Of a stretch of DNA of 64,000 nt, positions 1 through 64,000 are shown one piece after another; position 1 is the first letter of the stretch, and each line of letters opens with the position of its first letter. Source of the stretch: Phallusia mammillata (lineage: Eukaryota). Below the pieces are notes generated by a model. That model saw only the letters and a program-made list of their open reading frames with translations, was not told the DNA's origin and made no database searches. The position numbers were made by a program, and so were the translations under genes. The stretch spans positions 8,370,001 to 8,434,000 of the forward strand of contig OZ281501.1 in assembly GCA_965637545.1 (NCBI GenBank), in the 5' to 3' direction.

Positions 1-381
1 AGAACCACTGGTTTAGACTTCAGATACAAGTGAAGCCCTTCACACATTTTACAATTCGGCCAAAAACGACAAAAACCAAGAAATTAAGCTATTACCAAAC
101 TTTTGATGTATGTTTATTAGCATGTTTACCTTTTGGTATTAAATTTGAGACAGCCTCTCGATGAGTTTTGTTTCAATGAATTGTTTTTCAAAAACATTTT
201 AATTTGAACCAACACTTTTGCAAATGAATACACATACAATATGGCTAAATCATATTGTTAGTTTTAGTGTTGAAGTATCTACTATCTACACTGGAGTACT
301 ATACTATAATATCCAGTTCAAGTTGGCCATCAAAAAGCAACTAACTTCTACCGCCTCTAAACTTCTGCTTTTCTGAACGAA

Positions 382-3300
382 TTATACCTCTTTAATCAAC
401 TTTTTGGCTACAGGACGAACCAAGGCCTCAAGCAGCACACTTTCCACTTTTTTCTTTACTTCCACAGGCTTTGCAAATTCAACATCATTCCTTTGCAAGA
501 TCTGTGGAACAATCTGGTCCTCTATATCAGATTCATATTCGTCTAGCTCTTGAATGTTGATTTTTTCTTGCTGAACAATAGGAGGGGGGATTTGGCCCAT
601 TACTGGGACATCGAAATTCTCAGCTTCTGTTAACTTGGGTTCCACTGAATGTGGTATTAAGTTGTCCAAGTCAGCATCATCTTGTAGTTTAGCTAATACA
701 GTTTCTGTTCCTGCTTCAGACAAAAAACTTTCATCAGTTGGGATTGCATTTCGTTGAACATTTTTTGTTAATTCTCCATGAGAAAGATTTGGGTTTAAAT
801 ACTGTTGATCTGAATTGTCCCGGTTTTTCAAAGTAATGTTTTTAAAAACACGAGGAAGCAAAATTGGTATTTCTTGAGAATGATTTTGAGCTACAGGATT
901 AGTAACTGGTGTAAGAGCAGAAATTTTATTGGCAGGTAGTTCCACCAGGTCAGATTCTGTTTCAAGATCTTTGTTTTCTAAAACTTGACTTGCATTTTGG
1001 GTTTCATTTGCTACTTCCGTGTGATTGGAAACAGCAGATTTGTGTGATTCAATTTCTGACTCTTCGGTAACTTGCTTTGTGGATAAAAAATCAGAATGGA
1101 ATTTTAAAAACAAGTTGAACTTAATGATTGACAATTTAAAGCACTACCAGTGTGTAATTAAAAAATGTAACAATTCTTCCTAAAACTCCTTAATTTTTTT
1201 TTTAATTTCATTTAAATTTAACAAAAAAAGTCATTTCGTGTATTTTTTACTGAGAAAAAACAAGATGGCTGTATTTACCTTTTTATCATCTTCGGTTAAA
1301 CTGACGTTGAAGTTTAAGTAATCCAGGGCCACATTGATCTGGGAGTACCTTGTGATGAGATATTGTGCAACATTGTTTTCTATCCATACCCTGTCAGCAG
1401 CGTAACAACTTGGACACATATCCATCGGTGGAAACTGGAGTTTTGGAAAAGCTGGGTCTTCTGTTGATGAGTTGGAATGTAACCTGCGGCAAAACTGATT
1501 TTTAAACATACAGATATTTCACATCAAGGATACGAAACACTGTAATGAGGAAAAGGGGCCTACAACACATAAGACATTGTTCAAAAATCACAGGTCAAAT
1601 CATCACAGGTGTATAACTGCAGTACTTACAATCTACTTCAATCAACAGATAAAATAGAGTTTGACTAGGGATTTAATTGAATTTGTACTTTTAAAGTACA
1701 AACATAGCTTTGAAGTACAAACATTGCCAACATGGATACCTTTCATTGACACTGTTGTGAATTCTCCATAACCACAGAACAGCACTGTAAGGACCAGTTG
1801 AACTGTTGTATGGCATTTGCTTAATTTCCTTCATGAAGTTAATCCGACATTCTCGGCAACCAAAGAAGTTTGTTATGTAAGCTGCCATAGCATTTGGAAC
1901 CAAACTTTGATCTGAAAAAAAGAATAGACTAAAAATTATGTTCCTATTTTTCCAGAAGACATTTATATTTCCTAAACACTTTGACGCATCTCATCTTTGT
2001 TCCAAAAATCAATAAAAAGGCTTTAGCCTGACCACTTATTAAAATTGTGAAGTTGAAATACTTGTTTAGGATGTCTGTAGAGCAGGGGTGGACAACCTTC
2101 TTTAAAGCTTGTGTGGCCCGCAGAGACGCTTGGATTTCAAAAGTACTGGCAAACGAGTCCAATTATTACATATTTTTGAGCTGAATAATGCGCCTGATGC
2201 TAGTTTTCTGCGATCTGGCAAAATGTGGCTAGAATCAAATACGAACTAGAATAGTGGTTTTCCTATATATTGCCAGTTTATATATACTACATCATATTTA
2301 ACGATGTATCACATATACCATTTACTATATTTATAATGGATATATATTTGGCATTGGGTCCCTATCTTTTTCCTGGCACTTTATAACATGATTGTTTCTG
2401 CAAGCATAATCTAATGGGTCCCCACACATATGCATATGCGATTTGGTATCAGTAAAAATAGGGCACAATCATTGTCAGATATTTACAATTTACTATACAC
2501 ATCATTTGATCTACACATATGATTTTTTTGCAAGCAAAAACGAATGGGTCCCCACACGCGCGTTTGTGCGGATTTATGGTAAACAAACATCCTGGTTATT
2601 TTTAGATTCTTAAGGAAAAACTTAACCAACTTTAGCAATAACCCAACTTTAAAAGTTTTGTCCGTATTCTTTTTGCATCATTATTGTCATATAATTACAA
2701 AAAACAGTAAATAAGAACAGGAAAAATACTTTCAATTTAATCTCATGCTTTGACCTTGATATTGTCGTTCAAGATCAGTTTTTAAACACAATTTTCCAAA
2801 ACTGAAAATGAGCTTAAAAACTTAATAAAACGAGATGGCATGGCTGCGCAAAAACAGCTGATTTCTAATCACCAACACGACTGTCTCGTAAAATGTCCGT
2901 CCGGACGTCAAGCTGAGCACTCCCGCTGTATTCACTAGGGATGTGCTAAAATTGCAAATGTTCTGTTTGGTCGAGCACCGAGCATCTCACGGCCGAGCAC
3001 GCTCGGTGCATTATGACATCACAGAAAATCCCCTTTCTATGTTTTAGCTCTACAAGGCCTCTTACGTCACAAGCGGTGTATTAAGCTGCACAGGCCTCAG
3101 AAGTACACGTTTTTCCACAATCTAATACATTTGAAAAATCATTTGTTTTTGTTCATAGACACCCTTTCGAACACTAGTTACCTATGTTAGCAGGGCATGA
3201 ATATGCAAATTTAATGCTCGGGTCAGTTTGTGCAACTGCTCGGCCGAGCACCGAGCACCGAGCATCAAAAATAGCGATGCTCGGTGCCGAGTACTCGGGT

Positions 3301-6300
3301 TCTGGCTCGGCTCGGCGCATCCCTAGTATTCACCGCCTTAATCGTAAACAAGTGAATTACTACCTTGAGATTTGAGACTTCTATTTAACTGACAGTGTAC
3401 ACATGTTATGGACGTAAAAGTAACTATTTGGCCGATTAAGGCAATTTTTTAAATACTGAATGAATAACCTACTGCAAACAATTGTTTAACATTTCAGCAC
3501 ATTGGGGCTTGTATTTCTGGCCTAAAACTTATTATTTGGGGGTTTAAGGGGTAAACATGGGTGAATCCAATAAAAAGTTACAAAATTCTTTAGAATAGCT
3601 TACATTGCACCAACCAACAAAGCATGAAACCCACAGATTATTGCTTGGGTCAGTACAGCCGTTTTTAATTTTTTTCGTTTTGGGGGCCTGTGGGTGAACT
3701 GCTGGGTCGTTTGGGGTCAAACTTCAGGAGGATCAAATTCGGAACAATAACTAACATCTGTGCAAATTTGAATACATTTAAAGCACTCTTTTTTGACCAA
3801 ACACATTTAACAAACCAGCGTTAGACAGAAACGAATATTTTGGGGTTTAAGGGGTGAAAATGGGTAAATCTTTTTTTAAGGTGCAAAATTCTTTGAAATA
3901 CTTTATATTGCACCAAACAACAAAGCATATAACTCCTAAATGAAGTACTTTAGCAAGTATAGCTGTTTTAAAAATTTCACGTTTTGGGGGGCTGTGGGTG
4001 AACCGAGGGATCAAACGGGGTCAAAATTCACATGGACCATCTTTAGACCAATATCTATAATGTGTGTAAATTTAAAAAAGTTTGAACCATTCTTTCTTGA
4101 CCAAAACGTGGGAACAAATCCGTGTTAGAAAGAAAAAAATATATAGACAAAAACAATATGTGTCCCCTTCAGGGAAGGGGACCCATAATTATACTTGTAG
4201 TTAAGCAAATTTGGTAAGAAACAAAGCAAAATCACTTTGTGTGATGCACATGTGTGGCCTTCGATCCAATTTTGACATTTATAATTGGGCCTACAGTAAC
4301 AAAGGTTGCCCACCCCTAACAGGGAGGATTGCTGATTATACACGACATATTTAACACTGAACAATAGAAAGCAAATAGAAACAGAAAATTCCTTACCAGG
4401 AAGTTGGGCATTGACAGAAGCAACAGACATTGTGTGAAACAGGGTCCATAATGAACATGGATATCGCCGCAAACTTGGCTTGCTGGGTTGACATCCAACC
4501 CAAAGTTTGTTGGATGGTGGCAAATATTGATCTTTCTGCCGATATGAAAAAAACTCAATTAGAAATGGTTACCATTGAAAGTATCCTATATCCTTTTGAC
4601 TTCAACATACCAACTAAATAACATCTAGTTGGAAGTCTGTATATTTTTGTCACAAATTGAAATTGAGAACTGATGACAATTGAGAACTGATGACAACTCT
4701 TAAACAATATACTAAATTTAAATTCATTTTGACATGAGAAAGATTTACCCAGGCCTATGAAAGGTCATAAGCACCATACTGTAAAAATTTGCTGTGTTTT
4801 TAATAATGCCTACCTTCTTTTGGACAATTTTCTCCATCCAAGCATTGTAGCTTATGGTGTCTTGAGTTTGAAGCCAACTGTATAGATCACTCATAAATGC
4901 ATGGGTGCTTGCACGTGCTGGCATATGCTCTCCAAGCTAAACATAAAAGGTCAAAAATGTCACATACTTTTACTTAAAATGTGCACTTAAAGTTTGGTAC
5001 CTAGTAAAAATAAGAGTTGTAAAGAAGATAAAGACAATAGATTCAGCATTTTTTATGTACACACCTTTACAAATGCAGATATAAACGTTTTTAGGCCTTC
5101 TAGTTTCTTTCCTTCAAGAACTTTGACAGCTGCAACTTCCATAGTCAGAGCATAGCGGATAGCAGACTCAATATCAGCAAGATATACTTTGTCCCTACAA
5201 AAAATGTCCACAATTACATTCAATACATGAAGATCTAATTTAACAACTTCATTTAAGCTAAACAAGTATCATTTTTTATGAAAACAAACATATTTGCTTG
5301 CCTTTTAACACCCCTGTAGTCAACTGTAACTTGATTAACATTATTATAAGAATCGGATAAGATTTGTGAAAAAGGTGAATTAAATCTTGCAATTGGTTCC
5401 CCAACTCCAGGCAGTCTGGTCAACTTGTAAGTAAAAAAGTGTCTGGTTTTCAGTTTCCTGTAAATAAAAGTAAAAGATAGGAATGAATACAATACAGCAC
5501 TAAGCTAAACAGAAGCAAATTACTATTGCTGCACACAAAATTTTGTACAATGTTTTGCTTTAAAACTTTCCACATTATCGCATTTGGGCTTGACAGGATA
5601 ACAGAAAAATATTTAGTGCATGCACTAAAGCATAAATACAATGCAGATCACAACCAGGATTTAACAGGTGGTTGTAATACATATACAGATATCTATTCTA
5701 TTGGAAACACTATTTACAGATTGTTTAATATTTTCACAAGGCTAGTCCATATTGCACTAAAAAGTAATATCCTTTTTTAGTTTCTTTATGCTGGAATAGT
5801 TTATATGCTAAATCATTTTATAAAACAAAAGCATTGTTTGTATTTTTAAAAGTACCATCGGCTAGTCAGTCAACAATCACAAACCATATTCTTACACTTG
5901 AATATTTTGAATTGTTCCATTCCTGTGAATGACAATGGCTTGTGGAAGATCATTGGTGTCAATACCAAGTTTCATGGCAAGGTCTTCACCATCTTTGCGA
6001 TTCACATTAACTCGTCGGATGAAAATGTTGGTACATGAAGATGTGTCAAGAATTACCTGTAAAATAGGAAAGTTAATTGCATTACTTCACTGATGGGTCA
6101 TTCCATGTCAAACGTCCCAGAAAAATGGCAAAATGTAACCCACCCTCTCAGATTTTTATCAAATTTCATATGTCCATGCAGCTAGTTACACTGATTTCAA
6201 CAACAAAAATTTTTTTGAAATCTATCAATGTTTCACGAAGTTATGACATTTTGAAAATATGTCAAATATGTGATCACTGCAGCGACGCGCATCAATGCTT

Positions 6301-9300
6301 TTTGATAATACTGTGTTTAAAATGTCATATTTCTTTCTAATTTGTATATTGTGGTCATTTTGGTAGGTTAGGTGAACCTTTAGGACATTCTCAATCACCT
6401 CATTACAGTTTTTCATGTTTTTGAAATATGGGTCAGTAATTGAGGGGGGTTCAGTTTGGGGGTATGCGAATGTGCATTCATGCGTAACGACAACTTTAAA
6501 AGCTCATATCTTGAAGAGCACACTAGCTAGAAAGTTAAGTAATGGCTCAAATGAAAGCTCTTGCTGAGTACTTTCCTTGTTCTTAATTTTATGATGCTTC
6601 TCTGTAATTTGTTTAAAGGAGGGTCATAATAAAACACAGGTTCATTTTTCGGATATTTTTGTGATACTGCGTCTGTTATCTATACTTTATGTGCCCTAAT
6701 TTGTTATTAAAAGTTGTTAAGATGCAAAAGTTTAGTGTAGGTGTCTCACTGGATACTGAATGCCACAAAAAGACATATCCAACACAAAAACAAGGTATTT
6801 TACCAATTGACTTTCTAACAGATGAAGAGCAAGTGCTTCTGAATATTCGAGTTACTGCTGATAAGGGTAATGAATGTTGTTTGGAGAACGTATGAATTTT
6901 CCACAGGTACAATTACATTGGTCGGTACCCTTCCTTGCAGAAGAAGTGTTGTAATCCTTTTCGAGTCCACAGTAAACCAGTCAAAAATCGTAATATACGT
7001 CCTATCACTTGGGAATATTACCAAAAATATAAAAATTACAATTTAAACATTGCACCGTGAAAAGGTGTGATTTTCCCTTTTGAGGTAGTCGTTTCTCTTG
7101 ACCAATTGCTTGGGTATCATTGTGGGGACTTGTATTTTTCTGCTATCGTACTGTCACTGTTCCTAATTTTTTTTCATTTTAGAGATAATGTTGTCAAAAG
7201 ATTTTATTTTCATTTTGTCTTCGTCTTTAGTGTCAGGTTGGTCTTGCTATAGGTCTACATCACTGACATTAAAAAAATTGGACATCTTTGCATGAAGGGT
7301 ATCATTAATTTGACATAATTTTCTTTGCCCATAGAAAATGTTACTGCTTGAAGGCACACTATGCAACTTCACAGGTAATCACCTCAACGCTCTGTAAACT
7401 TTCATTAAGCTTGCTGAAAGATGCGTTTGCTTTAACAGTAGATGCAATGTTACATATTTCACTGTCAGTCGAACTCGAAGCTTCTTCATTTGATGATACA
7501 TTTTGAAGGATAGTTTCTTTAAGTCTTGTACTGCATTTGGCACACACCTTTTTTTTCTGGTACAATATTTAAATTACAATTTTTATATTTTGGTAACATT
7601 CCCAAGTGAGTGGACGTATATTACGATTTTTGACTGGTTAACTGTGAACTTGAAAAGGATCACAACACTTCTTCTGCAAGGAAGGGTACCGACCAATGTA
7701 ATTGTACCTGTGGAAAATACATACGTTCTTCAAACAACATTCATTACCCTAATCAGCAGCAACTCAAATATTCAGAAGCACTTGCTCTTCATCTGTTAGA
7801 AAGTCAATTGGTTAAATACCTAGTTTTTGTGTTGGATATGTCTTTTTGTGGCATTCAGTATCCAGTGAGACACCTGCACTACACTTTTGCATCTTAACAA
7901 CTTTTAAAAACAAATTAGGGCACATAAAGTATAGATAATAGAAGCAGTATCACAAAAATATCCGAAAAATGAACCTGTGTTTTATTATGACCCTCCTTTA
8001 AACAAATTACAGAGAAGCATCATAAAATTAAGAACAAGGAAAGTACTCAGCAAGAGCTTTCATTTGAGCCATTACTTAACTTTCTAGCTAGTGTGCTCTT
8101 CAAGATATGAGCTTTTAAAGTTGTCGTTACGCATGAATGCACATTCGCATACCCCCAAACTGAACCCCCTTTAATTACTGACCCATATTTCAAAAACATG
8201 AAAAACTGTAATGAGGTGATTGAGAATGTCCTAAAGGTTCACCTAACCTACTAAAATGACCACAATATACAAATTAGAAAGAAATATGACATTTTAAACA
8301 CAGTATTATCAAAAAGCATTGATGCGCGTCGCTGCAGTGATCACATATTTGACATATTTTCAAAATGTCATAACTTCGTGAAACATTGATAGATTTCAAA
8401 AAATTTTTTTTTTTTGAAATCAGTGTAACTAGCTGCATGGACATATGAAATTTGATAAAAATCTGAGGGGGTGGGTTATATGGCCTGGGCAGTTGACATG
8501 GAATGACCCTGATGAAATGGCATCACAAATCCTTCAGCATTATGCAAACTGGAAGTGTGAACAATTGACAAACAGGATATATGCGTAAACTGGGCGTAGT
8601 TTAAAAACTAATTCAAATCACTTCCATGTAGCAAACTCAGTATGAACAAATTGTCCAAATTTGTCAAAGATCCAGATTAACTGATGTCAATTAGTAAAAG
8701 TCTTTCCACATTACACATTATTTGTACTTTAAATTTTGTTCAAATTAGGCAAAGATCCGGATTAACTGAATGTGGTTTACCCAAGGTTCACTGTACTACA
8801 CAAGTCCAAGGGTACTGAACAGAGAAAATATGCTTAATACTTTCTTAAGTGAAAATCTAATTAGATTTTGTATTAATACAAGAACAAAAGTAAACCAAAG
8901 AAAATTTTTACCTCTCTTCCAATATACGAATTCTCATCTTCAAATATAACAGCTGTGTATAAGATAGGTTCAGAGCTTGGAGCTGGAGAAAGATCATTCA
9001 TCACCTCTTCTGACCTAAAATACAAAATATGTGTTAAGCACCATGCTTAAAAATAGAAATACATAAATATATTAAAATGTAACGTACCCAGAGACTCTGA
9101 GAATTGGTTTCGGTCTTTCATGAGTCCATTTAAGATCACTGATGTGTTTTGCAATGTAATCAATAATCTCTCTCCTTATTTCATTCATTCCTTGGTCACC
9201 TTAATGAACATACAACGTGTAGAAACAAACATTGTAAGAAGTTTAATTTTAACTGTGAGTAATGTGTTTTAAAAAAGCATATTGCACTAATACAAGTTAT

Positions 9301-11423
9301 AGAACCACTCTAACTCACACTTGTATAATATTTATTGCGTCAATTTTTTTTTAGTTGATTTAATCTTAATAAAAGACTTGTACCTTTGTAAGTTTCTCCA
9401 GGATTACTGACATTAGAAAAAGCTGGATAAAACTGGAAAATATGAATAAAAAGTATTGAAGTATTAAAAGCAGAAAAGTATAAACCAGAAGATAATTTGG
9501 TTCCCAAAACAAAAGGCACATTCCAATCAAACAATAAGTTAACCCAAAACTTCTCAGTTGAAAGTTCCAATTAATCATTGGTAAAACAACACATATTTTT
9601 TTTTCAAATTTAGAGGTTCTCTGTTTAGAAATGAAATTTTACTAATTCAAACAAGCATAAAGATAAACACACAGCAAATTTTCCAAAAATTAATTATTAT
9701 TGCATGCAATTTATTAGTGGAAATTTTGGCAGAAAACATTACTATCTAAAATCCTATTAGGAATCAATGAACATTGTTCCATCACACCAGGTATGTGTAA
9801 ATAAAAGTATTCTGATGATAGAAGTAAATCTTGAAATGATTTACACAGAAACAACATTTAAAACTAAATTGAGACCCTCAAACACTATTTTGCTACAAAG
9901 ACAGACCACCATGTGCTAATGTACCCGAAATTCTGGATAATCATAAACCCAAAATGGATGTCTATGACATGATAAAAAATTCTCGTCACCGCTTGGGGCA
10001 GTGTCACCACAGTTTATTGCTCCAATACGAAACAACCAACTCCATCCTGAATTGCAAGGTAAAAAATTAAAACTTCAAATATTAGAATTATATAAACTTA
10101 AAAAAATTAAGCTTGGGAAAACCATGCATTTCTTACAAGCCAATGCAAACATAATAGAATTTGTTTTAGAAGAATTACATGCACAATTTTCAATCAAGCA
10201 ATTTGGCATTCATAAATCTGTGGCATGCTAACATTACCCGAAGAGTGGGATAGTCAAGAATTGACATATTCCGACATATCTGCACATTCATCGAGTTTGG
10301 ACAATTGATAACACCAACTTTAAGCAGCATGTGCCACTCTGGAAACAGGGACAAGGTTGGGGACACAATTTATGGATTGAAACATTGGTATGCCATTAAT
10401 GAGTTAACAAGTTGTAAATGTTAACATGAGATTAAACATTGTATGGTATACATACATACACTAAGCAGTGGTTACCAGACTTTTTTGATGCAACCCAAAT
10501 ACTTAAGCTAAGTAGTGAGCTGACAAATAGCTTATGGCGTCACAAACAAAGACACTGTTTATCACATTATCACAAGCTAGGATAACGTTATTGTTTCACA
10601 ACAGTTTTGTGAAAAATAAAAACACTAGAAAATACAGATAAAAACAAATTATTTTGTTACAAAAACAGACAACCCAGAAGAAATTTTAGGAGACTCAACT
10701 TTGGGTTGTAACCAATACTTTGAAAAACACTGGTGTAAGGTAGTAATTGGGTGCAGAAAGGAAACGGATGTAATATTGTCAAAGTTTCTCTAAATGATTT
10801 TTATAAATTTCACAGATAGGTCTACTTGCTTAACTCAATGTTTGGTTGTGGAAATACTTGAAGTAAGACGATACAACAAACACCATACCTGCCACATCCT
10901 TTGCCAATGCCTTAAAAATAGGTGCAAATTCTTGACAATGCCCACACCATGATGAGTAATACTCAACTAACCAGAGAGTTTGACTGCAACAAACAAAAAG
11001 TCAGAAGAAGAAAATGTATAATCAAGCCAAGTCAGAGGTTCTAATGCTAAATTATACTACATACGGGTATTGGTATTTATATGCCTAATTTGTCATGCAT
11101 TAGCACATTAAATGTTGTTTAGGCTTTAGTATCCCATGTTAATGTATAAAGCCTCTGAATGGCTAATAAAAGGTTTATATGGCTATAGTAATGCTTGATA
11201 CTTTTGGATTTTAAAGAGATTTTTATCATATCATAAAATAGTGGTATAAAGCAGATGCAAAAAATGTATAAAACCTGGTTGATAGGGTCTTCAACAAGTT
11301 GTCCCCATTAAAAATGGTCACGTTATCTTTTTCATCATAAAGCCCTTTTTCAACTGCTGCATCAGATGTCACACATTGAATATAGTACACTATAATTAGC
11401 ATCAAACAACTCCTAATAAGCAT
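382..11423 (-). CDS. QSOX: Quiescin sulfhydryl oxidase (Trx1-Trx2-HRR-Erv), 14 coding exons, about 795 aa using exon 3a
   Basis: Exons (minus strand): 11423-11275, 10983-10889, [10338-10238 or 10046-9925], 9432-9384, 9199-9088, 9014-8912, 6056-5896, 5457-5302, 5194-5065, 4936-4814, 4535-4397, 1911-1740, 1483-1279, 1074-382. Phases are consistent and the total of 2388 nt is divisible by 3. Motifs: signal peptide [20 protein letters not shown], Trx [38 protein letters not shown], Erv [32 protein letters not shown]. The last exon's acceptor (AAG at 1075) and the 3' end are less certain. Confidence 0.95.
2244..4188 (-). mobile_element. Helentron/DINE-1-like non-autonomous element (HINE), copy 1, in a QSOX intron
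   Basis: Plus strand runs AACTAGAATAGTGG...GTCCCCTTC-AGG-GAAGGGGAC-CCATAA: a 9-bp terminal stem, an inverted subTIR ATGGGTCCCC at 2414 and 2544, two internal units of about 300 bp and no TSD. It is co-linear with copy 2. Confidence 0.75.
2936..3325. mobile_element. hAT (Ac-type) MITE nested in HINE copy 1
   Basis: TAGGGATG...CATCCCTA termini, a perfect 8-bp TSD GTATTCAC (2928-2935 and 3326-3333) and subterminal CCGAGCA repeats. An empty site is visible in copy 2. Confidence 0.9.
6095..8509. mobile_element. Non-autonomous foldback DNA transposon with about 970-bp inverted arms (Sola2-like by inference)
   Basis: Termini GGGTCATTCCATGTCAA...TTGACATGGAATGACCC, flanked by an identical 4-bp TGAT (6091-6094 and 8510-8513). 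Arms 6095-7069 and 7543-8509 look about 95% identical in a 90-nt sample. The spacer is 473 bp. Confidence 0.85.
7075..7892 (-). pseudogene. Decayed N-terminal part of a transposase-like ORF (second partial copy at 6722-7060 on +)
   Basis: Consensus of both arms: [19 protein letters not shown]...[31 protein letters not shown]...VPEKKVCAKC. The spacer continues [15 protein letters not shown]...YGQRKL...EKYKS..MIPSNWSRE, with stops and frameshifts. Confidence 0.7.
9925..10046 (-). CDS. QSOX: QSOX alternative exon 3b (phase 1-0, 122 nt): [41 protein letters not shown]
   Basis: Splice sites ttttttaccttgcaattcag|GA...TTTCGG|gtacat. Open only in the needed frame and paralogous to 3a (W...G.INC...C...DYP..R). 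Confidence 0.82.
10238..10338 (-). CDS. QSOX: QSOX alternative exon 3a (phase 1-0, 101 nt): [34 protein letters not shown]
   Basis: Splice sites ccctgtttccag|AG...CTTCGG|gtaatg. Matches the QSOX Trx1 segment with two structural Cys followed by xPTxR. Confidence 0.9.
10466..10732. mobile_element. Degenerate Charlie-like MITE in QSOX intron 2
   Basis: CAGTGGTTACCA...AAAAACACTG ends with subterminal CAACCCAA/TTGGGTTG. No clean TSD. Confidence 0.4.
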
Positions 11424-11435
11424 ACCGAAATCAAT

Positions 11436-11462
11436 CTAAACAAAAAAAACACAATACAAAAA
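11436..11462 (-). promoter_or_regulatory. Splice acceptor 12 nt upstream of the QSOX ATG (candidate SL trans-splice site)
   Basis: Minus strand reads gtattgtgttttttttgtttag|attgatttcggtATG. It lies about 140 nt downstream of the COA3 stop, leaving little room for a separate promoter. Confidence 0.6.
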
Positions 11463-11577
11463 CATTACATTCAAATTAAGGGCGGAAATATCACAAAACA
11501 TAATTGATTTGTTGTAGAAACCAGGTGTGGCAACAATAACAAAATTGTGGCTTTTATGAGATCACATAAGACAAAGT

Positions 11578-11859
11578 TTATTTTTCATGTTTTTGAACTT
11601 CAATTTCAAGTTCATCGATCAAATTGTCTTTTGACATTTGATAAATTGTATATCCATAAACTGAAGCAATAAATCCAGCAACCCCTAGGGCCATAAAGAT
11701 CTTTCTAGAGCCGTGTTTCTTGTTGAAGACTTGGAATTGCTTTTTGTTGTAATTTTCAATAAACTTGCGCTGTTGTGGAGACAGATTATCTCTTGTCACA
11801 TCGACACGGCGCATTCGGGGATGTTCAGGATCCACACTTTGGGGTGTTGGAGCTGACAT
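11578..11859 (-). CDS. COA3: Cytochrome c oxidase assembly factor 3 (CCDC56), single coding exon, 93 aa
   Basis: MSAPTP...RRVDVTRDNLSPQQ...ALGVAGFIASVYGYTIYQMSKDNLIDELE resembles human COA3 as recalled (RIDPTREKLTPEQ...[29 protein letters not shown]). One TM helix. A splice acceptor (tttgctttag|) lies 22 nt upstream of the ATG. Confidence 0.9.
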   Translation of the reverse strand: MSAPTPQSVDPEHPRMRRVDVTRDNLSPQQRKFIENYNKKQFQVFNKKHGSRKIFMALGVAGFIASVYGYTIYQMSKDNLIDELEIEVQKHEK

Positions 11860-13161
11860 TGTCAAACAATTTAACACAGATCTAAAGCAAAAACAAAGCA
11901 TGAAACTGTATAATCAATCAATCAATCAATTTAATTTATTTGTTCAGCGTCCACATATAATAATAAGCTAGTTGTTCTCAAACAGAGGCAAGTTTAGTCC
12001 CAAGGTTTAACTTGAGGTATTTTTTAGTCCTTACTCCTTATACGATGATATATTATTCTTTCTAATTTGGTCTAATTGTTTTCACTATGTCCGGTATGAA
12101 AGATAGGAATACTAACAGCCAATTTACTAACAAAACTTAGTTATTATCTCTGAAAGCTAAGTGTAAACAAGTCAAACACCCAAAAGTATTAATACGGTAA
12201 ATCACCAAAAAAATTCCCTAACAATTTTGATTTAATAACTCCAAGGAATTACGAATAACTTTCTGTTAGAAACATGACTCATTACAGCAAACCAAAATTT
12301 GTTAAGAACCTGCTGAGCACCGAAAGTCACGTCATCCAAACTCTCCATTTCACTGCAAGGCCACGCTCAATAAAATACAAACAAAACTCTGGCGCTATAC
12401 AACGGACATTGTCATTCGATCTAGAGAAGCAATAATTATAAATCGACACCTGTTGTGATGTAAATTTTTGGCAACTAGTATCTAAATTAAATCCAGTACG
12501 CTGTTAGATACCGTCTTTAAATTTTTACAACACAAAATCTTGGAAAAACACCCAAAACTACATTTTACAAACCGGTTACGCCTTCGATTGCAGTCCGCAT
12601 GTTAAAATGTGTAAAAAAATCTAAGCCTCCCCGATAGTATGCCGCATTTTGTGATGTGGTAGGACTACTATTGTTTACAAACCTTCTTTCTATTGCATCA
12701 GGTTACAACTATATGCCAACAATTGTTAGTCACGCAAATGATTGGTAGGCCTACCCAGCAGAGTGAAAAGCCAACATGTAAAAGAATTTGGAAGCACAAA
12801 TAAAGCAAAAACATGTCTGTAGAAATAATGTCGGAATAACATAAAAATGCAAGCCGCACGAATGGTAGGGTAAAAAATTATTAGCCGCTGCTTACTATTG
12901 AATAAATACGGTAATGTTCATGTGTCGATTGATTCTACAAACAAGACACAGATATATGCCGCCAAAACCTTAGAAAAACACTATCCTTGCATGCAGAAGC
13001 ATGTTAGTCAAACTTATAAACTGGAAGTCGATACTAGCTTACTAAACAAGTGAGCCTTCGGAAACAAAGTAACTGGTCTGCTGTAAATATGTACTTCTGC
13101 TGTATTCCAAATGAACCAAACGGATTGAAAAAGTAAAGTCATCATGTTCTAGAATCTAGAC

Positions 13162-14083
13162 CAAGGGTGGGCAACCTACGGCCCGCGTGAAGCTTTTGAG
13201 CGGCCCGCGAACGAATTCCCAATGCTTCATGTATCCGGCCCGCGACCGCATTAAAAATTCGTATTTCATTCTTCATCGGCCGAATGGAATTTATGCGCTA
13301 TGTTTCTTTTGTACACCAAATAATTTTCAAACTACACGCTGATACTAAGAATATGCATTGTTACGTACAAAGACAAAATTATTGTGTGTGTGCTGTGCTA
13401 GCCTTTGGACTGTGTTGTAAATGTGGTTTGGCCTGATTGTTAGTAACCTAACCAAACCTGTCCAAGGTTGATTTGACAATTGTATACATTCACATTGAGC
13501 AAATACTTAAAGTTGAGTTGTGTACACTCTTGTTATTGCATTGGAACCGTTGCGGCCCACATAGGCGCCGCCACCTTGGTTTTGTTAGCCACGGTGGCGG
13601 CCACCGTAGATATTTTGGTTTGTTAATTTATCATACGAAACAACAAAATATTTTGAAAAAACGTAAAAAAATTAGAAACAATTTTGCTTTTAAACAAGCG
13701 TGCTGGCGAAAAAGCAACAAAACGTGCTTTAAAACTGCAACGTATTTGAGTTAGTGCCTTGTTTATGACGTCAAACACAAAATTGTTTACTCATAGATGG
13801 TTGTCCATTATTACGTACAATGGAAATGTGTCGTAATATAGCAACAATCCCAGGTGATATAAAGCAACTTGACGAAACATTTTTAAATGTTTCCGAACCA
13901 TGATAAACGTTCGTGTTCCGCATTATTATTATTTCCCAATTTGATACTTGTGGTTGCACGCATTAGTGACGTCATATTTTACGTCCGCCACCTTGCATTT
14001 TTATACTTGGCGCCTATGGCGGCCCGCACCCACAATATCATTACTTTTCTGGCCCGTGCATGCTAAAAGGTTGCCCACCTTTG
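13162..14083. mobile_element. Non-autonomous hAT-Charlie element, 922 bp
   Basis: TIRs CAAGGGTGGGCAACC / GGTTGCCCACCTTTG, a perfect 8-bp TSD ATCTAGAC (NTCTAGAN target type) and subterminal GGCCCGC repeats. No long ORF. Confidence 0.92.
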
Positions 14084-15283
14084 ATCTAGACATTTTAAAC
14101 CTCTAAAAACGTAAACACCAAAAATTTTGGATGTTGTATTGTAGCTGTTGAGTTATGAAAACTCGTATTAACGACAACGTACAGACGGAAAGCGCACAGC
14201 AATTAAGGTTGGTATTCGCGCGCGCTATACAAATCACAACAATGTGACAATTGCAAATCAGGGAACGTTCAACATTCGACAACAATTGACACAAGGGATA
14301 GTTGGGGTACACAGGTGGAGCAACAAACGTGATAGCTATTATGTACAAGTGGAAATAGCGAATTAGATGCAAATTAAGTAGATGTACGTATGCATTTTGT
14401 CTACATTTTTTTAATGCAAAAATATATTTTAATGACAGCTGACATATGGAATAGTTATTACAAGTCAATTTGAGATTTTTAATCCAAATTTGTAGCCTTT
14501 TGGATTAACTTTTTTGATTTTGTAAGTTTTGCTCACGCGTACAAAAGCGCGTAACATGAGCAAACCACACAATTACACCGCTAGGATTAAAACCAGTAAC
14601 TACACATAATACTAAATTATTCTTTCTCCGTTCATTTGGCGAGAAAATGCCACTGTACACATATAAGCTTGTAGGCATTTTGCATATAAGTGCATAGCGT
14701 CACATCCGATGTAATCATCAGTTCATTTCGACGCTGGATTAGGACATCGAAAAAGTGATACACAATTAAAGAAATATTGCGAATGTCCTTAGTATTGGGC
14801 TGGTGGTTTGAGAGCTTATGTACAACAACTTTTCTAAACAATATTGAAATACACGCGAATGTAGTTTGGAGTAAACGATCAACCATTTCCCATTTTTGCT
14901 TTGCATTCAATCTTGCAAAGTTGGACCTAGTTTTTTGTCATTTAAAGATCTTATAATCCAAGCCCAACGTTTGTCAAATTTATAGACAGGCAGTTTTTCG
15001 AATTATAATTTACATTACTACAGTTGTACATGTTCAGAACAGTGGCCAATAGATAAATTTTGACCAGGTTTTTATACTTTTACAACACAATTACTACTAA
15101 ACGAATAAATCACAAGCTATATCTATGAGAAACGTGTAAAAACAGCGATTTTCCGGTTTATACGAACGGCCCATTGGCTGAAAATAACAAGAAAAATACG
15201 ACTACGGTCGCCAAGAAAAATGTTACGTCATCAGTGTTGACCTCACAACACCGCATTGTTACGCCATAAGCAAGAAGAGTTGT

Positions 15284-18200
15284 TTACGTTGGTCGTTGGG
15301 GAATACTGGGTCGTCCAGATGGAGCGGGCCTCCTAAAAAACATTAAAACGTCAATAAAAAGTACACAAAAAAACAACCACGCCTAACAAATTGATCGCTG
15401 CTTTATCACACCTTTGGAATTGCAATTTTTTTGGCAACTTGATTTATTTTTTTACAACAAAAATATCACAAATTAAACTTAAAACAAAATGGTCCAATTT
15501 TGTTAAATCCGTAGTTCCCAAAGATAAAGTCCACGTTTTCAGTCCAGACTATAAAACAACAATACTTCTGTTGCGAGCTTTTTTATACCTTGGAATAGAA
15601 GGTGGTGCACGGACCGAACCAGGACGGTTGGGAATCGGCGGCGCCGCTGCTGTCGGCATCATCGGTGGGGGCAGGGATGGGGCGCTTGATGATGGAGGGC
15701 CTGGGGGCATACGACCCCCACTTGGTCTTGCTGGAGGAGCGCGACGCACAGGACTCGAACTGCGACCCCCGTGTGAACTTAAGTAAAATGTTGACATTAG
15801 GAAAATTTACCAGTATTTGTTAAGTTGTAGATAAACCGTCAGGTGCTTTTTGTCCAGCAGTTTTTTGATTTAGTAAATAGTTTTGTCTTTTTCGGACTTA
15901 TCGGCACTTTTCTGACAGAATACATGCACACGCGAATAAACGCATGATCTGTTAGGTCTTAGGATGAATAAAATCGAACTGGAAACAAGTATCTCCCGAG
16001 TGTTTCATGAAAAAGTGACACAACATCGACGGGTTATTTTCAGACTGAACAAATTTTTAAGGGCTTTCAGTCCAATTAATGTAAAGGATAAAACAAGTAT
16101 TTTAAGTTGTAAGTAACTGTGGTGGAACCAAAGCTGTAAGTCTGGCCCAGTTAAAACTTACTTTTAAACAGAATTTAGTTGGAATAGGGTTTGAAATAAA
16201 TATTTTACTTTTTTACAAGGTGCTACAGGGGAAATGTCATGCACACAGCAGAGCACTATTTTGTTACAACAGAATGTAGGAAAACATGACCTTCGGCCAA
16301 TTGTTTCTTTATGGTTTAAAATATCGGATTCAGGTATGAAATGTAGGACCCTATAACTTCAGGCCTTTAGCACACTTGGTTAAGCACTACAAGGTAAACT
16401 AACAGGAAACAAATAGAGGTTTCTGCTTAGCAAAGCAACAAAACAGTTTCTCGTCCTCATAGAAAACACAACTTTTGGGATGAGGATATTATTGGTATTG
16501 TGTTAGTCCCATGAATATTATATTCCATGCTCGAAAAATCTATTTAAACTTCCATTATTCTTTTATATCGGGTTAACATGCCGCTTATATGACCGAGCGC
16601 TTAAAGCCGCATGCAAGTTAAGCATCATGGAGCAAGTCCGGAGATGCGTTAACCTCGGAGTGTCGGTTCGCATGCTGTTCCATCTCTTCACTGATTGGCT
16701 GTTCGGTGAGAGAGGGGCGTGGCTGCGGGCGTATCGCGAGCCTGGCTTGCTCGGACGTTCATCCAATATATTTTCGGCACTCGAGGACCGCACCATAGGC
16801 ATTCTTGTGTTCAATGTGGGCCTGCTATGTTACCAGACCACTTAGTAAAGATTGTGTTTGCTACATTTATGTAACAGGCGTTTATTTTTGTTGCAAAAAT
16901 TGTTGGGATGTATAGCACCGTTCGCGCGAGGTATTGACTGTTTTTTTCGGAAATTTTACTAACGTAAGAACTCAACAGGAAAGTTTGCTAAATACCGATG
17001 GATGGCGCAAAGAGCAAGCAAAATTGTGTAAAAGTGCGGACGGTTAGGACTTTGAGGGTTGGGGTTAGGTGTTGCAATAAAACAAACTTAAAAGCATATA
17101 ATTGCTAACCTTTTACCAGTCTCACTGTTAATTTAAATAACGGTGCTTTTTACGTCATCTATAGGTATTTAGCACTTTTCGTAGTTCTACCTGCTTCTAC
17201 CGTTAAAAATTAAGGATAGCATAAAAATCAATTCAACTATGATTTTGGTAAAACTAAATTCGGACAACGAAACAACGTTATCAGAATATCTGCAAACACA
17301 GTGTACAAAGAATAGGTCAAACCCAGTAGCTTCGAATGCGAAAAAAACTTCAAAACATCATTTAACTATAAGGGTTTGACTAAATCGGCATTGGTATCCA
17401 TGTTACCACTGCCTGGCCAAAACAGCTACGTATTGATATTGCTAGGCAACGGACAAAAATGCTTTCATAGATAAACAACCAAATAAAAACAAAAATGTAG
17501 ATGAAATACAGCATTGCTTTAGTCTCTATAAGTTTCGAATATAAAGTTTATTTGGCCGAGGTAGAAATACAGTAGTGTAGAGATGCGTACCTCTGGCGAG
17601 ACGGACCAAGGCTGTTAAAGCCGTTTGACACGTGGTTTGGTGAAGATTGTTGGGGTTCTTCAATCCACGAATTGTCGACGGGAGGGGGAAGGTTGGTTTG
17701 TACAGTCTGCACCAAATAACAGCAAATGGTGAAAAAATTCCCAGGTATGCCATTTTACCATGAAAGGTTCAGTAATAGTTTAACCATCTGTTTTGTTGTT
17801 GTTGTTGTTTTACTTTAGGTGGTTATTTTACAGGCATAACATGCAGATGGAATGAGAAAAATTCTGGCAAGGATTTTTATTTATTTTTATTTCAACTAGG
17901 TTACAAATCATAGTAACAAGGACGAAGTAAAACACTGAACGCTTTTTAAACTGTTAAAGAAAAAACTAAACGAACCAAAAGACATTTAATTTGGATCAGA
18001 AATAAGTACAATCATATTTTCTAAAACCTCGCCCAACAAAACAACGATAGCTTTTACATATAACGGTATGGTAACACTGTATATTTCATTTAAAAACTTG
18101 AGTTTCTACTATTTGATAGTTACATAGCAGTATTGTACCTTCATGTTAATATCTCCCATAACTTTAAGCGCTTCTTTCAGGCTGTTGTACATTTTCACCA

Positions 18201-21200
18201 TTGTATCTCTTCTTTCCGCTTCATCCGCTGATTCTTCCATCAGGTTGTTCTGCAACAGACATCATATTTTGCAATGGTCAGTGTTTAAATTTAGGTTTCT
18301 AATAGTACTCGAAAAAACAGTTTTGTAAAAATGGTCAAAACTGTCAAAAAAGACTTGCAACATGAATGCTATATATTTAAGAAAAAATACGTACGTTTTT
18401 TATGCAATTAACCGGACAAGTAATGGTTACGGTTGGGATTTACCATCCCTAAGCAATTATACAGATTGTGCGTATAACAGGATTGAATTTAAAAATAAAA
18501 CACTTACAGCATTTCCGCTGGAGTAAAGATGCGCCAACACTTCAGTACTAATGAATTCTTTTGTCTGAAGTAACGAAAAGTCAAATTAAAAATGTCAATG
18601 CACTATTTCTAAGATACATTACTTGTGGTGTGTACAAGCAAAATTGAATTAAATCGAAATTTTATGCCGTTTAGGGCCTACTATTTACGATAGGCATAAA
18701 AAAGTAGTGTTGCATTGAAAATCGGGTGTTATAAATTTAGAAACTACTTTCGTACCTGGTTGATCATGATATTCATAATTATCTTTGGTACAAGATCGCG
18801 AATTGTTTTGTTGACGATCGCCATGTAACTATCCACCAAGTTACGAATAGTTTCAACTTGTCTCTCCAACTGTGGATCAAGTGAACCTGACGAGTCGTTG
18901 CCACCTGATGATGAAGAGCTTTCCTTCTGTAAAAGTAAAAAATATATATTTACAAGCAATACCTTGACCCAGAGATGTAAACGGGACTGAAATTTGAGAC
19001 CGAACTTGAAAGTGCAAGCCTGAAATCCGACCCGAACCCCCATTGTTCTTAAGAAGCCCGTTTAAACCCAAACGTATGATTAAAAGGCATACACATTGAA
19101 GCACCAGGAAACACCAACAAAAAAATTGGTCATAAACAATGCGTTTTAGGGCTGTTTGACATTAGGTCAAGGCTACTTAGCTAGTTAAATTAATTCAAAA
19201 AATTAATGACACAGAGTATAAAGTCAGGCCCATATCACGTCCGTTTTTTATTAAAAAAAAACTACGCCCGAACCCGAACCGAATCCAACTCTGCCTTCAT
19301 CCAAACCCAACAATTGGGAAAATACAAATGAATGCACAAAAAAACACTAGTTTTGATAAACATATTCTACCGCAGGATAGATTTATTTTAGCTAATTTCT
19401 TAAAATTTCTAGTAATTCGGTATGACGCCTTTAATGAATACAAATGACAGCAAACATCGCTTTAATATTGTACCGAAACTAGAGTTTTAGCTCAAGAAAG
19501 ACACGAATTTGAAACACTGCCAAACAATGACGCCAGTTTCGAAAAACTCTCAAAAGTCGGGACCGAAAAATGCAAAATTGCGTCCTGTGATGACAAAATA
19601 AAAATTCTGCACACGAACCTCAGTTGAACGTTCTGGATAAACTCCTGCCCTTAACATCGAAGCTTTCCAGCTATCTACGGTGTCTTGTGACTCAGCAGAA
19701 AGCTCCAATTGTCTGAAGGAAACAATGGATTTTTTGTTACCAAAATTAGTATTTATTAAGTATTTTATACAAAAGTATTTATTTAAACAAACATGCTTCA
19801 AGAGACACGTTGCCTAGATTTTACGATCTTTGCATTTTACCACATCCAACAATTTTGAAGAATATAACACTAAGTTTAGCAGAAAAATCTGCAAGTAAAA
19901 CCACAACCTACAGCAATTTATAACGTTGATCTTAAATACAACATTCAAGTTAAATTAAAATTTAGTTTCATAACTTTCTCCTAAATACATGATGGTTGGT
20001 AGCTACAAAACCAGTAGTGATCTTTCTAGAATCAAGATCCTTGTCCAACTGCTAAAGTGAGAAAAAGAATTGTTACCGCAGAGTTACTTGCAAAAAATCC
20101 CCAACACCATTTGCTTTATTGCAGCCATACCAAAGACATGATCTTTTTTAATACCTGTAATCCTTGTACACATTTCGAGATTCAGTGCTGAACAATGCAA
20201 ATCCATATTTGCTTGACATGAATCCCTTCTCCAACTCTCTCATGCGAATGTTATCCAATGCAAGGACAAATTTCTTGTCTTTTTCCTACATGGTTTAATG
20301 TCCAATCATAAAAATCAGGCAGCAACATTGGAGTTTTAAACAAAATACTCTTGCAAAAACCATAACATTGTACCCCTTGGTTTCTAGTACTATTAAAACC
20401 ATGGTACCAGTATAGATTTTATCATATGCACTTGTTTTTTTTCTTGACACTTCAATTGGGTTAAAAAAAATATTTTAGCTGCATATTGGGGAAGAATGTA
20501 CGGTTATCACCATCATATTTATTTTTCAGTACAGTGATACTTCATTGCATTTGACTTGCACATTTCGACATAAAATTAAGAACAGGCAACCTAATCTGAC
20601 GTATTGAAATAATTGTCTGGCGAAATATTTGTTGAACAGATATATAAACAGAAAAATACTAATCACTTTGTGACTAAGACTTCATATTTTTTACAAACCT
20701 CATCATCTTTATACCACTGCAAGGTTTCAGCACTGAGAGTAAACCAGAACTCCTTGGATCCACCGCGGATGAAACTCAAGTTGTGCATGGTAAGCCAGCC
20801 CTTACGAATAACCTGCACACAAAAAGATGTGATCACACATACTGCTAGATCTCAACTGTTTACTACTAAGAACTGGTTGCAAAATATTTGAATATTTAGA
20901 AGTTCACCAGTGCTACTGCTAAAACATGTAAGAACAGGCAATAGCAAGTTACTTGGTTATGTGAAGATGAAAATACATACATGGTGTTGTAAATGATATT
21001 GCCATGCAAAGTTTTCTGCTTCAGTTAATTTTGTTCATGAAAAAAATTCTGCTGTAATATTGAGATAAGTTAAAATGCAACTGCTAAAATTTTATGTTTT
21101 TTAGTAGCATGATTTAGTGAAAACTAAACATTAAAAACTGTGTTGCATGGTTAAAGTTTGCACATTTTAACAAAGCCTGATAAAGGATCATTTCAATTTA

Positions 21201-24200
21201 AAGCCAATATTATAACAAGCTAATGGCAGTCATATCAGCTTGCTTTTATAAACTTGAAGTTTAGATATCACTATTATCCTACAGCCACTACTGCAGGACT
21301 GCAAAGCTACACAATTTAAAAAAAACACTTATTTAGAAACATGTTAAGTAGCATGTAGGTTATGAGTTGCGATCACTAAGCATGCAAGCAAGCAGGCATT
21401 TGTTGATGTTTGCAGCAAACCTGACATCACCACACAAAACCACCGTGCTTACCATGTCCTGGTCACAACAAAATGCAACATACAGTTAGTAAGCAGATAC
21501 TTGAATGTGTGAGTTTAGGTTATTTACTCTAGATGCCAAGAGGAAGGTCACCAAAAAACAAACTCATTGATACTGCTTACATAAGTTAGATATAAACAAT
21601 CAAGGAATCCAGGTTTATAAATTATTTATCATGTGAAATATGCTTGGTCAAATTTGAGGACTGTCAATATTTGAAGTCAATAATAAGTCTCTGTAGAAAA
21701 ATAAAATAAAAAAGACAAAATGTATCATCTTTTCAACACCAAGAAGAACCGAAAAAATACACTAAACATTCATTTTAAAGCCCCAACTATTATAATTCCC
21801 AAACCCAATTAGGCATACAAATTTACGGGGTTAGGACAGTTTCTTGACCAATGCCATGTTTAAACTTGAGTTAGAGAAAAAAAGAAAAATTAGAAACTAA
21901 AACCAAGTTAAAACAATATATGTCTCCTTTGGAAGGAGATGTGCATGCTAATGATGCTTACCTCCTGTTTAACAACAACAATAAACAAACATACAATTTA
22001 GTAAAGCGAAACACTGATTATCTTGATTCACATGCAAGTTTCTATTTAAAAAATATTTGAAGTTAAAAATAATCAATCAGAACAATTAAAATCTTACAAA
22101 AAATGAAGTCAGTTTTAGCACTTTAAGCACAAACAACCAAAAACTTATTACCACAAAAGTTTAAATTTTGGACACATCACAATGTCAGCAAAGGCATTCA
22201 AACATTTTGCAATTTGCAGATAAAATTTAAGGACAATAGCCTGTTTTAAGAGAAGGCTAGTATGATTAACAGTGCATAAAAAGAGTATCACTCGCATCAT
22301 AGGTGTGAGGTAGATCAAGCAAGTGCAATGACATCCATATGTGTATTTATGACACCTATCTTTTGGCCAAATGTCCTTATATTGTTAAATCACTCAGTTT
22401 TGTTTAATCACAGTTCTAAACAGCTGAAATCACGGAAAAATCAATTGGTTGAAAAACCTTTCTAAAAGTTGCTTGTTTTGTGTAAAGATGAAGTCCATGT
22501 GTGAAACATTGGTGTAAGAACTACCTTCTACGTTGTATTTGTATTCATGAAGTAGTGAAGTTAATTCAACATACCTGGTTGCCCACAACTTTCTTTTTGG
22601 TCCCTCGGTCAACACCTTTTTGTGATGCACTGTAAAAAGAATCTTTTTAAAGCACAACAATACTCAACATTTGGCAAAACGTAACTGAGTAACAAAATTA
22701 GGTAAAACACTAATTGCTGCAGTGTGTTTATAGCGATTTGGCAAACAACACATTTTTCAAAAAAAAATTAAAGATTTTCCTTGATTGGTGCCTTACTTCA
22801 TTTAGATCATATTTTCAGTGTAAAATGGCTCTAGATATTTTACACTTGTGTGTTTTCAAATAATCTAACCACAACACATATACATGCATCACAAGACGTT
22901 TTGCTTATCCCAGGTCGGTCCAAATGCTAGCACATGCACTTGTTTTTACAAAAAAATTCAAATACAAAATAAATAAATAAACATCAGTAAAAGGCATTGT
23001 TTGCAATTGATCTTATTGTTTTAAACTAAACTAGAATAGTGGTTTTCCTATATATTGCCAGTTTATATATACTACATCATATTTAACGATGTATCACATA
23101 TACCATTTACTATATTTATAATGAATATATATTTGGCACCTACATTTCATTGGGGCCCTATCTTTTTCCTGGCACTTTATAACATAATTGTTTCTGCAAG
23201 CATAATCTAATGGGTCCCCACACATATGCATATGCGATTTGGTAACAGTAAAAATAGGGCACAATCACTGTTAGACATTTACCAATTTACTATACACATC
23301 ATTTGATCTACACATATGATTGTTTTTGCAAGCAAAAACGAATGGGTCCCCACATGCACGTTTGTGTGGATTTATGGTAAACAAACATCCTGGTTATTTT
23401 TAGATTCTTAAGGAAAAACTTAACCAACTTAAGCCTTAACCCAACTTAAGTTTTGTTTGTATTCTTTTTGCATCATTATTGTCATATAATTACAAAAAAA
23501 ACAGTAAATAAGAACAGGAGAAATACTTTCAATTTAATCTCATGCTTTGACCTTGATATTGTCGTTGAAGGTCAGTTTTTAAACACAATTTTCCAGAACT
23601 GAAAATGTGTTTGATAACTTAATAAAACGACATAGCATAGCTGCGCAAAAACAGCTGATTTCTAATCACCAACACGACTGTCTCGTAAAACGTCCGTCCT
23701 TCAAGCTGAGCACTCCCGCTGCATTCACATGCCTTAATCGTAAACAAGTGAATTACTACCTTGAGAGTTGAGACTTCTATCTGACTGACAGTGTACACAT
23801 ATTGTGGGCTGTAAAAGTAACTGTTTGGCCGATTAAGGCAAATTTTTAAACACTAAACGAATAACCTACTGCAAACAATTGATTAACATTTCAGCACATT
23901 AGGGCTCGTATTTCTGGCCTAAAACTTATTATTTTGGGGTTTAAGGGGTAAAAATGGGTGAATCCAAAAAAAAGTTACAAAATTCTTTAGAATAGCTTAC
24001 ATTGCACCAACCAACAAAGCATGAAACCCACAGATTATGTACTTGGGTCAGTACAGCCGTTTTTAATTTTTTTGTATTGGAGGCCTGTGAGTGAACCACT
24101 GGGTCGTTTGGGGTCAAACTTCAGGAGGATCAAATTCGGAACAATAACTAACATCTGTGCAAATTTGAATAAATTTAAAGCACTCTTTCTTGACCAAACA

Positions 24201-27200
24201 AATTCAACAAACCAGCGTTACACAGAAACGAATATTTTGGGGTTTAAGGGGTAAAAATGGGTAAATCTTTTTTTAAGGTACAAAATTCTTTGAAATACCT
24301 TATATTGCACCAAACAACAATGCATATAATTCCTTAACAAAGTACTTTAGCAAGTATAGCGGTTTTAAAAATTTCATGTTTTGGGGGGCTGTGGGTGAAC
24401 CGAAGGATCAAACGGGGTCAAAATTCACATGGACCCTCTTTAGACCAATATCTACAACGTGTGTAAATTTGAAAAAGTTTGAACCATTCTTTCTTGACCA
24501 AAACGTGGGAACAAATCCCCGTTAGAAAAAAAAAGAAAATAAGAAAAAAAAAATATAGACCAAAACAATATGTGTCCCCTTCAAGGAAGGGGACCCATAA
24601 TTAAACATTTAGTGGCCCTCAGTGCTTGCAATCTTGAAATGTCCTCCGATAATTAAAGTTTAAATTATAAAGTGAAAATTTTACTGTCAGATTTTGTTTT
24701 AAGTACACATAACTGTTTCATGCTGTGGATGATTTAATTAATGCACCAATTGCCTTAAATTACACAATAAATACACTGACAATTTTTTATGTGCCTAGCT
24801 TCAATAATTTAATAAACCTCAACAAAATACATGCAATATATTTGGCATTTTTTGCGAATTTTCAAGTAAATAACATAATGGTTCACTAACAGCAATCAAA
24901 AAGTGAAAGATAAGTTCTAAAACATGCATAAATTGGAATACAAGGATTAGGTGCAAAAGCAATTGGAAAATTTTTGTTTTACTTGGCAAAACCAATAAAG
25001 TCTTCATGGTTTGTGTTAATGTATGAGATCTCGCAGTCTAGCAAAAAGTTGACCTATGAGCAAATAAACAGCACAACACAATAAAACACAAAGCTTAATG
25101 ATCGCTAATATATGACTGCAAAAGAGCTACACAAATAATGGTCCAGACCATATTTTTTGAAACTTGGTTCAACATATATGGCAGAAACTGATCAATTTGT
25201 CGTTGTTGAATTTGATAACATATAGGTCACAACGCTCAATTTTGTAAAATTTAATATTGGCACATTTGAAACAGCTGGATACCTGGTTTTGTGGACCAAC
25301 AATGCGGCTGATTGATATCTTTTTTATTGTTTTCAACCATTGCTGATAGCAATATGTCTGCTTTTATTTTTTTACTAAACTGTGGGTGTTACAGAACAAG
25401 TCTTTTTGACATTTGTCTAGCTGGTTTGTGCCTTAATAACGCAACTACAGAAAATTACTAAACAGGAACTTTATACAACTAAAAAGCACACTAAATTTTT
25501 TATATTTAACTTAAAACTAAAATGATTCTTCAATGAAAAAAAAACTACTATAGCATGCAAATCTCAAATTAAAACATATTTTTACTCTAGAACTGATCAA
25601 TTTCAAACTAAAAGGCATCCAACAATATTTGTGTTGGTGAAACTAATGAACAAGAGTGGTCTTGGTGCTCATTGGATTTTGTGCATCTCTTTTGCAGCCA
25701 TGCTTCTATATATTATGTCTAGCAGTAAACTTACTTAGCAAAGCCTATGAAGTCATCGTGATTGGTATTAATATAAGAAAGTTCGAAATCAACCAGCTTA
25801 ATAATCTGAGAAAACGTCAACAGTGGTTAAGAAATTTAAAAGCAAAAGCGTATCTGAATTAATCTTTCCTTGTTGGATAATTATACATTGTGATCCATGA
25901 AGTTGATTACTTTTATTACAGTACCATTCCTACAGGAACTGCTGGTATTGATTTAATGGTACATATTAAGTTTTTATAATTTCCTTTTACAGTTCAGTGA
26001 CAAACCAAAGAAATCTTATCGAGGGTTAAATTCTCACTGCAGATATGCCTTGCTACATGGAAATACTTGGAAGGGTTGTTTGATACAGCAGTATGCCTAA
26101 AAGGCCTGGTGCATTATATTATATATGTGAGTGTGCCATTAACACTGATGTTTATTACAGATCCAGGCTGATACCAGTGATACATTTACAGATTATCTAA
26201 CCTAAAAAATAATCTTTGATCAGGGGATATCTAAAACAAATTTGTTTCTGGAAAAGTAATGTACTGGTTATGGTGTACAGCTGGCAGTGGTTCGTAATAA
26301 CCCAAACATAAGAAAAATCAGGCTTTCTATTAGAAAACTTATAGAATAGGCAGCGAAAAAAATGGGCCTATGAGGTACCCCTGTATCAGCTTTCGAAAAA
26401 AGGTTTGGATAAACTTTAGTAATAATTCAGTTTAAAAAAATGTAAGGCTGAAATTTAATCAGTAACAATTGACAACCTGGTCCTTGGTGGCGTTTTCTTT
26501 GTGTCTGACATTAGTGCTGACAACACGATCTGTTTCTTCACGTAGTACAGGGTATCTTGACATCTACATGAACACAACAAAGTTAAATGTATCTCAATTT
26601 ATCCAACTGGCAAATAACATTATAAAGCCCAGAATCACAACTTACCCTGTCACTGCAAAGACGAAGAACTGTCATTAGCTCTGTAGCCACCATATCCACG
26701 CATTTCAATGCAGGTTCCTAAAATTTCAACAACTTATAAAAAACAATTTGCCAACATCTTCAGGGCAACAATCATCTCATGAATAACAAATGTAGAAAAT
26801 TTGTGTTTGATAACTTTAAAAAGCACAAATTGCTTTATTTGACAATTTAACCTTGCTGAAAAATGACATTCGGGCTTTTTCATTTTTAATGAAACTCATA
26901 GGAGTTGAATTAGTTCAGAAAAATAAACACACACCTTTAGTTTTTTGATTTGGCTTTTTACAATTTCCTCAAAAGCCTGATCGGGCGTAAACAGACCAGT
27001 TCTAATACCATGGATATTTTGAATTGTCACAGAGATTTCTTTTCTCAAGGTTTGTTCATCCAAGTCCATCTAAAAAGTAGTGAAAAATGATAAAGAGACT
27101 TAAAAAATACTTTAACGCTATTAGAATTAAAAACAGTGAAGAAATACCTAAAGTAGTATATGAACTGAAAACTGTCATCAATTAGGTATTCAATATAGAA

Positions 27201-30200
27201 GGAAATTCTTGTATGGTGATGACATTGTATGTAACATTTTAATTAGTGTGTGAAACTGTTTTCTGTATAGAAACTGAAAAACTACCATACAATACTTATC
27301 CCTTAACGTCTTCAATTAAACAGTTTCCATACAGTAGACTTAATGACTTCGCCTGTCTTAGGTCAAAATTCATAGCTGTGATACAAATCAATACAAACCT
27401 CTCTTCTCCACTTCCTTTGATCATCGCCAACCCTACTTTCCTGAAAAAGTCTTGGAAAAACCTAAACAAAAACTACTAAACCTTAACATATAATTTTTCA
27501 AAGTTTTCTCACTATCTCCATAGATGGTATCTGATCACACATAAAGGTCTGTAATTTGCACCCTTTCTACGCTCAGTTGTATGCAACTGTCAAGTAACAT
27601 GAAGATATCTGTACAAATCTGTATGCTAACAGCTTTTGTGGACTGCCTGACATTATCTTCAAAAGACTAAAAGATCGTGTTTGAAAAATTTACTCTACAA
27701 ATAACTGTTTGCACAAAAACTGCTAGTGAGAATCAAGGACATATGGTTCAGCCCATTTACCTTGACTAATTCATACGGAAATCTTTCATGAAAGATTCTG
27801 TTAATTTTTGCTCCTCCTGACAGTTCACTTGTGTCAACAGATGATCCAGAGCCCTCAATAAGTTGTTCAAAGGCACTGTTGAATGCTTGAAACATTCTGT
27901 AAAGCATAAGTGTAAATTATAATTATTTGGTAAAATTTAAACAAAAAATGTGTTCCTATTACAACATAATAGGGGTAAAGGTTACCAGAACCCGTTGATT
28001 AGATATATTTGTGTGGCGAAAGTAATTTGCAGGACATACTGCTCATTATGAACTATTTAACTTCCTCTATGGTAGCATTCATTTATAGCTTTGCTGGTTA
28101 TAATTAGGTCTACTTAATGCTATTTCTATTGGAGTCGTTTCAGTACCTATAATTCAACTGTTCACAGAAACACTAGATGCTAATGTGGAACAAAATCACA
28201 TACTTTACATAGCAATAAATTTTGGTCATTATGGTTTATCAAGAAAACTACATTCATGTTGACTGATACATTATTAGTTGCCATGTAACAAAACTAATGT
28301 CCTTACTGTAACATGGCTTTTGTTTTTCGTGCTGGGTCATCTGGTTGGTAGTTTTTATATTCTTCAACGTCTTTCTCCATATCGATCATTTGCTTCTGTA
28401 ACTTGCTTTGCAGGGATGGAAGTGTGTCTTTGATGTGGTTGGTCAATTGCTAGAGAAACAAATCCAAGGGTACATATTGAATGCAAATCTAATCTAAATA
28501 TAAATGTTTAACTTGGTTTGCATTTTATTCTACATTTGTAGGACAAGTGGATGTGGTTTTCATATTCTTTCAAATACAGTTAATTCACATAACATCAGTG
28601 CATGTGAATTTATGCAACATAAATCATAGGTATTTCAACACCTTTGCTTTGGAGAACGTTTGGTTTTTAGAGACTTTATGTACATGTTTAGTACCTTGTC
28701 CTCAAATGATATTTTAGTCAGAAAAAGTTCAGACTGAATTTAAAAAGTTCTGTTGTTGTTCTGGGTTTAAACATCCAAAGATTTTACCTGGTTAAGCACT
28801 TTTTGTAGATATGGTGTCCCGAGCTTTTCAGCCATGTGTCTGTACGAGTTGTGACTGAGAAAGAATCTACGTTCAGCTGATAATGCAGCTTTAATGTCTT
28901 TGTTGCCATCGATGTCTTTTTGACTTCTATTCACCACACCGATGTAACCTGAAAACATTGTCGAAAATTAGATTGTGATGGAAAAGATGTAAATTTTTGA
29001 GCATTATGTACAGTTTATAATGCAAAAAACACCTACACAGTTAAGTGAAGCACTACTATGAGAATAATTAATTTCAACAAAGATGCTACACTCAAAGGAA
29101 GCGTGTTTTTTATTTCTTGTAATGTTGTGAATAACTTTGTCAACATTACCAATCTATAACAAATAATTCATGATTATAAACAGAACTGCCAAAGATTTTT
29201 TTTGGTCAAGCAACCCTACAAATCTGTCAGTTGTTTTACCAAGAATTTCATGCTTTAGTTATTACATTTCAGTCGCATTAACAGCAAACAGCATTCATGT
29301 AGAGCTGGTTTTATAAAAATTATCGGTATTTTGATGATGTGTAAACATGACGCCGATCACAGCTAACTCTGTACCCAGAAAGTCGACAATCTTCAAGCTA
29401 CAGGGGAAAATAGTTTAGTGACATAATCAACTTGTTGTGTACTAAATGGTGATATCATACACCGCAACAGGAACCTGCTAATGGGCACCCAGATGACATA
29501 AGCAAATGTGCCATGATACGCAAGAGGCAAGACACAGGGGGCATAAGGAAAGGTGTTAAATCAATGATGTATGACACAATTCGGAAAAAGCACGGAAGCA
29601 TGACTAATTGGTTGCATGGTTGGGGTAGTGAGTAAATCTGAAGGGGCTCCTTTTTACAAATATACTTCCTTTGCACAAAAACACATTTGGCCCTAAATAC
29701 TATAAGCTCCCTTAGTGAATTTGAATTAAATCCTATTTGTTTCTTCTTTAACAGCCACAAAATCTGTAAACATTTTTTTACCATCCAACATGCGGTAATG
29801 TTTAGGATTTTGACGTAAAATATTTAGAAACATACACATCAATGACCATGCACATAAACTGCCATTTTTTCCTATTTGGACATTATATATGTTTTAAATC
29901 TTATAAACAAAGGCAATGTTCACAAACTGGCCATACACTTTTCTCAAATGCAACCTGTTTTAAGCAAATTCAACTTATATATCCAAATAAAACATGAAAA
30001 TCACAAACTTGGGGTAATTCGATGTACTGCTTTGTGTTGTACATTTACACCCAGGAACATTTGGGGTTCACAGGCAGTTAAATAATTAGTGAGGCAGTGG
30101 GAGCAAATAAAACATTAGGCACAGCATCGCCATATTGCCAAGCTGAAGTTTCATTTCAAATGACTCTACCCATAATTATTTTGTAAAATTAGCCACTACA

Positions 30201-33200
30201 TACGAAAGGCAAACCAGAAAGTAGAGGAATGTCAACAAGGTTAGATATAAAGCAATCGCAAAATGTGCAACACCCTTTAATATAGTTTGTTAACTGTTAA
30301 TTTTAATTTTACCTCTTCTAAGTGGTAAAAGTTTGTTTTCTAAAATTGCCCTGGCATCAGTTCCTTCATCCATTAAATCAATTTTGGTAATGACACCAAT
30401 TGTTCGCATTCCTGTGAAGATATAAAAAGTAATTAAAATCAGTTAATCACCTTTTTTATGGCATGTTATAAAACATAACCAGTAGAGAAGGTAAAACAAT
30501 TTTAAACACATACACACTATATGAACAGGGTGGGTTACAGAGATATGATTTTTATCGATTGTCATTTTTTTTATTATCTTGTTCCAAACAAACAGGTATT
30601 TTGTTGGTTCCAAAGGTGAAAGCAGGACAAGTTCACTGAAACAACTCAGCAAAGAATTCTGTGGATAATGAATAAACCAAAAATCAAACTCATTTTTAAT
30701 TTAGCACATTTTTTTGTATTTTTTGAACTTTTTGGTATTTGTTTTTTGATTTGTTTACTAATAAACAATAGGATACACCCTCAAAGTTTAAAAAGAGTTA
30801 CATCACCATTCCTAGTACTGTGATATCAATGATTAACCATGTGTGGTTACTAACTGTGAACAATGAAAATAATAAAATGTAACATGAAAGCAACTCCCAT
30901 ATTAATTCACTTGACAATTGATTTATTCCACATATAAAATGGAGTAAATCTATTGGCACCAGTACAGCAAATGAAAAACAACACAGACACTTTTAAAGTA
31001 ACTCCAAATGCATGTTATATATTACATATCCTTAAATCCTTAACACAGATATTGATGAGTTAATATAAAAAACATGCTATTTTTTAAAGAATGGAAAAAA
31101 AATAGTGGACTAATGTTTTAGGTATGCTAAAAGTTGTCTAGCTGCAGCTTTGTTTACAAAACAAACCTTACATTTGAAAAATTGCAAGTGTGCCAATTTA
31201 CCTTGTGGGTCAAATTCCTTTGCTATCTTTAGTGCATCAGAATTTGCAAGATCGGAATTGGCAGGAGAAACAGCAAGAATCAAGCAATTGTCTTTGGAAA
31301 CAAACTGTGCAATCATGTCTTTGATTTGTGCCTCAATGTCTGCAGGTTGGTCGCCCACTGGAACTTTCGTCATTCCCGGCAAATCCACAAGTGTGAGGTT
31401 TAACACTAAAAAGTTAATCGAACATTGTAATATTCCTTCAGTCAAAATGTGTACAGTTTGATATCCACAGATACTACGTGAAGCCTGGGTTTAAATATAG
31501 TCCATGACACTGTGTTGGATAAATTGTTGCAAAAACATAAGTCGATATTATTGTTACTAAAAAGGATAGTACTTTTTTATCACGGATATGAGGAATTTGA
31601 AAACGATTGTATCTAAATTTAGGATATTTTATTACAGTTTTGATGCAATAAAAACTTAAATAATAAGTAAAAAATAAATAAATAAATTCCATTGCAAGTG
31701 TTTTCAATCTAATCACACAATACAAATGAACAAGTCATATATATAACTTAACAAAGCTTCCAAAAAGATACCTAATCAATGGGAGAATAGGACAAAACAC
31801 TTTTATAACAAACCAAGTGGGCTTGGCCATAAAGGACAATGGTTACTAGCTCTATTGAAAAGAATACAAGCGTATCAACAGCTACCGGTATTATATGCCA
31901 TTGGGCAATGTCACAGGTAGTGAGGTACCACACTTAACCCAAGTTTGGGTTTATTCCTGTATAATTGTACATCATTAGCAATTAGTTTCTTACTATTAAC
32001 ATTGCACAGACTTATCCTACTCTGGAGTACAAAATATTTATTGCTTTTATTACTAGTTGCTCAATGTTAAACATTCAAAATCAGTTCTAAAGTGGGCTTT
32101 ATCAAATCTATTTTTAATCAACACTCGTACCATGTGGGGAATACACCCGGAGGTTAATGGGAATAGAACTGATGCCTTTATTCGATCCAGTCATTCTGTC
32201 TGTTTCTTCTTCAATTTCTTTTCGGATTTCATTGAAATCAGTAAATTTCTTGCCTTTGCAATGCAGAAATTCACCCCATTCTATAAATTCAGATAGATGT
32301 TGTAAATTATCTGTGATTTTAGGGTAAATATATTCAAGTCAAAAACTTTTTAGGTAGGTGGGATAGGGTGTAATTTTAGAAAAATGCTTTTATCACTTAA
32401 GTTTTACCTAATAAATACATAAAAAACATGCATGTTTGCAAACATGCATTTTGTACATTGAGAAAAACTTGCTTAAAAAAGTTACAATTACATTTGCCAG
32501 TTATCATCATATGCAACATACAGGATTTTTTTTTATTTTTACAAATATAAAATCACAGCATATGAAAGTAATCTAAACAGGCACACTGTTTAAAGAGCAG
32601 AAATTCATATCCCCTCTATGAATCACGATTTTTTACTGGCAGAAAGTTAATAAGTTGTCCAAAATCAAATACAACCCTTTGTGCTGATTGTGTGTTAGGC
32701 ACAAATTAAAAGTTTTATATATGCTATTTGCAACATGGCACAATAAAAGGAGGTAATGGATCAAGTGGTTTACTTATCACAATACCTGGCACGTGCAAAT
32801 TCTAGTTGTTTGTTAGCTTTTGTAACAATATTATTAGTTTACCATCTATGCAGTTAGGAAAAATACCAAAACAAAGTTGTTGAGTCATTGGAGCTTAAGC
32901 AATGACTCAGTAAGATAACAATAGTAGCACATTGCAAGTACTTTGTGCATCTAAATATTGATATAATAGAAATTTTAATACAAAATTAAGATGCAAACAG
33001 ATTCCATTGTAGGTGAAAGTTTTTATTTTATTGTGTATGCAAGCATTTCATGGCAAAAAAATTTGAATACTTGTGTACAAACTGGTATGGCGAAAAAACA
33101 ACACTTTTTAGATGTGTCCCCTGTCCCCCAGCTCAATAGATTGTAATATTTTGGGGTCGACATTTTTCTATGAAGTTTACATTCAAACACGGAGTCGGAA

Positions 33201-34136
33201 GTATAATGAATGTGACTCACCGCCAGCTCGCGACGTCATCAACTGGAGTACGAGCGGTCGTCTGGTTACAATGCCTGAACCTCGGGGCAGGAAATCTCTG
33301 AAAAGTGTACACCGCCAATTAAACATGGCTTACAATGCATTGATAACGAAAATTTCTTGGAATTATGATGGATATGTTTTTCCTACTGTAGGTTTACATG
33401 ATCATCTTTTTTAATCATTAACACAAGTTGGCAAGCATTATCACAAAAAAGCATAAATAAACTTGAAAAGGACCTTATTAGGATGTGTACGATGGATGTC
33501 CTTAAAAAAGACTAAACAATGTCAACTATATACAACTATTGTTGAATAAGGCTTGACTTTGGTAAAAGAGACTTTGTAGATCCAATAGCCAAGCCCCGAC
33601 TAGTAAAATTTATTGAACAAAAAATCAATGTCACAATTAGTCTGGATGGCTTTATTGTGATCACATGGCAGACCCACTTGAAACTTGACAAAATCAATAG
33701 CAGCCAATATGGCAGCTTGCATGTTGACCAAATTAGAGCAAGTTTTTAATTAAGTTTTTTTTTACTACCTTTCAGTACAATAGACTTATTTTTCTTACAA
33801 TATTTGGAACATCTGTCCACAACACACTTGATTCTAGCCAGTTTGTGAAGTAGTGTCAAATCTTTGTTAAGTTACACACAATTAACATACTTTCCAACAA
33901 AGTTTTCCAGGACACTGCTCTTCCCTGCACTTTGTCCTCCAACAACAGCAATTTGTGGCAAATCGATGTTCAAAGATGCACCTACAAGAACATGACATGA
34001 TGTTAACGATAAAATACTTCTAAATCATGGGTATTGATTTTTTGAAGGTGTCTATACTGCAGCATGCCAAAATTTCATGGAAACAAACTGTCAGCAAGGT
34101 AATTGGAAGCAAATACTCTACAGTGTTATTCAATGC

Positions 34137-34174
<38 letters not shown>

Positions 34175-34300
34175 ACTTAAGACAAAAAATGATATAAGAC
34201 GTATAATATTAAAAACAACAATTATACCTGTATGTGCAAAAGCATCTTGAAGCTTGTTGACCAGTGGGATCAAGGCTTCCATCCCTGTATTGGTCGTCAT
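15284..34300 (-). CDS. DNM: Classical dynamin (GTPase-middle-PH-GED-PRD), 22 constitutive coding exons, about 861 aa; pro-ortholog of DNM1/2/3
   Basis: Exons: 34300-34228, 33981-33891, 33297-33221, 32280-32131, 31405-31202, 30411-30313, 28948-28788, 28449-28307, 27896-27761, 27069-26935, 26717-26646, 26563-26477, 25805-25735, 22629-22575, 20812-20699, 20285-20155, 19712-19619, 18926-18756, 18564-18508, 18249-18139, 17706-17591, 15777-15589, 15332-15284. All are GT-AG, phases match and the sum is 2586 nt. Motifs: [40 protein letters not shown] domain [25 protein letters not shown] and a Pro/Arg-rich tail. Confidence 0.97.
16654..16824 (-). CDS. DNM: Candidate symmetric cassette exon in the dynamin PRD (171 nt, phase 2-2)
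   Basis: Splice sites catag|C AGG CCC...CCG AG|gttaac. Open in the required frame: [56 protein letters not shown]. Base composition is GC-rich and coding-like. Confidence 0.65.
18970..19293. mobile_element. Degenerate hAT MITE in a dynamin intron
   Basis: CAGAGATG...AACTCTG ends, a 6/8 TSD match (CCTTGACC / CCTTCATC) and CCCGA(A) subterminal repeats. Related CCCGA-rich remnants occur near 38740-38870 and 56435-56520. Confidence 0.55.
21453..21458 (-). CDS. DNM: Candidate 6-nt dynamin microexon (GAC ATG = Asp-Met) between the middle domain and PH domain
   Basis: Minus strand reads ctgcttactaactgtatgttgcattttgttgtgaccag|GACATG|gtaagc. Phase 0-0, lying between the ...GNQ and VIRKG exons. Confidence 0.72.
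23029..24600 (-). mobile_element. Helentron/DINE-1-like element, copy 2, in a dynamin intron
   Basis: Same termini and internal structure as 2244-4188, roughly 90% identical by eye. It lacks the nested hAT MITE. Confidence 0.75.
34140..34172. repeat. (TA)n microsatellite in the intron after the first dynamin coding exon
   Basis: About 16 perfect TA units. Confidence 0.95.
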
Positions 34301-35290
34301 CTTGGTAGTTTTGTCTTTGTTCCTTGTTAAAATATTTGTGCTAGCCTGGTTTACAAATAACACTCTGAAAAGATTTATCAAAAACAATCACTTAAACCTT
34401 ATGCTTCAATAGGCTTCATCTGATTTAATTGTTGTCAAGACAGTCAGTTTGCCACCAAAATTTAAGTTTATCCAAAAATCTCACAGTTTACATGTTTGAA
34501 TTGTTTCGTAAAATTTGTTGATTCTAAATCTAATTGCCTAAACCTGGAAATGTGGTTCAATTCTATTTTTATGACATAATTATTAACTTAACACTTGACA
34601 GCAATAAACACTATGTCCACATTCTGTGAATTGTGGACCATCAAAATATGTTAAACATTTTTTTCAGTCAAGGTTTTCACAAACACCAACACAGTAAGAA
34701 GTAAGAACCAATTAAAATGTTTAACCTAAACCATTAAATTCCATTTCCTGACTATAATATAGCTGTAAATATGTGACTGCACGCTAAACGTTTAAAACTG
34801 CGCTGATCGCTCTGGAGTTAAATAATGTGCGGGAAAACCATTTATAGGCAACGACGCCAGTATCAACAGTTCTAGTAGTAACGCTTTGAGGAAAAAGGAC
34901 TGACAGGTAACGTTCTATTTCGCGTGTACCAGATCCTATTTAACAATTTGAAAACGCAACATGCGACAATTTCGCCATAGTTGAATCACAAACACCTGAG
35001 TCTGACTCTTAGCTCAGCGACCGTTCACAAAACTGCTTCAACTTTGACCCGAAACTCTATTTTGTTCCGTCAATCGATAATTTCACAACGATTAGGGACG
35101 TGATAAAAACACGTGACGGTACTTCACGGCATGACGTCAGATTTGAAATCGCAGCTTTTTTACTTGTAATCATAGATACTACATAAATCGCAACATAGTC
35201 TATGTAGTATTTATGTTGTAACAATCATGTAAACTTCCATTGTAAATAAACTGTGCATGAAACGTTATCAGAATACTCGAAATAGCTTAC

Positions 35291-35466
35291 CTTTTGCTTT
35301 TGCAAAAAAATATTTGAAAACAGGCATAGTGGGGCGGGAACTTGGCCGAATGGCCTGGCGCGTCTGACCCATAAACAAAAAACCTGATCGGGTTTCGTCC
35401 CCGGGAGTATCCTGGGTTCGAATCCCGTGAACGACAAAGGGCAATTTTCAGTTCTCGGACTGCCAC
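35291..35466 (-). other. Probable dynamin 5'UTR exon
   Basis: A long pyrimidine tract ending ...gacaatcag| at 35467 and a consensus donor AAG|gtaagc at 35290. It would splice to the acceptor at 34365 upstream of the dynamin ATG. Confidence 0.5.
35335..35445 (+). pseudogene. tRNA-like remnant (pseudo-tRNA or SINE head)
   Basis: Pol III A-box TGGCCGAATGG (35343-35353) and B-box GGTTCGAATCC (35415-35425). The acceptor stem does not pair, so this is not a functional tRNA. Confidence 0.45.
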
Positions 35467-36022
35467 CTGATTGTCGAAAAATACAATAAAAAAACAAACA
35501 AAAAACAAGCATATTGTTAAATAAAGCTGTTTAAAGCTGTGTAACTTAAATACATATTACATAACTAAACAGGGTAAGCTAATCCCGTATTTTACAGTCT
35601 TCATCGTTACGTAACAATTCTGTCAGTGAACTACTCAACTTTACATTTTTGCTGCAAAACGTTTAAAATACTTATCCGCAAGGTGGCGCTGTAGTATAAC
35701 TAAAAGCAAAATAATGAGGTTTGATTTTTAACTAAAATAGAAGCATGTTTGACTCAACACATCGATGATGTCCCTAATAAGCCCCAATTACTAATGGTTT
35801 GGCTGATTAAAATCGTACCTTTTCCGACCTGACTATTCTACCTTTTCGATACATGATACGTCTTGAAAGCCTTTGGTCAGCAGTTTAGTAGTAGCCTATA
35901 GGCTATAGCTCTTTGCTGGGCGATTCCCATAGTCTGTTTGGCAGAATTACTTCGAATAGCGTTTACAGGTTAATGTTCACTAAGGTGGTTTGCAGTGTAT
36001 TCTGGGTTTCAATAATCTAGCA

Positions 36023-36425
36023 CAGGGTTTCCCCAACTTTTTTGATCGCGACCCCTTTTTTAACTCGTTAAATTTTTCGCGACCCTTCACGGATAATATG
36101 ATAAACAGTGCAAAAAATACGTTTGTTTTATTTATTGAAACGACTAATTCGAGCGAAAACTAAAAACAACCTACCGGTACTCGGAGTCTACTACTTTACA
36201 CGTCCAAACACCAATACCGTTTACGAGCCCGACGTTTGTTCGATCAATGGCGTCACTACAAGCGCGTTTGCGCTTAGCTGGAAACGTTTAAAAAAACGAC
36301 GTAACTTGAAGAAAAATGACATTGCGACGTTATACAAAGGTCAAGGCCGGGGGTGTGCGGTACTCTACGCCAGTGTATGCAGTACTTTCTGCAAAATTGG
36401 TACAGCTTTCTGCGACCCCTTAAAT
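36023..36425. mobile_element. Truncated hAT-Charlie-like end
   Basis: atctagca|CAGGGTTTCCCCAACTTTTT followed by repeated GCGACCC motifs. No matching right TIR was found. Confidence 0.45.
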
Positions 36426-39400
36426 TTGTAGCCTACAATAGTATGATGGTTCCCGACCTGGATAGGTTTTTGTCCGTGTTTTTACCGCGACAATTTTTAT
36501 GATTTTATTATCAACGTTTGACAAACTTATATTTTACTACACTGGCAATCAGATGCGTCAAACAAATTGTAGATGTTTTTGTTTTGTTACAATTTGCAGT
36601 GCCCAATACCATTAATGGACCCATATCGGTTGAACAACATAAAATAATAGCAAAAGCGTTGGCTTATATTTTTTTCGTTATCGTTAGTTCTCCTTGATTC
36701 ATGGTTGCTCTAGTTAGGCGTGCTAAATTAGTCATGCCCAGTATATTTGACGCTTTTACTTATATATTTTAAAATTTTTGTTCTAAATTCTTCTAAACAC
36801 AAGCCTACCAAATTACGTCGAAACCGTCGTTAAAATGGCGGATTCGGTATGTCGCACATTCGGTACGACCCGATTTTTTCACGATATTTCCAAAAAAATT
36901 CTTCGCCTGGCTATAGCCTATAAGACAAACAGCAATCGTGTATCGGCGCTATGTACCATTACGCCAACAGCATCTTAAAACAACGCCACTAAATCAAGGT
37001 TAAGAAAATGATTTCTAACGTATTTATAACTGCGCCAGTTTTGTTGATTATGTTTTCAAGTACTTTTGTATTTGAAATCCTGGTTCAGCGGTTGTATTTT
37101 ATTAATTAACCATACGATCTACATAAGTATCGCAGAACTTATTCCCGTGGTTTAAGAAAACGTTTAGTCAATGTAAATATACAAGATATGTTCGTTTTTA
37201 CCAATTTTTAGTAATTGCCAGATCGTCATGCTAAATTTTGCTATTCTCGTCAAAATGCTATTCTCGGTTATAGATTTCCTCGAATCAAATCGACGGTGGG
37301 CGAAAAATTGAGCAGTAGGACAAAGTTACGTCATCATCGGGTCAGAAGAAAAGTGAGACCAACCCAAGATGAGCCATGTCACACAAACAAACGTGACCGA
37401 ATTCAAAGCGAAGGTTAAATTATGCTATTCTGCACTATACCTCACTGGTCGAACTTTGCTGTGCGTGTGGTCGTCTATGTCATGGGCAAAGGCCTGTACG
37501 CGGTACGTTTTGGGTACTCTTGTACACAATGGTCACCCACACACATGTGCTGCTGTCCAACAAGGCTGACATCCCTCTTATGGCGATTATCGTGACTTTG
37601 CTACGCTACCGTTGTGTGTGTCCAGACATGACTCCTGTTGTAAAACAAGAGATCAAGGTTACAACGTGTCTTTGTGGTAGCAGCAGGGGTATAGGAGAAG
37701 CGTTGTTAATAGAAACTAGAATATACTTGATAAAAACCGGTTTTGTCTTGTCTAATAAAACCATGCTGCGTTTTATTATATTCGTTTCCTGAGTCAGGCT
37801 TTTAAAAGGGAAAATGTCCCAAAAATTTATTGTTGTCTCCTACTACACAAGTATATCTAAAATATTACAATTCAACAAACGATTCTGTATTTTTTTTATG
37901 AATGGTATTATTTTATTGCCTAAACGACAGATTAAATGCTTGCGCGCGGTAATCGCAAATTTGTTGCTTCTGTCGTCACATCTTGCTCTCTACCGTGCGT
38001 TTCTTTTGCCAAAGTCTCACTCAAATGTAGCGTAAACCGAAGAAAAATAAAGTATAAGTCCACACAATTTAAACAATGTTAAAGTAGCGCAAAATAGCAG
38101 AAAGTCTTATTACAACAAGTCAACTATCAAACCACGTATTAAATAAAAACAAAATAAATGCACTTTACCCATGCAAAAAATGGCAGATCATTCAATAAAT
38201 TTTAATTCTTTGGATTATCAAACTGATTCACGGAGTTCTTAACCAGTTTTGTTTTTTCATAATCGTTATTGATTGAAAACGTATATGTTTTTGTCCAATC
38301 ATCAAGGGAATACTCGTCGGTGTGAACGTGTTTACCAGGAAGCGGTCTGACCGGTTTCGTTTTCTAATCTGATTATCTTTCTACTGTTAGGCTTAAAATT
38401 CAGTTCAAAAGAAATTAAAATGTATTATGTTTTAAGTTGTAAATATGGTCATAGATGTTTTTTTACTAACTGAGTAATTCATTTGATTAAAACTTGGGTG
38501 GTCTTCTGCAACAATGAATTATCGTGAGGTTTCACGCTAATTGTCGATCGCTTTTTTGTCTGTAGCGAAATACTGTCAAACAGCTGCCCATGCAGCAAAT
38601 AAGACAGCCGTTGGTTAAAGTTGCACTGATTAATTTTACTGTGCTACATGTTTGACCTTCATCGTTCAAACCGATTATGATTTTATTAAGACAAATTTAG
38701 GTATTAACAGTCTGATGGTATAGCACGGTGTGGTAAAATACCCGAAATTAGGACCAGAGACCCGACCGAACCCGATTTGATCGAAACTTGAGACAATGCA
38801 AAAAATCAAACTTAAGGCCAAAACTGTACCCTACCCAGAGCCGAAAAGCCCCGCCCGATTTACAAGTATGATATAGTCGAACCATAAAATGGCGCAGCAT
38901 CAATCACATGAATTACTTTAGTCAGATAAATATTTTTGGATGATTTGGATTGAAACAATTTGCCTGTGAAATCAAAATAAATTACAGAATATTTTTTAGG
39001 GTTTCTGAAACTGAAACAAAGTTTCCAAGGAACCATCCTTACAGATAAGGTGTTTGCGTTACCTACCGATCTTCTTGGAATTCAGCCTGTTTTAACCCTT
39101 AGTCAGTTCGCGGGAAAACCGATCGCTTGTCTCCGGTAACCTTCGATGCAACCCGATTCTCCCTAAGAAACACAAAACCTAAACATCCAACACCTGACAA
39201 CAGATCAAAAGCTAAAGGTTTTGCTATGTCTAACCACGGCCATTAGCAAAGAGCAAAACAGCAACGGCTCGTGCCGGGCGAGTTGTTTTAGGGCTCAACC
39301 TGTTAACACCGTAATTGCATGCCGAAAAACTTGTTTTGTTTAACGAGCATTAACGCGAATAGACGTGGTTCCGACTCATTGAAACTCACCTAATCTTGCG

Positions 39401-42400
39401 GAGACAGAGTCGGCCAAGGTGTAGCAGACAACCAATGAAATCAATAGAGCCTTGTTTAGAACTGCCCGCAATATATCGCATTGAAAAAACAGCAACATAC
39501 CGCGTTTTATATTTGGCGGAAAATGACGAAACTTTTGTGGATTTTAGGGTGAGAAAAAGACCCGCAATGTGTTCGGAGATATGCACTTGACATTCTTGTT
39601 GTTTATAGTTCACACTGCCTTTTTTGTAGTATTGAGACAAAAGACAATGAATTGTTAAGATGCTAAAGCCTACATACAACTTCAATATAAATGTGAAAAA
39701 AATTGCTACTCAGGAGGTGCTTAAATACAATTACAATCAACACATAAAATTTATAATTATAAAAAATGTATAAACCACTTATTTATTTTGTTCTTTTCTT
39801 TGTTCAAAAATTTGCAAGCATAATTTGGAGGTTAAGATAATTAGGTATAAGTATAGTTAAACTAAATAAAATTATTTTTAGATTGAGACTTTGTGTTGAT
39901 TTTCAGGAGTTTAGGAGCTCGAGCTGTTCTTTCGGATAATAAATGATTACCAGCGCATTTCGGGTTTCTTCGGCTATTTTCAGCACTTGCCTTGGCTCCG
40001 TGATTTACAAACAGTAAACCATTAGCCAGATCCTAAGACAAACAGCAACTCCCTAACACAACACATGACGTCACGAAATTGTTTACGCGTGAGTTTGTCT
40101 GACAAATTACCTGAGCTGGGTTAAAGTATTTCATCCAAAGCTCCAAGGATTTATAGAAAGGTAAGACGAATCGTCAGAAGTTCCATAACGATTACGAACG
40201 AAGCACGTTTTTTCCAGAGGCGACCGATGGACCATAAAAATCGTGTAACATGATTATTGATGACATTAGAGCTACAAAAATAGTGAAAAGGCAAGCATAT
40301 GCACGACTTATAATACACCCAATCCCAAACTAACACGACATTGTAAGGCTAAGTTGATGTTTACCATGCTGGATGAGATCTGACCTTCTTATTCCAGCAA
40401 TAAATGCACTTGACCGAAAAGATGCGTCTATTATAGTGACGCAGGTGATTTCAAGCGAATTTTTAGCTACGAAAACAGGCCAGAAATACGTAAAAACATA
40501 TCGATGATCCCCTGTCTGCCCCGGACACTATTTGCGTAGAATGCGTTCCCAAAAAAGCCCCCGACGTATAGGGAACCGCATTGTTGCCCTATAAACAGCC
40601 GACTAAAGGCGTCATGTTCCAGGCGCCATCTTATTAGCCCTAATGGCCCACGAAGTGATGGCATGTCCCACCATACACGAACATCAAAGCTTCTGACCTG
40701 CTTTGACTCGTGGTTGTTAGGACACAAACGGTCGGAGAAGACCACCGTCTCCGGGTGTTGGTTTGTATAATTTTGCGAATTTTTTTAGGAATTTTCTCTA
40801 TTTTAGTATATGGTAATATGCTGTGAGGGTTTTAAGCAGTCACGCTATGCCTTGACCGAAGAGGTAAGGGAACTTTCCACTTGAAACCTTGACGCAAGTT
40901 GCAGTTTTGTGTTACAAGTTTAAAGCGGCTATTGAGCAAATTATGTCCCAAAGAAAGTGCCAAAGTCGCGTTAAGAGGCTAAACCAAATATTCGGTGTTG
41001 GGTTTCAATGGGAAAAAACATTTTTGAAACACGAATCTCGAAAACGCACAAGTGTGTGGATTAATGTTGGCAGCACAAATATCCAAATTTTCTTTCAAGA
41101 CTGAATAGTACTGTTCTTCATGTTTTTTTTTCTTGGGTACTAAAAACAGTTGGCGCCTTTTCTCAAAACAGCTTCAAAATAACACCATTTGGAGTTCGAA
41201 CGCCTACTTGTCAGTGAAAAAGCCATTTGTATTAAATTTCCGGAATTTGACCAAAACGTTATATTTTCGCAACAAAACGTTTCCGTTCGCCAAGTCGTTA
41301 AAAATGTTCAGCAGTGAATCATAATCTGTGTATCTCACAAAAAAAACACACAACAAAAAATCAAAATATCAACTTGCTTTTAACAGACGCACAGTTTAGG
41401 AAGTTGACTCACCGGAAGTAGCTTGTGGATAAACATTGTAAAATAGATTTAACGTATAGCTACACAATATGTGATGAATTAGATCAGGTTTAAAGAAACG
41501 CATCTTGACATTCTAAAGGCTTTTGATTGGGCCAAATGACATATAGGCGAAAAACATTTTAAAGGGAGGTTTGGCATCAGTAGCTGAATTTTATTAGGTG
41601 TGGAAGCATATTTAAACCAATTTAAAATTTACATTGGAAATTCGCATTCTACTTGAAGTTTTAAGCCAGTCATTGTGGTCAAGCTCTAATTGTTATCCAG
41701 AAGACCGGCGTGCCGAAGCCTTGCGTGAGAGTGCCCTCTTAAAGACTGGGCATCTTTGCCCGATCAACGAAAAACATCCTGCCAAATTCGTGACAGTCGC
41801 CAGAGATATAGTCAAGGCGGTTGGCATTAAGCATACCTGGACCCTGCCATTTTCAGTCACATGTCGTACGTTTACTGTTGACTTATGCGGCGATTTCTAC
41901 GACATCTCTATGTGAATCTAATCCCACGCAAGATAGAATCACTTAATCCGGCGCTTGCGGGTATAAAGATTTTTACAATATCCGCTACGTACTAGTTTTC
42001 GCAGAGGCGTCAAAAAAGTATGACAAAACGTCACATCACGAACAGAAAATGTGCTGAACTGTCGATAACGCCATTTGATCAACTGGATAGAATAATGCAG
42101 ATAGCAATACGTTCCTCTTGCCAGCTGGGGTTGCGGTAAAAGTCAGCAAAACCAGTTGATAATAATTTGATTTTCCGGTTGTGTTAAAATCAGATGGCAA
42201 TATCACCCAATATGGCGTTGCTTCGTGCAGACATGTGCCGTTCTCATTTCAACAAAATATTATGGATCATTCTCAAAAAAAATTACGAGAAACATTTTTA
42301 GGTGTTGTGTAAAGTCAAATATTTATTTTTCCATAATTTACAAAAATTATTAGAATTTTCCTCTGATAAGGTGTGGCTCCAATTTTAGCACTGGTAGTCA

Positions 42401-45400
42401 GTAACGCTTACGTGCACATAGCGGTAATTGTCACAAAAACAAGTGGATCACATTGAAAACAACTTCAAGACACAAGCTGCCGATACTATGATGGCTGTGT
42501 CTTTAAAAAAACACAAAACTGTAACTTACCATTTAAAGTGCACATAAATTTGTACATTTTAAATACGAAGGAATTTGTCCTCTTTTAAACTTTCATGTAA
42601 AAACGATGACTTGTTATGCCTGACAGGCGAAGTTTAATAATAAATTTCTAAAACGCACGAGTAATTTTTCGTTTTGTAAATATCACTTCCCCACTAGGCC
42701 TAAACTGAGGTTGATGACCCTGAAGAATGAAGCAATGTTTGGTGGGTAAACAAACCCTATACTGGCAGATTATAGGGAAATAAACTTTACCCAGTTGCGA
42801 TAAACAGCAAAATGTCCTGACCGTGGGTGCCCGAAATCACGCTATCGCCCCACAATTATAGCTGGGTTGTTTGACAACTGGGTAAAAGCAGTGGGGTAAT
42901 TGGTGGGAGGGGCCGATTTCTATGAGGTGGGACATAAATTGCCCCAAAGCCGATTGGGACCCAGCCTAAGCAATTTTATAACGACCTGGAAATTTGCCCA
43001 CGTTTTGACCCAACTGCGATCTAAATAGACTTGGGGTTAAGCCTTGGGAAGTTGGATGTCCGGCCAAATGTGAAAAAAATGTATCAATTTCAGGCCCATT
43101 TTAAGGGTTTTCACGCTATTTTAGGGGGAAATTCAACAACAAATATCACATAAGAACGGACAAATGTCAGTACGTGACGAACTTTACATTAACGCAATTA
43201 CGGTCAACCAGTAATGAAAACTATTAATAATCCATAACCGGAAGAGTTTATTCACCAACAAATATTCGTGCATATATTTTTCAAATATCTGTTTCCATTT
43301 TTGTTTCCAAATGACCCACATATATGCTGTCAAAACGACCTATTTTGCATCATCACCTGTTATTGTAAGTCATATATCTCACTGAAGAACTTCACAACGT
43401 AAAATATAAGGTCGAATATTGAACGATTCGCTCACACCTGGATATGGTGGGTAATCGAATCTCCACGATGTTGCCACTGTGACGCCATCACGACGTCACA
43501 ATCCTGCTACTCGGATTAGAACTGGGCGGAATTGTGAGGGTGTGCGCCCGAGTCACACAGGATATCGGATTCTCACTTTCGCCACTTTCTCTGGTCGTGT
43601 GTTTGCGTCCCACAAATTATGGGCGCCGTAATTGACAAATTGCACCCCCTCCCCTCTGTTCACGTGACCCTAGGAGTGCTGCGGAATTGTTTTGCACCGT
43701 TTTTTTGCGGCTCAAGAATTCCAACTACGCTTGATACTGCGGCCTGAACTGAAACCCACCGATAACAGGCCTCGCGTGAGCAGCTTTCAATTTAAGGCAA
43801 GTAAATTGTGATTGATGGATCGAACAGGCGCGAAAACTTCACCCACGGGCCCCTAACTGCCGAAAATTAAACACCAATCGATTACTATGTTGCGAAATTC
43901 GAAACTGTCGGAAAGTACATGAACAAACATAACGTTTACTGCAAACCTTAATTTGGTGCGAGAACCCTTAATTTATTGCCTTAAAATCGTATTTGTTTTT
44001 CGTGTTTGACATAATACGCTCGTCTCTTGAATCAACTTTCACCCATGAATCACCCTGTCCATATGTGGATGTGGACACACGCACCCTTTTGGCTCGTGTG
44101 AGCTGCCTGTTTCCAGTTGTCATCCGCTGATGACACACGACGGTGCTTGAAGACCACTTAACCAACCACGAATGCCAGGAATTCCGCGTACCCCGCAAAA
44201 AAAAACGTTTTTAGCACTGACGGTTTCTTCAAGTGGTTTTCCCTTTTCGCAAATAACTGGACTAGATTTTCTCCGCACACTTTTTCATTGATTTTCGTGT
44301 GAGATTTTACGTCGTATGAGACATCATGCAATAAACTTGCGTCATTCATAAAATTTGATGCCATGTGTTCAGTGACGTTTAAATTAAGGGGGTGTGGTGC
44401 GTGGGTAGAGGGGGCGTGGTTAAACCAAGTGCTGGACTGAAACAGACCAATGAACTGGTAAAATAAACTTCAAAGAGTAATAAACTCTCCTTGCAATTAA
44501 AATGTCTCTGGTTTGTTAAATTAATGTCATACCGGCAGACTGCAAATATCAGCACCTTTAATAACTTATGATTCATCGCTATTTTATTCAATTGCATTGA
44601 TTTCTCTTTTAAGGATGTCTGTCAACCCGTTTGTCAGCTGTCGCAGATTTCAAATGCCCCTCCAGAGACGGATAATCCCGTTTTGATCCTGTCATAAAAG
44701 GTGTCAGAAACCCAACTTTTACCAGATTTACGAGATCAAGTATCGCAAAATAATAAACTTGGTCGCTTACAGGAGACCTGCAATCCTGGCTGGGAAAATA
44801 CCACAATGTTTAAAGAGGCATCACTTCAGACAAAAGCCCTGATACCAGTTATTGGCTCATCGGGGTCAATGCGACCCAGGTGGTCCCGAAGGGAGGAATT
44901 TTTGTCGCGAAGTGGCTTGACGTTATTAAGCAGCTGGGGTAATAGGTTATCAAGAGCAAATATTGTCACCGTAAGCGAAAAACTATTCGCTTTATGATAG
45001 TTGATATTATAATTCGGGCGATGCGTTGATAAGCTCAAGAGCTGAGTTATTTCGGGAGTTCGAATCAGTGTCTATGGCTTTTAATCCTTGTGATTTTGGT
45101 CCAAAATAATTTGTCAACCAATTTGCGTTGTAGTCGTATACCGTTACACACAACGAAGTAAAAAATATAATAAAAAGGTTGCGCTAAATGTATTTCGATA
45201 CATCAGTTACCCCTTTGTGGTGTCACCGTTAATTTCAAGACATAATTGTCTGTTTTTTTATATGGCGGTCTCTAGACTTTAATGACAAATCTTAACAACC
45301 GAATTTAAATTTCGGGTTTGCAATATAATGGGTTCTTAAATGTGTAATTTCCTTTGGCGGAGAAACAAAGATGCCACGTAGAAAGCCGCAAGCGTATTTA

Positions 45401-46005
45401 ACCTAGCATTTTTATAATTAGATGAAGGAAGTTTAATTTGAAACAAATGCTAGTTCCACATTTAAATATTACAGAATTCAATACTACAAGGAAATAAACT
45501 AAAAAATATGGAATTGCTTCTCAAAAATGTATGTCCTTGCTGGGCACTAAACAAACGCTGTTTTGTCAAGATGTTGACCTTTTGAAGACCGACGGGGAGA
45601 CTTGAAAAAAACGTGTGCGTTTTAAGTGGGGTAGCTGATAAAATTGGAAAACACAACCAGGTGACATTGTCGCTTTTCGCCGAAAGACGCTACCACAAGT
45701 GGCGGTCGATCATTGCATGTCATGTTCCTTGGCTGCCAACAAGCCACACCAAAGCCGTGGCCAAAAGCGAATGCACTTACACAGCACAACGTCACATGTA
45801 GAAAACCCGACATATTCTGTTGCTGGACATGCTGCTTTGCGCGTGTCGCACCCGAAAACAATAATAACATTGATGACAGGCGGCTAGGTGTGCGCCCACA
45901 ATGCTAGGTTCCAAGCGGCCGACGACCCGATGTGATCTAATACGACGCGAATAGTCGTTTTACGTAAGAAGGCCCCGCGTCTGCGCCCATTAGAGCTCGT
46001 CGGGC

Positions 46006-46013
46006 TATTTAAG
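46006..46013 (+). promoter_or_regulatory. TATA-like box of the MSMP-like gene
   Basis: TATTTAAG in a GC-rich context about 90 nt upstream of the ATG. Confidence 0.45.
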
Positions 46014-46097
46014 GCCGCGCACAACCGAAATTTATGTATTCCCAGTCTGCATTCGTGGAGTGTTGAGGTCAATCAAAAAGTGAGGTTACCGCGAAAC

Positions 46098-47902
46098 ATG
46101 GCCATGACCCATACGATCTTATGTTCTGCTCTAGCTTGTGCTGTCACTTTGCTTCTAATGGCTGCAGGTTCAGATGCAAAGTGGAAGGGAAAACTGAAAC
46201 ACGATTATAGCGTAGCAAAAGTTGCCAAGAAGTTGAATTGTCATCTCAACACAAGACGTAAGTTACATTTTGATTTTTCTATAAACGCGTTACAAGTAAA
46301 TTTTAATAAAATACCGAAAAAATGTGTCATTTTTTACAAACAATTCACACTTCGTATATTTTTGTTACTCTGTTGCAAAACAATATAAATTTAAAACATA
46401 CTTTTCCGCTATTTTGACGATGTCCTATATGAAGATAACATGACAAGTAATTTGTTGAGTTAACATTGCGAGAAGATATGTACATTGATTAAAACCAACA
46501 ATACAAAAAAAACACATTCCTAATCTTCAAACTCCTACCGTCGATGCATGTAACTTTTGTGAGATGTTAATTTAGTTTATTTCATTAGTGACAATAAGCG
46601 CCTAATCTAAAAAAAGCAGACAATTTATTTGCGTTTAGTCTGGTTTTCCGTCGTATAAGTAGCTTTTGTGACCGAAATAAGATTGACATGGCGACAGACA
46701 GGTTAACCACGGACAAACATGGCAATGAACTTTGTCTACCGATTTTACCCGGCGCCCAAGATTACCTCATTTTAAGAACCTAATGTCAACATAAATTTGG
46801 CAACACGTAGCCCCACCCTCGTCTAATACTCGCTTAGTGACTTCATGATTGACATGTAGCGACAAGTAGACACTGTAGGGAATGCCTTAAACCTCAAGGT
46901 GAAGTCGGTGTTATTACGTAATGCGCACATGCAAGTATTGCGTGGTATGCGTCAGTTGAGTGTCGGCATTTTATACCAGGTTTGACGGCACTAAGTATAT
47001 TTTCAAACAAGCAGATTAGCGGTTTAAAATCGGTGTAAGACGGTCGAAAGCGTTGTCGCAAACCGGGCGTAGGCCACGGGCGTGGGAGCTATCAGTTGAT
47101 CAGTCGTTTCTAGAATAACGCCCGACATTGTGCTTAGGTTTATGGTAAATAGGAGCGCCCCTGTAACTTGTTAAACTATTGCAGATCAGACTAATACCAA
47201 ATGAGAGTACCAAGTTGAAGCAATGAATTTTTGTTTTCTAAAATTCGTTTCAACTTACCAAAATTTGTCCATGCAAAAATAAAGTTTAATTGATGAAAAT
47301 GCTTGTTTTGCATTTCAAAAGTCCTAAACAAACAATTGCTTTTTTAGCGCAAAACATTGTTCAACTCCAAGATGGAAGCCAAATCTGTCAGTACCGGGGA
47401 AAATGGCACGACGTCGCCGCCAGCTGGTTTGACACGAGTCGATGTCTTCAATGTCGATGTCTGGCACCGTTGGGAATTGGCTGTTGCCAAATGTAAGTTT
47501 TTTAACTGCTAAAATCAACGGGAAACTAAATATGCAGGATACAATTTTCATCATAAAATGTTGTCTTCACTACTGATTTAGCAGAAATCTTGGCATTATA
47601 TACAGAAACTTTATTTATAAAAAGAGATCATTTAAAACCCTACTTTATCTATGTGTTTGTTTATTAACAGACTTCTGCAGCCAGTAAACATACCCAAGCG
47701 GTGTGAGGTGGACCCACATCCCAGATGGAGCAAATTACCCAGACTCGCTTCGTGTATGGCACCAATAGTAAGCGTGAAATCACGAAAAAAGGCATGCAAG
47801 AACAAACGACTGAGAGAAGCACTGCTTAGAACTCGGTGGACATCAATACGTGGACAACCTGACTTTCTTCGTGCTGTTCACAGAGCTGATAGCAATCCCT
47901 GA
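46098..47902 (+). CDS. MSMP: Secreted beta-microseminoprotein family protein (MSMP/PSMP-like), 3 exons, 178 aa
   Basis: Exons 46098-46257, 47348-47492, 47671-47902 (phases 1 and 2; 537 nt). Signal peptide and 10 Cys. CQYRGKWHDVAASWFDTSRCLQCRCLAPLGIGCCQILLQPVNIPKRCEV aligns with recalled human MSMP [48 protein letters not shown]. Confidence 0.85.
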
Positions 47903-48898
47903 TCTTGGGGCGATATGAAATCTTGTTGTTTATGATTTAGGACTTTAAAGTTCTTCGGCCAAGTGGTAAACATTCCTTGGGTTGGTCGAGACCAAAAACA
48001 AACGAACACAGACAAAAGCTTCAAGCGCCATGGCTATCGTTACAAAGGTCCTTCGTTTTGTACTCATTTTTTTGCGATTCTTTAATGTTTTATGTTTAAG
48101 AATTTTGAAATGCATGCTTTTTTAAGGCCTAATTATTGCTAAACAATTTAGAAGTTATAAAAGCAATGACCCAATACAATTAGCATGTTACTCCCAACAT
48201 ACTGGGTTATGGTTCTGCTAGCTCATACCGCCAATATCTTGTCACCAGCTGCACTGATGGGACCTTTCAGGTCGATACATTGTGCACTGTCAGTTGCAAA
48301 ATTTTGAAATCCTTGAAACCAATGCAAAAGATAAAAAATGCTTTTACATTGTTCTAAATGCTTTTACATTGTTTTCTGTATTATTATTTATTATTTATTT
48401 ATTGCGGGTTTGCATTTGTTACCTTTTTACGCGGCCACTGAGTTATGCAAACTAACCAAACTAAACTAACATTCAAACGACAGTTCATGACATTCGAACT
48501 ACACACGTTTCTGTTCAACAAAAAATGGTTTGAACACCATTTTAATGCTGTGTAAACACTGTGAATTTCTTGCAAATCATATTTACATTTGTAGTGTAGA
48601 CGCTTGCTGTTGCTTTTTAAGCTCGTGTTTTCTTTAATAAAATCGCAAAGCCTTCCCGAACAAACTGCTTTCATAAAACTGGAAAAAAGTTTGTTCAAAA
48701 ACAAGATGGAGAAAAAAGAAGAGTATATTGAGTTTCCAATTAAACTATGTAACAAATAATGTGTCATATAATTAACATAACAAATGTTACAAGAAAGTTT
48801 AGTACTGAAAACAAAGGAAATCTTTTTTTTAAATAAGCAGCTGCACGCCTGCAGCGCATTGGATAAAAAGCAGTTAGGGAAAACACCAGAGTGACATC

Positions 48899-48912
48899 GT
48901 TGTTATGACAAC
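48899..48912. promoter_or_regulatory. RFX X-box upstream of CCDC180
   Basis: GTTGTTATGACAAC fits the 14-bp near-palindromic X-box consensus and lies about 190 nt before the ATG of a motile-cilia gene. A forkhead-type GTAAACA occurs near 48552. Confidence 0.65.
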
Positions 48913-49103
48913 AGTTTAGCTTTGGCTGGCTTTATATTTTAAATGTACTTTCGAGGTAAATTTGCAGTTTTATATTTGGTTTATCCTCTAGGTTTGTTAA
49001 ATTGCTTTATGAGTCACTGTTACTTTATTCGACAGGTTTTTGTGAACAATAATGTAGATATACTCGCACAGTCGCACTGACATTTTAAAACCACAGGTAA
49101 AAC

Positions 49104-52100
49104 ATGGCAGAAATAAAAATGCCAGTTAGGGTTCTGCAAAGTGGAAAAGTCTATCGTCAGATGTTTGATGCTGAAGTTCAGCTTATGAAGAAACTGGAAT
49201 CAAGCAAAAACAATAAGCCTTTAGCATCACTTCATGAACCCACTGAGAATTTTTCCTTGCCTGAATTGCCAAAAAACAAAACTGACCATGCCATGGTTTC
49301 CAGACAAGAAGGGGCTGCCTCCAAACTGACTGCAAACAATATACTGACTGACAGACAGCGAACATGGAAAGATGGAATGCCCAATGATTCTGTAACTGAA
49401 AACCCTGTAGTTTACAGGTTGGTCTACTGTAATGTGATGTTAATTTGTTATTTCATCATCTGTCTATTAATAAAACTACTTTTTTTGATGTAACATACAT
49501 AGTGGTTCTTGTTATACTCGTCTTGACTTTGCCCCAATAGCTGGCTGAAACTGGTATAGAAATCAGGTCAAGATTTTCATACCGTTCAAGCACTAAAATG
49601 ACCCTTTGAAGCAATTTTACTTATAGTTATCATTTCAGGACTTGACTAAAGTATCCATGAAACAAATTAATCTCAAATTGTAACTTATATAGGCAACTTA
49701 CAACTGAAGCAGCTGTAAAACTGCAAGAAAAAGATGTTGACATTGAAACTAGAGAAGTTAGAGGACTTCCAAACATCATTCATGTTGTTAAAAAGGATTC
49801 AGACATTATTCACAGAATTGCTGAAAAGAGAAAAGAAAGGTAGGGATTTTGTTTAATAAAGCAATACAAATATGAATGTGCTCTTGTTATTTCAATGGTT
49901 TATTATCATTTTGTTACTGTAATATACCATATTTTTGTCGTAAAATGCTCGTGATACTTGATTTAGACATGATAAAACATTGGATGAAATGCATCGTGAT
50001 TTAAGCATGATCAGCAACAGGGTGGAACCTCGTATTACATCGATTGGCGAAAATTTGCAGAAGCAACTAAAGGATGATGACACAGAGATTGAAGTTACAT
50101 TTAGGTACGCACGAATGAGTTTGTCTTATTTGAAAATTTTACACAGTTTGATACAGAGGCCCTAAAACAAGTTGAACAGGATACAATACAGTATGTTAAA
50201 AACACTATCATTTGCTAATGTTGAAATTTGCTGCAGTCATGTGACAATTCAAAACCCTATGATGCTTAAATTAAGTGTGTGTAATACATTTGGCAGTTTC
50301 CAAGAAAGCTCGTAGTTCCTATTTTTATCAAATAGACCAGGGTAATCCAAACTCCAGCATGCAGGTCATATACAGCCAGGGTCTTTCTTTTGGACCACAA
50401 AGTTTTCCTCAAACATTAATGTGATTTGTCATGCTATCCGTCTTAGACCTGAAACAGATTCCAAATCTAACAAACCAAGTTAATATTGACTCTGAAAAGC
50501 AATGGTACCATAACTGATTAATTTTTTAGCAAATGTTTAAAACATATGTGGAATGCCTCCCTCAAAGTTTATAATTGCGAATTTTCAACTGAACACCCTG
50601 GTTTGGAACCACCACATTAGGCTTACATGAACCTGTGACTACACTTTGCCCGTTCATTTCATAAAACTTTCATGGTAACTTTTAATCTGTCAAGAAAAAA
50701 TATTATTTTTTCCCCAAAACACATTTTTTCACATTTTTTAAGTTTGTTTTAACTTATAGTTATATAGTAATAAGGAACATTTTACCATTAGTGAATATAT
50801 ATACTTTTATTATCTTTCATGTGAAAACAGTAAATATCTCACATTGTGACTAAGACGACAGTTTTGCTTAACATTCATTTCATTTTTAGTGAAATTGAGG
50901 ATGACGATGATCTCATCCATTTTACTTTTGATCAATTGGAAGATCTTTGGAATCGAATTGAATCACATTCAGGTATTCGCAGGGAATGGATAAAGAATGC
51001 TGGAGAATGGTTGAATCAAGTAGAAGATGAACGCTTGCAAGCAGTAAATATTAACTTTATACATTATGCTAGGTGGATCTTCATTATGTAGATCAGAGTG
51101 GTCACAGTCCCAAATAATACACTTTTAATTATCAAATAGTAGGTCAATATGTATCTGTTGTGAAGCAACAGGGGCATTTGCACTTATTGTGATTGCATAA
51201 ATGCATTTTTTTTCTTTTGCTAATATCAGCCCTTGTAAGAACTTTGAACTTTAGGTATTAAAACATAAAGTCTTATAAATGGCAAATTCAGTCCTTTCAC
51301 GCAAAAAGTTTCTACTTAACAGTCTGAACCTTTTTATGGCCCTCCATTGGGTTAGTCTTGGACACTGATGTAGATATATGTGCATGCAGTTTTTTTGGTG
51401 ATTAGTTTTGTGTTACTATGTGAGTGTCTACATAAGTGTATTTAAAATACAATTATTTACATTTAGATATCAGGAGTTCTTCACAAATTCACACTGAAAC
51501 TTGAGAAAGTGGCAAGTCAGTCAAAAGCTGATATTCACAGATTGATTGAGAAGGAATCAATGATGATTAATCAAAGTGTGCTAGCTAACAGGTGAAATGA
51601 TAGTCATAAATTACATTGTTCTTTAGTAATTTTTTGGGGATGTATGACTTTTTTGGGTTTGATACACAGTCTAATCGATAACATGTTTGAACATGCTACT
51701 TATTTTGTAGACGTGCCTTTGCCAAACTTGACACAAATCTTTTGGAGAGTGATATTGAGCGTGAAATCTCACAACACATGACATGGGAGGAGAGAGTCAA
51801 AGATTGGAAAAAACTTAATGCAGAAATAGCTGTCAAAGAATTTATGTAAGAATATGTCTGCAAATTATCTTGCCAATGAATGTATTGTATTCTTTTTCAA
51901 TTTCAAACTAAATGCTAGCTACAATGAATAAACCATTTGTCTGTTTAAAGTTTCTTTATGGAGACTGATGAAATTTTGGAACCTCCAGAAGTAAAAGAAG
52001 TTATGGAAAGTTTGTTGGCAGAGCAGAGAAGACTTTCCAATGATCGCAAGGAAATGCTGGAGCAACTAAAAGAGCTGAAGGTTTACTAGAATTCTAATCA

Positions 52101-55100
52101 CCACTAATGCAAACTTGAAATCATTTGTAGCTACATGTTGTGTCTTTAAAGTAGACAGGTGTCATTTTTTTGTACATAAAGGAATTAGCGTGTTTTAACT
52201 GCAACAAAAAGTAAATTTAAAAAGATAATACTATCAAATTTAAACCGGAAAAACGTTTCATTTTTACGATTTTCCTAAAACCAGTTTCTCATTACGGAAG
52301 AGAATAAGATTAGTCGTTATAGGCAGGTTGTTTATTCCGTTTTTTCTTTCTGGTACCAGTATTTTCACTTCTTTTGGGTTGACCGAAACTAATTTATTGC
52401 AGTATTATGTAGTATTTCGGCCTCAACAACAATATCTCCATTCGTGGTCTTTGCTCCGAACTAAACCCTGAAAGCAATTTGCAAGACATAACCATTATTA
52501 TCAGGTGGTAATTGTATCACACAACTTCTAAAATTTACCAGACGGCTCCAATTAGCCAGATGGGATTACCAAATCTTGAAGCATATTCTTCTATTGCGCT
52601 TCCAGGCCGAAACACCGATATGTATTTTGTTCCACACTGGTGACGTTTTAGGTCAAAATCTGTAATCACCTCCAAGTGGATGAAAGGGATGGACCACAAT
52701 GCACTACCCTTTATTTAGTACTTCTTTAAACCTTCTACAAAAGCTTTTGTTTGAAGTCGACTTGAAGAGACATAACCTTTTACAATTTTACCGTGAACAG
52801 CCAAGTGTTACATGTTTGAAACGCTAGCCTTTGTACTGAAACACTAGTAAGACAAAGTTGCACCCGAAACACAGTAGTTTTGCCTTCTGTTTAGGCGCCT
52901 TTTGACTTACTAATTACACCACACCCAAAGCCCTTGTCTCGTGTGGTCAATAACATAACCGCATACCTGCCTGGGAACTCTGTCCTCATGTGTAGTGTGT
53001 CAATCAGTGTCTTTGTTGCGTTATGATTGGCAGACGCTTAACAGGGTTTGGTTGTCATGTACGTGTAAGGTTCGTAAACAGGTCACGTATAATCGAATAA
53101 GGGGCTGTGAATCATGAACTGACAAATGTGAGGGGATTTCATTACAATTTTTGATTTGCAGTAATGTAATGCTATAAATGCAATTTTTGTGACATTTAAC
53201 ATGTGTTTTGTGCAAATATTTAAAAATCTTTTTTTTCTGTGGATGCTTACACACAGGTTTTTTTTAAGGTTTGGTTTGGGTGACCGCTAAGTAGTTTTAA
53301 GAGACCACAAGTGTTTCATTTAAATACCAAAAAATAGCCATATTTGCTTTTTGGGAAACCGCTGGAGAAATTTGGGGGACCGTTTCGGTCCCCCAAAACA
53401 CCTTAAAAAACACTGCTTACACATGTAATTTTGTAAACAATAAAAATATCTGCATCTGCAGGATATGAGTGTCTTTATCTTGTGATTATTTTCCAGCCTC
53501 CTACATCCACCAAACCATCCGTGTACAAATGGAACTCAGCCCTGAGCAAAGCGAATGAAGAGTTGGATAAACTTCATCTCAAACTGGTTCGTTCACTTCA
53601 CGAGAAATACGAGACCACGTGTCAGCTATGCTTGTCCGAGATTGAGAAATACAAGGTAACTTTAAAGACGAATAAACGTTGTATAAGAACAACTAGATTA
53701 ACCTTGACCCCAGTTTGTTTGCTTCACAGTGAAAATATACGCAAGATAGTTAGGATTCAATTGCAAGCGTGTGATTTAAATTTATTTTAACTTACCGAAT
53801 TTTATTGGGCTAAATCAAAATTACAAAAGTCATTGCTCAATTAACGACAAGGCTTTAAAAACAATTTTAAAACTCGAGTCCGCGAGTACAACAAAGTTAT
53901 TAATTAGCCCTTAATAATAGGTAGTGGACAATAGGGTAATATCACAGGAATCATTAAAGTTGGCTTTTTCCGAAACTGCCCCAGTATGATTAGTAACAAT
54001 CTAAAATGCGGTTCTCCTATGACACATGGATGTGCTTAAATTTTTAAACATTTCGGCGTAAATAAACAGTAACCACGTGGCTATCCGTCACTGATGACGT
54101 CAATTACGTGTGGGGAAAGTTAAGATCTAATCTTAAAACTTAAAAAGTCATTTCTCAAAACAACTACAACTTTGTTCTTGTAATCTATGTTGCATAAACA
54201 ACGTTCAACAGCTATTTATATTTTAAAACGTGTGACAAGCTACAGGAGTTGCTCCCAAATGTGGCAAAATCCCGTGTTGATATTCTGTGTTGTGTTTGTT
54301 TGATGTTGTAGGTGTCTTTAACGGCAAAGGTTGGTATATGTTGTACTTTGACTGCTGTCCTGTGGGAGTCTGTAAAGTCAGATGCAATCCTTTAAAACCT
54401 AGTGGAAATTTGCTGTGGCGAATAAGCAGCAAAATGTGTTTGTCATGTTAGCCCAGGGATTTGGAAAGTTTAAATAGCGTTTGGGACAAACGTTTGCAAG
54501 AACGAAATTTCCTTGGGGGTTTTGTTTTTCCCCCCACAAATAATCGAGTGCAACAGGATTAGATTAGGTGTTAAAAAGTTACATTGTTTGTTAAACCAAT
54601 GGACATTTTATCTTTTAACACAGACGTTTTTTCAGACCACTATTTTTATTATGACTTCTTTTATTGTTTAAAAAAAATATCAAGTGTGTTATTTTGTAGC
54701 TTTTATAACGTTTGAAATGCCCTTTGTGTATTTAGTTTCTTAACGTCGCATACCTGGAGATGAAAATTCCTGGAAACACTAAACCTTAAAAACTAAACTT
54801 GAGATAACTGTTTCTTGGGAAAAATTATTCTTCGAATCTTACTTTGACCTGGCGCGTGTAGGAACCACAAAGTTGCTTTAACTAATCCGCTTAATCCAGA
54901 GCACGATAGTGCAATAGCTTGCCGCTTCTGAAATGACATGTGCTTGCTTCCGCGCTCAGGATAATTTCTTTTCAGACAGTGATTCATGTTGTAGTTTAGG
55001 GCAGTTTGTTGACATTACAAAATCCGCTGCTTGGTTGAGCCGGATGTTTTCTATTTGCGCGGGTTTATCCGCAAACATGATGACGTCACGGCGCTAAAAT

Positions 55101-58100
55101 TTCTATGGCAGGTTTACCGTTTGCGGTTCAAGGGTAAAGGACCGTGGTTAAACACAAATAATGAAATCCTTAGCGTCCGCTATACATAAGAACGGTTTAT
55201 CGCATATTTGCCCAAGTGTTGCGGGAAATTCCGCACCATTCGTCATCAAAATGACGTCATCGTATCGCAGCAGGGGCGTGAATCACGGCAGTCGGTAAAA
55301 ATCACTTACTTTCTAATTGTACCACACGGGGAGACCTACTTTCTTTGGCGTTTTCAAACAGTGCAACTCCTTTTCTTGTCAGCACGGATCGCATAACGCC
55401 TTACAATAACGGTGTAACTTCTGCGTTTATTCGTCGTTCAAGAGTCCTTCCATTAATGTTCGCTATTTTTTTGTAACCAAATCGAATAAACCTAACTCCA
55501 ATCACAAATTGTTAAATATATGTTATAACATGTAAAGCAAGTCCTGTACAATACATGCAATTGCCCGAAAAATAGTTTTACTGCAATGTAAACTGGTTGT
55601 TTTGGAACTGCAGAAAACTCATCTAATCTTTGGCCCTTTTTTGACATTTGACAACAATTGAAACCGTCAGTGGGAGTGAAAAGATTGTTGACAAAACGTT
55701 GTTTTGTTTACGCTTTACAGGGACTTTGAATTACAAATCATAATCATTGTTTTTCTTCTAGCAAAATCTGCTTTCGTCAAAAGTTTGTGATGAGGAGGAC
55801 ATGAGAAGGATCGTGAATGAACATCTTCTTCCCATGGTCGGAAGCAGACTTCGCAGTTTTGAAAAAAGGCTAGAAGAGATGGACGTAAGTTATACCGATA
55901 AGTTGTTGAGTAAAAACTTAAAACCCTTATGATTAAACTTAAGTGTTTTCAAAACTACAGCTGCCGAACTCGTTACCCAAGAAAATGTTTTGGTGTAATT
56001 GTTATCGATTTGGTCTAAATTTTATCTATCTTTTTTCAAGCCGCATCATGACTTTATTTCAGCAATCTATCTCACATTGTAACATAGTGCGTTTTGCACT
56101 CTTTGACATCTTGTTTTTAGCAAATGTTGGAGTCGCTTGCCACTCGGACCGAACGTCAACTAAAGCGATTGTTCAAATTCGCACAAGGTGCAGCTCATCT
56201 GTGGGATGTTCATGAGATTGGTTTGGCACGACAAGAAAGAATATTAGAGGTGCACTTGTAACTATATGTGTTAAAAATACATTTGTCTGTTCCTTACAAT
56301 ATGTTTGTTAGGTAATATGCTGCCACTAACTACCCTACAGAAACACTTAATGTTTGTGCTGAAGATGACCAACTGTTTGCCTTAACAGTTTATAAGAGTC
56401 ACAGAAAACTTTACGACATAAATACACAAAGTTGTAAACGGGCTCAAACCTGGCGCGATTCCAAAACACCAAACCCTAAACTCGATTAAACCCGAGTAAA
56501 AGCCCAAATTAGGTAGACCGAAGACAAAATTACGTCACAACTGAGGTCGAATTTAAAACATTACAACCAGCACGATATATAAGGTAATGTGGTTTAGAAC
56601 GAGCTGGAGCACACACGTCAGCTCCACGACACCGACAACCAGGAAAGAGAGACGAAACTTGACGTCGCATTGGATCGCTTGAGACAGGAGAGCACTGATG
56701 AAGCTCTCTCTACATGTCTTGATCAATGCATGGAAATGTTGGCTCATATAAAAGACGGGTAAGCTTCGTAAGAAAAAAACTTCGAAACATAAACTTTCGA
56801 TCGTTTCATTTAACTTGCATTCAAAACATTGCTGAATTACGACCAATATTGTTTACGACAAAATGGCTTAGGAAAATCTGATACACTGTTTGCGTTTACC
56901 AATGGTTTTAATTATAAAATTTTATGACAAAAGTTATGCAATTACCCATTTAAAAAAAATTACAAAGGCGCTTTTTTGAGAAAAAGACAACTATTTTTCA
57001 CCAGAAAAATCGTTATTTTAGATACAAGGAGTTTCACGTGTTGCAAGTCCAAAAAACTGCTAACTACCCCTCCATGGTCAGTGAGGAGCTGACAAAATAC
57101 GATGAGACTCTTTGCAAGTTTTTTAACGTCGATCGCACAAATCCTGAAGCCGAGGTTTGGTCTAACTCTAAAACAAAATTTTGAAATATTTTTTTTTGAG
57201 TGGAAGCATTTTGAGGTGTAACCGAGGTCAAAGTTTTTTGCAAACAAACAGTTTTGTGTTTTAATGTATTTTGTGACGTCAGGGGACAACAAATGTGCCG
57301 AGAACAGGAAAGAAAAAGAAACCCAAGAAGAATGAAAGAGTAAAGTCACCTACCAGTGTAAAAAGCGTTTATTAGCCTTTTATTTTTATCATATTTCACA
57401 TATATTTACACACCAGGCGACCACCTGCGGAAATGAGCCATCAGGTGAAAAATCTAATTGAAAGAGTTCGTGCTCAAGAAACAGTTCAAATTATGTAAAA
57501 TATAAAGTGCAGCAAGGATAGTGAATCTTATAGAACTGAAAACCAGACCGCACCTCAAGGCAGTGGCCACAGTTAATTAGTGTAGAAACGTTTCTCACAT
57601 AAAGTTTTTTTGTTTGCTGTTGGGATATTGATGTTTGTTTCATTTTTCAAAACCTATTTAACCTCGTATACTTTGCCTCATTTGCGTTAGGAGAAGAGAA
57701 AAAGAAAACGAGAAAGTGACGGTGATGAAACTGAGTTGGATAAAATTGTGCGAGAAATATTGACAACGGACAAAGGGACAAACTTTTGCGTCATCACTCA
57801 AGCTGACCTTGAAGATTTTGAAGACGCAGGGGCGCCATCAAGCGACGATGAGATTTCTAAATCTACTTTCCTTACTGAACTTCAAGGTCTATATTTACAC
57901 ATTTTTTTACAAACCAGTAAAATATGACCTGTAACTAGTTTGTGGTATTGACGACTGGTTTGTATTTTAAAGTATGTTAAGCAGGATAACAAAGTGAAGT
58001 ATTATTAATTACAGGTGGCAGTGACCCGGACAAAATGCCTGACTACATAAAGTGTGTTTATCTTGAATCGTCCTATGTGACGGATCTGAAGAAAACGTAA

Positions 58101-61100
58101 GAATAAAACACTTGATGCTTTTATTTACTGTTTAGAAATCTGTCGGTTGATTTAATGAAATTTGCAAATCGAAGTTTTAGTCGTTAAACTCATAACGGTA
58201 AAATTGATGAAAAGTGTTTTAATGTCTGGTAGAAAATGCATTATTTGACTATATTTTATTACAGAAGACTAAAAAAATAACTAAGAAACAAAATTGCCAG
58301 CGATGTAGAACAAAACGAAAACATTTTTTCAAGCAAAATTTTCACTGGTGATGACAATTGCTTTTGTCGAAACGTTTGCTTAATAAAACGCCTACGTTTT
58401 ATTCTACAATTTTTTTAAAACATTTGTTGGCAATTTTGTGTTTAGTAACGATAGCTTTCTTTGTTCTTATCCATGTATGTCTTTTTATTTTAGCGTCCGA
58501 CTTAACTTTCTAAACCACTTGGAGCAATGGAAGGAGAAGGCATCGAACAACGCACATGCCACATCCAGGAGCAAACAGGAGGAGCTCGTGTCTGAACTTG
58601 ACCTCCGTCTCCATCTTCATGCTCCGAGAGCGAAGCGGATCGAAGTTGACGTCAGAAACGTCAGAGCTGGTAAGGTTACTCGCGGTCAAGTAAGGTACTA
58701 ATGTTAGGATAAATTTGTCAAAACATTACCGACAACGTGATTGGTATTAGAATTCATTGATTGCAGTGAAAAAATTCTCTTTTTATTGTTCTCCTTTCAA
58801 GCAGAGGACATATATAGTTTTTTTTTCGGTATAATTCAAATTGTAATTTTGGTATTTTTTCATAGTTTTGAATTTCGGGTTATTGTGCACAAACAAGGAT
58901 ACTTTCTAGTACAAATATTTAATGACAAATATTATGTTTCAGCGGAACTAGTTTTGCACAAAGAGAGGGTAACACGTCACTGTAGGGGAATAACCGCTGC
59001 CCTGGCAACTTTGAAACACGAGTTCAGTGAAATGACGAAACAGCATGATGAACAGGCGGCCAAGTTCAAAGCACAGGTCGAGAGCACCGAAGACGTGTTT
59101 CTTCATGCAAACAAGTCCACCAAGTAAGTGTTGTGAATGATTTAAACACATAGAGAGGTCATTCCTAACCTATCCGTCAAATACCTTTGCATGTTTTTAC
59201 ATTTTTTATGAGTTTGTTATTACTCGTTGTTTTGCAAGGCACCATTAGGTTTGTGTAATGTTTTTTGACAGACTGTGAGTGTTTTATATTCCCTCAAGTA
59301 GCATTTTTGCATCCCCTATAACTAGAACAACGAGGCTTCTATTTTACCTCCAAAATACATTTTAACGCTGTGCAATGTTTTACAGCTTTGTGTTTAGGTG
59401 TGTTGCTATTTTGCACACAATTTTGCGTGAAAGCATTTCCCGGCCAACAATGTCACTAAGTAAAGTTTGTATTTATCGATACTTTTGTTTGCTTTTACAA
59501 ACTCTTAAACACACTGGCCTATACTGTTTTTAGCTTTGATTGTTATTTTACGCTAGGCTGGTTGATCTAAATACTTCCCTGCACAAAGACCTGGAAGGTT
59601 ACGTCGAAGACATCAAAGCGTCCCTACGTCGGTTCCGTCAAAAACTAGATGTGACATTAAGCAGGTTAAGGACTTCCAACGCCCAGTGTGTGAGAGCTTT
59701 CAAGTAAGTTTATCTGTTCATAGTCCATGAAAGAAATATAATGGCCCAAATAGATGTAAAAAGGCGCCATGGTTTATTTTTGAACGTAGATAACACTGAC
59801 ATAATTTAACAGTATTTTGTCATACTGTGCCTAATGCAAAACTAGGCAAACATACGTTTTATGGACAAAAAGATTTTTTATGGACAAAAAGATTCAATCC
59901 AAATTTTCCTGTGTTGTAAAGACTTTTTGCTGAGGGTGGCAACTTCTCACCAGAAGAAACAATCCCACTTCGCAAGAAGTTGGAGAAAATGGCCCAGAAA
60001 GTGGACATTTCTGAGGGAGCGATCATGAAGGATCTGGAAGGGATGGAATCGAAACGAATGGATCAGGCTACAGACGTGGTCAACAAGTTTGAAGACAGGT
60101 ACTCAATAAAACTACAATTAAAATATGCGTTGGTAAACTTTGGTTGTAAATTGAAAGGGGGATTTGTATTACAAGGTCGGAACGAAAACGCAAAGCATAT
60201 TTACAGTATAGTCAAACACTTTTTAGTTTATCTTAGTATTGCTTAAAAAAGAGAAGAATGTGTGTAAATACGTCTCGGGGATTCGAACTTATATTACTAA
60301 TTGATCATAACTTTCAGGTTTAAAAGTCACTTGGTCGATATGACGTTTATCGAAAAAATGAAGAGATGGCTGACGAACTCACAGACCCGAATTAAGACCG
60401 AGGTTGCCTATAGCAACGGAATGGCTGTGGAAGTTGGAAGTCATCTCAGCACATTACGACGTCGCGTGGATGCTTGTGAACGACCCAACATTGACAAAGA
60501 GGTAACATTTTCTGATTCACCGTCGTCAACCGTACAAAATTCAATTCACTTGTGTGTAAGTGTTTACAAGCTTGAATTGTAGGGGGGAAATACAGCAAAA
60601 ATGCAATTACGGAACACATTAATTTATTTAAAAACACGTATGAAGTACAAAGGGAACTGCGATATTAGATAAGACTTGCTTGATTTTAAGTAAAAAAGAA
60701 AGGTTGGTAACTTGGTATCAATTTTCACGGAAGATTTATTTACTTTCAAAAAAATAAAAACTCTGTCCTTTATTTTCACCGCGAATCAGTTTTCTAATTG
60801 AACCGTTTCTATCGGTAAACTCAACTACATTTTCTCTACAGAGCGTCACGCCTGAGCTGCTTCGTACTTACGTAGATGACGTAATGCAATGTCTTCACAA
60901 GAGGGCGCTGTACCTAAACTGCAAAAAGCTACCCCCTCTGCAATCGTCTGACAAAAATGGACAGGTGAACTAAAACTTGATTTTCCAAATATTTAAACAC
61001 TATTGATGTTTTCTACTTCGACGGATGACTTAACTTTTTTCAACAATTCCAGCAACATCCCGAATCCCAAAGTCAACGTTCTGATCAGCTTACTCCTGGT

Positions 61101-64000
61101 CCTCCTCTATCAGCTGGTATCATCCCACCAACACCGCTGTCAGCAGCTAAGATACGTTCTGTTTCGCCAGCTGGTACCAAGGTGCCATCGAAAACCACCA
61201 GCAGACAGGGATTGGACACGCAGGGATCGACTTATAGTAGAGGCGGCAGACAAGCTACGGAAGATGCTGCAATTGGTGTGATTAAAAATATATTAAGGTT
61301 GGTTGCTTTAACTGCATTATGGCCACTGTTGGGGATAACAGACTGATAAATAGACATATTTACGAAATGTACACAGAAATACAGTTTTGTAACAAAATAT
61401 TTAATGACATGTACAACGCATACAGTATCACTGTCATACTTTAACAAAGGCCTGACATTTACCTAAAAATACTGTTTTCAAACGTAATGTTAGCAACAAC
61501 AAAAGCATTTACGCACGTTGTATTCTAGGTAAGAATAATGTTGTCAGACGTTACCTTCAACTTAGTATGAATTTGTGTGCAGAGCTCAAAAAGGTATGAG
61601 TGGTGAATTTGAAGATTCGAGATCGATTATGACAGGAACCACACGACCACCCCCATCATCATCAAACTCACAAGTATGTGGAATTAAACTAGACTGTTTA
61701 GCAATATCACCTTGGGTGTATTACTTGGTCAAACCTTGTACCCCAGGAGAGCAAATTTTGTCAAGGTCAGGAATGGTTTTCAAAACATAAAGAAACAAAG
61801 AGACTGATCTATAGTTGCCTCATATGTGTGAGACAAACCGTTTACTGATGAAAAATGCTTGCTACTCAGCAAATTATGATACATAGATTTTGGCAGATAA
61901 TTGAGCCTTATATATCCTTGCGCCTATAAGAGTAAGATACTGCATTCGTTGTTTGTTACCAACCTGCAAATCCGTTTTTCGTTGCAAACAGATCGCCACC
62001 ACAGGCCGAATGCATCGGACATTTCAGCGACAAGGCACTCTGGTCAGTATTGCCGGGAGTTTGGGAGAATCAGAGGCAGGAAAAAAGACTCCCTCGGACG
62101 GGTAAGAGTTACCGCATTATTATGAGACGGAACCATTATCTGTTTTGTTTAACTTACTAATTAACATCTTGTACGCAAAGGTATTTTTTATGAATTGTGT
62201 CATGCCTTTGTTTTTTGAAAGTTTTTATGATTTTGTATTTTAGTGGCACATCTGGTGTGTACAAACGTCGAGAGACGAAGTTTGAGGCAAAGCACATGAT
62301 TTTCGGGGCAAGGCCTCCTGAAGGAACGCACTTTCTGGCAAAGGTAACAAGAAACCGTAACAAAAGCCATATATTTGCAACATCTTTATGTAAAAATCCT
62401 TTGAGTCTTACTAACTTTTTTATGGTTTCTTAGTTTCCAAATTTATTTTCTTGCATTGACGCACAAAAACTCGTTTTTTTAATTTCACTGGCCTGAAATT
62501 CACTTTAAAAAGCAAAACAATAAAACTCTTTGTCTGGTTGGAAACAGGAGTTTTTTGTTAAACAGACACAACAGATCTTGTACGAGACTTTGGACGGAAT
62601 GTTGTCCACGGCCGAAATCTTTTACAAACAGAAAGGATCACGTCAGCTGACACGGCCACAGCTGATACAAGTAAGAAGTAGTTGCAAATTTCCACACTAC
62701 ATTGTTTTAGCCTGAGCCTTGCCATATGGGAATACTTGGGTGAGTGACTTGACTCGGTATTGCACCTTCATAAGCCTGACGTACCGTGATTCAATTTGCT
62801 CTACCGATTGTTTTCGTATTTGTGGTAAACATTGGTTTCTTTTATCAGGACAACTTTGATCAATGCGCTGAAAAGGTTGTGGAAAAACTTGGAGGCTTTC
62901 AAAAACAAACACAAGAGTTCCACAATTCCTCACTGCAAGGTTAGACCAGAAATTTATTTGTTTAGTTCCTTATGTACATTTATTTGTACATGTACATTTT
63001 TACATTACATTTATATGAAAACGGAAATTGAAAACTATGTTATGCAAATAAATCGCCCATACAATTTAAATACATGTTCTAATCTTCGACCCTGTGGGCA
63101 GGCTTACAAGTATTGTCGAACTTTAAAGATTTTCGAAATTTGCTTCGGGAACTTGAAGAGGAAATGTGTCACGTGCCCAGACTCGTGTTGAACGATCTTC
63201 TCCAGCAAGAGTTGGATGATCTCAACAGAGGACAGAATCAAATCCAGGATGAGTTTCGGAGCAGGGAGAAGAAGTGGGATGAGGAAAAGGTGTTTGAAAA
63301 TCGTTCTTAACATTTTTAACAATTCGAAATAAAAATAAAAAACTTTAGGAAGACTTTGTTTCAAACAGAAAAAATAAGTTTATGCAGGCATCAATTTCCA
63401 TTTTTATGTTGCGTTTGAATATTTTTAAGAGCTTATTTTTTTTGTATTGTAATAAAGTAATGCGATCTATGTAAAAATATACAAACTATTTCTACGTCAT
63501 TTCGTTTCTAAATTGCAAAAATGAAAAAGTCTCTTTCAACAGCAGCGAAGAAAGAAACCTAACTACAAAGATTAACATTTTGCTAAACTGAAATTTGTTT
63601 ACCAGAAATCGCATAAACATGAATTGCGACCAACAATGGGTCATCCTGATCAAGAACCTTCACTGCTCGAACTTTCTCAACGAGAACTCGATAGACAGGT
63701 GAAACTTTTATGATGTCGGTTTTGTACTCATTCTGCTACTTGTTTTGAAAATAATCCTGATTAACGCTGACTTGTAAAAGAATGACTGATTGTTATAAAT
63801 TTAAATGAGATTGTGGTTTAAATTTGAAATGTGATGTCGGTTCTCATAGGATCGTCAGGTGACAGGTATAGAGGAACATTCGCGCTGCAAACAAGAAAAC
63901 GTTCGAGAATGTGCTTCGCGCTTTGTTGATCGCATCACGGCCTGTTCTGCTCAACTGTTACGTCAGTACGACGGCCTGCTTACAATCGATGACGTCATCG
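49104..64000 (+). CDS. CCDC180: Coiled-coil domain-containing protein 180 (DUF4455/DUF4456), about 30 exons, continues past the window end
   Basis: Exons: 49104-49417, 49693-49839, 49967-50104, 50890-51043, 51467-51591, 51711-51845, 51951-52080, 53497-53655, 55762-55884, 56121-56249, 56598-56758, 57022-57154, about 57283-57339, 57691-57886, 58015-58096, 58494-58669, 58943-59123, 59557-59703, 59922-60098, 60318-60501, 60842-60964, 61053-61297, 61583-61673, 61992-62101, 62244-62343, 62566-62670, 62849-62939, 63129-63289, 63606-63698, 63850-end. Phases are consistent. Motifs match recalled CCDC180: SGKVYRQMFDAEVQL, MPNDSVTENPV, LFAEGGNFSPEE, LRPTMGHP. Confidence 0.9.
50338..50600. mobile_element. 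Possible old Charlie-like MITE
   Basis: CAGGGT...ACCCTG ends only. The TSD does not match. Confidence 0.3.
53254..53415. mobile_element. Short hAT MITE in a CCDC180 intron
   Basis: Imperfect TIRs CAGGTTTTTTTTAAGGT / ACCTTAAAAAACACTG and a perfect 8-bp TSD CTTACACA (53246-53253 and 53416-53423). Confidence 0.75.

Follow-up and report, generated by a model that had tools for sequence, protein, structure and literature searches.

The window analysed here, a stretch of 64,000 nucleotides from the Phallusia mammillata contig OZ281501.1, carries at positions 6095-8509 a transposon copy of 2,415 bp with perfect 17-nt termini, inverted arms of ~965 nt and a TGAT duplication. The initial annotation had described an element bounded by terminal inverted repeats (TIRs) and a target site duplication (TSD), and direct reading bears this out: the exact 17-nt core GGGTCATTCCATGTCAA occupies 6095..6111 on the plus strand and its reverse complement 8493..8509 on the minus strand, the sequence of the element termini being GGGTCATTCC, and TGAT stands on both sides (left TSD 6091..6094; right TSD 8510..8513). 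This core has two matches in the window, as compared to 0.19 expected, and neither a further copy of it nor a further copy of the element was found elsewhere in the window; no assembly gaps touched the analysis. The left arm (6095..7063, plus strand) comprises the terminus, an untranslated subterminal region of 627 nt and the first ~112 transposase codons, while the right arm (7552..8509, minus strand) repeats this 5' end in inverted orientation and, read as its reverse complement, is 97% identical to the left arm with one 10-nt indel. Between them lies a unique middle (7064..7551, minus strand) in which the ORF of the right arm continues, over positions ~110-237 of the transposase profile, until it ends at the foldback junction. 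This strand-switch joint, at 7063/7550, is also present in a contig from another run.

Contigs of two DNA runs, from other individuals, show the site empty, with TGAT present once, which argues for a recent insertion. A contig from a probable RNA run splices 6052 to 8908, with CT..AC ends that read GT..AG on the minus strand, and thereby outlines a host intron around the element (6053..8907, minus strand), into which the transposon inserted with duplication of TGAT. The contig word depth of the element interior exceeds that of its flanks by a factor of tens to hundreds, and the element belongs to a highly repeated family. Four ATGTCAWA motifs fall within 6105..6329 (at 6105+, 6242-, 6259+ and 6322+), one of them inside the TIR, and are mirrored in the right arm; 0.1 were expected and 0/1000 shuffles reach that number, the motif having been picked post hoc. 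As candidate transposase binding sites these are only a lead.

Two decayed copies of coding sequence, amounting to the first ~28% of a transposase of ~860 aa, are kept in the element. The left-arm ORF (6722..7057, plus strand) covers the N-terminal domain, hereafter the N-domain; it opens with an ATG at 6722, is interrupted by a stop at 6893-6895 and is ended by a stop at 7058. Since position 6895 reads T (TGT, Cys) in all other family copies, the internal stop is private to the window copy. The longer ORF (7250..7892, minus strand) encodes the N-domain, a linker and the helix region 'PVKLH..YGQRKL'; it starts at 7892, has four stops and two frameshifts within the arm, and enters the unique middle with a third frameshift at ~7378, running down to ~7250, beyond which more stops occur and the frame is traceable to ~7064. 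The peptides quoted in the initial annotation were found in the window, and the ORF is colinear with positions 1 to ~237 of the 849 of the transposase profile, including the pieces 7362-7568 (E 4e-5) and 7250-7378 (E 5e-7). A search with the transposase profile found no catalytic core in the element or elsewhere in the window. Pfam assigned no family to the window pieces, the fragments or the full-length transposases, an ESM Atlas feature search with a 68-aa piece returned only noise, and neither a PDB sequence search with one window piece nor a word-index search with a 57-aa piece, the latter under a length bound of 31-100 aa, gave a match.

Full-length relatives of 840-890 aa were identified in Styela, Hydra, Xenia, Artemia, Araneus, Homalodisca, Rotaria and a frog, a host range of cnidarians, arthropods, rotifers, tunicates and vertebrates. 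It is these relatives that possess the DDE/DDD core for which the initial annotation had proposed that full-length copies be searched: their domain order is an N-terminal Cys/His domain, an HTH, an RNase H-like DDD domain and an Agenet/Tudor-like domain, and in an AlphaFold model (pLDDT 82.6) three invariant Asp (D537, D621, D662) come to lie at RNase H positions. Foldseek gave matches to TnsB, IstA, retroviral integrases and Mos1 (E 2e-4 to 1e-2). An autonomous member of exactly the window subfamily did not turn up, and its nearest database relatives are fragments of 84-159 aa, so the core is known for related lineages only.

The motifs of these relatives, DF.EN, SD.L.H, SDG.A..[FY]K and HGK[SG] at a spacing of 47-52/34-36/36, suggest that the element is of the Sola2 type, as the initial annotation had guessed. 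Sola2 elements (Bao et al. 2009) produce 4-bp TSDs (PMC3627910), and the four motifs are colinear in the published transposase of Dictyostelium fasciculatum DFa-2, at a spacing of 50/36/38; the second published Sola2 transposase, Polysphondylium pallidum PPa-1, has the close variants SQVLNH and CDNARHFKS. The four-motif pattern occurred in 0/7200 shuffles. The likeness to DFa-2 and PPa-1 (PMC3627910) extends to short TIRs, to transposases of ~850-900 aa, to the colinear order of HTH, 'FY', DF.EN, SD.LNH, SDGA..FK and HGKS at near-identical spacing, and, for the full-length relatives, to an RNase H-like core with three Asp. Unlike the animal lineage, the amoebozoan proteins lack the N-terminal Cys/His and C-terminal Agenet/Tudor-like domains, and the window copy differs from both in being a coreless foldback derivative. 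This assignment rests on the motifs and the TSD, with the core taken from the relatives.

The term "foldback" holds for the shape of the window copy, but not in the sense of a Drosophila Foldback (FB) element: long inverted arms are common to both, yet FB arms consist of tandem repeats, whereas those in the window consist of unique 5' sequence, part of it coding, that has been duplicated in inverted orientation. TRF over 5900-9000 gave only a 29-nt, 2-copy array, and an FB-type element was rejected on this absence of tandem repeats from the arms. The copy is best read as derived from a metazoan cut-and-paste transposon of the Sola2 type, non-autonomous and foldback in shape; two 5' ends of the element (969 and 1,446 nt) are joined head to head in it, an arrangement that gives the same inverted repeat at both termini. 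Such a copy would be movable only with transposase supplied in trans.

ARL14EP/C11orf46, known as ARLE-14 in C. elegans and as CG14464 in Drosophila, is a conserved SETDB1 partner that has been connected both with polycystic ovary syndrome loci and with the development of the corpus callosum. The initial annotation had noted that the ORF resembles the ARL14EP N-terminus with the same Cys/His pattern, and the resemblance is highly significant. Transposase and ARL14EP N-domains, each of ~115 aa with 7 conserved Cys and 4 conserved His, align by hhalign at a probability of 100 and E 9.8e-42 over 112 columns of 112-116, with 39% consensus identity, all Cys/His in common, and identities that include non-ligand positions (LQK.CCDPF..H.K, PG.KLC..C); the alignments contain no primate or human sequences. 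Against 114 six-frame pieces of the window, a profile of 16 non-primate ARL14EP N-domains matched three colinear pieces (E 7.6e-10, 2e-9 and 1.7e-4). A profile made from the window only (59 positions, three overlapping ORF pieces) in turn retrieved a sturgeon ARL14EP at E 3.4e-4 from a library of 1.84 billion proteins, and the retrieved protein is a true ARL14EP by its Pfam ARF7EP_C domain (3.9e-28). These profile comparisons show that the transposase N-domain and the N-terminus of bony-vertebrate ARL14EP are the same domain, and the likeness of the window ORF to ARL14EP, judged by its matches, is not a matter of chance.

A generic Cys/His pattern reached by convergence, with no common ancestry, might be invoked for two domains that are both small and cysteine-rich and of which neither has a Pfam family. 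The hhalign result refutes it, extending as it does to non-ligand positions; the profile matches in the library of 1.84 billion proteins are reciprocal, and the joint transposase/ARL14EP N-domain alignment folds to pLDDT 95, and we give convergence next to no credence. Equally refuted, and of negligible probability, is the reading of the window feature as a processed or rearranged pseudogene of host ARL14EP, for which the N-domain likeness by itself would speak, as would the habit of annotation pipelines of naming such fragments "ARL14 effector protein(-like)". Lacking an ARF7EP_C domain, the element does not qualify as a pseudogene of ARL14EP: with a profile built from 21 ARL14EP tails (PF14949), the best match among the six-frame translations of the window reached E 0.32, and the ORF continues past the N-domain as transposase, to ~237/849 of the profile, in agreement with what the initial annotation had held on both points. 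The two larger window pieces score higher with the transposase profile than with the ARL14EP profile (41.0 and 26.7 vs 30.6 and 14.7 bits; the third piece is about equal at 32.4 vs 31.9 bits), and the TIRs, TSD, empty-site allele and very high copy number are those of a transposon. Bony-vertebrate ARL14EP and the window ORF thus have in common the N-terminal domain of ~115 aa with all its conserved Cys/His, and differ in that the latter is without ARF7EP_C, goes on as transposase, exists in many copies and lies between TIRs and a TSD.

Within ARL14EP, among the groups covered, a shark and arthropods included, the N-domain was found in bony vertebrates only. A 39-kb shark locus, whose gene may be the ARL14EPL paralogue, gave no match to it (no ARL14EP protein of Callorhinchus is on record), and arthropod ARF7EP_C cluster representatives measure 106-134 aa, which leaves no room for it; an N-domain ancestral to all bilaterian ARL14EP, which the initial annotation had named as the outcome that would reverse its reading, does not fit these observations. 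The N-domain of bowfin and of a bird is encoded by one exon, which opens with its own ATG and is spliced to shared ARF7EP_C exons; a single self-starting exon is what one expects of a captured intronless transposon ORF. In an unrooted tree of N-domains, ARL14EP forms one clade (97/94) that follows the species tree and whose sister (96/85), the P0033/P0015 lineage, is a full-length, TIR-bearing element. Transposase N-domains, for their part, fall into six or more deep lineages, from cnidarians to vertebrates, that are ~35-45% identical to one another.

From this distribution, tree shape and exon structure, we consider capture from transposon to host likely, though not proven, since the tree is unrooted and capture in the other direction would be allowed if the root fell on the ARL14EP branch. 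A Sola2 transposon might then have acquired the host ARL14EP domain and spread horizontally among animals; the unrooted tree lets ARL14EP be the outgroup, and the N-domain is missing from the published Sola2 transposases of amoebozoans, so that it must have been gained at some time by the transposon lineage. We consider this reverse transfer unlikely, given that the N-domain sits in full-length transposases of at least six deep lineages from cnidarians to vertebrates but, in ARL14EP, in bony vertebrates only, as a single self-starting exon whose sister is one specific transposon lineage. The account as a whole, that of a Sola2-type foldback copy in the window and an N-domain passed from transposon to ARL14EP, seems to us quite probable. 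A fragment of the Sola2 5' ORF would have become an alternative first coding exon of an ARF7EP_C gene on the bony-vertebrate stem, which would have joined a transposase end-recognition module to a tail that binds the SETDB1 MBD. ARL14EP would then be a host-transposase fusion gene with one conserved transcript and a single origin, the direction of capture being our reading of the sequence data. We found no paper describing this link between Sola2 transposons and ARL14EP.

The ARL14EP tail binds SETDB1, and histone H3 binding has been reported for regions outside it (PMC6739341). PDB entry 8hfp covers the tail only, and the N-terminal two-fifths of the protein have no annotated domain and no solved structure. 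The N-domain probably binds two zinc ions and, in the transposase, would serve to recognise the ends of the element. Its fold has no clear PDB match, so DNA binding stays a prediction: the best structural scores, to ZAD (Z 2.5-3.1, best 3.1) and to the P-element THAP (Z 2.4), lie below any safe threshold. The C2CH ligand order of THAP resembles the C..C..C-x2-H in the first half of the N-domain, and in fish ARL14EP isoforms a THAP domain stands where the N-domain would be. A divergent THAP was nevertheless rejected for the N-domain, at an hhalign probability of 0.1% against 18 fish ARL14EP THAP domains, and Pfam detected no THAP (PF05485) on N-domain proteins.

The proposed fusion resembles SETMAR, the KRAB-transposase fusions, the THAP-domain genes and CGGBP1, in which a transposase end-recognition module is likewise spliced to a host chromatin-effector module and kept in single copy under purifying selection. 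It differs from the known host-transposase fusions in its donor, Sola2, and in a captured domain that has no Pfam family, and from the KRAB fusions in that the ARF7EP_C tail contacts the SETDB1 MBD directly, without KRAB/KAP1. We tentatively speculate, at somewhat less than even confidence, that ARL14EP is a sequence-specific DNA-binding adaptor, its zinc domain reading DNA (originally the ends of Sola2) and its tail bringing in the SETDB1 MBD, and that this gave the bony-vertebrate ancestor a KRAB-independent way of targeting H3K9 methylation. If true, this would provide a concrete mechanism for the reported loading of SETDB1/MET-2 on chromatin by ARL14EP, and ARL14EP would contain the first Sola-derived part of a vertebrate gene, a domestication from a superfamily without known contribution to vertebrate genes. 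Sola2 is apparently not marked as having left traces in the human genome in Kojima 2018 (PMC5753468), as read from the formatting of a table. The analysis further describes two accessory domains of animal Sola2 transposases that had no annotation, and a well-folded domain in ARL14EP, probably derived from a transposase and predicted to bind zinc, opens experiments on DNA-binding specificity, genomic targets and deletion of the N-domain.

The exchange of ARL14EP heads in fishes likewise opens direct experiments. In bowfin, one and the same ARF7EP_C tail is joined either to a THAP head or to the N-domain; THAP-headed ARL14EP occurs in ray-finned fishes, which would later have added it as an alternative, and most of the teleosts listed carry the THAP form only. 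This exchange lends some indirect weight to the idea, put forward in the initial annotation, that the fusion might target transposon ends for SETDB1 silencing. A THAP-like tblastn match (E 0.062), 1 kb upstream of the N-domain exon in the bird, was judged spurious, as the region is GC-rich and contains stops. Separately, cnidarian and sturgeon database proteins that have been automatically named "ARL14 effector protein(-like)" are transposon fragments.

We note that the feature at 6095-8509 of the window (2,415 bp) is bounded by a 17-nt perfect inverted repeat, GGGTCATTCCATGTCAA, whose two matches in the window lie exactly at the two ends (0.19 expected), and that TGAT can be read from the sequence immediately outside each end, in agreement with the initial annotation of an element bounded by a TIR and TSD. 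The inverted arms of ~965 nt (6095-~7063 and ~7552-8509) are 97% identical to each other, with a single 10-nt indel close to the tip, and enclose a unique middle of 488 nt (7064-7551). The element is one 5' end duplicated in inverted orientation, with copies of 969 nt and 1,446 nt joined head to head; as tandem repeats do not make up its arms, an identity as a Drosophila FB-type element is ruled out. Within its first 235 nt each arm contains four ATGTCAWA motifs (6105, 6242, 6259 and 6322, mirrored in the right arm), of which one falls within the TIR, against ~0.1 expected by chance for a motif that was picked post hoc; these are candidate transposase binding sites.

Contigs from four public sequencing runs, aligned to window 5600-9000, demonstrate that the element is a real, mobile and recent insertion. 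An empty-site contig at flank depth is present in two DNA runs from this species: it leads from 6095 directly into the right flank and carries TGAT only once. The strand-switch joint 7063/7550 was also seen in a different run, which shows the foldback form to be characteristic of the family rather than produced by assembly. Summed contig word depth, a rough measure only, places the element interior at tens to hundreds of times its flanks, and pieces at 95-99% identity also occur in runs under a second organism label. In a contig from what is probably an RNA run, 6052 is spliced to 8908 with minus-strand GT..AG ends, which places the element inside a host intron, and ORFs point to QSOX as the host gene. 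The empty-site allele differs from the window in its right flank, where TTACATC replaces ~29 nt at 8522-8550, 8 nt from the insertion point; this may be a haplotype difference or may be related to the insertion. Another high-copy repeat adjoins the element on the right (8650-8791; depth ~33,000 versus ~300 in one run). It contains a direct repeat of 34 nt (8651/8736), reads show a strand-switch joint in it (8665/8734), and it probably represents a small element of MITE type.

A decayed ORF begins in each arm. On the left it starts at ATG 6722 on the plus strand and meets stops at 6893 and 7058, the first of which reads TGT (Cys) in all other copies of the family from the runs; on the right it starts at ATG 7892 on the minus strand, is interrupted within the arm by four stops and two frameshifts that compensate each other, and runs on into the unique middle, with a further frameshift at ~7378. 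Pfam, PDB and a word search returned nothing for these pieces, which are nevertheless colinear with positions 1-108, 110-169, 171-209 and, weakly, 214-237 of an 849-position transposase profile made from 36 full-length relatives. Profile searches found no match anywhere in the window to the remainder of the transposase (beyond 237) or to ARF7EP_C (PF14949), the C-terminal cysteine-rich tail of the SETDB1 partner ARL14EP (C11orf46). The copy is therefore coreless and non-autonomous rather than an ARL14EP pseudogene, a reading that the initial annotation had already dismissed because the ORF does not run on into ARF7EP_C and that is ruled out here. Taken by itself, the feature at 6095-8509 is unremarkable, a decayed non-autonomous transposon.

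A 59-position profile from the window pieces alone matched 41 proteins among 1.84 billion representatives, mostly short fragments, and one of these, from Styela clava (P0024), led to full-length relatives of 840-890 aa in a soft coral cluster, Hydra, Artemia, a spider, a leafhopper, a rotifer and a frog. Pfam found no domain in any of these full-length proteins. The AlphaFold model of one transposase, P0054 (mean pLDDT 82.6), taken together with Pfam and Foldseek matches and the alignment, indicates a predicted order of N-domain (a Cys/His domain of ~115 aa), helical linker, HTH, Cys/His cluster, RNase H-like fold and C-terminal beta domain. The transposase core that was anticipated in full-length relatives is seen in the RNase H-like fold, with invariant Asp residues after strand 1 (D537), ending the next core strand (D621) and on the following helix (D662), and in Foldseek matches to TnsB, IstA, retroviral integrases, Mos1 and RNase H (E 2e-4 to 1e-2). 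Foldseek also likened the C-terminal domain to the tandem Agenet domains of a plant H3K9me2 reader (7yta, probability 0.99), and it is possible that this modelled domain is a chromatin-reading module on the transposase. The beta-rich domain spans ~737-850 of P0054 (model m08b17abbb843) and is conserved across the alignment of animal Sola2-like transposases (A7).

Judged by motifs and the 4-bp TSD, the guess that the family is Sola2 is well supported. Sola2 elements make 4-bp TSDs (PMC3627910), and the supplement of that paper gives the sequences of two such transposases, from Dictyostelium (DFa-2) and Polysphondylium (PPa-1), that share with the element's family the colinear series of an HTH-like 'QIL..SP...FG', 'FY', DF.EN, SD.LNH, SDGA..FK and W.F.A..HGKS, SD.LNH and SDGA..FK taking closely similar forms in PPa-1 (SQVLNH, CDNARHFKS). 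DFa-2 spaces the last four motifs at 50/36/38 and the element's family at 47-52/34-36/36, and none of 7,200 shuffled sequences held the same four-motif pattern. The amoebozoan proteins lack the N-domain, whereas the animal family has one.

Among the 41 matches a sturgeon protein (P0032) carries ARF7EP_C (Pfam, 3.9e-28), and a search with it returned the ARL14EP orthologues listed. Alignment by hhalign of 13 full-length transposase N-domains (A5) with 16 non-primate ARL14EP N-domains (A6) gave probability 100 and E 9.8e-42 over 112 columns at 39% identity, and seven Cys and four His are kept at the same positions in both. An ARL14EP-only profile matched the window pieces directly (E 7.6e-10, 2e-9 and 1.7e-4), the transposase profile outscoring it on the two larger pieces and scoring much the same on the third. 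The likeness of the ORF to the ARL14EP N-terminus, noted in the initial annotation, thus holds, and homology of the ARL14EP N-domain with the accessory domain of animal Sola2 transposases is well supported. Bowfin ARL14EP 1-126, folded from the joint alignment, reached pLDDT 95.3 and pTM 0.84; in the PDB, ARL14EP is represented by its tail only (8hfp, residues 186-260). Foldseek found no structural neighbour of the N-domain, its best VIA matches (ZAD, Z 2.5-3.1; P-element THAP, Z 2.4) are not convincing, its best PDB sequence-profile match is a ZAD at E 0.12, and a THAP identity was rejected at profile level. A shape comparison in the ESM Atlas matched the N-domain to cnidarian clusters, one auto-named 'ARL14 effector protein-like', and a sturgeon transposase fragment (P0041, Acipenser ruthenus, RXM94358.1) bears the database name 'ARL14 effector protein'; annotation pipelines therefore saw the likeness, uninterpreted. 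Both named entries are N-terminal transposase fragments without ARF7EP_C, and the names are misleading.

With regard to direction, the ARL14EP N-domain is probably derived from the transposase domain. In an unrooted tree of 44 sequences the ARL14EP N-domains form a single clade (97/94) whose branching follows the species tree, and its sister (96/85) is one transposon lineage (P0033 and P0015), with at least six other transposon lineages in the tree. A contig of that sister lineage (L003) holds a near-full-length transposase (profile 3-139, 165-554 and 558-841) flanked by inverted repeats that are perfect over at least 60 nt and with two in-frame stops. N-domain ARL14EP is listed for tetrapods, coelacanth, bichir, sturgeon, gar, bowfin, eels, tarpon and an elephantfish, the N-terminus of cartilaginous-fish entries is low-complexity, and a 39-kb shark locus, where the gene might be the ARL14EPL paralogue, showed neither N-domain nor THAP. 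Arthropod ARF7EP_C cluster representatives are 106-134 aa, into which the N-domain would not fit. In bowfin and a bird the entire N-domain, with its own ATG, occupies one exon spliced to two shared exons. Taken together, tree, sister lineage, distribution, absences and exon structure favour a history in which a fragment of a Sola2 5' ORF was captured in the bony-vertebrate stem, which we regard as very likely, stopping short of a firmer statement because the tree is unrooted. The stops in L003 (TGA at 1175-1177, TAG at 2360-2362) recur at the same places in two further contigs (L004, L005), across three metagenome samples, perhaps as one widespread dead copy.

As far as can be told this link is so far undescribed: full-text searches found no paper connecting ARL14EP/C11orf46 with a transposase, THAP, DNA binding or domestication, and none on Sola2 domestication that draws the ARL14EP link. 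A 2026 review goes no further than the tail-MBD contact and a proposed role as chromatin mediator, and Kojima 2018 (PMC5753468) apparently leaves Sola unmarked among superfamilies with human-genome traces, to judge from the formatting of the table text.

THAP replaces the N-domain on the ARF7EP_C tail in the listed teleosts and in isoform X1 of bowfin, gar and arowana; the bowfin gene has its THAP exons 5-7 kb upstream and its N-domain exon within the intron preceding the shared exons. Two distinct zinc-finger heads thus alternate on a single SETDB1-binding tail. THAP is a sequence-specific DNA binder, and we speculate by analogy that the N-domain could likewise be a DNA-recognition module, for which this alternation is the best indirect argument, not proof. 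If so, ARL14EP might mediate the silencing of transposon ends. Alternatively, the N-domain might bind histone H3, as such binding was reported outside the ARL14EP tail (PMC6739341). On the bowfin locus (L001) three THAP exons span 2479-4813 and one N-domain exon 10001-10440 (proteins P0190 and P0153). Among the entries listed the THAP-headed form is confined to holosteans and teleosts, and the listed teleosts other than eels, tarpon, bonefish and bony-tongues have the THAP form only.

What the first reader, a model, noticed from the sequence alone, without database searches (positions are those of the whole stretch)
9925..10338. Duplicated, mutually exclusive exon pair remodels the Trx1 domain of QSOX
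Two tandem exons encode the same segment directly after the WCGHC active-site exon. 3a is [34 protein letters not shown] and 3b is [41 protein letters not shown]. Both are phase 1-0 (101 and 122 nt), so including both or neither shifts the frame. Both keep the two Cys of the structural disulfide and the DYP motif equivalent to the cis-proline loop that faces the CxxC. Exon 3b lengthens the inter-Cys loop (13 versus 8 residues), adds aromatic residues and lacks the NMS sequon of 3a. Inference: one gene encodes two oxidases with different substrate-contact surfaces. I know of no such pair in vertebrate QSOX genes. The ORF track misses it.
Basis: partly seen in the sequence, partly recalled or inferred. 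Interest (0 to 1): 0.8.

Follow-up and report, generated by a model that had tools for sequence, protein, structure and literature searches.

The report
Twin alternative exons in QSOX enzyme
A sea-squirt-type gene for the disulfide-forming enzyme QSOX carries two old, conserved versions of one exon of its catalytic domain; both are kept as coding sequence, but RNA that uses the second version alone has not yet been seen in this animal.

Summary
On the minus strand, right after the WCGHC exon (10983-10889), lie two homologous exons: 3a (10338-10238, 101 nt) and 3b (10046-9925, 122 nt). Both have AG/GT sites and phase 1-0.

- **RNA, four runs (contigs only):** all four show e2-3a-e4. One run holds a contig that uses both predicted 3b splice sites, but joined to 3a (3a-3b-e4). 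That form shifts the frame and stops at codon 11 of 3b. No e2-3b junction was seen.
- **Comparison across species:**
  - A related species keeps both exons in the same order and with the same lengths. Its 3b is 82.5% identical in protein against 58% for 3a. Twenty of 29 base changes fall at third codon positions, while the introns cannot be aligned.
  - A second relative has only a 3b-type exon.
  - A third relative has only a 3a-type exon.
  - Two metatranscriptome mRNAs join e2 directly to a 3b-type exon.
- **Conclusion:** 3b is an old, protein-coding alternative exon, and its conserved frame is reached only when 3a is skipped. Mutually exclusive use is strongly inferred but not directly shown here.
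- **Context:** the same scan has already noted other mutually exclusive exon pairs in this genome. I found no paper describing such a pair in QSOX.

The parts
11275..11435 (-). QSOX exon 1 (ATG at 11423; signal peptide and start of Trx1). Spliced-leader acceptor AG at 11437-11436.
   Evidence: Joint 10983/11275 in RNA contigs. The loose end at 11437 reads as the ascidian spliced leader.
10889..10983 (-). QSOX exon 2, which encodes the WCGHC redox site and ends in phase 1.
   Evidence: Pfam Thioredoxin E 1.2e-9. Joints 10983/11275 and 10338/10889 in all four runs.
10238..10338 (-). Exon 3a, 101 nt, canonical QSOX type (8 residues between the Cys pair). It is the default exon in all RNA seen.
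   Evidence: 58% identical to the ortholog at L007:12879-12779.
10047..10237 (-). Intron between 3a and 3b, 191 nt (200 nt in the relative). It is retained in low-depth contigs of two runs.
   Evidence: Joint 10045/10237 (cut +1) in X3; unspliced contigs 9843-10267 and 9842-10134 in X1 and X2; intron lengths.
9925..10046 (-). Exon 3b, 122 nt, divergent type (13 residues between the Cys pair and 2 extra residues before the cis-Pro). An alternative coding exon.
   Evidence: Both splice sites are used in the X3 contig. 82.5% protein identity to L007:12578-12457, with 20 of 29 differences at third codon positions. 3b-type exons also occur in L013, L014 and L017.
9384..9432 (-). QSOX exon 4 ([16 protein letters not shown]), joined to 3a or to 3b.
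   Evidence: Joints 9432/10238 (four runs) and 9432/9925 (X3).
385..9199 (-). Remaining QSOX exons (rest of Trx1, Trx2, helix-rich region, ERV/ALR module with its CRECR motif, C-terminal tail). Inner boundaries were fixed only for exon 5 (9199-9088) and exon 6 (9014-8912).
   Evidence: Open stretches and tblastn to QSOX proteins; Pfam Evr1_Alr; PDB QSOX1 hits; joints.

Best explanation
Exons 3a and 3b are an ancient tandem duplicate of the exon that encodes strand beta3, helix alpha3 and the cis-proline loop of the catalytic Trx1 domain of QSOX. Both are maintained as protein-coding alternatives.

The default mRNA takes 3a. 3b can only be read in its conserved frame when it follows exon 2 directly, that is, when 3a is skipped. 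So the functional 3b product must be e2-3b-e4: a QSOX whose Trx1 has a longer, remodelled Cys-Cys loop and an acidic residue after the cis-Pro, next to the CxxC.

Exclusivity is enforced mainly by reading frame. Taking both exons gives a stop at codon 11 of 3b, which probably makes that mRNA an NMD target, and taking neither also shifts the frame.

Shown here: the exon anatomy, the splicing of 3b, its coding constraint, and its use as coding sequence in relatives. Inferred: the existence of the e2-3b-e4 mRNA in this species, and any difference in substrate range or redox behaviour.
For: - **Anatomy and homology:**
- **RNA:** both 3b splice sites are used (X3 contig, joints 10045/10237 and 9432/9925).
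- **Relative 1 (L007-L010, L018, L019):** same order e2, 3a (101 nt), 3b (122 nt), e4, with AG/GT kept. 3b matches 33/40 residues against 19/33 for 3a. Differences by codon position are 7/2/20 (chi-square p 1.3e-4). dN is 0.09 with dS saturated. The introns share no alignable blocks.
- **Relative 2 (L013):** a 3b-type exon is the only exon 3 found, and it is in phase with e2.
- **Transcripts L014/P0185 and L017 (two species):** they read ...ISGWSWIFRIG...DYPDFRFYPSK, that is, e2 joined directly to 3b and then e4.
- **Tree:** 3b-bearing lineages lie on at least three branches of one clade, so the duplication predates their split.
- **Model:** a 3b-type Trx1 folds confidently (pLDDT 92.9, with 91-97 over the 3b segment) and best matches human QSOX1 Trx1, 3Q6O, TM 0.76.
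Against: - No e2-3b junction (10889 to 10046) was seen in the four RNA runs laid.
- The only spliced 3b RNA also carries 3a and is out of frame, at about a quarter of the local depth in that run (7.4 against 20.9), which is a lot for a by-product.
- These are assembled contigs, which drop rare variants, and only four of at least 16 candidate runs were laid.
- P0185 and L017 are truncated, HTEL-ended proteins. They may be a paralog rather than an isoform of the orthologous gene.
- No conserved intronic pairing elements that could enforce exclusivity were found.
Confidence: 0.7

Rival explanations
1. In this species 3b works only as a regulated 'poison' cassette. Its inclusion after 3a introduces a premature stop and lowers QSOX output through NMD. 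The peptide it could encode is not made.
For: The only spliced 3b RNA seen is 3a-3b-e4, with a stop at codon 11 of 3b. The phase-0 reading also stops early in the relative, at codon 8. Inclusion is run-specific: it appears in X3 only.
Against: Substitutions between species concentrate at third codon positions of the phase-1 frame (7/2/20), and 18 changed codons are synonymous against 7 non-synonymous. A poison exon needs no such peptide constraint. Both Cys, the Pro and 22 of 40 residues are invariant in four species. Relatives translate a 3b-type exon.
Confidence: 0.12
2. 3b was a working alternative exon in the ancestor and still is in relatives, but it has recently fallen out of productive use in this lineage. 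What is seen is splicing noise from still-intact sites.
For: No productive junction was seen in four runs. Related lineages have resolved the pair by losing one copy: L013 keeps 3b only and L012 keeps 3a only.
Against: The window's 3b has an intact frame and intact splice sites. Against outgroups, the two replacements that can be placed on the window's own branch (D for E, Y for F) are both conservative; three other differences from L007 cannot be placed. Its identity to the sister species is higher than that of the constitutive 3a.
Confidence: 0.13
3. The resemblance is chance, or 3b is an assembly or annotation artefact.
For: None beyond the short length of the exons.
Against: 3b is spliced in RNA and is conserved in independent assemblies from several studies. 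BLASTP gives E 2e-6 for the single comparison.
Confidence: 0.01

Closest known systems
Mutually exclusive, tandemly duplicated exons (as in insect myosin heavy chain, PMC2257972, and in many ion-channel genes)
   Same: Adjacent homologous exons of the same phase class, each with its own splice sites, encoding the same structural segment. Including both or neither breaks the frame. Both copies are conserved across species.
   Different: Strict one-or-the-other use has not been observed here: one RNA contig carries both exons. The 191-nt intron rules out steric exclusion, both introns are GT-AG, and no docking or selector pairing was found.
Vertebrate QSOX1 and QSOX2 (human QSOX1 Trx1, PDB 3Q6O; mouse 3T58)
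   Same: Same domain order (Trx1 with WCGHC, Trx2, helix-rich region, ERV/ALR with CxxC). 3a has the canonical 8-residue Cys-Cys loop and an aromatic-Pro-Thr cis-Pro motif (YPT here; I recall FPT for human QSOX1). The 3b-type model superposes on 3Q6O (TM 0.76).
   Different: From my own knowledge, the known vertebrate QSOX1 isoforms differ at the C-terminus (membrane anchor or not), not in Trx1. Vertebrates diversify by having two genes. The 3b-type loop (13 residues, CH..P.WV.DYP[ED]) was found in none of the other QSOX proteins fetched.
NMD-coupled unproductive splicing (poison exons)
   Same: The 3a+3b transcript carries a premature stop far upstream of later junctions.
   Different: 3b shows codon-periodic, peptide-level conservation, which poison exons do not need.

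Membership tests
QSOX (quiescin sulfhydryl oxidase) | N-terminal thioredoxin domain with a CxxC redox site | tested here: met
   Exon 2 encodes WCGHC. Pfam Thioredoxin E 1.2e-9.
QSOX (quiescin sulfhydryl oxidase) | C-terminal ERV/ALR FAD-binding module with CxxC, in the same polypeptide | tested here: met
   Pfam Evr1_Alr E 3.8e-12 on window:1694-1990. PDB QSOX1 chains are the top hits. RNA contigs link exons 1 to 6, and a 2782-nt contig in X13 runs on beyond exon 6. Exon order is colinear with full-length QSOX proteins.
QSOX (quiescin sulfhydryl oxidase) | Sulfhydryl oxidase activity (O2 to H2O2) | not testable with these tools
   Needs an enzyme assay.
Mutually exclusive exon pair | Adjacent, homologous exons with their own splice sites and compatible phase | tested here: met
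Mutually exclusive exon pair | Each mature mRNA contains exactly one of the two | tested here: inconclusive
   3a-only mRNA in four runs. One 3a+3b contig in X3. No 3b-only junction seen. Contig-level data only.
Mutually exclusive exon pair | Both copies kept under coding constraint across species | tested here: met
   Both exons are present in relative 1. For 3b, dN is 0.09 with dS saturated; for 3a, dN is 0.35 and dS 1.34.
Poison (NMD) cassette exon | Inclusion introduces a premature stop | tested here: met
   After 3a, 3b reads [10 protein letters not shown] followed by a stop.
Poison (NMD) cassette exon | Conservation not tied to a reading frame | tested here: not met
   Differences by codon position are 7/2/20, p 1.3e-4.

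The most novel reading that the evidence does not exclude
An ancient switch inside the catalytic Trx1 domain lets one tunicate QSOX gene make two oxidases with different partner or redox properties. Different lineages have since fixed the choice in different ways: a 3b-only gene, a 3a-only gene, and a truncated 3b-type protein with signal peptide, Trx1, Trx2 and a C-terminal HTEL tail, which looks ER-retained. That pattern would mark the 3b-type surface as serving a distinct, possibly ER-resident, thiol-exchange role.
Probability: 0.3. Interest if true: 0.65.

Novelty: new member of a known kind. Interest (0 to 1): 0.5.

Why it matters
QSOX is the only enzyme that combines thiol-disulfide exchange and de novo disulfide generation in one chain. 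Its Trx1 domain both picks the substrate and docks on the ERV module. An evolutionarily maintained choice between two versions of the beta3-alpha3-cis-Pro segment, which sits next to the CxxC, would be a natural experiment on what tunes QSOX specificity or redox potential. It can be tested directly with two recombinant isoforms. It also shows how lineages trade alternative splicing against loss of one copy, or possibly against a separate gene.

Tried and rejected
- **Conserved intronic docking or selector elements:** blastn-short between the window and relative 1 from e2 to e4 found only the exons. Inverted repeats in the window are short and not conserved; the best, 16 nt between e2 and 3a, is absent from the relative.
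- **Steric or U12-type exclusion:** rejected. The intron is 191 nt and all sites are GT-AG.
- **The species' own annotated protein or isoforms:** not found in the protein collections. A search restricted to the 3b region of P0185 returned only P0185 itself.
- **A 3a relic in L013 and a 3b relic in L012:** none found by tblastn (E below 1) or by motif scan.
- **An HTEL-type alternative end in the window or in the genomic relatives:** none found.
- **Rfam scan of the window:** no hits.
- **Literature:** QSOX or 'sulfhydryl oxidase' with 'mutually exclusive' gave no relevant paper. Sample accessions were found in no paper.
- **An alternative acceptor 2 nt into 3a that might restore the frame of a double inclusion:** it runs into a stop, so rejected (read by eye).
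- **Models of the window's own spliced isoforms:** not attempted, because a spliced product has no reference form.

Full report
**Observation**

The gene lies on the minus strand. Exon 2 (10983-10889) encodes ...[24 protein letters not shown] and ends in phase 1. Exon 3a is 10338-10238 (101 nt) and exon 3b is 10046-9925 (122 nt). Both are preceded by a pyrimidine tract and AG, and both are followed by GT. Exon 4 starts at 9432 in phase 0. The two peptides are homologous (BLASTP 30% identity, E 2e-6 for the single comparison). They align column for column with the same segment of QSOX Trx1, and the two Cys and the Pro fall in nearly invariant columns. 3a has the canonical 8-residue spacing between the Cys pair, as do 23 of 32 other QSOX proteins scanned. 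3b has 13 residues there, plus two extra residues before the Pro.

**Gene context**

- Pfam finds Thioredoxin on exon 2 and Evr1_Alr on the exon at about 1739-1909.
- PDB searches return QSOX1 chains.
- tblastn with full-length QSOX proteins lays out colinear exons from about 11420 down to about 1260.
- A COA3-like single-exon gene ends 144 nt upstream.
- A loose contig end at the exon-1 acceptor, reverse-complemented, reads ...ATTCTATTTGAATA. Together with the genomic AG this is the 16-nt spliced leader published for Ciona (PMC1488885).
- So the animal is a tunicate and the mRNA is trans-spliced. I did not verify the species name.

**RNA evidence**

I laid four likely RNA runs from three studies. 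All are Logan contigs, so they show presence, not absence.

- All four runs show e1-e2-3a-e4-e5-e6, with joints 10338/10889 and 9432/10238.
- Run X3 also has a 177-nt contig (depth 7.4, against 20.9 for the 3a-e4 joint). It consists of the last 31 nt of 3a, the whole of 3b and 25 nt of exon 4, with joints at exactly the predicted 3b acceptor and donor.
- 3b is therefore a real, spliced exon, but in this contig it sits behind 3a. In that phase it reads [10 protein letters not shown] followed by a stop.
- No contig joined 10889 to 10046.
- Runs X1 and X2 hold low-depth unspliced contigs (9843-10267 and 9842-10134). These cover the 3a-3b intron, 3b and 82 nt beyond, while other introns are uncovered. 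That fits slow, regulated splicing around 3b.

**Comparative evidence**

A profile-free search with the ERV exon gave a 72%-identical fragment. It lies on metagenome contigs of a related species.

| Source | What it shows |
|---|---|
| Relative 1 (L007 and five near-identical contigs from other samples) | e2, a 101-nt 3a, a 122-nt 3b and e4 in the same order, splice sites kept. 3b is 33/40 identical to the window, 3a only 19/33. |
| Relative 2 (L013, a 547-kb contig) | e2 followed 2.7 kb later by a 3b-type exon in phase. No 3a-type exon detectable. |
| Relative 3 (L012) | Only a 3a-type exon. |
| Metatranscriptome contigs L014/P0185 and L017 (two species, 76% nucleotide identity) | e2 joined directly to a 3b-type exon and then e4. 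|

A tree built without exon 3 for the genomic rows puts all of these in one well-supported clade, far from named hemichordate, echinoderm, mollusc and arthropod QSOX. The 3b-bearing lineages sit on at least three of its branches. The duplication therefore predates their divergence, and some lineages later lost one copy.

**Selection**

- Between the window and relative 1, 3b has 29 base differences. Twenty are at third codon positions (7/2/20, chi-square p 1.3e-4). Eighteen changed codons are synonymous against 7 non-synonymous. dN is 0.09 with dS saturated.
- The pattern holds in all six pairwise comparisons among four species.
- 3a is less constrained (dN 0.35, dS 1.34).
- The introns between e2 and e4 share nothing alignable.
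- Twenty-two of 40 residues of 3b are invariant in four species.
- This constraint is on the peptide, in the frame that is reached only when 3b directly follows exon 2.

**Structure**

An AlphaFold2 model of a 3b-type Trx1 (P0185:48-200, 70-row alignment) is confident: mean pLDDT 92.9, and 91-97 across the 3b segment. Its best PDB matches are the human and mouse QSOX1 oxidoreductase fragments (3Q6O, TM 0.76, rmsd 1.7). A 3a-type model (P0152:26-176, pLDDT 91.4) has a helix spanning most of the Cys-Cys segment (residues 74-82). The 3b-type model instead has two bridge residues and only a short helix (80-84) before the second Cys.

From established knowledge of the thioredoxin fold, this exon encodes beta3, alpha3 and the cis-Pro loop, which flank the CxxC and form part of the substrate groove. 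3b-type exons have Glu or Asp after the cis-Pro where 3a-type and most QSOX have Thr. Whether this changes specificity, redox potential or docking on the ERV module is an inference.

**Mechanism and rivals**

The best-supported reading is an old pair of alternative coding exons. 3a is the default, and 3b is a regulated alternative that is productive only when 3a is skipped. The frame, and probably NMD, penalises double inclusion (confidence 0.7). The main weakness is that the productive junction was not seen here.

Two rivals remain:

- 3b may now act only as a poison cassette (0.12). The codon-periodic conservation argues against this.
- 3b may have recently fallen out of use in this lineage (0.13). 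Its intact frame and sites argue against this, as do the conservative replacements seen where a change can be placed on the window's own branch.

**Comparison with what is known, and novelty**

Tandem mutually exclusive exons are a well-known device. The scan has already noted others in this genome, in neurexin and in a PTH-type receptor. I found no paper linking QSOX to mutually exclusive exons. No other fetched QSOX protein has a 3b-type segment apart from P0185. I therefore class this as a new member of a known kind, of moderate interest.

**Limits**

- Read tools were capped at one call, so only four runs were examined, and only at contig level.
- The species' own proteins are not in the protein collections.
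- The relatives are unnamed metagenome contigs.
- P0185 and L017 end after Trx2 with a conserved ...RRRHTEL tail, and may be a paralog rather than an isoform.

Noticed in passing
window 11436-11437 (minus strand), exon 1 acceptor: The QSOX mRNA appears to be trans-spliced. The X3 loose end, reverse-complemented, reads GTACGGGATTCTATTTGAATA. With the genomic AG this equals the published Ciona spliced leader ATTCTATTTGAATAAG, which points to a tunicate genome.
   Followed up: partly
window 11578-11859 (minus strand): A COA3-like single-exon gene (Pfam Coa3_cc, E 1.8e-7) is expressed as an unspliced contig. It ends 144 nt upstream of the QSOX spliced-leader acceptor, so the two genes may form an operon.
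   Followed up: no
L014:1-1146 (P0185) and L017:82-1155: Two related species express a protein with a signal peptide, a 3b-type Trx1 and Trx2. It stops after a conserved tail ending in RRRHTEL, which resembles an ER-retention signal, and it has no ERV module. No matching tail exon exists in the window or in the genomic relatives.
   Followed up: partly
L015:3001-4923: P0156 is a complete 640-residue, 3a-type QSOX encoded without introns on a 128-kb contig. It is probably a retrogene in a species close to relative 3.
   Followed up: no
window 9842-10267: Runs X1 and X2 hold low-depth unspliced contigs covering only the 3a-3b intron, 3b and 82 nt downstream. They end at 9843 and 9842, beside a GTAAAT, while other QSOX introns are uncovered. 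The cause is not resolved.
   Followed up: no
L013:7404-7493: In the relative that has only the 3b-type exon, the redox motif in exon 2 is WCEHC rather than WCGHC.
   Followed up: no
window 11277: Runs X1 and X2 carry a synonymous base difference two bases from the exon 1 donor (ACC to ACA in gene sense). The read tool reports it as a joint with one extra letter.
   Followed up: partly
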